From assembly GCF_026571515.1 (NCBI RefSeq), contig NW_026867088.1:62001-126000 (forward strand): a stretch of 64,000 nt of DNA. The letters run 5' to 3'. The DNA comes from Ruditapes philippinarum. Taxonomy: Eukaryota. The position numbers and the translations under genes are program-made. Below the pieces are notes generated by a model that was not told where the DNA came from, did no database searches, and saw only the letters and a program-made list of their open reading frames with translations. Positions 1 through 64,000 of this stretch are shown one piece after another (positions within the stretch are counted from its first letter, which is position 1; the number at the start of each line of letters is the position of its first letter).

Positions 1-323
1 GTGTACAAAGAAATAAGATTTAATGAGAGAAAAGATTTTTTTCCTCATTAAAAAGATTTATTTCTCTAGGTTTTAAACTTGTTAAAAGTTGATAGTTTTC
101 TTTCTTGGTTGTTCGAATACTAAGAAGTATTGACATGATATTCTACCATTTCCGTGGTGTTCTTTGAATTATTTACATCACAGATTTATATTACATACTA
201 TTTGTAATTAAGATCCATGTTTACATTTAAGACACAAGTGATTATGAAATATTGTGTATATAGACATATTTTATTCACATAATCTAATTCATAATCTCAT
301 ATGTTTGTTTATAACATATTTAA

Positions 324-934
324 CCCATTACTTCATGAGCATTTTGTGAAAAATGGCTGTTTTCATTGAAAAGTCTCCCGTTACAAGTTCAAATTGCTAT
401 AATACTATAAAAACTGCTTCAACACTAATCAAACTTGGCACAAATGATGACTGGACCATTGCCCTTGCAACAACATGCTCAGGCTTAAATTTTCTGTTAT
501 CATGGCAACGAGGGGACATCTCAAAATTGCCAAAAACCACTATTTTGCGATGATTTTCCCCATCAAAACTGAGTTCTCAATGGATTGAGATAGAGTCAAA
601 GGCTTTTCAGCGTTGGTTACACGTTACCTTATGATCAATCTGGGGTCATTTACAGCCTCTCACAAGTCCAAAATTTTCTTGGCGATGAGGGGGACTCCGC
701 CCCCTTCAAACCCCCCCCCCCAAACAGAAGGGGGCACATCCCCCTTCTGGCAACCCCCTGATGTATCTTTTGGTTGGGGGGCCGCGCCGAAAAAGAGGTC
801 ACTTTTTTTAACAACATTTCTTAAACAAAAACAAGTGTTTGGGGCCTAAAAAAGGCATTTTTTCATCATTTGAGACAACAAAAAGGGGGGGGGGCTGAAA
901 AAGCCGTTAAAAGGCGTGTATATGAAGTAATGGG
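324..934. mobile_element. piggyBac-like non-autonomous DNA transposon
   Basis: TTAA|CCCATTACTTCAT ... ATGAAGTAATGGG|TTAA: perfect 13-bp terminal inverted repeat starting CCC, with a TTAA target duplication. No transposase. Confidence 0.75.
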
Positions 935-2466
935 TTAAATCAGAATAGGAGGGCTCTGTCAAGTAACTATAGACTTAAAGTTTCATAATATGTACTGTAC
1001 ATGGTATTTTATACTTGAATATTTGAACTAGAGACATGCATATTTCAGTAATTTTTGATGCCATTGGTTGTACGTCAGTCAATCAAAACCAGTATGTTTA
1101 GTGTTACATTTAGTTATTCAAATCATTTTGCAGTTCATTGATTAATTTATAGTTGTATTTTAAGCAAGAAAAGTGCTATGCTGACAATATCCAGTTCTCG
1201 AAGACAACTAGAAGCCTCATAAAAATCTGGATTAAGTGTGATCCCTCAGAAGCATTCAAAATTACATGAAAATTGCAGACTCTGTTTGATTGGGTCTGCA
1301 CATAAGGGATAATAAAAGTGCAACATCCCTTTGAATGCTGGGAAAATTGTCGTCTGCTGAAATATCGTCTGCTTAACTTTTGAATATTTACTCAATTTTA
1401 CTCAAGTCACCCATAAAAAGGATGACTGTCAAAAAAGTTTGTTACCTGGCTAGACTCTGAGGTGCAGCGTAAGATCCAGTACCAAGGATTCTATAAAGGC
1501 CACTGTGGTCTCTTTAAGCAGGTGATGGGTTAAAATCCCAAGTTATGCCAGATTGCACTGCTAAGAATGTCAATATCGTATAAAATTATTATGCTAAATG
1601 CATAACCGCATCCTTTTTTTTCGCATTTCAATCATTAGAACTCAGTTATACTAACATAATATACATTATTCATTATATAATATACATTATTTATTAATTG
1701 ACAAGACTAAATTTTAGTTCCTATGAGTATGTAAAATTAATTAATTAATTATGTTGTTAGTTGATATATGTTTCATGCCATTTTGTATGTTGTTGTTTGT
1801 TTTTTTTTGGATTTTCCCACAAATCCGGGTAATGAAATACTGGTTATAATGCTATATATTACTGGCTCTGCCTTAAAGCCTGAGAGCAATATTTTTACAA
1901 CACAATACACATGTATATAAGTTGACATGGTTATGCTGTTATGCTAACATTTTGCATGTTTTACACAATGTTTGTGTGATGCAAATAATGTCACGTCAAA
2001 AACTGGCTGTGCAATTTCATATTTACTAATGCACAAAAGCCACACGGGTATGTTATAAATTTAGATGTTAAACAAGAGGATGTCAAAACTCAATAAACTG
2101 TATTTCACTCTGTTAAATCTCTCTCTAAAATATCTTAAAATCCATTAATGGAACACTGTCAAGAACTGGTTACAATAACATGAAATAAACTCTCAGTCTG
2201 TCAAAACTCAATATCTTGAAATTATTTATTTGAACAAAGCACTGCCAAAGTCCAATATATTTAAATATATTTATAATGAATTGTTTTTTAAATAGAAATC
2301 TGTCAATATATGTAACTTTAACACTGTGAAAACTTATTATATAGAAACCTTGATACAATGATATGTTTTCTTGGGTTGAAAAAAAAAGACTTACATTAGT
2401 CTATGTGTTCAACAACTATCTGTAAATTTACTTGTATATACGTAGATGTTTTATTGTTGCATTTAA

Positions 2467-2917
2467 CTCTTAACCTGCTGGAGCCGGAAGTGTTTAGTCT
2501 TTGCTACCAGTATAGAGCCAGGCCAGCCTGCACGCCCGCTGGTGGTGGTTGTGGTGGTGGTAGTTTACCCTCCGGACCAAGGCAGTAAGCCGCTTTGATT
2601 TTACAAGAGCACAGTTCAGCCACCGTACCGTTTACTTGGCAAGCTGTCAAGGACTTTTACCAGTACTAGTTACCAGTACTAGTTGCCTTCAAAGTCTTTC
2701 ACATGGAACTGATAATTATAACTTCTGTACATACCAGAGCAGAGGTGCAGTGCAATGATTGTAGACAGGAATTTTTACGGCCTTGCAGTCTGGCCAGGCT
2801 TTATACTGTTGGTAGCTTAATTCTATCATTTTGATATCAAAATCCTTTAAACTTAGAATGGACTGTTCCAAAATCAAAGATGGGCAAATCCATTATACAA
2901 ATTTAGCAGGTTAAGGG
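2467..2917. mobile_element. TTAA-associated MITE-like element carrying an internal insertion (about 2535-2783)
   Basis: Termini CTCTTAACCTGCT / AGCAGGTTAAGGG. The internal core CAGTATAGAGCCAGGCCAGCCTG and TGGACTG...GTCCATT is shared with relatives near 51357-51550 and 46582-46795. Confidence 0.55.
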
Positions 2918-3575
2918 TTCGTTCATTTTTTTTGGCATTTAGTGCTCGACTTTTTGTGTCATAAGTTTATGATATTACTTTATTTTTCTTTCCTTTTTAT
3001 TACTGTTATTTTTTTTCATTTACCTCTTTATTTTTTGTGAAATACTGGTAGCTTATAAGTCACATATTTATTATTGGTAGTTAAAAAAAACTTTTTTCTG
3101 TATATAAATTGTTGCAAAGTTATAGACAAATAAAAAAACGTTTCTTTTGTTTTAAGAGGTGTGTTGTTTTTGTTTTTCCATTTAATTAATTGCGTTTATT
3201 AGCATGACAATATTGTCACGATTATTCTACATAATGGGTATAACATGTACTACTTTCAATATGAAATTATGCCTGTTTCAAGATCTGAATAAAATCTTTA
3301 AATCACATTACATCCAGTGTAGTTAGTTCAAGTACAAGATTATCAGCCTCCGTGTTCAAATAGAAAGTCCATGGTGAACTGACAGGGACTTTAAGATTCT
3401 TTGGGGGCATCCGTGTACGATAGACACAATTATCCAGACAAAACACAACAGTCATTTCCTCTTATACTTTTATTGCAGAATACAGAGTAGTTCCATTTGT
3501 TTGGACAATGTTGTAAACGATCCATTTCATAGATGCATTATGTGTAAATATTATTATAATAAAGTGCGTGAGGAT

Positions 3576-6500
3576 CTAATTGTTTTTCTTCCGACCAAGC
3601 AAACATTTCTCGAGTCCAATCATCGGAGACTCAAATGCCAGAGATATCACAAATGCGGATACATACGTAATACACATGTGACCAATGAATCTATAAATCT
3701 GCAAATAAAACAATTCAAAATTTTCACCTCGTTTTACATTTAACATGAATTAAAACTGGAATCAAAAATAGACTTGTGTTCGAACTGTATATGAACAGTT
3801 GAGATTTATGAGATTGTTGTTTTTCTTCAACCATATATTACCTACATTGGCGTTACAAGTATTCAACCGTTAGAGCCGATTTGTTGGAATGATACATGTA
3901 TAGGATGGAAATTGACACACGATTCAGGAAAAAATGAGACTATTTTATAAAACAACGAAATAGTTGGTAAAGATATCAATTAAGATAAATACCCAAAGCA
4001 TTTCTTGACCAATAATTAAAATGATAGATAATTAATAAGTCTCCATTCTATCCGATAAGAGAATGGTTTATCAGAGACCCACATTTCACAGCCATACTCT
4101 AAAATACCACTCATATCCTATCTACGAGTATTTACCTTAATTTAAACTGACAACTGCATGGGAACTAGATTAAAAGTCACAAAAATCAAAGGTACGTACC
4201 AGTTCTATGTCAGACCAGTGCTCTAAGGTTCGTCTGCTATACACTTGTAATGAGATGACGATCGGATGTAACAAATAAGCGCAGTATGTCAGACGACTGA
4301 GAGGGACAAAACCTTTCCATGAGAGGAAAGCATCTACAGGTCCTGTGAAATGAGAATTGACTGAGATTTAATACATGTATTCTTTTTTACGACTGCTGGG
4401 AAAATATAAGTGTATCGCAAATGAAAGCTGAATGATAATGGTAAAGATGTAATATTTTTATAATATTTGTTTATTCAAGCGCTAAAACACATTCGAGAGC
4501 CATTGAATGGCTCTATAGGTGCCAAAGATCAATATTTTATCTAGCTTGTTTACGGAAGGTCGTTATCAATGGTTTTACTCCGGTGCATGCTCGTGCCAAA
4601 ATTTATTCAGAGCCAAAACTATGACCTTTATAGTGCAACCAATATAAAAGAAAATAACATATTCCGAGTCACGTGTGTGAAAGTCCACAGGCAGGAAAAT
4701 GCAAAATATATATAACTTTACCACCATATCCAGTCGCACACGAGAGTATCACCCAAGCAACGGAAAATGACCATGCTATTCTTGCAGTGGCATTGTACAG
4801 GGCGGACATGTCAACATTTAATTTATCCGTTGAACCGTCCGGTGTGTACAGTCCATATACCACGGCTATAGCGACACATGTAGCCAACATCCATCCAACA
4901 CAGTTTATCAACTGCAATCAGTGAAAAAAAATGTTTTTTAGTTATAAATTGAAAAATAAACTTGTTACGAGGGTATTTGTTCAAACCACATTTATTTTTT
5001 TATTCGCCATTTATTTGCATTAACTGAGTCACTCTATGGAATAATAATTATAAACGGCAATCTGTGGACTAAACATTTTGAAATGGAAAAGGCGTGACCA
5101 CATTCCTTGATCAAATTTACTTTTTAAAGACGTTCAAATATTATAAGTGCACCGACCTTTGAGAATTTTATTTTACACTCTGTTTTGTACAATAAATATC
5201 CTGCATATATTCCTACAACATAAGGTCCTATCCTTGACCAAGGTTTGAAGTATATTTCAAATATATCATCCATATCTGTGCTGAAATATAAGTTATAATT
5301 TAACTATCATTTAATTCACACTTAAACAAATGCTGGCAGTAACTGCTCCATCAGCAAGCGCCATCACATCATGATGAAAATAAACTGTCCAAACCCATAT
5401 AAACTATGAAAGTGGTAACGTGTTACAATTCGAATAAAATATAGGTTTGAATTAATTCTAACCCTTATGAAAATAGACCAAAAAATGTATGTGTAACTCG
5501 TATGAATTTGTCAAAATTCTTCGTTTTCGTATTGAAGTCTAGCATTTAGTTAACCAGATGTTTCTTTGCTGCTTCTTAATTGATCTTTGAGACGACAACT
5601 TGACATTAACCAACATTTCACCTTTTCAATTTTAATCTGGAAGAGTTATTTTGAAGAGAAGCCAAGTTTCAAAGTCTAAAAATTAAATGAGCCGCGTCAT
5701 GACAAAACCAACATAATGGGTTTGCGACCAGCATGGATCCAGACCAGCCTGCGCATCCGCGCAGTCTGATCAGGATCCATGCTGTTCGCTATCAGTTTCT
5801 CTACTTGTTATACTCTGGGTTTGTAAGCGAACAGCATGGGTCCTGATCAGACTGCGAGGATGCGCTGGCTTGTCTGGTCTGGATCCATGCTGGTCGCAAA
5901 CGCATTATGTTGGTTTTGTCATGACACGGCTCAAATAATGCTGACGAGTACGATCAAATTGCTGAAAAATTGTATGTTATATACATAATTATATATTCAA
6001 TATTTCATCGCATTTAAGAGACTCCGCTGAGTATATTTTTCCTAGATTTTTGTGACATTTCATTTAGATCTGGACCAAGAACTTGTCAACTTATCACTAA
6101 AATTTCAGTTAATACGCTAATTCCGTTTCTCTTATTGTGCAAGAAAACCCAAAAAGAAAAGCATTTTTTTTATTAAACAAATCATGATAAAATCGTAAAA
6201 AAAATAACCGATCTTAAATTTAAATACAAGTATATTTCCTTATTATTTCTATTAATATTTTTCCGTTTTATGTGCTTTCGTTTATCTGTAAGAATTCTAA
6301 TTTTCTTAGACCTCACTGAATCTCCTTTAAGATATATATTATGTACCTGAACAGCAGGTTGGCATTAAACTCATAATGTTTAGATATCAGACCACGTGAC
6401 ACAACACTGACCATGATGAACGCAAGGCACGACAAGCTTCCAAGAATTGGTGAACTGAAAAAACATTTGATACATGATTTAAAGTCTGAAAAATTCAAAA

Positions 6501-9500
6501 TTGAGCTTTTTTGTATACACTAAGAATAAGTAGATAAAAAGATGATCTTAAAGATACAAACAGGTTCGCTTTGTAGGGTATTGTATCTTAATGTCGAATA
6601 CGATACTATACATGTAGTTTATTTATCGAATGTGATACTGTAGTTTTTGATATATCTAATATAATATTGTAGTTAAATATCTAATATCGTGCTGTAGTTT
6701 AATAATGAATATAAAACAGTGTATGTAGTTCAATATCGAATATGATATTGTAGTTGAAAATCTAATACTGTATATTGTTATAGTTCAATATCAAATAAGC
6801 GCTATTTTAGATATATTTCCTAAATCTGTAGGTTCTAGAATTCTAGACAACTACTTTCGGTAATAAGTCTCTATTTTCTAAGTGCTTTACCCAAAAAGTT
6901 AAGATTTTTAAAGTATGCTTATAAAAATAAAAATGGTTTTACTAGAAGAGGGGAACCAGCATACATGGGCTAATAACATAAAATTGCATATCATTGGCCA
7001 GGTACCAGCTCCATCCCATACACTGAAAATATAGATTGTTCTTGGTATAATTTTAGAATACATGTATAAGGCAAATTCTTTTAAAAAAATGTAAGGCATT
7101 TGACGTTTTCCCAACTAAAATAATACATAGAAATCTGGGGAGACGAATAAGCAATACTGAATCAGAAATGTACATACATCTTGAAAATCAAACTTATAGG
7201 AAATCAGCTTTGAATTACCTGGGATTACTTTTATAGAATATCACCGTATCTTACTCAAGCACGGACATGTATTGAGGAGTTTAAAATTGTGTTGGGAGTC
7301 ATACTAATGCAGCCAGCGATTCGCTTTTAAGGATAAATGTAAAACCTTCTTAGTACATGTATATTCATGTTAGTTTAGTTTGTTTAAAAATAGTTATTTT
7401 AGATCGATTGCAAAACAAGTTCTTGTAATTAATTTCGACTACGTCCAAATCGCCTTGCTGTAAACTAACCAGTACTGATGTCATATGAGGAAATATGATC
7501 ATGACCCAAGACAGACATCTGAACCACTAGGCCATCGCTTCCCTCATTATATCATATTCATGTATAATACATGCGTACACGTATTTATATGTATAATAGA
7601 CTAAGATAGGTTCGTGAGGCTCTGGGTGGTAACTTTTGATACATGATAGAATATCGAGCGTTAGTGAACAAGAATTGCTCTGGCTGAAACACAGGAAACA
7701 TACATTATTATTGTTATTGTTATTATTTCTATTATTATTTATTATTTATTATTAATATTATTATTATTATCATTATTATTGCAGTATAAATGGGCCAAAC
7801 TTAATATACAACGCACCGCTTCGTTCTCATGAACAATGTTGTTAATGTATAGCAGATTGGTCCACCATGTTGACTTGCAATCGTTTTTGTCCAAACCCTG
7901 CTGAAGCCATATCGGTCCGTCACCCCAATATTTAAACGTCGTTACATACAGCATGAAGATTAGCATGTACGGGGGAGTAAGTCTACAACACAAAATAACT
8001 ACATGTATTTCAGACAAAATACATACATGTACGTGTATAAGAACTCTTTATTACTTTAAAAATGCGTTCCCGAATTGTATTGGGTATCTCTGTATTTAAA
8101 ACGTTTTGTTAACTCTTAGGAAATGTTGGGAACAGTTTATGGCCTGCATGCTTCAAAACCTCTGATTTTCTTTCAAAATACCATTTTATTAAAATTCATC
8201 CATTGTGTTCCAGTTAAAGACATACACATTCATTTACTCCGGGAAAATTCGAAGCACAAAAGTGTCAGATAAAGAGTTTCGAAACTTTCCTGTGGAAGTT
8301 ACTGAATTTAAAATAAACAATGTTCATTTTATTTTTAAATGCCGAGTTCTGCTGAAGACGGTGCTAGTGAGCGTGGAGTAAGATTACATTTACCCGCCGC
8401 CGTCAATGAAAGGGCACAATTTATTTCAGACAAAATATGAATGAAATATATATGCCAACTCTGCAATATTTTCAGTTCAGACTTGCTGCACGACCCCCAA
8501 ACAATTTCTCGTATTACAAAACAGTCTTTTAAAAGATACTGACTAAAACTGTAAAGTGTTTGGTCTTTTGAAGCAATTTTCTTTATTCTATATACCTTAG
8601 AAGTAATTGTAGAATAAACACACATTACCTCCAGAATCTATGGAAGTAGAACAAGAACCAGTTAAACTTCTTTGGTCCTCCAACTTTCTTCATTTCACGA
8701 AGAGAGAGATAGGCTACGAGCATACCGCTATACAATAATGTCAAAAATAAAACTAAATGGCAGTTTAACGCCCAGTCATATATACATGTATATGTACATG
8801 TATATTTTTCAACACTGTTTGTATTATGCTTAAATATTGAATATATTCATATTGTACAATTTGAAATAAATTTTGTTTAAACTAACAAGGGCAAACATAT
8901 GTAACTACATATGCGGGTTGGTGTCGCTTTTTTTTGTTCAAAACAAGAGAAAATGAACATTATCATAGAATGCAGACAGTACTAATGTGCGCACGCGATA
9001 GATGTTGCGTGTGGACGCCATAGTATAACGTGGTCACGCCATAGCTGTTTCATGCGCACACGATAGCTATTACGTGGTAATCAATTGGTATTATGTGGCC
9101 ACGCGTTATGTACTACGTGTACAAGCAGAAGTATGGTGTAGCCACGCGATAGGTATAACGTACGCGTGTGGACGTAAATCATCACGTGGCAACTCAATGG
9201 CTTTCGCGTGCGTTATAGCTAGTGATAGCTTTCGCATGACCAAATAATACTGTCGTGTGCACACGTTATGCATAAGCTATAGGAAATGATATTATGCTTA
9301 GCTCAATAATTGTTGAAAATTTAAAGAGTTCCCGTTTTACATTCTGACTCATTTTATTAATACATTTGTAATTTAAAAAATGTTTTAATAACAAAATATT
9401 TAAACCTTTATCATTAAAATACAATTATTGTTTTTACTTTTGATTGGTGCAAATTTTAATGCAATTGAATTAAAATACCAGTAGACATTTTAGTAACACT

Positions 9501-12500
9501 AGTTTCTGTCTAAGTACAAGACCTTGGACTATACCCCAACCCTATTATCTTATCCAATTAGTCCAATTAGCTGAATTTAGTAAATAGTAAAGTCCAGTTT
9601 CTATTTTTTTTGGAAGTGTTCATTATCAATTTTAGGGATATCAAGATTAAATTTAAAGATGACCATCCATGAGTATAGAGCCTGGACGGTGTGCGGGCTG
9701 GCTTGGCTCTATACTTCTGTCAAAGGCTGATTAACATCGGGTCCCAGTATGGTATGGTCAAGAAAAGAAAAATATTTTTCTACCTGAGAATAAAGAATGT
9801 ATCCACAGAAACGAATGCATTCATAACAGCTTGGAATGTAAATCTTTTCAACATTTTTGGTAAAAATGTGGCTGCATTTCCTGTAAAAATTGGGGACATC
9901 AATTAAGTTTATTTTCACGAAACCATCATGTGCTCCATCGTCGTCCACAGTTTATTTTGATATTATCATAAATATTGTAGTATGTACGAATATATACCGT
10001 GGGTAACCGACGATGTGATAAGTGAAACATATATGATTTAATCTGTTATGTTTTTAAAGCTACGACTATGACAGTCTTTTGTTAATGTTATAGTTGGCAT
10101 GCAACATGAACCTCTATCATATAATATTAAACACTTAATGATTCAGTTTGTAAATTGCTCAAATACTAACAAAAGCAATAACTGCCTATGAAACTCAGAA
10201 ACTCATGTATGCATGTGTACGACATAACCAGCGTACGACATAACCGATTAAATAAAAAGATAATAACTATTTTATCAACCCAATTGAATTAGAATAAATA
10301 TTCCACTACAATAAACACATTGTAAACTGTAGCACTCTGATCCCGATATTATGGATTTAAGTTCTACTGGACCAGGCCCATTTAGCATTATACATGTACT
10401 GCATGTTGGATAAAAAAATCGTTATTTCAAAACATTACCCAGAACCTGGGACATAATATGATTATTTTATTATTTCCGAACAGGATCTGGTGAACCAAAT
10501 AAGATTTGAAATGAAAATTATTGAAATAACATAAGTTTAAGCATATTTATTTTAGCTCGATAACTTATATTATATATATCACTTTCGAGTCCGCTTCCTG
10601 GAACTCACTAATACTGGTGTCATATGAAGAAGCATGATCGTGATCCGAGTAGGACTTGAACTAATGATCAATGGGTTAAGAGACTAACACTTTTACCACT
10701 AGGTATAGGGCACCGTACCTTGCACCATCACTTCACGACATAATGTAAACCGACATAGTAAGTACAATCTATTAAACTACGATTTGATTAATAAATTTAG
10801 GCTCATCTTACCTAGAACAGGTAGCCCCATCATGTATGTGTGACACAGTAACACCCATGATGTACTTATGAAGCGTATACCGTTCACGCACGTGAGCGTT
10901 CCTGTCGTCTGCTTCGTGTTCAGAAGTTTTGGTACGTTTCTATGTAAGGAAAATGACAGAAGAAGTCTGCCGAATATTCCTAAAAAGCATTAAAATAGCA
11001 ATTTTAAATAAGGTGTAAACAAGAAATAAACGTCAAAACTACATGTGTAAAAGGCAAATACTTGTAAAATTATTAATTAAACTATCAAATTATAGCTGTT
11101 TACTTTATAATTATCAAAAATTTAGATTGGTCATTTAATATGTACACAACAAGTTGAATTTTGAAGCAGTACGTGATGAAAATATTTAAAAAAAATTGTT
11201 ATTAAATTTTAGATCCTGTGAATTACCAAGATAACGAACTTGTTATTAGTATTATTTTAGTAGGAGGAACTACTATATCAAATTGAATACTTATCATGAA
11301 GAGTACCTGTTCTCTTCAAATTTTTGTTTTCAACATGTGAACTTGTGCCGTCTTTTACTTCTTTTCTTTTCACATTTTCAGATGATATCTGTTATAGATA
11401 TGAAGGTTACGTTGTTTCATTTACAAAGTGAAAAATATAATTCATAAAAGACGCTAACTGATTCATGCAGCATGGCTCCAGATTAATGCTAATTTTCATG
11501 AACATTTTTGAAAGTGTATTTAAAAGTAAAATCATTTATTGTAAGAAAAAATGAAAGTTATTGACATATTCCACAACGGCACTCACAATACCTTAAATTA
11601 CCAAAAAGTGGTCAAAATATGTAAAAAAAAAAAATAGCCATTACTGCGTTAGGAACACATTAGAAATAAGAGGATAAATACTGAAAATTCAGTCATTAAT
11701 CGAATCTTGAATCTTAAATATCATTACTTTTCTCAAAATTTTAGTACATTTTCCCAAGTTTGATTTTCTTGAAATTTTTGGTCTCATCTGGAGGTAAGCA
11801 GCTTTAAATTGTACAAATTTTTTAGTAAAAATTTAATAAAAATATCAATTTAAGAGGCAATTGTCGCTACAGTAGGCTTTCTTTACATATTTTCATATTG
11901 TATACAATTGAATAGGTGCGGTGTACCTTTTACAAAGTATTTGTCTTGTGACGCTTTTCAAGTACAAAAATAAAAATACATGTACTATAAAAAAGTCCAT
12001 TTGACCTGAAGATTCCCTGCAAGTTCGTCTGTTGATGCCACATTCTGAATAATGACGTCATATAACGTCGCGGCGAAAATCACGGCAGAAAATATTGAGC
12101 ACACAACTCTGTATTGTAATAAAACAAAGCTCTCATATTTATATTTAAATGTATTATAAATTAAATTATAAAGTATAAGACTATTAGATTGTAAGAATAA
12201 TGTAATTATCTAAGGCCTCGGAGTTATGATGATCGCCTAATTTCCCAACTTGTTCTATAAGACGGTAAAATATTCCAATGACTAAAAGAACGCCAAATGG
12301 ATTTGTCATATAATTTATCTAAGATCAGGTGACTGAAATTTTTATTTCATGCTTTCCAGTGTTTTATTGTAATATATCAGATGATTATATTCTGATAAAC
12401 CACTAGTGAAATTTATAAAATATAATTTTCACTGTAGCCGGACTATATCTGAATGCGGATGAGCAGATAATCATAACTAGATGGAATAACAGGCAGAAAT

Positions 12501-15500
12501 AAATGCCGTCATACGTAAATTTTGCTTCTTTAGGAAAAGAAAGTCCATGTCATCATACATCATGTTAGAAATTTAACAAAATTAGAGAAATTTAACGGAA
12601 CTAGATTTCAAAACTGATGATGTGACGTCATGATATTATGACGTCACAAAGGAGATGCGAGACGTTACGCGGCAAAATCAGTAAAAAATAGCTTAAAATC
12701 ACTTAAAAAGCATAAAATAAAAAGAAAATTTATTTGTTTTACATATAAGATTGAAATATATTTCATTCGTGAACACCAGCTATTATATTTTCACTCGTGG
12801 CTACGCCACTCGTGAAAATATTGCATCTGGTGTTCACTCAGTGAAATTATATTTCAATCTTACATGCAAAACAAACAAATATCCTCTATTTATTTCACAT
12901 TTTATAAAGACCAAAAACCATATCAAACGATATCGTACCCCAATAAACATGATATAGCCTCGTTTACATTTTCGGAGTTTCAAAAAAGCTATATAATTAA
13001 ATTAAATGCATATCACTTTCAAACAACCTCGTTTTCATTTTCAGAGTTTAAATTTCCATATCTAATACTTGTATCAAAATGTCAAAATTGGTGGTGTGGA
13101 ATACGGAGGTCATTATACATTGTTAAGAATAATTCTGATTCTACAGGACCCGTGCACAGCAGCAAAATCTATGCCAGGCTCGTTTAGCGCCTCGGGGAGC
13201 CAACAGAATGCAGTTTTACTCAACAATATAAAAAAAACATCATTATAATACTCTCATTATTTGAATATCCAAAACATATGCATGAAAAGATAAAAACGAA
13301 AACATACAACAGAAACGTGCATTTTTCATATAAAAGGTTAAGACACACAAGATATACCGGTAGGTTTAAATAAAAGAACCTTCATATGACCTTACTGATA
13401 TTAATTTTCAGAAAAGACACAACATAAATTTGAAATAAAGCTCACATTACAGCAATGGCAGCATCCGTTAACAGCATGGTATTTTCCTGACACACAACAC
13501 TTGCAGGTGGTACTGTCATATTTGTTGGTAGTATACTAGAAACTGAAAATCAAACATTTAGTTTCTATCTCAACCTTCGGAAATGATGAAAAATTATCTC
13601 AATGGTAATCAAGTTTAAATTTTGACATGTTTAGAAACAATAATGAGAGTAGATCTAGTTTTAAAATGAAAAAAAAACATAGCAGAATTGTTCCGAAGCT
13701 TGCATCAAAATTCTCCGCTTGGTTCAAAATCACTTGCCCCTCACCGCGGCTGACGATCGAACATGCATGCAATTAATGCCCGCAGAATAGTTTCAATTTG
13801 TTTATACTATATAGTATAAATTATAAAGAAGGTCAAAATGCTGGTTAATATGATATTTACAATATCAGTTAATAACTTACAACTGGTAACAAGACCTTTG
13901 ACGTCATCGGCGCTGCAAGTATTGGGTAAGCACGTCCCCAACGAAAACATCAACTGCCCGGTCAAGCTCTGTAAACACACGTTTTTATGTTAACTTTCTG
14001 GCTTTAAGCATTAGATATCTTAGTTTAATTATAAGAAGAAAGACGTGCAGCTTATTCGACCCCTGAAGCCTCTTTCACGTCTTGAGCTACCGAGTAATGG
14101 TGCCCATTTGAGGAAACATGGTCATGACTCTGGTAGGGTTCAAACTCACGGCCCATGGGTTGAAAGGTAGTCATATTGATCCTTTTCATAAAATGTATGC
14201 TATACATAACAAATCAAACTATTGAACTACATGTATTTAAAAGATTCACAATGTTTAACTTGTTTTACAATAACTTTGTCTATGCAATCAGGTCAGCCAG
14301 CATTTCCGTGTAGTTTGACCAGATTATATAATATTGTCAGCTGCTCAATGCTGATACATCTTAACAAAAAAACTATCTTATAGCTACATGTCAATAGATG
14401 AGCCAAATATTCCAAGAAAATTAAACTTGAATAAAAGGAGTAGCTTACATTGATTTCATCACTGATAGGCACTGATAACAAACAGTACTTTCCTATAAAC
14501 GAAGAGTTCTGTCTGACGCCATCTTTTAAATTCATTTTATCTGGGGATTCCATGTTTATAGAGACACACTCATCAAAATTTCCCAGCCATGTGATATGTC
14601 CTTCTAATATGCCGCTTGCTGGTTTACCATAGGCATCCAACACTTCATGAAATAGTAAACATTGTTCCTTTTAATATACATGTAATTACACAAAATGACA
14701 AGTGTAAAACGAAGAGACAACATTGTAACAACTTATAAAAAGAGAAAGACATGTAAGTTGACATTATGCTCATTTTTTTAATGTCAATTTGAACCAAAAT
14801 ACTTCTTGACTATTCTAATGGTCATTGACCAAATATTTGATAATGACGAACATTTATGATAAATATTAAGACTATTTTTATATTGTCTCTGGTGATTCTC
14901 TTGTTATATTATTTCCATTTACGTTTTTGTAAACAATAAGATAAGTAAAAATAACGCCGGCCTATGGAAATGTATAAAATAAAAAATGAGCAATAATTCA
15001 CATTTTCAATGGAATTGAAAGGAGCGAAGTCTTCATTTTATTTATGCATGTTACCATGACGAAGCCATCTTTCTTCGCTTACGATTGTAGAAGAGGAGAC
15101 AAGCTATCAAGTTATGTTCTATCGAAAATGACCCTTGTTGTTGCCACGCTTCCCGCAATAGTCACATAAGGTCAAAGCCAAATCATTTCTGGTACTTCGG
15201 AATCCTGACTTGACCTTGACCTGCCATGCGCATTGCTCGCGATGAGCACAACTCTGACAGGAATTGAAGTGAAAGTTAGGACATGTCCAAATACCTATTA
15301 CATGTATGATTATTAAAACAGCAAAACTTACTTCGCAACGCCCAATCGTCCCGGCGTAAAACAGCTTGCAAGAACGCCTCTAAATCGTCCAGACAGCTGC
15401 TGCTAATGTTCCGACCCATTGAGTCAAGTATTGATGGCAAAATCTCACTTGCTTCAGTCATTATAATATTCTGAACATTTCCAAAATTTAAATTTTCTAC

Positions 15501-15635
15501 CTGCACACCTGAGCTACTTTGAAATTGTAAAGCAACTTCTAAGGCTTGTTGAATAACATTTCCGTAATTGTTATCGATTTGGCACGAGTTAATTTGCAAA
15601 ATTCCAAAAATTAACAATGTCCGAAAAATATTCAT
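3576..15635 (-). CDS. nrf-6: Nose-resistant-to-fluoxetine-6-like / O-acyltransferase-like protein (N-terminal NRF domain + acyltransferase-3 membrane domain), 16 coding exons, 721 aa
   Basis: Exons in transcript order: 15635-15332, 14642-14449, 13968-13881, 13542-13446, 12108-12006, 11388-11307, 10979-10812, 9880-9784, 8727-8629, 7982-7817, 7022-6943, 6454-6347, 5280-5157, 4911-4722, 4342-4200, 3698-3576. All introns are GT-AG with matching phases, total 2166 nt. Signal peptide MNIFRTLLIFGILQINSC. NRF motifs: WALRMLDAYGKPASGILEGHITWLGNFDEC, GTCLPNTCS. AT3 motifs: NGIRFISTSWVLLCH, SVDTFFILSG, FHRFWRLTPPY, WSWYLANDMQFY, YFKPWSRIGPY, FVPLSRLTYCAYLLHP, FESPMIGLEK. The symbol indicates family membership, not proven orthology. 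Confidence 0.95.
5688..5933. mobile_element. Palindromic ~240-bp MITE, family A, copy 1
   Basis: TGAGCCGCGTCATGACAAAACCAACATAATG...CATTATGTTGGTTTTGTCATGACACGGCTCA with long inverted arms. Six copies in the window. Confidence 0.9.
6590..6810. repeat. Degenerate ~25-bp tandem repeat
   Basis: Recurring ATACTGTAGTT(C/T)AATATC(G/T)AAT. Confidence 0.65.
8985..9270. repeat. Degenerate ~22-bp CpG-rich tandem repeat
   Basis: Recurring (C)GTGGCCACGCGATAG-like units inside an nrf-6 intron. Confidence 0.7.
10560..10705 (-). mobile_element. Degenerate tRNA-derived SINE (family S3); relatives near 7465-7540, 14085-14165 and 54850-55025
   Basis: Reverse A box CCACTAGG, B-box-like GGACTTGAAC, shared TACTGGTGTCATATG...ATGATC. 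Confidence 0.5.
11466..11803. mobile_element. Kolobok-like non-autonomous element, family K2
   Basis: GCAGCATGGCTCCAGAT ... ATCTGGAGGTAAGCAGCT|TTAA. Body matches 36720-37065. Confidence 0.7.
12360..12888. mobile_element. Unclassified interspersed repeat (family X); relatives at about 26270-26737 and 40075-40581
   Basis: Shared terminus AAACAAATATCCTCTA, imperfect hairpin TTTTCACTCGTGGCTACGCCACTCGTGAAAA, and TGACGTCA motifs. Confidence 0.6.
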
Positions 15636-17181
15636 TTCCCAAAGTAGGTACAAAAGCTAAAAGTATGTTGACAGAGTTAACAAGACTAAGAGATGCTCAT
15701 ATAAATTTATCAGCTTCAGTTTTTAAAGTACATGCATGGCAGATACGGGTATATTTTGAAATCATGTTCCTATTTTTCATCAACAGTTATAAACTTCTTT
15801 CTTTACCTTTAAGCGTAAAAATAATTTACTTAAAATGTTGATCAGATATTAGTTGACCTTTTATTAAAGTACTTATCAAAGTTGATAACAACAAAGAAAA
15901 TTCTTTTTACTCCTAGGGATGGAAAAATTTCATTTAACTAAAACGCGTTTAATGCGTAACTATTTAACATAAGACATACTTACAATACATTATAGGAGCT
16001 TTCAACTTTGTTACATGTAACATGTACTATCGAAACAACAATTACAAATAAAAAAACCCCCAAAAAAAACAAACAAACAAGCAAATACATTCTGCCTCAG
16101 TCTCCATCAGGACAAAACACTTTAAGGCCAATTAAGCCCCCAAAATGTTATTACTTTTATTTCACAAAATCATTTCATTTTAGGTATCCTAATACAGTAC
16201 CCGAAGTTAGTTTGTGATCATAAAGTTGAACCGTCGTTCGCTTTTTTTTTGCTTTAGGAATTAGGTATACTTATAGTGATTTAGTATTTTGTATGGAAGT
16301 CAAATACCACTTTGTTTACGTTTGGCTGCTTTTTTGACACATACTGTCATATTCAGCCGTGCTTCCTTCAAGTGATAATCGCCATTTATTCTCTTAATCC
16401 ATTGTTTGCCTTTTCTAAAAAAAGAAAGTTTGTGCTCATTTCTAAGAGCTAATATGCCGTTATATCTTTGCCGAAATGCAGTATGCATTGCTACCGTAGC
16501 ATAGATATAATATAGACGTTGTTCCAGTATTCGTACATAACTCTAACCAGATAGAAATCCCACGACTTTCCTGTAAATATTTGTAATAGAACCGTGGTTT
16601 ACATATTATTTGTGCGCTCATTCATTCAATTTGATTTACTATGAAATATAAATATGGTGTGAAGTTTATTCATGAGCAAGGTAACGAGTGTTATCACAAT
16701 GGAGTATTTCATTTTATACCTATTGCTGGATCATTTCAGAGATGTAGATAACATGTTATCTATGTCTCTCATTATTTATGTCCCTTCTGTCGTGGGAATA
16801 CCTTATTAGGCAAATGGATTAACATAAAATACATTTTTCTGAAATACATGTACATATTTTCATTTCAAACATGAAATTTGTTCATAAAAGTTATTGCAGC
16901 ATAATATACTACAGGTATACAAGTATATAACATAGACTTTTTTTATTGATTCATATTATTATTTTATTTCACCTATTAAACATTGAAATTCAACACTTCT
17001 TAACATCTTTTAAACATAACATACATGTAAAAATATAAATAATGTTAAATAATACATATTTTGATTTCATAATTCATAAAACATAATTTAAGAAGTTTAT
17101 TTAGCAAAACATACTGGTAAACAAGTATATATTATAGACTTTTTTTATTGATTCAAAGTTTATTTTTATTTCACCTGTTAG

Positions 17182-17873
17182 AGCTGCATGCCTCCAGATG
17201 AGTCAAAATATTTCAAGGAAATTAAACTTGGAAAAATGTACTAAGAGTTTAAGAAAAGTAAAAATATCAAAGATTCAAGTGATAATTTATATCTTGTGTG
17301 CAATTAATGACTGATTTTTGCAGTATTTATCACCATATTTCTACTGCCTTACTAACCCTGAAGGGGCTATTTTTGCCATATTTTGACCTCTTTTTGGTAA
17401 TTAACATGGATTATATAAGCCGATTGCAATGTGTCAAGTACTTTCTTTGTTCACTTTACAATATTTTACTTAGTGACATTTTGCCTATCCAAGGATAGAT
17501 AGCAATTAACAGGTGAAGGTCAAAATATGTTTTTTATTTTGTCATAATTTAATAATTCACTTAGCATAAAACAATAAATAATGCAAGGGTCCAAGCAAAA
17601 TTTCTGTAAATATCAATTAAAATTAACTGTCACATTCAGATTATAAAAAGAGTGGGGCAGTCTTTTTTATTCTTTTGGCAGATTTAAATTTGATCCTGAA
17701 CATTTTTCAATATCAACTGTTGATCAAACAACCATTTTTACATCAACTGTTGATCAAACAGTCAAACTTTTAAAATATAAAGACAATTCAGCTGAACAAG
17801 ACAATAAAAATATGAACATAATGTCACTTTAAAATTTTCATGAAAATTAGTATGCATGTGGAGGGGTGCTGCT
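17182..17873. mobile_element. Kolobok-like family K2 (reverse orientation) with a nested insertion at 17472-17828
   Basis: AGCTGCATGCCTCCAGATG ... TGGAGGGGTGCTGCT|TTAA. About twice the family length because of an internal segment bounded by AGTGACATT/AATGTCACT. Confidence 0.7.
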
Positions 17874-18217
17874 TTAAGCCTTCTTAACATCTGTTAAACA
17901 CAACAAACATGTAAAAATATAAATTATTTTAAATAGACACAAAACATTTATAGTAATGCTGAAACAAAAATCACAGAAAATTATTTTATATTGTGGTCAA
18001 ATACTTAAAATTGTTTAAAAAAATATAACATTATGCATATAACATCAACAAAAAATAATACACTTTTACCAAAAATATTTAGTTAAAGTTTAAATAATTG
18101 TGTAAAAATACAGTGGAATGGTATATAGAAAAGTAAAGTAAAAACAGTGAACACAGTTTTCAAGTTGTACTCTCGCTGAATAGCACAATCTTTCCTGATT
18201 AACTCATAGATAATGTA

Positions 18218-18219
18218 AT

Positions 18220-18295
<76 letters not shown>
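18218..18295. repeat. (TA)n microsatellite
   Basis: Long TA run with one interruption. Confidence 0.97.
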
Positions 18296-18301
<6 letters not shown>

Positions 18302-18720
18302 GATTTTTGAAGAATAAAATTATTTAGACATGCTCTTAATCTAATGTACAATGCCTTTTCCAATCTCCTACGCAGTTATCTCCCCTTATCAGTACAGAGA
18401 TACCTGCCATCACAAACATTTTTATAAATATTTTGATATTTTATATTTTTATAGCTTTTTAATTTATTTTTCATTATTTTGTATACTTTTACGTAGGTAT
18501 GAAAAGTTAAAAATAAAACAGAAAGAGGAAAATGATGTTACAATTTTTATGTAATGGTATATACTTTACATTTGAATTTCAACCTTACGTCATGTGACTT
18601 TCATCATCATGCGATGTCTGTGAAGGCAGTGATACAATTCTGCCAAGGGAGGCCCAAGGGAGGTTATCACAGTGAGGAGTTTGTGCCTATTCATCCTCAT
18701 TCAACTCCCATCTTCATATT

Positions 18721-18957
18721 TGAGCCGCGTCATGACAAGACCAACATAGTGGATTTGCAACCGGCATGGTTCCAGACCAGCCTGCGCATCTGCACAGTCT
18801 GATCAGGATCCATGCTGTTCGCTATCAGTTTCTCTACTTGTTATATGGTTTGTAAGCGAACAGCATGGATCCTGATCAAACTGCACGGATGCGCAGGCTG
18901 GTCTGGATCCATGCTGGTCGCAAACACATTATGTTGGTTTTGTCATGACATGACTCA
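18721..18957. mobile_element. Palindromic MITE family A, copy 2
   Basis: Same termini and GGATCC/CCAGACCAGCCTGCGCATC arms as 5688-5933. Confidence 0.9.
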
Positions 18958-19513
18958 TATTGAATTTGCTTCATTTTTAACAATAAAACTGATACAGATT
19001 TTCTTTTTTTGGAAATGATGCAAAATATCATAAAAAGTAAACTTTGAAGTCATAGTGTATAAAGCTATATTATATATATCTGATGCCTGAGGTTTAAAAA
19101 ATGTTTGATTAAATTTTCAAAAGAATAATTCTAAAATATTTGAATGAGAAACATATATTATTTACATACTAAAGAATGAATGACAAATGCATGAAATCAA
19201 TGCTAATTGGTTAAAACTCTATTTCAAACAGCAATATTTCATTCAGGAACATCTTATTCTGTTTACATACACTTATCATGTATATGAAATAAAAAGAGAC
19301 ATTATGTGTTACAAGTATTTCAAGAATCGACCATTATATGGACAAAATTTGGATTAAATGGTCCTCAGCTCTTAGGCTAGTAAGGTTATGTAAAGAACAA
19401 TAAATTACAAAATTTTATCATTAATAAATAATTTTAAATTTCACTAAAATATTTCATAAGATAAAGCTATATACCCTTTAAGACTTGATAACAATAATAT
19501 TACTTAAAAAACT

Positions 19514-22500
19514 TTAATATTTAATACTAATATTATCATACTGGGTCAAGGCAAGCAGCGACACTCCATATGTGTACGAGTCACATGACCAAAATGGGAA
19601 ATACCCTCCAGCCTCGCTGTTATATCCATCAAAGGTCATTGGGGTCATTCTCCCAAAATGAGGCTGCTTCAACATGGTGTCGTATTCAGCTTTAGTAACA
19701 ACTCCTTTCATTCCAAGGATGTTTTTTGGGGTTGCCGGAAATTTTGTGTCGGGGAATGTGGTCCCATTAAAATATTCCCTCCTATTAGCTGGATAGAAGA
19801 ATGGCATACTCTGAAATGGATAAGAAAGAAAGAATATTCAGATGCCATATTTGCAAAGGAAGTAATGAAATGTAAGGTCTATTTAGAATTTAACAGAAGA
19901 AACTAGGAACCATTATAGTTGCTTAACTTAGATAATTATATTATGAGACAATGACGGCACCAAGAGGCAGACTAGCGTAGCTGGCTCTCTGGTGGTGGCA
20001 TTTGTCTACTATCGTTTAACCATATTATATGCATTAAAGATTTGTGCAAGGAAAAGGAATGATGTGTGGCAGCATGGCCGAGTGGTTAATGTGTCGGACT
20101 AGTAAACTAAGGATTGCTGTAAACATTTCAAATCACGTCAGGGGTAAGCTGTTGTTTCCATGAGCAAAAAAACTTTACACTCATTGCTTATTACTGGTTG
20201 GTTCCAGGAACAGATTGAAGAGTGTTTAAATAAGCTTATAGCTCCCAACACATGAATACTAATACCTTAAGTCCATGAAATATAAGATTATTTACATTGT
20301 GTCGAAGGACAGAAAAAATACCTCAAGACTTTTGCCAGAACCAGAGAAGAAACTGTTCCATGGTTTGTAATTGCCAGATAATACATTCTTTTCCAACCAC
20401 ATTACCAACTTCTTTACTGTGTCTTTAACATAGCTGGGAGTATCTATAAATGATATACAAATATGATCCTTGGTTTGCACAACTTGCAAATTAGTTAAAA
20501 TGACATACTATTGTTGTTGTTTTTCAATGTGTATCATTATTTGTTACAAATCAAAGATATATAACAAGTAAAGTATCTCTTTCTCTTCTCATGCTTAAAG
20601 GGACTCCACTAAGGTTGTTTGACATGGTGGGCCTTAAAATATTTTCTAAAGATTTTGTACTAATTGGTGGAGGTGTGAACCAATAACTTATGTGAAAATT
20701 ATCAGGTCATTCACTTACCCCTTTTTTTCACGAATATTCATTTTATTGTGCAAAATGGCCCCAAAATAAAATGCATTGCAACTCTTTTTACTCAGTTCGT
20801 CTAGGAATCGTACAAAATATCCATTTACAATATATCTCTGAGTATATTTCTTTGTTTGCCATAGCAGAGTTTGCCATTTTTCAGTGCTTCACTTGATGTT
20901 TGTATGATTTTCAAATTTAATGCTTTTAGGCCTAATACCTAAGTGGAGTTCCTTTAATCTCTAATTGAGTATTTATATGACCTCAAATGCTGCAGACAAA
21001 TGAACAATGGTTAACTGAAGTTAAAGAACTCTTTAAGATAATGAAAAACTGTCTCACCATTTTCCCAAACAAGTTGTTTATTTTGAGTCAATGTCCATGT
21101 ATTAATTAAAGCATTCAAGGAAACAGCAGTTGAAAATATACGATCTTCAGCTCGGTTCTGAAACATATGTTATAATCTACCATTCAGTCTTACAATAAAA
21201 TATAAAAAAACAACAAACATGGCAATGCCATAAAAAAAGATTTTTTTCCAAACTGGAAACCATTTTTCTATTTCTAGTAACTGTGACCTTGACCCTAGGG
21301 AGCCAAAAATCAATCTCAAGCAAGGTACAATGTATCTATGTAAGCTTTCAATATACAAAGTTTAACTGGAATATCTTGTTCCTAAATCTAGTTATCAACT
21401 GGAAACCACCTGTTGACACCTGCCTGAATGCCAGGATTGAAATGAAACGATTCCACATTGGTTTATGCTTTATACAGCTTAAATATATGTGTAAAAGAGG
21501 CTGTTTCTTACAGAACATATCATTAAATGTTAGGGAAAAAATTCATTTATTTACCACAGATTTATTAAAAAGATTAATGTCATCATCTCCAAGGAAATCA
21601 TCGATGTACATTGAACCGTCTACGTCAGTTTTAGTTGATCGAGCTATATCTTCTGACATCTCCGTCCATAACACAGGTCCTAGAACTTTCAATGCATATT
21701 TCAACATCTGGAATGATGATTAAATCATAAATGATAATTTTATATTTACACATTTTTCTTTATCATAATAACAATCTACAATAGTCAACACATGTATTTC
21801 CACATCTGAAATGTAGACTAAATCTTATTGTTTTTTTATTGAATGTTTTCAATTATTTTTTTACTGAAATAACAATAATAACTATTTATTACTACTTGAT
21901 TTCCTTTTATTAAATATAGAATCCCCATTAAATAAACATTCTCACTTAATAAATTATGTAATTTAAAAAAATTGAACAAAAACATTTCTTCATTTACCAA
22001 AACAAGATACACATATGAGCCGCACAACAACAAAACCATCACAGTGCGTTTGCAACAAGCATGAATCCAGACCAGCTTGCACATCAGTGCAGTCTGATCA
22101 GGGTCCATGATGTTCGCTATCGTTTTCTCTACTTGTAATAGGGTTTGTAAGCTATGTTGGTTTTGTCATGGTGCGGCTCATATCATGTTTATGTGGTCAT
22201 AAGAATTTAGGTCTAACAAATCTGAATGTACCTGATCAAGACTTGGTGATGTAACAAATCTCCTATCAGTAGACAGCCTTCTGTTCAGCAGAGAGTATGA
22301 CCTTGACACGAACCAGTAGAACTCAAACTTAGACGGGTAGTATGTTAACGCCAGATCTGGACGAGACGACAGATTTGTGGACATCTCATGTGCTATCAGG
22401 GACGTTGTGTTCATAAATATTTGCTTTTAAAAAAAACAAAGATAAGAAATTTACAGAAATAAAGTAAACTTATCTGCTCAGAAATGTGGCATAATTTTAT

Positions 22501-25500
22501 GAACAATTTCCATGACTTACAAATATCAGAAATAGTTATTGACTTAAATCAAAGCAACGGTATATCTTATTAAATTGGGGCTTGCAAAGGTAATACATTT
22601 TTACTAGATTAGGAATGAGACAAATAGATCCATATTGTTTTTAATTTATAATTTAGTAACATCTAGAGTCTAGCATTGTATCAGAAATCATGTGGGATTT
22701 GTTATCAGTCATTTGCAAAGAAAATGGAAATAACTGATAAGTTGCGTTCTGTAGTCGTATCCTAAGTGTATCCTAAATCCTGGGACTTCTGATAAACTAT
22801 AGGACTAACTCAAGACCATTTTAATAAATATTTTCATTTTTAGTCAAACTTTTAGATTTTTCTCAGAAAAGTTAGAAATACAATGAACACACTTCAATCC
22901 ACAATGTGTAAATGTTCATCTTCCATGGCTATTCAGAAATTGAAGAATCTTAACATAAGAGTCATAAGTAAGGACATATTTTAGACCAAGGACTTTCCCT
23001 GAAACGCAACCAAGGGAATACATGTTTGATTGACCAACCAAGGGCAAAAAAAGTGTTGAAATCAGTGTAAAAATACAAGACAGACAAACAGACTATTAAA
23101 CAATATTTTTTTAAAGTGAGCTGAAAACTTCAAGAAGTTCAGTCTGACACTTTCACACATGAGAAAATGTACATGATATGTGCATGTGTCTCAAGGTCAA
23201 AGACTGCAAATGATTTAGTAATACCCAGTACCTGTATACCATCATCTATATGTTCTAAACACAGCCCTGTGATTGTACATGTGACTACCCCAAATATAAA
23301 GTTGGCAGACACGGTCACGTCCACGTTGTTCACGTTAAACGGCATTACAACACCTTTATCAAACAATGATTTCACTTCTTCTGTGTCCTGCAGCTATAAC
23401 ACAAAATAAATCTGTATTAAATTAGTACAGTCATGCCCTTGAAAGGTTAATTTTGAAGCACAAAGTGCTGATAATTTACCTCCATGCAAACTCCACTGAG
23501 TATTAGCCAAAGTTATGAATTTTGAGCCAAAAGTTGGTCACTGTATAGCGGCCAATGTGAACATAAATGTCAATAACCTGAGACGATATGAAAAGGACGC
23601 GGTAGCCTTTAAAAAGGGCTGTTATGCCAGAAAAGTAATTGCAGACAGGCCTAATTGCTCTTTTATGTTGGTAAATTCTGATTAAAATCAGCACCTAAAT
23701 AATGCCATGCATTAGGATCTGACAATCACCAATGGGTTGTAAGAAATAAGTAGATCTGAACTTTAGTCAGACTGATATTGGTAGTAATTCATTAACAAAA
23801 CTGACATTGTCTTTTTGCTTTTTTCTTTAATTGTGGACATACCAGTACATGTAACAAGCTTCCATATTGATCGAAAATAAGAGAAATTTTCAATTAAAAC
23901 AATAGATCAAAATAGCTTTGTAAACAAATGGCTCTGAATAGAATTCCATATTAAATGTTTGCAATGAAAACATGATTAATTTACCCATGTAGTCACTAGA
24001 GCAACATCTTCGTTGTTGGAATCAGCTTTCTCTAGAAATGATCTCAAATACATGTATGTCCTTGGATCTATTGTGGTCTGTATGGCTGTTTTAGAAAATG
24101 GTCTGTGAAAAATAGAAACAACATAAATGGTCTGTGAAAAATAGAAACAACAGAAATGGTCTGTGAAAAATAGAAACAACAGAAATGGTCTGTGAAAAAT
24201 AGAAACAACATAAATGGTCTGTGAAATAAAAACAACAGAAATGGTCTGTGAAATAAAAACAACAGAAATCAATGACCATATACACCGAGTTTAAAATAAT
24301 GCAACATTATATAGGAATAAAGCATAGGAACATATAAAAATATTATATATTTTTACCAATTATTACTATGTTATTTTACTGAAATCATAGTGAACAAAAA
24401 GTGCGGCGTCTGTGGCCAAGTGGTTAAGGTTGTTGACATCAAACTGCTGTAGGTTCAATCCACATCAGCATCACCGAATTCTACATGTAAGAAAAGCTAT
24501 CCAGCTAGCTTACAGAACATCAGTGGTTCTACTCAAGTGCCCGTTTGTGCCTGACAAAATGTACAGACTGGCACCTGAGGTCTTAATCCACCAGCAAAGC
24601 TGCAAAGTCGCCATATGACGTATACTGTGTTGATGCAATGTAAAACCCAATTAAAAAAAGAAAAGAATAAACGGTATTTTATAGGCATTTTTTATTACAG
24701 TAATTTTATTTCTTGGAAATTTAACAACCATTACCTGTAAGCGTATTTTTTCACTTTTTCAAAGACTGATGATAAATTACTATTTTGCTTTGCCCAGGTC
24801 TGAAATCCATCCGGAAAATCTTCTCTAAACAGTGATAAAAGACTGCCGAGTCCTATATTAACAAATGTATCGTCAAAGTCCGGAGGTATGCGAAACGCTA
24901 GAGTAAACATATCCCTGGAATATATGTAATTAAAAATATAATTATCATATTCAGTACAACCTCTGCAAAGTGGTCATCTATACAGCAATCACCTCTTTAC
25001 AACAACAGTATCATTATTCCAAAAAAAGACTATATTTAACCTCTGTTGAGCAACCACTTCCTCACAATATTTTATGTCTGGCCTAGAGAGATATTTTTTT
25101 TCAAGGAATAAGTTTTTAATTATTAAAATATTCTAAATTGTAATTCCGATGAAAGTCAAATTGATATATTGATATTGCGAAATTTCAGTGACAGCAGTGC
25201 TATGTTAATACAATACATGTATATGGAAAATAAACTTACTTTGAACGAAACAACTCCTCGAGTACTTTTTCAAGATCTTTAAGCCCCAATGCTCCAAGTA
25301 TTTCTTCTATCAGTTTCTGAGGTAGGTAATCTGGAAGTGCTAAAACTTCAAACAAATTATGAGGCGAGCTTTGATAAGTCAACACGGTTTTATTAAACTC
25401 TTGCTGCCAAAATGTCATTTCTGAGTTTTGATATGGTGCATTTTGATTCCTAAACAGATTAACAGCATTTAAAGCAAGGTCGACTTGGCTGTCCGTCGGT

Positions 25501-25829
25501 TTAGGGCCATTTCCATAAATGTACGCCTCTATTAAACATGATGTTACCCAGGCAGGTGTAAACATGTTATTATCTGGCACTTTAAAGTTGTCTCTAAAAA
25601 GGTAATACTGTTCGTTTCCATGGAAATTTAGTTTCACTTCATTTGGATACATTCCTTTCTTCATTTCCCATGATGGCGGAAATATACTAAAGTCTGTGTC
25701 TTTTAATACTTGAGCATTCTTGATTTTGTTGAACAGTTTCTCAATGATTGTTTCGGTGTTTGCTAAAGATAACATGCCACATAAAATCAAGCAGGCAGTA
25801 CATGCCATATTTCTTGTGAGGGTCAGCAT
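19514..25829 (-). CDS. Uncharacterized signal-peptide protein, 9 coding exons, 637 aa; candidate class II terpene-cyclase-like (alpha/alpha barrel) fold
   Basis: Exons: 25829-25240, 24914-24735, 24102-23985, 23393-23232, 22423-22232, 21707-21555, 21157-21058, 20443-20322, 19810-19514. All introns are GT-AG with consistent phases, total 1914 nt ending in TAA. Hydrophobic N-terminus ACTACLILCGMLSLA and several N-glycosylation sequons. Motifs: PDNNMF, RIPPDFDDT, NNVDVTVSANFIFG, TYYPSKFEFYWFVSR, EDRIFSTA, FWSCDSYTYGVSLLAL. The gene structure is well supported; the functional call is inference. Confidence 0.9.
20067..20250 (+). mobile_element. tRNA-derived SINE (family S2, CORE-like centre); reverse copy at about 47950-48092
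   Basis: GCATGGCCGAGTGGTTAA head and centre TCCATGAGCAAAAAACTTTACACTCATT. Confidence 0.65.
20599..20953. mobile_element. Kolobok-like non-autonomous element, family K1
   Basis: TTAA|AGGGACTCCACT ... AGTGGAGTTCCT|TTAA. TTAA target with AG...CT termini. Confidence 0.75.
22016..22180. mobile_element. Palindromic MITE family A, copy 3 (internally deleted)
   Basis: Both termini are present; most of the right arm is missing. Confidence 0.85.
24095..24270 (-). repeat. 27-29-bp minisatellite, 6 units, spanning an intron-exon junction of the 637-aa protein gene
   Basis: Minus-strand unit TGTTGTTTCTATTTTTCACAG|ACCATTT(C/A). Confidence 0.95.
24404..24652 (+). mobile_element. tRNA-derived SINE (family S1)
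   Basis: Pol III A box TGGCCAAGTGG, B box GGTTCAATCC, body GCTATCCAGCTAGCTTAC...GGCACCTGAGGTC, tail GTAAAACCCAA. Confidence 0.8.
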
Positions 25830-27289
25830 GATTTATATAGCTTAGTTGATCTGAAATAAAAGATAAATTTTAGCTACCATTAATCCTACTCACATTACAG
25901 TCAAAACTGTCTTAGGTGACCTTCCATAGGACTTTTTTTTAGAAGGTCACATAAGACAGGGAGTCTCTTAATACAGGTTTACTGTCAAACATCCAAACAT
26001 TTGTGCTATTTTGTGGTTGGGCAATGTCTCCACTCTTGAAGTGAGATTCTGACCCAGAAAAAAAAACATCTCAGAATTTAAGCTTTGGCATGTCAAAATA
26101 TTTTGACTTTTCTAAGTTCATCACATAATCTAAACCAAGAGGCCCATAATGATCCTTTAATCCCTCACCTGAGTGAAGACCATAATTTATACATGTAACT
26201 ACCTTTGACCTCATGTAAAGAAAATTGTGAGCATTTATTACATGCTTTTCAGATATACATGTAGATTCTAATTCAAATATAATTTCACAGTGAAAGTATC
26301 AAATATAATTTTCACCATTGCCAGAGTACAACAAGTATTTCGGAATGCGGATTAAATAAATATAATTATCTTAAATATAAAATGAAAATATCTTTAGAAA
26401 TACACCCCGTCATGAGTAAAATGTGCTTGATTATGAGAAGCACAAGATATCTGCACATTTCATTTAAAATTGTAACATTATTTATAAAATTTTACAGACT
26501 TATTTTTCAACACAAAGAATGTGACATCATGTTTTGGTGATGTCATTCATGAGAGCTCATGTTATGACTCATTACACAGCAAAATCAGTAAAAACGTACA
26601 ACAATTTTGAAAATACATGTATTAATTACATCTGTGTTCACTCTGTGAAATATACATGTTTTCCAATCATACATCTGGACCCATAACTATATACGTGTTA
26701 TTTTTTGTCAAACAAAACAATTATTAGTATCCTCTACTCATTCTGTGATGAAAAGAAATTAAGATGTCCCCATGATTTATGCCACTGACAACCCTGTATA
26801 TTCTGATTATTTCATATTTGAGTGGTCTCCAAAGTGTTAAATAAATTTGTTTGATCTGGTGAGTGACGAGTACTTCACAGGCCAAATTTCAAACATTTGA
26901 CATACAACATATTTTGATGTTCCAAGATCCAAATTGAATGTAAACTGTGACATTCAAAAAGTTATAAAAGATTTCCTGTGATCTAGTTCAACTATAATTT
27001 CGTTGTCATGGTGACGACTAAAAACGGAAAATTACTGATTGGAATGTTGTACATAATGTAGCTCAACCATGACAACTCCATGCAAGAAATTTTGAAGAAG
27101 TGCTCATGACAATTTTGCTAATTTGAGTGTTTTCAACCCACCCCCTTGTCTCAATATTTCGACTGCAAGACCAACCGATTCTACAATCTGATATTACAAA
27201 GATGTCTGTCTTTACGATGTTTGTGAAGGGCAACCATTGTATATATAATAAAAAGCCCTAAAGTGCACAATTTGTTGGGCTACCCACGT

Positions 27290-27735
27290 ACCCACCATCT
27301 TATTTCTTTAATCTCGCTCCTCAGAGCTAATTTTAATTTTAACTTCCTTTTTCTCGACTTTTGCTTGACGGGATCGCAGGGTGAATACACACTTATTAGC
27401 CGGGTCACAGGGTGGAGTTTTATTTCATAAACTTTGCCCCGCTTTCCTGCTAATTTGCGTGTTTCTACTCCGCATCCCCGCCATTTATCTTGTTAATTCT
27501 TGACTTTCGCTTGGTTGGGCTGGTGGCAAAGACACGCTTTTTAGCAGGGTCGCAGGGCGAAGTTTTCGTCTCGCACTCCAGCTATATTATAAGTGTGTTT
27601 TCGTCCCGCCCCCTGCCGTTTTATTTCTTAAATTTCTCCCTGCATTTCTGCTTCTTAGTGTGTTTTCGCTCCGCGCCACAGCCATTTAACATTTTAATTC
27701 TCGACTTTTCCCTTGATGGTGTCACAGGGCGAAAT
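27290..27735. repeat. Degenerate CpG-rich long-period repeat
   Basis: Three or four recurrences of TCTCGACTTT...GGTCGCAGGGCGAA and GTGTTT...CTCCGC. Confidence 0.55.
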
Positions 27736-27963
27736 TATGAATGACACAAATCTGCCACCATATTGATCTCATCATGACCCTTGATTGGAAATAAAAGTTA
27801 TTCTATTCTTTTCTACAGTATTCTATTCTATTAGATATTCTATTCTATTCCATTACATTTATTACATCTATTTAAAGATAAGCTTTTTGCACATTAGTCC
27901 AGCTGGAAATAAAACATCTTGTTACTCAAGCTTGAAATCGACTTGAAAATCAAAAAATGTTAC

Positions 27964-28030
27964 CTGTAATATTTTGCTTTAATTTCCTACTTTCATTTTG
28001 TCAATGTTTATAAAAGCAGCAAGTTGATTG
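27964..28030 (-). other. Putative non-coding first exon of the 637-aa protein gene
   Basis: The ATG exon begins at a clear acceptor (ttttatttcag| at 25850), so an upstream exon must exist. A donor-like CAG|GTAACA lies at 27964 on the minus strand. The 5' boundary is unknown. Confidence 0.35.
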
Positions 28031-28059
28031 GTTAAAAAAAATGCCTAAATACATGACTA

Positions 28060-29010
28060 AAAGCCGTGTCAACGTACCAAAATAAAATTTTGAGTCACTC
28101 GTCCCATAGTCGGCTCGGTACCATTTTGATCAACTCGTCCCGTAGTAAATTCGAAGCCTGTTTCGTTTATATATAAAAAATAATATATTATCATAAATTT
28201 TTGTTTTAGTATAAGTAAAGATGTAGGTTACGAAGAAATTCCCAAACTTGACACCCAATCGGGTTATTTAAAGTTTCTTAATTTTGTCTATCATTATTGC
28301 AAGGTTAGTTGTCCTACAATATTAAAACCCGCACAAGAGATATTCATAAAAAAGAAATAATATACGGTCCGTTTTTGGTCAGACTTTTTTATGCTTATCC
28401 AATAAAACATTGTGGCTGATTAAATTGTCACATGCTTCATAAAAATTAAAGTAAAGAAGTATTTAGACTTTTTTTTATTATGTTACTAAACAGAATGGAC
28501 AAAACTATCTTTGGGCAATCTGCCGTTACTTTTATTTGGAAAAAGTCACTTTGTTCTTGATTGAATGTAAGCAAACTAAATATAAGTATTTGCAATATTG
28601 ATACAGTATTTATCAAAGCTATGCATGTGCGTTTAATGGTCAACAGTTACAAAGCATGTCACCTAAATATGTAAAATTAATAAGAAATGCAAAGTCTTTA
28701 CTATACAATTTAATATTACAAACATTTAAATTTTCATTATATTTAACCAATGTCAATATAATAATGCATATTTTATTTTTCAGTTGCCAATAACATTTTA
28801 ACATAAAACATCTACTTACATAAAACTCAATTTTAAATCATTTCATTCCGACTAATTTAAATATTTGATAGTGCCACAAAGAGGACGAGTTGGCCAAAAA
28901 GGGCAACGAGTTCATTCGTCCAGGACGAGTTCACCATAAGAAGGGGACGATTAACAAAAAAAAAAAACAAACAAAAAAACGACGAGTTGACCTGTTATCC
29001 CTGTTATCCC
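28060..29010. mobile_element. DNA transposon remnant with subterminal repeats
   Basis: ACTCGTCC motifs cluster at the left end (28098-28145). Inverted GACGAGTT motifs cluster at the right end (28883-28992), ending in CCTGTTATCC. Confidence 0.5.
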
Positions 29011-29176
29011 AAAATAAAAAGACAAATAATTCAAGTCGCATTCAAGGAGATGGACTGTTTTCGATTACAGTCACGAATTATGCCAATGTTTGAATAAAAA
29101 TGGAAACCTGAATTTCAAATGGGATCAGTAATAAATTCACTGAATGATCAATCTTGTTATATGCCTTGTATCTTAA

Positions 29177-29759
29177 AGGTAGTCATGCATCTTCCAACTT
29201 TACAGATGATTTTAACAACATCGTAGTTATATTGTCACAAAGGAAACATGTATGTTTAAAAATACATTTTTCCTTGTTTCCCCTGATACGGTTACAAGAT
29301 ATTTCAAGCTACAATTAAAAATCTGTGTCTAAAAAGTCTGCAAAATTAAGAGTCATGCCATTAGTACGTACAGTTAGACTACATATAATATGCACTCATA
29401 CTGATTTTTTCTCTACAAAAGAAAGGACGAAACAGATAAATATAGCTAGACAAATAAAAAAAATATACATGTAATAAGAAAATTTAATAGAGACCCATCA
29501 TAACCATATAGTGCGGTACACGTACGTTAGTTCAATTTCATAGAAATGCGCCTCCTATTGAAAAAGACTATATACAGGGCACCAGACTAGGGATGGAAGT
29601 TTAAAATAGAATAGTTCACAGTTTCATCTATGATAAGTTATGTGGTGTCCAGTAAGTTTGATTATTCCAAACAAAATAAAGTACTTACATCTCTGAGTTA
29701 TTTCCTCTATGAATCAGTTTGTAAAAAGGGAAAGAATTAACACAATTACTTGACGACCT
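29177..29759. mobile_element. Possible TTAA-flanked (Kolobok-like) element
   Basis: TTAA|AGGTAGTCA ... TGACGACCT|TTAA, an 8/9 inverted match. Single copy in the window. Confidence 0.45.
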
Positions 29760-30789
29760 TTAAACTAATTTGAAGATAAGGATAACTTATATAATCTTAT
29801 ATAGAAAGACTTATATAAATTTCTGTAAGTATTGGTATGTCAGAATTATATCTGTAACATAAATTGTGCCACAGAAAGCCCAAAAGTTCAAATAATAAAA
29901 CATTGAAGTTTTAAAACATTGAAGTTTAAATAACTGAAAGGATGGTTCGTTTTCTGCATATGGGTTAGACATATTTCGCCCAAAACTCTTTTTAAATCAA
30001 TTGCCCCTACTTTATTATTTTTTAAAAGGCCTTCAGTTTTTATTTTCTGTTAAAAAAAACCCTTTTCTGTGTTGTTTCATTCTAGTTTTTCAGAAATTTT
30101 TTATTTAAAAAACGTGCTTTATATTCACGTTCTTTTCTTCAGAGCTTTTGTACCCCGCAGTGTACATATGATTTATCCCCTTTTTCGTTTTAAAAAAAAA
30201 AGATCGGCACAAATTTAAATATAGAGAGCAAACCGGTAGATTAGAGATATCGAGGGTTTACTTATTGTTTATAGCTTATATGTGCCTTTCCACTATTGTC
30301 TTTTTGCGTTCAACGATGCGAAGAATCTGGTTCTGGGGAGAAGATCTCTGTTGTGGCTCTACGATCTGCGATGTATAGAGAGACCTTGAGCCTGGGACAT
30401 AATTTATATAGCATAGCCGGCGCACAGAATAAATAAACTAAAAAATCATCAATGCTTACATTAGAGGCCTCGTGCTAGTTATAGAAATATGATCGTGAGA
30501 AGTCATGTTAATTCCACATAGGTTGACCTGTGTTAGGTTATAAAAAATGTTTGTGCTCGAAAAAAATATGAACATTGACATATGCAATCTTGAAAAATAC
30601 AGAAAATTTAAATGTTACTGTTAAAGCTGTGAAATTAATTGTTGTTAACGTGCAATATGAAAGACTTTTAAAAAATTGACAGAAAATAAATAGTCCTGAA
30701 TTAGCTATTTTTACCAATTTCTCGCCTATTTTGTGACAGAAATTCTATTCTCAATAAGCAAAGGAAAAAAAGAATAAAAAAAGCCACCC

Positions 30790-30917
30790 TCTCCTTCCCC
30801 GGTGAATAGCGGCAACTTTGATCCAAACCTGCTACCAGCCAGCGGTAACAGATGATAAAAGCCATGAAAGTGCGAGTCCATCTGGCGCCAAAATAAATCC
30901 GTAGTGCGGGGACAGAC
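30790..30917 (+). promoter_or_regulatory. Putative promoter / non-coding first exon of FoxJ2/3
   Basis: Locally GC- and CpG-rich patch in AT-rich DNA, an E2F-like TGGCGCCAAA, and a donor GAC|GTAAGA at 30917/30918. The first coding exon starts at an acceptor (32415), which requires an upstream exon. Confidence 0.4.
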
Positions 30918-32433
30918 GTAAGATAAAACCCTAAAATCTCGGATACATAACCTGATATTCCCCGCCTTCTTATATGATTTTGACCGGTCTTTCAATAGAC
31001 TTTTGATTTTAATAGCTGAAAGATTAATTAACAAGAGATACTCTCCTTTCTTTAGTGTGTATAGAAACGGTTGTGCATAAAAATTTACCTAAGCTGCTAA
31101 GGAAAGTAAACAAGTGAATGTCATTTGTAACCAAGGTCCCCCACCATCAGGACTTTGACTTTTGAATGTGAAGGTGTCTGTCCGGCGGAGACAATAAAGT
31201 CCACGCTAATGGCCTCGGCAATTGACATATCTCTGAAAATAACGGTGCAACTGCAGTGAGGGACAGACGAAAGTAAAACCTCAGCCAAATTCCCGCCTAT
31301 CCCTCGTGTTGTTCCCGGGTGGGGGTGGGTGGCTGGGGAGTGAGTCGTGGTTACAAATGAGTTGTGCATTAATAATTACGGCTTCTCATGATTAATTGAG
31401 ATAACATGTGGGATGTAAAATCGGTAAATGAGTTTTTAAATCAAACTTGATTGACTTTATAACTTATATAATATACAATGTACATGAAACAGGGATCTTG
31501 TTTTTGCTTATAGCCGATTATTAGGTCCATATCTTAATTTGAAAAATAGTATATTATTTTTCCCAATCATCAGGAAAAAAATCCAAATTGAAAGTTACCA
31601 AAATAAAAAAAAAATTGAATAACAAATTCTAAAATCCTTATAAGAATAAGGGCTTCTTTACTGTTATGGTGATTTAAATGTTTGAAGATGCCATCAAAGG
31701 CAGTGATTCTTGCTTCATTTAATCCACTTTAATTGCAAATTTTTAAAGCCATGCATTTTTTCCAATTTTTAACAAAACATCGCATAAATTCCAAAGGGGG
31801 TCAGCACGTATGGGTCATATTCCCAAAATCTGGAAAAAAAACTGTGAAAAATACCCGTATTTCCTTTTGTATATATGAGTACATTTTTTGTATATCAGCG
31901 TAAATACAAATAAATTGACAATTGTCAACATGTGAAAATTCCTTTTAAATTGCAAAAAATGCCTATCCTTCTGTTATATATGAATGAGATGAAAGATCGA
32001 TTTGAAGAGAAAAATTAAATATTTAAAATGTTTGTGTTGAAATTCCGATTTTTTGTCGATGAAACCCCGAGGATAACTTGGGTATGTAACAGGGTGAATG
32101 CCTACATACGCTCCCTACTTTCGATTTACACCTTAGTAAAAACGCGAATGTATATTGTAGGACAATTTTCGTTGCTAGCTACTCCTGCTAATGAATGCCT
32201 AAAAGAGTGATTTGGTTTTTTTAACGCCTACGTTAAAAAAATAATCCCAAATCACAGGTGATAATTTAAATTAAAATGAAAGCCGTGTTTATGGGTATAA
32301 ACGAACCATTAAAAATCATTAATAGAACGGAAATACTAAATTAAATGTAAATTATCAATTGAATTCCCATTTTTTATTTTCAATTAATTTTAATGCAATT
32401 GGGCAATTTTTCAGCGCACCTGAGTCACCATCC

Positions 32434-48304
<15,871 letters not shown>

Positions 48305-49789
48305 GGTGATATACCAGACTGAAGTGAGGAATTCCGTGACACAGTCAACACAATAAATATGGCACTACAGACTGTGACCAAACTTTTAAAAGACTAGAGA
48401 ACCAGACTTGAATAAAAGTTTGTGACGCAGTCTACTTCAAAATGGCAGACAAGTGTGCAAAATTTGAGTTCTGTGTAAGTTTTGAAAATGTGACGGGCGG
48501 TCAAATGAGTTGTTGAGTTTGTTAATATATTGTTAGCTGTAAAACATTTAATATGGTGGTTTTGATTGTGAGATATATTTAATATGAAAAGAAGAGTGGC
48601 TACTTTGATCCAAGATTCCTTGTTAAGTGCTCATTATTTGAAATGAGGTTATCATATATGTATGTTATGCCAAATGCTGTATTCATGAAACTTCATTGTC
48701 AACTCTCATTGTATTCATTGCACATAGTTTTTAGTTTTCTAGAACATTTTGAAAATTAGGTTAAACAAATGTAGATATATTTTATTGTAATGGTTTTATC
48801 ATGTTGATCTGTTGTTAAATTTATAATATAGATCATGTAAGAATCACTCTGCTGAATTGTGTACTGTAGTTTGATGAACAGTGACTAGGGTTCACTGTGA
48901 ATCCTATTTTCTAGATATATATATTTTGTATATAAGCTGGTCTTTTTAAAATCATACCATATCAAATGTATGTATTCAAAAAATGGTAGAAATATTTTCT
49001 TTTTCATTGATTCTCTGTCAGATGTGTCTTGTTATGTGTATTAAGAATGTTTGTTAAATCTTAGTTTTATGTCTTCATATTTATTTTTGTAAGGTGTTGA
49101 ATGTGCTACAAAGCAACGGTTTTACTGCTGGGTAAAAATAATGTAGTTAAAAAAAATTTGAACCTGATATTTTCTCAGGGGAGTGCAATCTGATGATATG
49201 AGAATTTTCTATGAGGAAAATTAGAGTTATGCCCCCTCTTTAAGAGCTCTTCATAAGGGGAGGTGTGCAATAGAAAGATGTTAAGATTTTGTTTGTGTTG
49301 TTTTCTTTTTCTCTGTGTTAAAATTCCTTTTGTTATGATTGTTTTGTTGATTTTCAGTGTACTTCACATTCCATAAACATCAAATATTTTTTGTTTTTTT
49401 TTGTTTCCTGCCAAGTAAGGCATTATGAAATAGAGCTAGCAAAGTTATAACAATATTCTGGTCCAGAACTGGGTTAGCCGATATTATTTTGCTAGTTCAG
49501 TACTGGTCTTTTTAAAAACCTAATAATTGTTTCATGAATATTATTACAATTGTCAGAAATAAAATATTGCAATGCCATATCAAGCAGAAATGATAGCTCT
49601 TTCTACAATAAAAAATGAAATTAAAAAGAAGATATTTTAAAATGTTGCAAGTGTGTTTTATATTTCTTATGTTAAAACATCTTTAATCTGATCTCATTGT
49701 TAAATTAACTTCTGTTCAAATTCAGTAAGACATTGTTTGTGATTAATCCCACAGAAAATATGCAAATAGATTATGCAGATTCCAGTTGG

Positions 49790-50210
49790 TCACATGATTT
49801 TCTATGTCTAAATTCTGTCATGGTTTTGCTATGTCTAAATTCTGTCATAATTTTCTATGTCTAAATTCTGTCATGGTTGCTATGTCTAAATTCTGTCATG
49901 GTTTTGCTATGTCTAAATTCTGACATGATTTTCTATGTCTAAATTCTGGCATGGTTTTGCTATGTCAAATTCTGTCATTGTTTTGCTATGTCTAAATTCT
50001 GACATGATTTTCTATGTCTAAATTTTGTCATGGTTTTCTTTGTCTTAATTCTGAGATGATTTTCTATGTCTATATTCTGACATGATTTTCTATGTCTACA
50101 TTCTGACATGATTTTCTATGTCTACATTCTGACATGATTTTCTATGTCTACATTCTGACTTGATTTTCTATGTCTATAATTTGTCATGATTTGCTATGTC
50201 TAAATTCTGT
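49790..50210. repeat. ~26-27-bp minisatellite, about 15 degenerate units
   Basis: CTATGTCTAAATTCTGTCATGATTTT and variants. Confidence 0.9.
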
Positions 50211-50500
50211 CTCATATTTGTTTTATTACTGACAAAATAAACTTGTGTCTTTCATAATTAAAACAATTGAAAGAATTCCAAAACAATTTTTATCATTTTT
50301 TTTGACAGAAATCAAAGATTTCCTGTATCAGTGAAATCCTGTTATAATATTTTTGAGTGTTTTTGAATATTTTGTAAATTGCAACATTTTATGTAAATAT
50401 TTGACATACTGGTCAACATGCTACTTAACTTGGCAATCATTGATGATAAGTTTGGTTTTGATTTGAAAAATATTTAATTTTGTCTCAGTATTTACTTTAA

Positions 50501-50825
50501 AGGGACTCCACTGAGGTTTTGTGACATGACAGTACTGGATAATATTTTATGAGATTTATGTACCATTTTATGTTTAAGGTCATTAATTTTGCTCATTCTA
50601 TTCTTCCAGAAAAATTATTTTCACTGTACAAAATGGTCCCAAAAAATAAAAACCATTTCAACAACTTAACTTGTATCAAGCTATAAAAATGTTTTTGGGT
50701 TTAATTCTAAGTATATTTCTTTATCATCCTTATCATATCTTTCCATTTTAAATGCCCCAGTTGCTTTAAAGAGAAGAGAAATTCAAATTTTATGTTTTAA
50801 GATTTTTGACCTCAGTGGAGTTCCT
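50501..50825. mobile_element. Kolobok-like family K1
   Basis: TTAA|AGGGACTCCACTGAGG ... CCTCAGTGGAGTTCCT|TTAA. Confidence 0.8.
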
Positions 50826-51555
50826 TTAAGAAATGATATCAGATTTTGTATTATTGGTTCTCATTGGGTTTTAACAAGGCTTCAGAATTTTGATGTGAAG
50901 GAATTGACCACAAAGGTCATAGCTTTATTCATATACAGTTATGTACAGCTATACACCTTCTTTATGCATAAGAGAATTATTGCAAGTTATGTTTTCATTG
51001 ATTTCATTTTCAGGGTTCAGTTTGTATGAGCTTGTCATAAATGTAAAACACGTTTCCAAAAAATGATCATTCATTTAATTTAGATAGTCACATTAAGACA
51101 TTATGTAATTTTACAACAAGGACACTTTAGTGATGCAGTATATGTAGCACTTAGTTCAATGATGCGAGTGACCCATATTTATGTCCTTTTTGTTTGCTAG
51201 CCTGTGTTAAAGTGTTATATGCCTGTCATCAGTATAGTGCCAGACTCTCCTGTACACTAATGCCAGTCTTACCACTGTGGACAATTAAATTCTTTACTGT
51301 GGACAATTAAATTCTTTACTGTGGACAATTAAATTTTACTACTTTGACCTTTAAAATAACCCTTAACTTGCTGGAACCGATAGTTATATGCCTTGCCACA
51401 GTATAGAGCCAGGCCAGCCTGTACATTTGTGCAGTATGACCAGGCTCTATTTTAGTATTTTTATATTGAAATCCATTAAAGTTTTAATGGACTGTCCCAA
51501 ATTCAAATCTTGGCAAGTCCATTATAGAAATATAGCAAAATTAAGAGTTTTAAAA

Positions 51556-51892
51556 AGCAGCATGCCTATAGGTTCATACTAGTTTTCATGAAAATTTTGA
51601 AAATTTATTTAAAAGTAAAATATCCTGAACTGAACAAAGATATTAATTTACACATTGCAAATGGCACTTACAATCTATGTGAATTACCAAAATGAGGTCA
51701 AAAATAGCCCTTACTGCGTTAGTAACGCAGTAGAAATATCCGATAAATACCGCAAAATTGGTCATTGATTGTACATAGCATGTAAATTATTACTTGAAAC
51801 TTAAATCTTGTTACTTTTCTTAAAATTTTTGTACAGTTTTCTCAAGTTTGAGTTTCTTGAAATATTTTGACTTATTCTGGAGGCATGCAACT
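51556..51892. mobile_element. Kolobok-like family K2
   Basis: AGCAGCATGCCT ... TGGAGGCATGCAACT|TTAA. Shared internal CCCTTACTGCGTTAG. Confidence 0.7.
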
Positions 51893-53482
51893 TTAAATCC
51901 CAGAAATGAACATGGGACAGATATAAATTCAAATTATGTCGAGACTGTACACAAAAATATTTACACTGACTGCTAAGAGACTTTTATATCTGGCTCGACA
52001 GTAACTATTTAGGTCAGTAACAAGACTCTGCTGAATTCTGGTAAACATTTACAAGAGAGTTGGATACTCAAGTCTGACATAACTTTAAGCACTAGACTCG
52101 TTCTACTGGACTTGTTCCTGAAGGCTGAGATACGATGTCATTCATAGCACATGACTTGTCTTGCACCTAGGCTGTGTAAGATATCATTTTCCAGCATCGG
52201 TGCTGACGTTAAAAAGTCCCAGTCTGATAAGCAGATATAACACATGTTAAGGCGGAAAAGGGTTCAAATCTATTCGGAGAACTTGCTGAGATAGTCCTTT
52301 CTTGTACTGTAACATTTTTGTTTTTACTCGCCCTCGGATATGGATACTGAATGCATGATTTAATTTTTTCTTTTTAGCCATGAACACAATATTATTGAAT
52401 ATGTTATTTTATTACGTTATTTATTATGAAAGATATATTACTTTGATATATACATGTATTTTTTTACAGTGAAGTTATTTATTTGTTTGTTTGATTTTAA
52501 AAGAGTGCTCAACCTTGAAATGATTGCTTATTGTGTATTTACTTTTTGTCTCTTTCTTTATAGAGAAATAAGGTGTATATTAAATTAAATCACGAACAAT
52601 GTAGTTTCTGTGAAGCAAAGGAAGTGTTTGTCAGTAAATAATTTTTGAAATTTCAAAAGATTTTCTTTTTCATGAGCAATGAAAACCCTTTAAGGCAAAA
52701 ATGTATCTTTGACATAACTGTATCTCATAAGGATTTAGGCTTTAAAAAGGAAATCAATTTCCTGTTTAGCTTATTTTAATGAGGATATATAAAAAAGCCA
52801 AGTTGAATTGGTAAATTTTTTATTTTGGAGTTGTCCCCCTTTATCTATTTATAATCTTCTATTGCTGACATGTTTAACATTACTTTAATTTATAACCCTA
52901 GCAGTGCTTGAACTACAACTGTTAAACCTTTTAACCTGGTAAGTCCAATTTCTAGGAAATCAGTACAGTATACTGTAAGGATTATGTGATAGAAAAAACA
53001 ACAACATACATTTAAAGTTTAAGTACATGAAGCTATATGTTAATTATAGTAAAATTTTGTTGTTTTCATAACCTTAAGATTTTTAACAATGAAAGTCTAT
53101 GTAATATAATATAAAGAAATATTGTATGTAATAAAATATTCCGTAACAAAAATTTCTGCTACTATTCTTAATAGTTTGGTGATGATTTCACTCATGCACC
53201 CTTCACTTTCAATAAAACTTTCAATAAATATAGTTACTGACAAATTTCTTTCTATTTTCATCACAATATAAAAAGTTATTATATTTTTTCAATCCACAGC
53301 AAATATAAAGGTTTATACATTTAAATTCAAGTGAATTATGAATGAAGGGGCATTAAATATTATATTTGTGAATAAAAATTGATGGGAATAAAACATTTTC
53401 TATAAAATTGGAAATATTGTTTTCCAAGAGATGCAAACTACAATATTTATATATTTTAGCAAAGTTTGAATTTTATTATTAA

Positions 53483-53798
53483 AGGAACTGCACTGAGGTC
53501 CAAAAACCTATAAATAGAATTTAAATTTCTTACATAGGGCAGTTAAAACAAAAATATCTGCAAAAGATGATTAGGAAATATACTCAGAAATAAATTAAAA
53601 ATCATATATTTTTATGCTATTCTTAGCCCGATTTTGGTCATGTTTCACAAATAGAATAATTGTTTTTGGAAAAATGAGTGAGCAAATTATCTGAAAATTT
53701 GCATACAATTTATTGGTGTAGAATAACATGAAATTGAACATTTACTTCGAAAAATTATTTCCAGTCCCCTTATGGCTAGAAACTGCAGTGGAGTCCCT
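53483..53798. mobile_element. Kolobok-like family K1
   Basis: TTAA|AGGAACTGCACTG ... CAGTGGAGTCCCT|TTAA. Confidence 0.75.
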
Positions 53799-55959
53799 TT
53801 AATTCATTTCGATATACTTGTCAAAATACACTTTTAAATTATAATTAGTTGATTTATATCTGAACCTATTTTTGTAAACCAAGGCTGGCCTTAGTGATTT
53901 TTATTTTATATGTGATTTGCTCATTTTTATGTTTCCTTTATTTCTTTTCTTTCATATATATTTGTATAGGTATACTGTGTTTGAGAATGATATTTGCTTT
54001 ACATCTATATATGTATTTATACTACATAAGTTTGTTTTTTGGTATATTTATTTCTCTCTTACTGCAAAAAGCTGGGCTGTTGATTTGATTATAAACTTTA
54101 TAAACTGTGTAATCATAAATTTGAAATTTTGCTGTGTGTATATATCAGTGAATCTTTTGAAAGTTATTATAAATTACATAAATAAGTTTTCACTTAAGAT
54201 GATAAATTATTTTAATAAGGTTGTTTATTTTTTATCATGATAAATTATAAGTTTTAGATAATAATGACAATTTGTTATGATGTATTACTATCGGTATTGG
54301 CATGCTTAAATAACTTCAAAAAACACCTTTATTTATTGATATTTAAAAGCTGTGAGTATATTTAGCTATAATCACCTAATGTTAAAAATGGACTGTTTCA
54401 AATTCAAAGCAGGATAAGCTGATTAAATAAAGTCAGGGAGGGAAAATGGTTGACTAAAAAAAGAAAGAAGCAGGCATTTTCATAGCGGTCTAATTTCATG
54501 TTGCGATATAAAAACACCACTAATAAACCTTTAAATTAAAATTCTTGCCATGTCATCATTGCATTTTAATAGCAGAAAAAAAATCTTCATCAAAAACTGG
54601 TTGAACTATTTATCAAGTTGGCAACAACGTCTCTTTTTCTTATCACCATGTCACAAAACAACGTTTTTAAAACAATCCCCTCATTGTAAGTCCTATACAA
54701 TTAATTTCATGAAAAGGGGAAACAATTTCAATTCTTTCAATTAGATTTAAATTCAACGATTTCTTTATGAAACTTTGGACATACCTTTGGTTTTGAAAAC
54801 TTTTTAATATGCCCCTTGCTACATTCTGTCAGACCAACGTAAGCTGAAGCACTGGCCTAGTGGCACCTGCCTCTCAGCATAGGGGTCATGGGTTCGAATC
54901 TTACAGGTGTCTATATCAATGCCCTGATCACAACACCAGCACTGGTAATTTTAAGGATTGGGGGGGGGGGGGGGGGTATGGTTTAAATAAGTTGGAAGCT
55001 TAAGCTTGTGTTCATAATTGAGTTAATATAATGTTGAAAAGGAAGCAAATTATGACTAAATATAAGAGTTATACCAATATCAGATTAGCCAGTACATCAT
55101 TCTGTGCCGTCTGATCATGGTCTGCACTGTCCGCTATTCAGTCAATGGTTTTGTCCAAATGGAAAGATGGGCAGGTTCATTTAAGATATTTAACTTGATA
55201 TGGGTTAAGTTATAATGATTTCTTTTATTTTCTTAAGTGCAGACAACTTGGACCGATATTTTTAAGTGTGTACAAGATGCAAAACATTTTATTTATTTAA
55301 ACACTTTAGTCGTGCTCTTCAAATTACCCATAAAATACTTGTCTACCTTTTGATCAACTTCTTTCTGTTTAAAGTGGGAAAGAGAGATAATATTTATTTC
55401 TGTGGAAAATTAATTATTTTCAGTGAATAAAGAATTAGTTAGATTTTAATGTATAATTTATGTTTTCTATCTTTTCCATCAGCACATTTTAATACCTGTA
55501 AATTGCATTACATCAAGGAGAGATGCTTGCATTTTTGTTTATTTCAAAATTCAAAGAGTGTAATTGGTAGTTATGTTGCAGACATTAAAATTATGCTTTT
55601 ATGTATGTGGTGTAATGACAAAATATTTGCTATACTCTGTTTCAATTTATAATGATTGATTTTGAAAATTGTATTATAAAGTCTGTTTCAAAAATGATGG
55701 GAAAGTTTCAAAATTTTTAAAGACACATATTTCAAGATTTATTTATGTTATTGTATGTAGCTTTGCAAATTTATTTTACACATGGTTTTCCACAATATAT
55801 TTGGTTTTACTCTTTGTTAAACAACATTACTTCTACAAAGATGGCAATATGTACATGTTTTTTGCTTGTACTGCATGCTTTAGAGAAGATATTTTGTTGT
55901 TCATATGTCATTTAAAATTTGTCCATATTAGGTTATATGAACTGAATATTCCTATAAAT

Positions 55960-56445
55960 GATTATTTCATGGTCTACAGTGTTTTCCTTGAAGCATCTTG
56001 AATGTTCCATGGTTTACAAGGTGTCCATGAAAAATCTTGAATATTCCATGGTCTACAATGTGTCAATTAAGTATCTTGAATATTCCATGGTCTACAGTTT
56101 CTTAATGAAGCATTTTGAAAATTCCATGGTCTGCAATTTTCTCAATGAATCAACTTGAATATTCCATGGGCTATTATGTTTCAATAAAGCATCTTGAATA
56201 TTCCATGACTTACAATGTGTCAATTAAGTATCTTGAATATTCCATGGTCTACAATGTGTCAGTTAAGCATCTTGAATATTCCATGGTCTACAATTTCTTA
56301 ATGAAACATTTTGCAATTTTTTCAATGAAGCCATGGTCTACTATGGTTCATTAAGCATCTTGAAATTTCCATGGTCAACAATGGTCAACAATATTTTAAT
56401 GAAGCATCTTGAATATTCTATGGGCTATAATGTTTCTATTAAGCA
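55960..56445. repeat. ~39-bp degenerate minisatellite
   Basis: AAGCATCTTGAATATTCCATGGTCTACAATGTGTCAATT and variants. Confidence 0.9.
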
Positions 56446-56753
56446 CTTATCTCATTTTTACCATTGCTAGGAAATCCCATAATGCATGTCTTTGTACATA
56501 ATTATATCTCACTATCTGTCCGTCCATTATGAACAAATGATCTATATATATATAATTTATATATATATATTATGTATATATTGAGGCACCATTACGTTTG
56601 TTGTATACATGTCTGATTATATATATACAACATTGGATTTGAAATAAAGAAAATCTTTTTTTATTTTAGTTTGTTATTTATTTTCATGTGAATCATTTTC
56701 CCTTCGTTGCTGTGGGTTCATCTTTGGATTATCTGATGTAAGGAAGGTATATA

Positions 56754-56968
56754 TGAGTCATGTCATGACAAAACCAACATAGTGGGTTTGCTCCCAGCAT
56801 AGATCCAGACCAGCATGCGCATCCGCCCAGTCTGATCAGGATCCATGCTGTTTGCTTACCAACCCTATTACAGGTAGAGATACTGATAGTGAACAGCATG
56901 GATGCACAGGCTGGTCTTGATCCATGCTGGTCGCAAACGCACTATGTTGGTTTTGTCATGACGCGGGT
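56754..56968. mobile_element. Palindromic MITE family A, copy 4 (nested in a SINE)
   Basis: Family A arms, flanked by SINE 5' sequence (GCTGTGGGTTC) and SINE 3' sequence (GGCACCTGAGGTCTTCCTCCACCAGTAAAGC). Confidence 0.85.
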
Positions 56969-58409
56969 TGTATTTATGTTGGTGGTTTCCCTGAGCAAAA
57001 TATTCCATTTGCTATCCAGTTGCGGGCTTGTGCCAGCAATAAGCACTGAGCGGCACCTGAGGTCTTCCTCCACCAGTAAAGCCAGAAAGTAATCATAATT
57101 TATGATCTTTACTAAAGTGTTGGTAACAATAAATTAATTATTCTCCCAATTACGGACACCCTGAAATAGCTATATACCCTTTTATCTGTATTATTTTTGA
57201 TCTATTTCTGCCACTTAGTTACTGGTCATCACAATATACATGTAGATAGTTCCCAGTTTTTGCAATATTTGTTCCGCTTGACAGTAGTGGCAGCCATTTT
57301 GGGGTAAATATTCTATCGGATGTGAATGATTTTTTTTCAGTTTTCATGAAGATGATAGAATTATAAGAGATATTTTATCATATCTTTAGCACATGATATA
57401 TTGGGAAGGACCTCCAAAAAGTGGTAGCCAGGGGAGGTAATAATTGCTATGTGAAAAGCATGTTTAACTTGTCCCATTTTCTGGTTGTCACACAGTTACT
57501 GGTAAGGGGTCGTAACACACAACATGGTTCAAGCCTTACCTTGGTGCTTAACACTGCATGCCAACAAATTACAGGTGGGAAGTTCAGCAGCACAATCTAA
57601 GTTTCCATTGTACAGGGAGGAAAACGATACAAAATAAGAAAATTAAAGGGACATCATTGAACCAACATATGCTGCTAGTTTAGAGAGCTCCTTACAGGAA
57701 GCTTACAATGAAGATACACTATTACACAATACAGCAGCTCACTAAAGACTGACATTTCATATATACACGTTCAAGTACATGAAGCAGTTAAATGACAGTA
57801 GATAGCTGACACAGCCTAGGCTAAACAAGTTGCCTTGTTCTTTATGTTTGTAGGACTTAAGTCACAGCGACAATGTAAGGACATAACGCAATTTTCCAGC
57901 TTCATTGGGTGATAAAAAACCCGCAGGTACCCGTCTCTTTGTGCATTGTTTCAGGCACAGGTAAGCTAGCTGGATAAGCTCCCACACATTTAAAATAGGT
58001 TTGAATTTTCATCAACTCTCGGAGTCAAATAAAAGAACTTCACTCGGGATATTTATGTTCAAGAAAAAAAAACCCACAAAACATTTCACTGGAATTATTT
58101 TAATTAGCCTTCATTTTGAAGACTGATAAATTTTTTTTCATGACAACAGTCTTATACATAATTGAAAATACAAAATATTTACACGAAATATGGAATAATT
58201 ATAATAGTAACAAGAAAAAAAAGAAAATCTGGACTAATGTTTCTCTACGCACACTGATTAGCAATAATGTATTTATAGTATATATAATAAGAAAAATCAC
58301 AAAATAATAAAAATGTACAAGAAAATGCCATATATGTATTTTATCAACTACAATAATCAAAATCAGCTTCATGCATAATTATGATTTTATTATGAAGAGA
58401 TTTTATGCC

Positions 58410-58542
58410 ATTGCTGACAAGCCTAGTCTTACAATTTGTGTTAAGTCTAGACTAACAATTGCTAACAAGCCTAGTCTTACAATTGGTGTTAAGTCTAGAC
58501 TTACAATTGCTAACAAGCCTAGACTTACCAGTGCTGACAAGC
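58410..58542. repeat. Short tandem repeat with a 24/48-bp period
   Basis: GCTAACAAGCCTAGTCTTACAATT alternating with GTGTTAAGTCTAGACT(A/T)ACAATT. Confidence 0.8.
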
Positions 58543-59173
58543 ATAAATCATGAGACAGAAAAAGTGAGAAATATTTTCTGTAGCAGCCTTATTCTTGTCT
58601 TCTTTTGGGGGAAAACAATACTCTTGGAATTTGGGAATATTTCAGTCATATAAACAGCAAAATAAGAAAAACCCAACCTGGTATAATGTATTCAATTTGC
58701 TGCTTTTTTTTTTAAATGATTCAAGATGTTATTTTCTTCAAATAACCTTATCAAAAAAAATTGATTAACAAAAATATTTTTTAGAATATTCCCTAATGAA
58801 TCGCCTTTTCTATAATTCATACAACAATAAACAAAGTAGATAAAAAATCCAACACTCAAAATATTATTCTTTTACATGTAGATCAACAGTAAAAGAAATA
58901 AATCAGTTTAACAAATAATGAAAGTTACACCATTAACAAAGAAGACCAGGAAATAAGAGAAAAAAAAGAAGACATTTATAAGATATTATTGAGATCAAAA
59001 TGAAAAGAAAATACTGCTGATAATTGTGTCTTAAAGTTTTATATACATTATATGTAAACATATCATAATAACCAGTTATCTTGTAAAGGTATAAAGACTT
59101 TGTATATACTTTGTATACACAAAACATTCTGGAAAGCGGAAATCTCTCTGGAGCAATGAAAAACGAGAACAAA

Positions 59174-59383
59174 TGAGCCGCGTCACGACAAAACCAACAT
59201 AGCGCGTTTGCGACCAGCATGGATCCAGACCAGCCTGCGCTTATGCGCAGTCTGATCAGGATCCATGCTGTTCGCTTACCAACTCTATTACAAGTAGAGA
59301 AACTGATAGCGAACAGCATGGATCCTGATCAGACTGCGCCAATCGCAAAACTCATAATGTTGGTTTTGTTGTGACGTGGCTCA
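59174..59383. mobile_element. Palindromic MITE family A, copy 5
   Basis: TGAGCCGCGTCACGACAAAACCAAC ... GTTGGTTTTGTTGTGACGTGGCTCA. Confidence 0.9.
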
Positions 59384-60994
59384 AATAGTTGAAAATGTCT
59401 ATTTTGGTTATATCAAGTCTGTTCATGGAAGATAATGTATAGTGGAATATTTTTCAGATGCTCAATTGGTTCTCAAAGCTCAAAGCAAAGAAAGTAATGG
59501 TTATCATTTATCCTAAAGGACCTAAAATATGACAACAATGAAATGACATATGGGGCAACCATTTTTAGAATTAACTCCCATTGAAATTTAAAGTGTTTAT
59601 ATCTATTTGTAACCTCTACTTTACTTCAGATTAATTTCATTGCATTAAAATCAGTGGAAAATAAGTGACTACAAATTTTATTAATCAAAGCTCATAAATA
59701 AAAGGGAAATAAATTCTATTTATCAAATTTCATCACATAAACAAATTTCATCGCATAAATAATTGAACTCAATCACATTGATTTTATCATAAAATAGATG
59801 GGTAGAGAACATACATGTAGAATGAAAAATTATACTTTATAATCTTTCAAACTGTTTCAAATTATACTAAAATGTTGAAACTGATTAATATCTAAAGCAA
59901 AGCATCAGAACAAAATTTACTTATGTTGTCAGTTCTAATATTCAGAATTCAGGAAACCTATCTTATCTGCTTACACTCATTTTTATTTATTTGTCTGAAA
60001 ATTGTCATAAACTGCCTCAAAGAAATAAAATAATGCCAAAGGAAAATAAATAAAATAAAAGATTGTCACAAACTGCCCTAAAGAGCATGAAATAAACTTG
60101 CCTTACAGAACAAGAAATAAATCCAAAGGGGAACAAATTAATCTTAAACTGCCCTAAAGAGCACGAAATAAAGTCAAAGGAGATTAAATAAACTGACTGC
60201 AAATTTGACACCTGAAGCTTTTTTTGAAAATTATACATCTTTTTTCTCCTTTTTTGTGTGACAGATGCGACATCAATTTCTACCGCCAGACAATTTATGA
60301 AGTATTAAACAAGTAGTTGTCTTATAACACAGGCAAACTTAGCATATATGACCATCTCTGAACAAAATCTCGTATCAGAAAGTCATACTTTTTCAATAGA
60401 TGTAAAAAATTATAGTTTTGCATGTGAGTAAAACATATAATTACTCAGATTAACCAAGTTTATCTATAATAAAATTGTGAATATATTATTAACTGAATTG
60501 AAAATGAAATTACTGATGACAGATCTGTCACATGTAAAAAATAATGAAATTTTTGTTGAAAAGTGTTATATGGCCACAAAAAGGTGAGGAGTGGTGAGTG
60601 ATCTTAACCAGTCAACCCGCGAGTGTTTAATGCAACAAATTCAAACCAGTCAACCATAACGACATAATATGAACACTCGTAGAGCTACAGTGATGTCAGA
60701 CTGCCATGACAAACTTGTTTTTTATTATGTGATCATGAAAGTACTAGAAATATTCTGTACAAATTTTTATTATGCTCTTTCATTTCTGTATTAATGAAAA
60801 ATGTCTTAAAAAATGCAACGGTCACTATAAAGCAAATACCTTACAAAATTCCAAAACTAATGACACAACATTATGATGCATTATGGTCTTGAATCACAAA
60901 ACTGCATATATATTTATCTATACAGAAAAATGACTAAAATTTAGCACTTTATATACCAGTAGACACACAAAACTTGCAACACATACAACAATAA

Positions 60995-61231
60995 TGAGCT
61001 GCGTCATGACAAAACCAACATAATGGATTTGTGACCAGCATGGATCCAGACCAGCCTGCGCATCCATGCAGTCTGATCAGGATCCATGCTGTTCGCTATC
61101 AGTTTCTCTACTTGTTATAGATTTTGTAAGCGAACAGCATGGATCCTGATCAGACTGCGCGGATGCGCAGGCTGGTCTGGATCCATGCCGGTCGCAAACC
61201 CATTATGTTGGTTTTGTTATGGCGTGGCTCA
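60995..61231. mobile_element. Palindromic MITE family A, copy 6 (near full length)
   Basis: Near-perfect inverted arms of about 100 bp around a short loop. Confidence 0.9.
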
Positions 61232-62722
61232 ATTTAACATTACATCATATCCTTGTATAAAATAAATTAAGCACATCTATATTGTACAACTGATGTTCCA
61301 TCATTCATTATTAACAATAGTTAATCTGTCAAAACAAATTTTATATAGTCAATTCATGCAATTTTTCTCCCTTTTTTTTAATCTGAATTTCAGAAAATTT
61401 ACCTGAAATTGTCAAAAGATTAAATCATGTTTGAAGTTTTTCAAATTAAACTTTCAAGCATGACACTCATATCAGTGTTCACAATATAATAATATTAATA
61501 AAACTCACAAAAAAAAAAATGTTTGAAAAATGTAATATTTTTTTCAATATAAGAAAAAAATTTTGTCCTAAATTTTGAATCTGTATTTTATACTTTTTAG
61601 TAAACCTTTAATTAGCAGCTTTATATTATTAGATTTGATGTTTAACATCCGCAACAAAATCTTCGATATTCAATTAACCAATTTGTTAACATTTTCACTG
61701 TTGAATTACATCTTTTACATAAACAAACCTTGTCTTTAACCTTATCTTTTCTATAAAATAATTAAATAAACTGGTCTGCCAACATTTACCTTTAAAATTG
61801 CAACTTTTACATCATATAAACCCATTATATTAACAGATAGCTTTCATATAACATATTTAAACCATTCTGTGAATTATTTTACATTTTTTCAAATGTATCA
61901 ACAAATCTGTGGACATATAACTTTCTTATTACATCTTTTACAAAAAAAACCCAAAAAACCCCCCAACTTTTAGCTATATTTATCCGATACATTCAGTAAC
62001 CATCCCTCACATTCTGTAACAAAGTTGTTCCATTTTTCACTTGTTTATATATCTACCTCCTGGGTTTGTTTGTTTTGTTCTAATAATCTAGCACATAATC
62101 TAAGAATAATGTTAAGAGCTGCCTTTCAAATAGTTTGCTGACATTCCGAACACATCAGTCTTTTTGTTCACACCCTTTACACCAAATGACAGTATGTGTT
62201 CAAAAATTACGACCTTCACTTTTACATATTACTACAAACGACACAAATCTTGCATTTTAGTTCTAATACATCACTTTGTAGAACAAATACTTTGCATTTT
62301 CCCCCCTGCACAGCAGTTCCAGAAACAAACCTATCCATGAACACTCGAACATCAACCTGGTGTTCATATATTTTGAACACCAGTCTTTTTAATATTCCTT
62401 GGATACCAGTTCGGTATTTTCGTATTTCAAACACCTGTTCAGTGTTTTAATATTTAGAACACATGCCCAGTTTTTACATTTTCTGAACACCACTGTTAAA
62501 TTTCTTGTTCCGAACACCAATCTTGGTTGTTTATGTTTTTATTTGAACACCTGTCTTGGTTTAACACATCAGGAACCAGTCTGGGATTTAGTTTGTTTTT
62601 GTGGACCCCAGTCTGTATTTCCAGTACGTAAAAAAAACAACAATTGTGTAAATTTGTCACATATTGCACCAAAAAGATTTTGTATATAAATACAGTGTTA
62701 GCACACACCCAGGTTATCGCCC

Positions 62723-62803
62723 TCAGTGCGGTGGAGGAAGGCCAGATCCGAATCTCTCCCTGTCCATTGCCATGCGTTGGAGGGCCTCATGATGGGCTTG
62801 TAA
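62723..62803 (-). CDS. RERE: Last coding exon of a probable atrophin/RERE-like transcriptional corepressor; the rest of the gene lies further right, mostly or wholly beyond the window
   Basis: Acceptor tttatatttccag| followed by LQAHHEALQRMAMDRERFGSGLPPPH*. This is a GC-rich coding-like island and resembles the atrophin-family C-terminal motif (Q/H-EALQR-x-AMERER), recalled from memory. Only 26 aa are visible. Confidence 0.6.
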   Translation of the reverse strand, partial: LQAHHEALQRMAMDRERFGSGLPPPH

Positions 62804-63021
62804 CTGGAAATATAAACAACAAAACTAGTCAGCTATTATTTCATTCATAAACATTTTAGATTGCTACAAAAACTAAGCATTATTTAAACAGTATTTTAGA
62901 CACACAGGTTCAGATTCTTTTGTCAGATTGCAATTGTTAACTAAAAAGGTACAGTGGCTGAAGTGGTTATAGTCGCATCTGTTTAACTGTGAAAACTTTG
63001 GTTTCAAGCCCTATACGTGTC

Positions 63022-63210
63022 ATCAGGTGCCCTTCCACACATTATTTCAGGCATGAACGGGCACTTTAATAGAACCACCGATGTTCTGTAAGCTAGCTGG
63101 ATAGCTTCCTCACATGAAAGAATCCTAGTCCCTGTTTGGATTCAAACCCACATTGGTTAAGGGCAAGTGGTTTGAAGTCAACAAACTTAACCACTCGTCC
63201 ATGGATGCCC
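63022..63210 (-). mobile_element. tRNA-derived SINE (family S1), reverse; further fragments near 37160-37295, 39315-39385, 56700-57125 and 57834-57990
   Basis: GTAAGCTAGCTGGATAGCTTCCTCACATG, GGATTCAAACCC, CTTAACCACTCG. Confidence 0.75.
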
Positions 63211-64000
63211 CCATTTACACAGGTAAATTTGCATAAAACATCATTAATTTAGAAAGAACAGCTTTGCAATACATTGTACATTGTGTATATATTTTTACAA
63301 TAGAGAAACTTCAATAATTTTTTTTTTTTTTCGTTTATCAGGGACTGCTTCAAATTCTCTAGGAACCTCTAAATTCTCTTGCCACATTATTTTCTATGTA
63401 CCTGTCTTGATATATGCAAACACATCTCAATTACAGAAAAGCAATTTCTTTGATGAATACTTTGACAAATCTTCCATGGTAACAATTCATGGAATCTCGA
63501 AATAACTCGGATTTATATAAATTCTTTCTCTTTATGTTTCATACTTGTAAAGAAATTCCTATTAACAGTAATGATGATAATGGGGGAAAAATCCAGGATG
63601 CCTGAACATTTGAATAATTATGATATACAGTTCTGAATAGGTTTGATTAATAATATTACGTTAATTTTGTATGTTTACCTATCTAAATATCTCTGTCGTC
63701 CCAGTACAAGACTGTTTACACCTGGGTCTTTATTAACATGTCATTTACAATTATATTGCACCAAATGCAATAATTAGCTTATGATATACCAGCATATGTG
63801 TATTGTACCTTTTTACTATACGTAAAAAGATCTCTATTGAAAAAGTGTATGAAAAAAATATCATATGTACATGCCTTTAATACCATTTCATTGACTGAAC
63901 TTCTTTTTCTATCCAATTTTGTATAGTTGCCTTACTTTGCTATCATTACCAAAACTGTCTATATCAAATTCAAGTCATTTACATGGTAAAAATACAAAAC

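What the first reader, a model, noticed from the sequence alone, without database searches (positions are those of the whole stretch)
19514..25829. Secreted animal protein with the motif set of a class II terpene cyclase (DxDD)
Seen: an intact spliced 637-aa ORF with a signal peptide and, in order, PDNNMFTPAWV, RIPPDFDDTF (exon 24914-24735), NNVDVTVSANFIFG, TYYPSKFEFYWFVSR and a C-terminal FWSCDSYTYGVSLLAL. Established: P-DxDD-T is the catalytic acid motif of class II cyclases (squalene-hopene cyclase YPDVDDT). From memory, single beta-domain microbial class II cyclases (merosterol/drimenol-synthase types) carry later D-x-x-V-x-A-N-V-L, YY-x-S-x-x-x-F-x-Y-x-x-S-R and terminal S-x-x-x-T-x-A-x-x-L-x-A-L motifs in this same order. 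Inference: this may be an unrecognised metazoan class II cyclase-like enzyme, distinct from oxidosqualene cyclase (DCTAE). The signal peptide and glycosylation sequons imply a lumenal or extracellular location, which is unusual for such enzymes and could mean a different substrate. The introns argue against bacterial contamination.
Basis: partly seen in the sequence, partly recalled or inferred. Interest (0 to 1): 0.82.

Follow-up and report, generated by a model that had tools for sequence, protein, structure and literature searches.

The report
Secreted clam protein with terpene-cyclase fold
This clam gene is intact and transcribed, and it encodes a secreted protein from a large unnamed eukaryotic family that has the fold and the invariant acid motif (DxDD) of class II terpene cyclases, enzymes known in animals only as the sterol-making oxidosqualene cyclase.

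Summary
A 9-exon gene on the minus strand (25829-19514) has 1914 coding bases (637 aa plus stop). Every intron is GT..AG, and all eight junctions appear in spliced contigs of public runs. The genome is probably Ruditapes philippinarum.

No Pfam or NCBIfam model matches the exons or 51 full-length homologs. The family is nevertheless large. It occurs in molluscs, amphioxus, a starfish, a sponge, rotifers, Tetrahymena, Vitrella and Pharyngomonas, always as "uncharacterized".

Across 164 homologs the motif I-P-x-D-x-D-D-T/S is conserved at D 100%, D 100%, D 96%. The window gene keeps 69 of the 71 most conserved positions.

Profile-profile comparison with squalene-hopene cyclases is not significant. 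The 3D position of the aspartates could not be checked.

Most likely this is a lumenal or secreted acid catalyst of terpene-cyclase descent. Its substrate is unknown. A GH88/GH105-like hydrolase is the main rival.

The parts
19514..25829 (-). Whole coding region: 9 exons, 637 aa plus stop
   Evidence: tblastn collinearity with P0001; GT/AG at every intron, correct phases and a 1914-nt total; spliced contigs for all eight junctions
25240..25829 (-). Exon 1 (aa 1-196 plus 2 nt). It contains the start ATG, the signal peptide and the PDNNMFTPAWV motif.
   Evidence: phmmer with this exon found 186 relatives
25761..25829 (-). Predicted signal peptide, about aa 1-23 (MLTLTRNMACTACLILCGMLSLA | NT)
   Evidence: Best 10-mer hydropathy is 2.54 at residue 12. 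153 of 164 homologs have such a segment, and only 2 have an internal TM-like stretch. The cleavage site is my inference.
24735..24914 (-). Exon 2, carrying RIPPDFDDTF
   Evidence: junctions 24913|25239 and 24102|24735 in contigs
24869..24880 (-). DFDD codons (window residues D209, F210, D211, D212). D211 is the predicted general acid.
   Evidence: Sequence read directly; 100/100/96% Asp conservation in 164 homologs; in the P0001 model the motif starts helix 208-223
23985..24102 (-). Exon 3 (RPFSKTAIQTTIDPRTY...TTW), missing from the simple ORF view
24096..24269 (.). Tandem array of 29 bp x 6.1 copies at the end of intron 2. Its last unit supplies the exon 3 acceptor; the other units repeat an acceptor-like cacag|acc.
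   Evidence: the spliced contigs use the 24102 copy
23232..23393 (-). Exon 4 (MPFNVNNVDVTVSANFIFG)
22232..22423 (-). Exon 5 (RPDLALTYYPSKFEFYWFVSR)
21555..21707 (-). Exon 6 (…YIDDFLG…)
21058..21157 (-). Exon 7 (EDRIFSTAVSLNALINTWT)
20322..20443 (-). Exon 8 (…PWNSFFSGSGKSLE)
19514..19810 (-). Exon 9 (PFFYPAN…NGT…FPFWSCDSYTYGVSLLAL, stop TAA at 19516-19514)
19760..19768 (-). Conserved N-glycosylation sequon NGT
   Evidence: The sequon is present in 86% of 164 homologs at this column

Best explanation
The gene encodes a soluble protein of the secretory pathway, probably N-glycosylated. It is built as one class II terpene-cyclase beta domain (an alpha/alpha toroid) plus about 300 residues of family-specific insertions. 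It belongs to an old, unnamed, eukaryote-wide family that descends from, or is closest to, the squalene-hopene / drimenol-synthase / MstE type cyclases.

Proposed mechanism (inferred, not shown): the middle aspartate of the invariant D-F-D-D-T motif (D211 in the window protein, D209 in the Mya protein) sits at the N-terminal end of the fourth toroid helix, at the top of the central pocket. There it acts as the general acid, protonating a C=C bond or an epoxide of a lipophilic, probably isoprenoid, substrate. The insertions cap the pocket, as the extended loops do in the monodomain cyclases MstE and AsDMS. The conserved basic residues (R77, R269, R370, R390, K533 in Mya numbering) hold an anionic or polar head group.

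The reaction would take place in the ER/Golgi/lysosomal lumen or outside the cell, for example in gut fluid.
For: Shown:
- The gene is intact and spliced, with spliced contigs in public runs.
- The family has at least 186 representative clusters. No Pfam or NCBIfam hit was found for the exons or for 51 full-length members, and no sequence match to any PDB chain.
- The AF2 model of P0001 has pLDDT 93.8 and pTM 0.92.
- The Asp residues of DxDD are 100/100/96% conserved, with P before and T/S after as in YPDVDDTA. The window gene keeps 69 of 71 top-conserved columns.
- The motif begins helix 208-223 of the model.
- The ESM Atlas nearest clusters that carry a Pfam family are all SQHop_cyclase_C or AstC-like_C. 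Its nearest bacterial structural neighbour is auto-named squalene cyclase C-terminal (TM 0.59/0.78).
- The signal peptide is family-wide and the NGT sequon is 86% conserved.

Inferred: the helix-4 equivalence of DxDD rests on sequential, full-length structural alignments and on motif spacing.
Against: - No sequence-profile support: hhalign of A1 against 45 SHCs gives probability about 1%. The score of 24.7 compares with 22.9 for the reversed template, and 6 of 25 segment-shuffled templates score as high or higher.
- Pfam SQHop_cyclase models do not match.
- The 3D position of the aspartates and the lining of the cavity were not examined.
- The structure is that of a 57%-identical homolog, not of the window protein.
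- Many of the most conserved residues are polar (N, D, R), unlike the largely aromatic pocket of squalene-hopene cyclase.
- The usual substrates (FPP, GGPP, squalene) are cytosolic or membrane-bound, and no lumenal class II cyclase is known.
- A QW-like Q-x4-G-x-W is only a family majority and is absent from the window protein.
Confidence: 0.42

Rival explanations
1. It is a secreted or lysosomal carbohydrate-active enzyme of the six-hairpin type. The closest mechanism would be that of GH88/GH105 unsaturated uronyl hydrolases, which hydrate a vinyl-ether C=C by Asp protonation. It would be used to digest algal or bacterial polysaccharides, and the DxDD aspartates would be its catalytic residues.
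For: - It has a signal peptide and a conserved sequon.
- The named hosts are aquatic: filter feeders, grazers and protists. That they feed on algae or bacteria is my own knowledge.
- Many conserved residues are N, D, R, W or Y.
- UniRef names the Vitrella member a GH63 C-terminal domain protein.
Against: - All 33 top structural matches are class II cyclases or the unannotated 6ij1, and the best of them is 6 Z units above the best glycosidase.
- No GH Pfam family matches any of the 51 members, even at E up to 10.
- The extended P-D-x-D-D-T signature is that of class II cyclases.
- The ESM Atlas nearest clusters that carry a Pfam family are all SHC-like or AstC-like, and none is a GH.
Confidence: 0.27
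2. It is an acid/base enzyme of cyclase descent that no longer makes rings. Examples would be an isomerase, hydratase or epoxide-opening enzyme acting on dietary isoprenoids such as epoxy-carotenoids, phytol or polyprenyl phosphates, working in the gut lumen or the food vacuole.
For: The fold and DxDD evidence is the same as for the best explanation. This reading better fits the secretory location and the distribution in aquatic feeders and protists. The polar conserved residues would suit oxygenated or phosphorylated substrates.
Against: There is no direct evidence for any substrate. No described enzyme of this kind has this fold and location in eukaryotes. This reading cannot be separated from the best explanation by computation.
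Confidence: 0.18
3. It is a non-catalytic secreted binding or carrier protein that uses the toroid pocket, in the way that transcobalamin/haptocorrin or the thioester domains of complement and alpha-2-macroglobulin use theirs.
Against: - An aspartate triad that is invariant over about 160 sequences, from ciliates to chordates, points to catalysis.
- The structural matches are 7-10 Z units weaker than those to cyclases.
Confidence: 0.08

Closest known systems
Drimenol synthase AsDMS, class II cyclase beta domain (PDB 9MHS, 9MLO, 9M7D-F)
   Different: AsDMS is bacterial and cytosolic and is fused to a HAD phosphatase. The clam protein has a signal peptide, no HAD domain and about 300 extra residues. 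No sequence-level similarity is detectable.
MstE, monodomain merosterolic acid cyclase (PDB 6SBB) and the small myxobacterial 'SHC' structures 8PAJ and 8PAK
   Different: These proteins are about 345 aa, bacterial and have no secretion signal. MstE uses DxD and binds a prenyl-benzoate (PMC12414744). The clam family is about 635 aa, eukaryotic and secreted.
Squalene-hopene cyclase and oxidosqualene cyclase (PDB 1GSZ, 2SQC, 1W6K; Pfam PF13243/PF13249)
   Different: SHC and OSC have two domains (beta and gamma) and are monotopic membrane enzymes. The Pfam models do not match. The profile alignment is not significant against controls. The QW repeats are not conserved in the clam family.
GH88/GH105 unsaturated uronyl hydrolases (PDB 4Q88, 4CE7, 1NC5)
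   Different: Their structural similarity is lower than that of every class II cyclase in the list. There is no Pfam match. I did not examine whether these families carry a DxDDT motif.

Membership tests
Class II terpene cyclases (SHC/OSC/CPS/DMS/MstE superfamily) | Beta-domain (alpha/alpha)6 toroid fold | tested here: met
Class II terpene cyclases (SHC/OSC/CPS/DMS/MstE superfamily) | Conserved DxDD (or DxD) general-acid motif with a strictly conserved middle Asp | tested here: met
   The window has D209-F-D211-D212-T. In 164 homologs the three Asp are 100%, 100% and 96% conserved and T/S follows in 99%.
Class II terpene cyclases (SHC/OSC/CPS/DMS/MstE superfamily) | The motif sits at the structurally equivalent place, the N-terminus of an inner helix at the top of the central cavity | tested here: inconclusive
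   The motif starts helix 208-223, the fourth core helix. Its spacing from the domain start agrees with AsDMS D323, and hhalign puts DxDD on DxDD. However, no coordinates were available for a residue-level superposition, and the hhalign score equals its nulls.
Class II terpene cyclases (SHC/OSC/CPS/DMS/MstE superfamily) | Sequence-profile membership (Pfam PF13243, PF13249, PF00432) or a significant profile-profile match | tested here: not met
   No Pfam hit for the exons or for 51 members at E up to 10. The PDB profile search returned nothing. hhalign against SHC gave about 1% probability. PF28380 AstC-like_C was probably not in the library used here.
Class II terpene cyclases (SHC/OSC/CPS/DMS/MstE superfamily) | QW repeat motifs | tested here: not met
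   There is one QW-like F-W-x-Q-x4-G-x-W in the family consensus. Its G and W are only majority residues, and the window protein has T and L at those positions.
Class II terpene cyclases (SHC/OSC/CPS/DMS/MstE superfamily) | Hydrophobic, aromatic-lined, water-excluded pocket | not testable with these tools
   No model coordinates were returned. There are 19 conserved aromatic residues but also many conserved N, D and R.
Class II terpene cyclases (SHC/OSC/CPS/DMS/MstE superfamily) | Protonation-initiated cyclisation of an isoprenoid | not testable with these tools
   This needs an enzyme assay.
Six-hairpin glycoside hydrolases (GH88, GH105, GH9, GH15, GH63, GH76) | Profile membership in a GH family | tested here: not met
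   No GH Pfam family matches any of the 51 members at E up to 10.
Six-hairpin glycoside hydrolases (GH88, GH105, GH9, GH15, GH63, GH76) | Best structural neighbours are glycosidases | tested here: not met

The most novel reading that the evidence does not exclude
This family is a second, previously unseen lineage of class II terpene cyclases in animals and other eukaryotes. Its members would be monodomain and would act in the secretory lumen or outside the cell. It would supply the missing protonation-type cyclases behind marine-invertebrate terpenoids such as drimanes and meroterpenoids of molluscs and sponges, or it would perform a so-far unknown extracellular isoprenoid cyclisation.
Probability: 0.25. 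Interest if true: 0.9.

Novelty: new variant of a known kind. Interest (0 to 1): 0.7.

Why it matters
To my knowledge, oxidosqualene cyclase is the only class II cyclase known in animals. A 2025 survey of the whole superfamily mentions no metazoan, molluscan or signal-peptide-bearing members (PMC12414744). This report describes a conserved family of about 635 aa that carries no Pfam model and no name. It is present from ciliates to amphioxus, often in several copies per genome, and it shares fold and acid motif with these cyclases while being routed into the secretory pathway.

If it cyclises or otherwise protonates isoprenoids, it opens a new compartment for terpene chemistry. It would also offer candidate enzymes for marine-invertebrate terpenoids whose cyclases are unknown. 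If it proves to be a hydrolase, it shows a cyclase-like scaffold recruited for digestion.

Either way the family deserves a name, a structure and an assay. Tetrahymena and rotifers offer tractable systems for that work.

Tried and rejected
- Pfam and NCBIfam scans of each exon gave only noise. Pfam scans of 10 and then 51 full-length homologs also gave only noise.
- A profile search of all PDB sequences returned 0 hits at E up to 10.
- Foldseek alone found nothing below E 0.01 and gave a mix of GH9, cyclases and complement TED. VIA-align was needed to rank them.
- For hhalign I took 45 squalene-hopene cyclases from a pattern scan for YPDVDDTA. There was no significant match. The greedy alignment looks convincing motif by motif, but reversed and segment-shuffled controls score the same. 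I therefore do not count it as evidence.
The family profile found nothing in 5 bacterial genomes or in 201 Planctomycetota genomes. Small PF13243-positive ORFs from Myxococcota had no DxDD and were dropped. I could not reach Bacteroidota or Hydrogenedentota, where the Atlas points.
- A literature search for six locus names of family members found nothing.
All searches used single exons by reference or database homologs. No phylogeny was built.
Full report
**1. What is in the sequence**

The region holds one gene on the minus strand. tblastn with the closest full-length database homolog, Mya arenaria XP_052820625 (P0001, 633 aa), gives nine collinear matches that cover residues 7-631. There is no second copy in the window.

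I fixed the exon borders from the sequence and from public reads. They are 25829-25240, 24914-24735, 24102-23985, 23393-23232, 22423-22232, 21707-21555, 21157-21058, 20443-20322 and 19810-19514. Every intron starts with GT and ends with AG. No exon has an internal stop. The total is 1914 nt, which is 637 codons plus TAA.

All eight junctions occur in spliced contigs of runs X1 and X5. These are transcript-like, but their RNA status is only guessed. One raw RNA-seq read of X23 crosses the last intron. Coverage in the two raw RNA runs is otherwise very low over the exons and high only over intronic repeats.

The only exon hard to see by eye is exon 3 (24102-23985).

Everything below rests on single exons given by reference or on database homologs.

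**2. Which genome**

NCBI's [quoted passage not shown] (P0241) is 100% identical to several exon-sized segments on contig C3788 of the window's assembly, and that contig has the same length as the one recorded for P0241. The window is therefore most probably from the Manila clam.

The assembly holds two further loci of the family, on C3788 and C7601. They are about 92% identical to each other at DNA level and have no detectable DNA similarity to the window gene. Both keep IPPDFDDTF.

**3. The family**

No exon hits any Pfam or NCBIfam model. Exon 1 alone finds 186 representative clusters among 1.84 billion proteins. Many are 620-670 aa.

A profile of 51 full-length members (alignment A1) retrieves 188 more proteins. 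Their sources include:
- bivalves, gastropods, cephalopods and a chiton;
- three Branchiostoma species;
- the starfish Patiria and the sponge Amphimedon;
- monogonont, bdelloid and seisonid rotifers;
- Tetrahymena, the chromerid Vitrella and the heterolobosean Pharyngomonas;
- many unnamed metagenome or transcriptome contigs.

Every named member is "uncharacterized" or "hypothetical", and none has a precomputed Pfam domain. Scanning all 51 members against Pfam at E up to 10 gives only scattered noise, with no cyclase family and no glycosidase family. A profile search of all PDB sequences finds nothing.

The family is therefore old, eukaryote-wide rather than specifically animal, and unnamed.

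**4. Conservation**

In an alignment of 164 full-length members, 71 columns are at least 90% conserved. The window gene, added exon by exon, matches 69 of them.

The motif reads I(89%)-P(99%)-P/A/S-D(100%)-x-D(100%)-D(96%)-T/S(99%).

Other conserved blocks sit at the starts of helices of the model:
- PDxNxFxT
- IDPRTY
- NVNNVDxxVxAN
- RPDLxLxYYPS
- EDRxFST
- FFSGSxK
- FPxWS…T

Of the 164 members, 153 have an N-terminal hydrophobic segment and only two have any internal TM-like stretch. There is no conserved cysteine and no KDEL-type ending. One sequon (NGT, window 19768-19760) is kept in 86% of members. This is what a soluble lumenal or secreted glycoprotein looks like.

**5. Fold**

AlphaFold2 was run on P0001 with A1 as its alignment. 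P0001 is 57% identical to the window protein over 628 aligned exon residues. The model has mean pLDDT 93.8 and pTM 0.92. It has 19 helices and several hairpins.

Foldseek alone was indecisive. All its hits had E above 0.01 and mixed GH9, cyclases and complement TED.

The exhaustive VIA-align search of 48,161 PDB representatives gave a clear order:

|---|---|---|
| 9mhs | drimenol synthase (rmsd 2.8 A, 298 residues, 15% identity) | 27.2 |
| 5bp8 | ent-CPP synthase | 25.1 |
| 1gsz | squalene-hopene cyclase | 24.9 |
| 8paj | monodomain "SHC" | 24.2 |
| 7xkx | Tpn2 | 24.1 |
| 6vpt | Rv3377c | 23.4 |
| 6ij1 | unannotated Actinoplanes protein | 23.2 |
| 8zg0 | SsDMS | 23.0 |
| 6sbb | MstE | 22.9 |
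| 1w6k | human OSC | 22.7 |
| 1nc5 | GH105 YteR (first non-cyclase) | 19.6 |

Only about 300-340 of the 633 residues align, even to two-domain enzymes. The protein is therefore a single beta domain with about 300 residues of insertions, not a beta-gamma pair. Monodomain cyclases need extra loops to close the pocket against water (PMC12232559 and PMC12414744). The conserved insertions here could do that, but this is my inference.

The ESM Atlas points the same way, though only at lead level (scores below 0.9). Its nearest clusters that carry a Pfam family are all SQHop_cyclase_C or AstC-like_C. Its nearest bacterial structural neighbour is a 471-aa Bacteroidota cluster auto-named "squalene cyclase C-terminal domain" (TM 0.59/0.78).

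**6. Does DxDD sit where the cyclase acid sits?**

I could not superpose residues, because no coordinates are returned.

Indirect evidence is consistent. The motif opens helix 208-223, the fourth core helix of the model. The structural alignments are sequential and span the whole domain on both sides: model 21-628 against AsDMS 227-526. The AsDMS acid D323 lies 96 residues into that domain. That matches D207-D210 once the 38-70 and 125-200 insertions are discounted.

I also built a profile of 45 squalene-hopene cyclases from a pattern scan. A greedy hhalign places DxDD on DVDDTA and lines up several other helix-start motifs in order. But the default run gives only about 1% probability. The greedy score of 24.7 is matched by the reversed template (22.9) and by 6 of 25 segment-shuffled templates. 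I therefore count the sequence-profile comparison as no evidence either way.

**7. What it probably does**

The points shown are an intact, spliced gene, a secretory signal, a class II cyclase-type toroid and an invariant P-D-x-D-D-T.

From these I infer that the middle Asp (D211 in the window protein) is a general acid working in a capped pocket, in the lumen of the secretory or endolysosomal system or outside the cell.

I commit to a protonation-initiated reaction on an isoprenoid-like substrate with a polar or anionic head group (confidence about 0.4). The fold ranking and the extended motif both point to cyclase descent, and the five conserved basic residues recall the Arg cluster that binds phosphate in AsDMS.

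Three things weigh against this. The usual prenyl substrates are not lumenal. Many conserved residues are polar. GH88/GH105 enzymes, the best non-cyclase matches, also protonate a C=C with an Asp, are secreted, and degrade algal uronans.

That last point would suit the hosts. The named ones are aquatic, and many are filter feeders, grazers or phagotrophs, though calling them algal or bacterial feeders is my own reading. This hydrolase reading is the main rival (about 0.27). A non-cyclising isomerase or hydratase of cyclase descent (0.18) and a pure binding protein (0.08) follow.

**8. Novelty**

I found no paper that mentions the family. A search for six of its locus names found nothing. The 2025 survey of the whole class II cyclase superfamily contains no mention of metazoan, molluscan or signal-peptide-bearing members.

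I rate it a new variant of a known kind: a cyclase-type beta domain in a new setting (eukaryotic, secreted, monodomain with large insertions), with its function open.

**9. Limits**

- The structure is of a homolog, not of the window protein.
- The family profile found no match in the 206 bacterial genomes I could search. The phyla the Atlas points to could not be reached.
- No tree was built.
- RNA evidence comes mainly from contigs whose RNA status is only guessed.

Noticed in passing
window 24096-24269: A 29-bp unit is repeated 6.1 times (95% match) at the 3' end of intron 2. The last unit provides the real acceptor of exon 3, and the other units carry the same cacag|acc acceptor-like site. 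Using an upstream unit would add 29 nt and shift the reading frame. The spliced contigs use only the 24102 copy. Earlier notes of this scan report tandemly amplified splice sites elsewhere in this genome (s1-810661, s1-813888).
   Followed up: partly
G000:C3788:105605-111645 (+) and G000:C7601:39383-45725 (+); loci L002-L005, L008, L009: Two further loci of the same family lie in the same assembly. They are about 92% identical to each other at DNA level, so they may be haplotigs or a recent duplicate. They have no DNA similarity to the window gene. Both keep IPPDFDDTF. The C3788 copy corresponds to NCBI LOC132742840 of Ruditapes philippinarum (100% identical over several exons), which identifies the genome.
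   Followed up: partly
window 20100-20299, 21100-21299, 22100-22299, 24500-24699: Short intronic stretches have very high depth in all four runs (up to about 10,000 summed contig depth in X1), and most of the laid raw reads run on into unrelated sequence. They look like transcribed dispersed repeats rather than parts of this gene.
   Followed up: no
whole assembly G000: Neither Pfam SQHop_cyclase_C (PF13243) nor SQHop_cyclase_N (PF13249) gave any exon-level match in the clam assembly, so no oxidosqualene cyclase was detected. The search is exon by exon and insensitive, so this does not prove absence.
   Followed up: partly
window 19683-19810 and 21555-21707: One X1 transcript contig differs from the window at 10 of 128 and 11 of 153 positions in exons 9 and 6, but at 0 of 122 in exon 8. 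This suggests a divergent allele or a chimeric assembly with a close copy.
   Followed up: no
window 1-64000: Exon 1 of this gene is the only biologically meaningful ORF of 130 aa or more in the 64-kb window. The other such ORF (21283-21723, plus strand) lies antisense across intron 6 and exon 6 and has no support.
   Followed up: no
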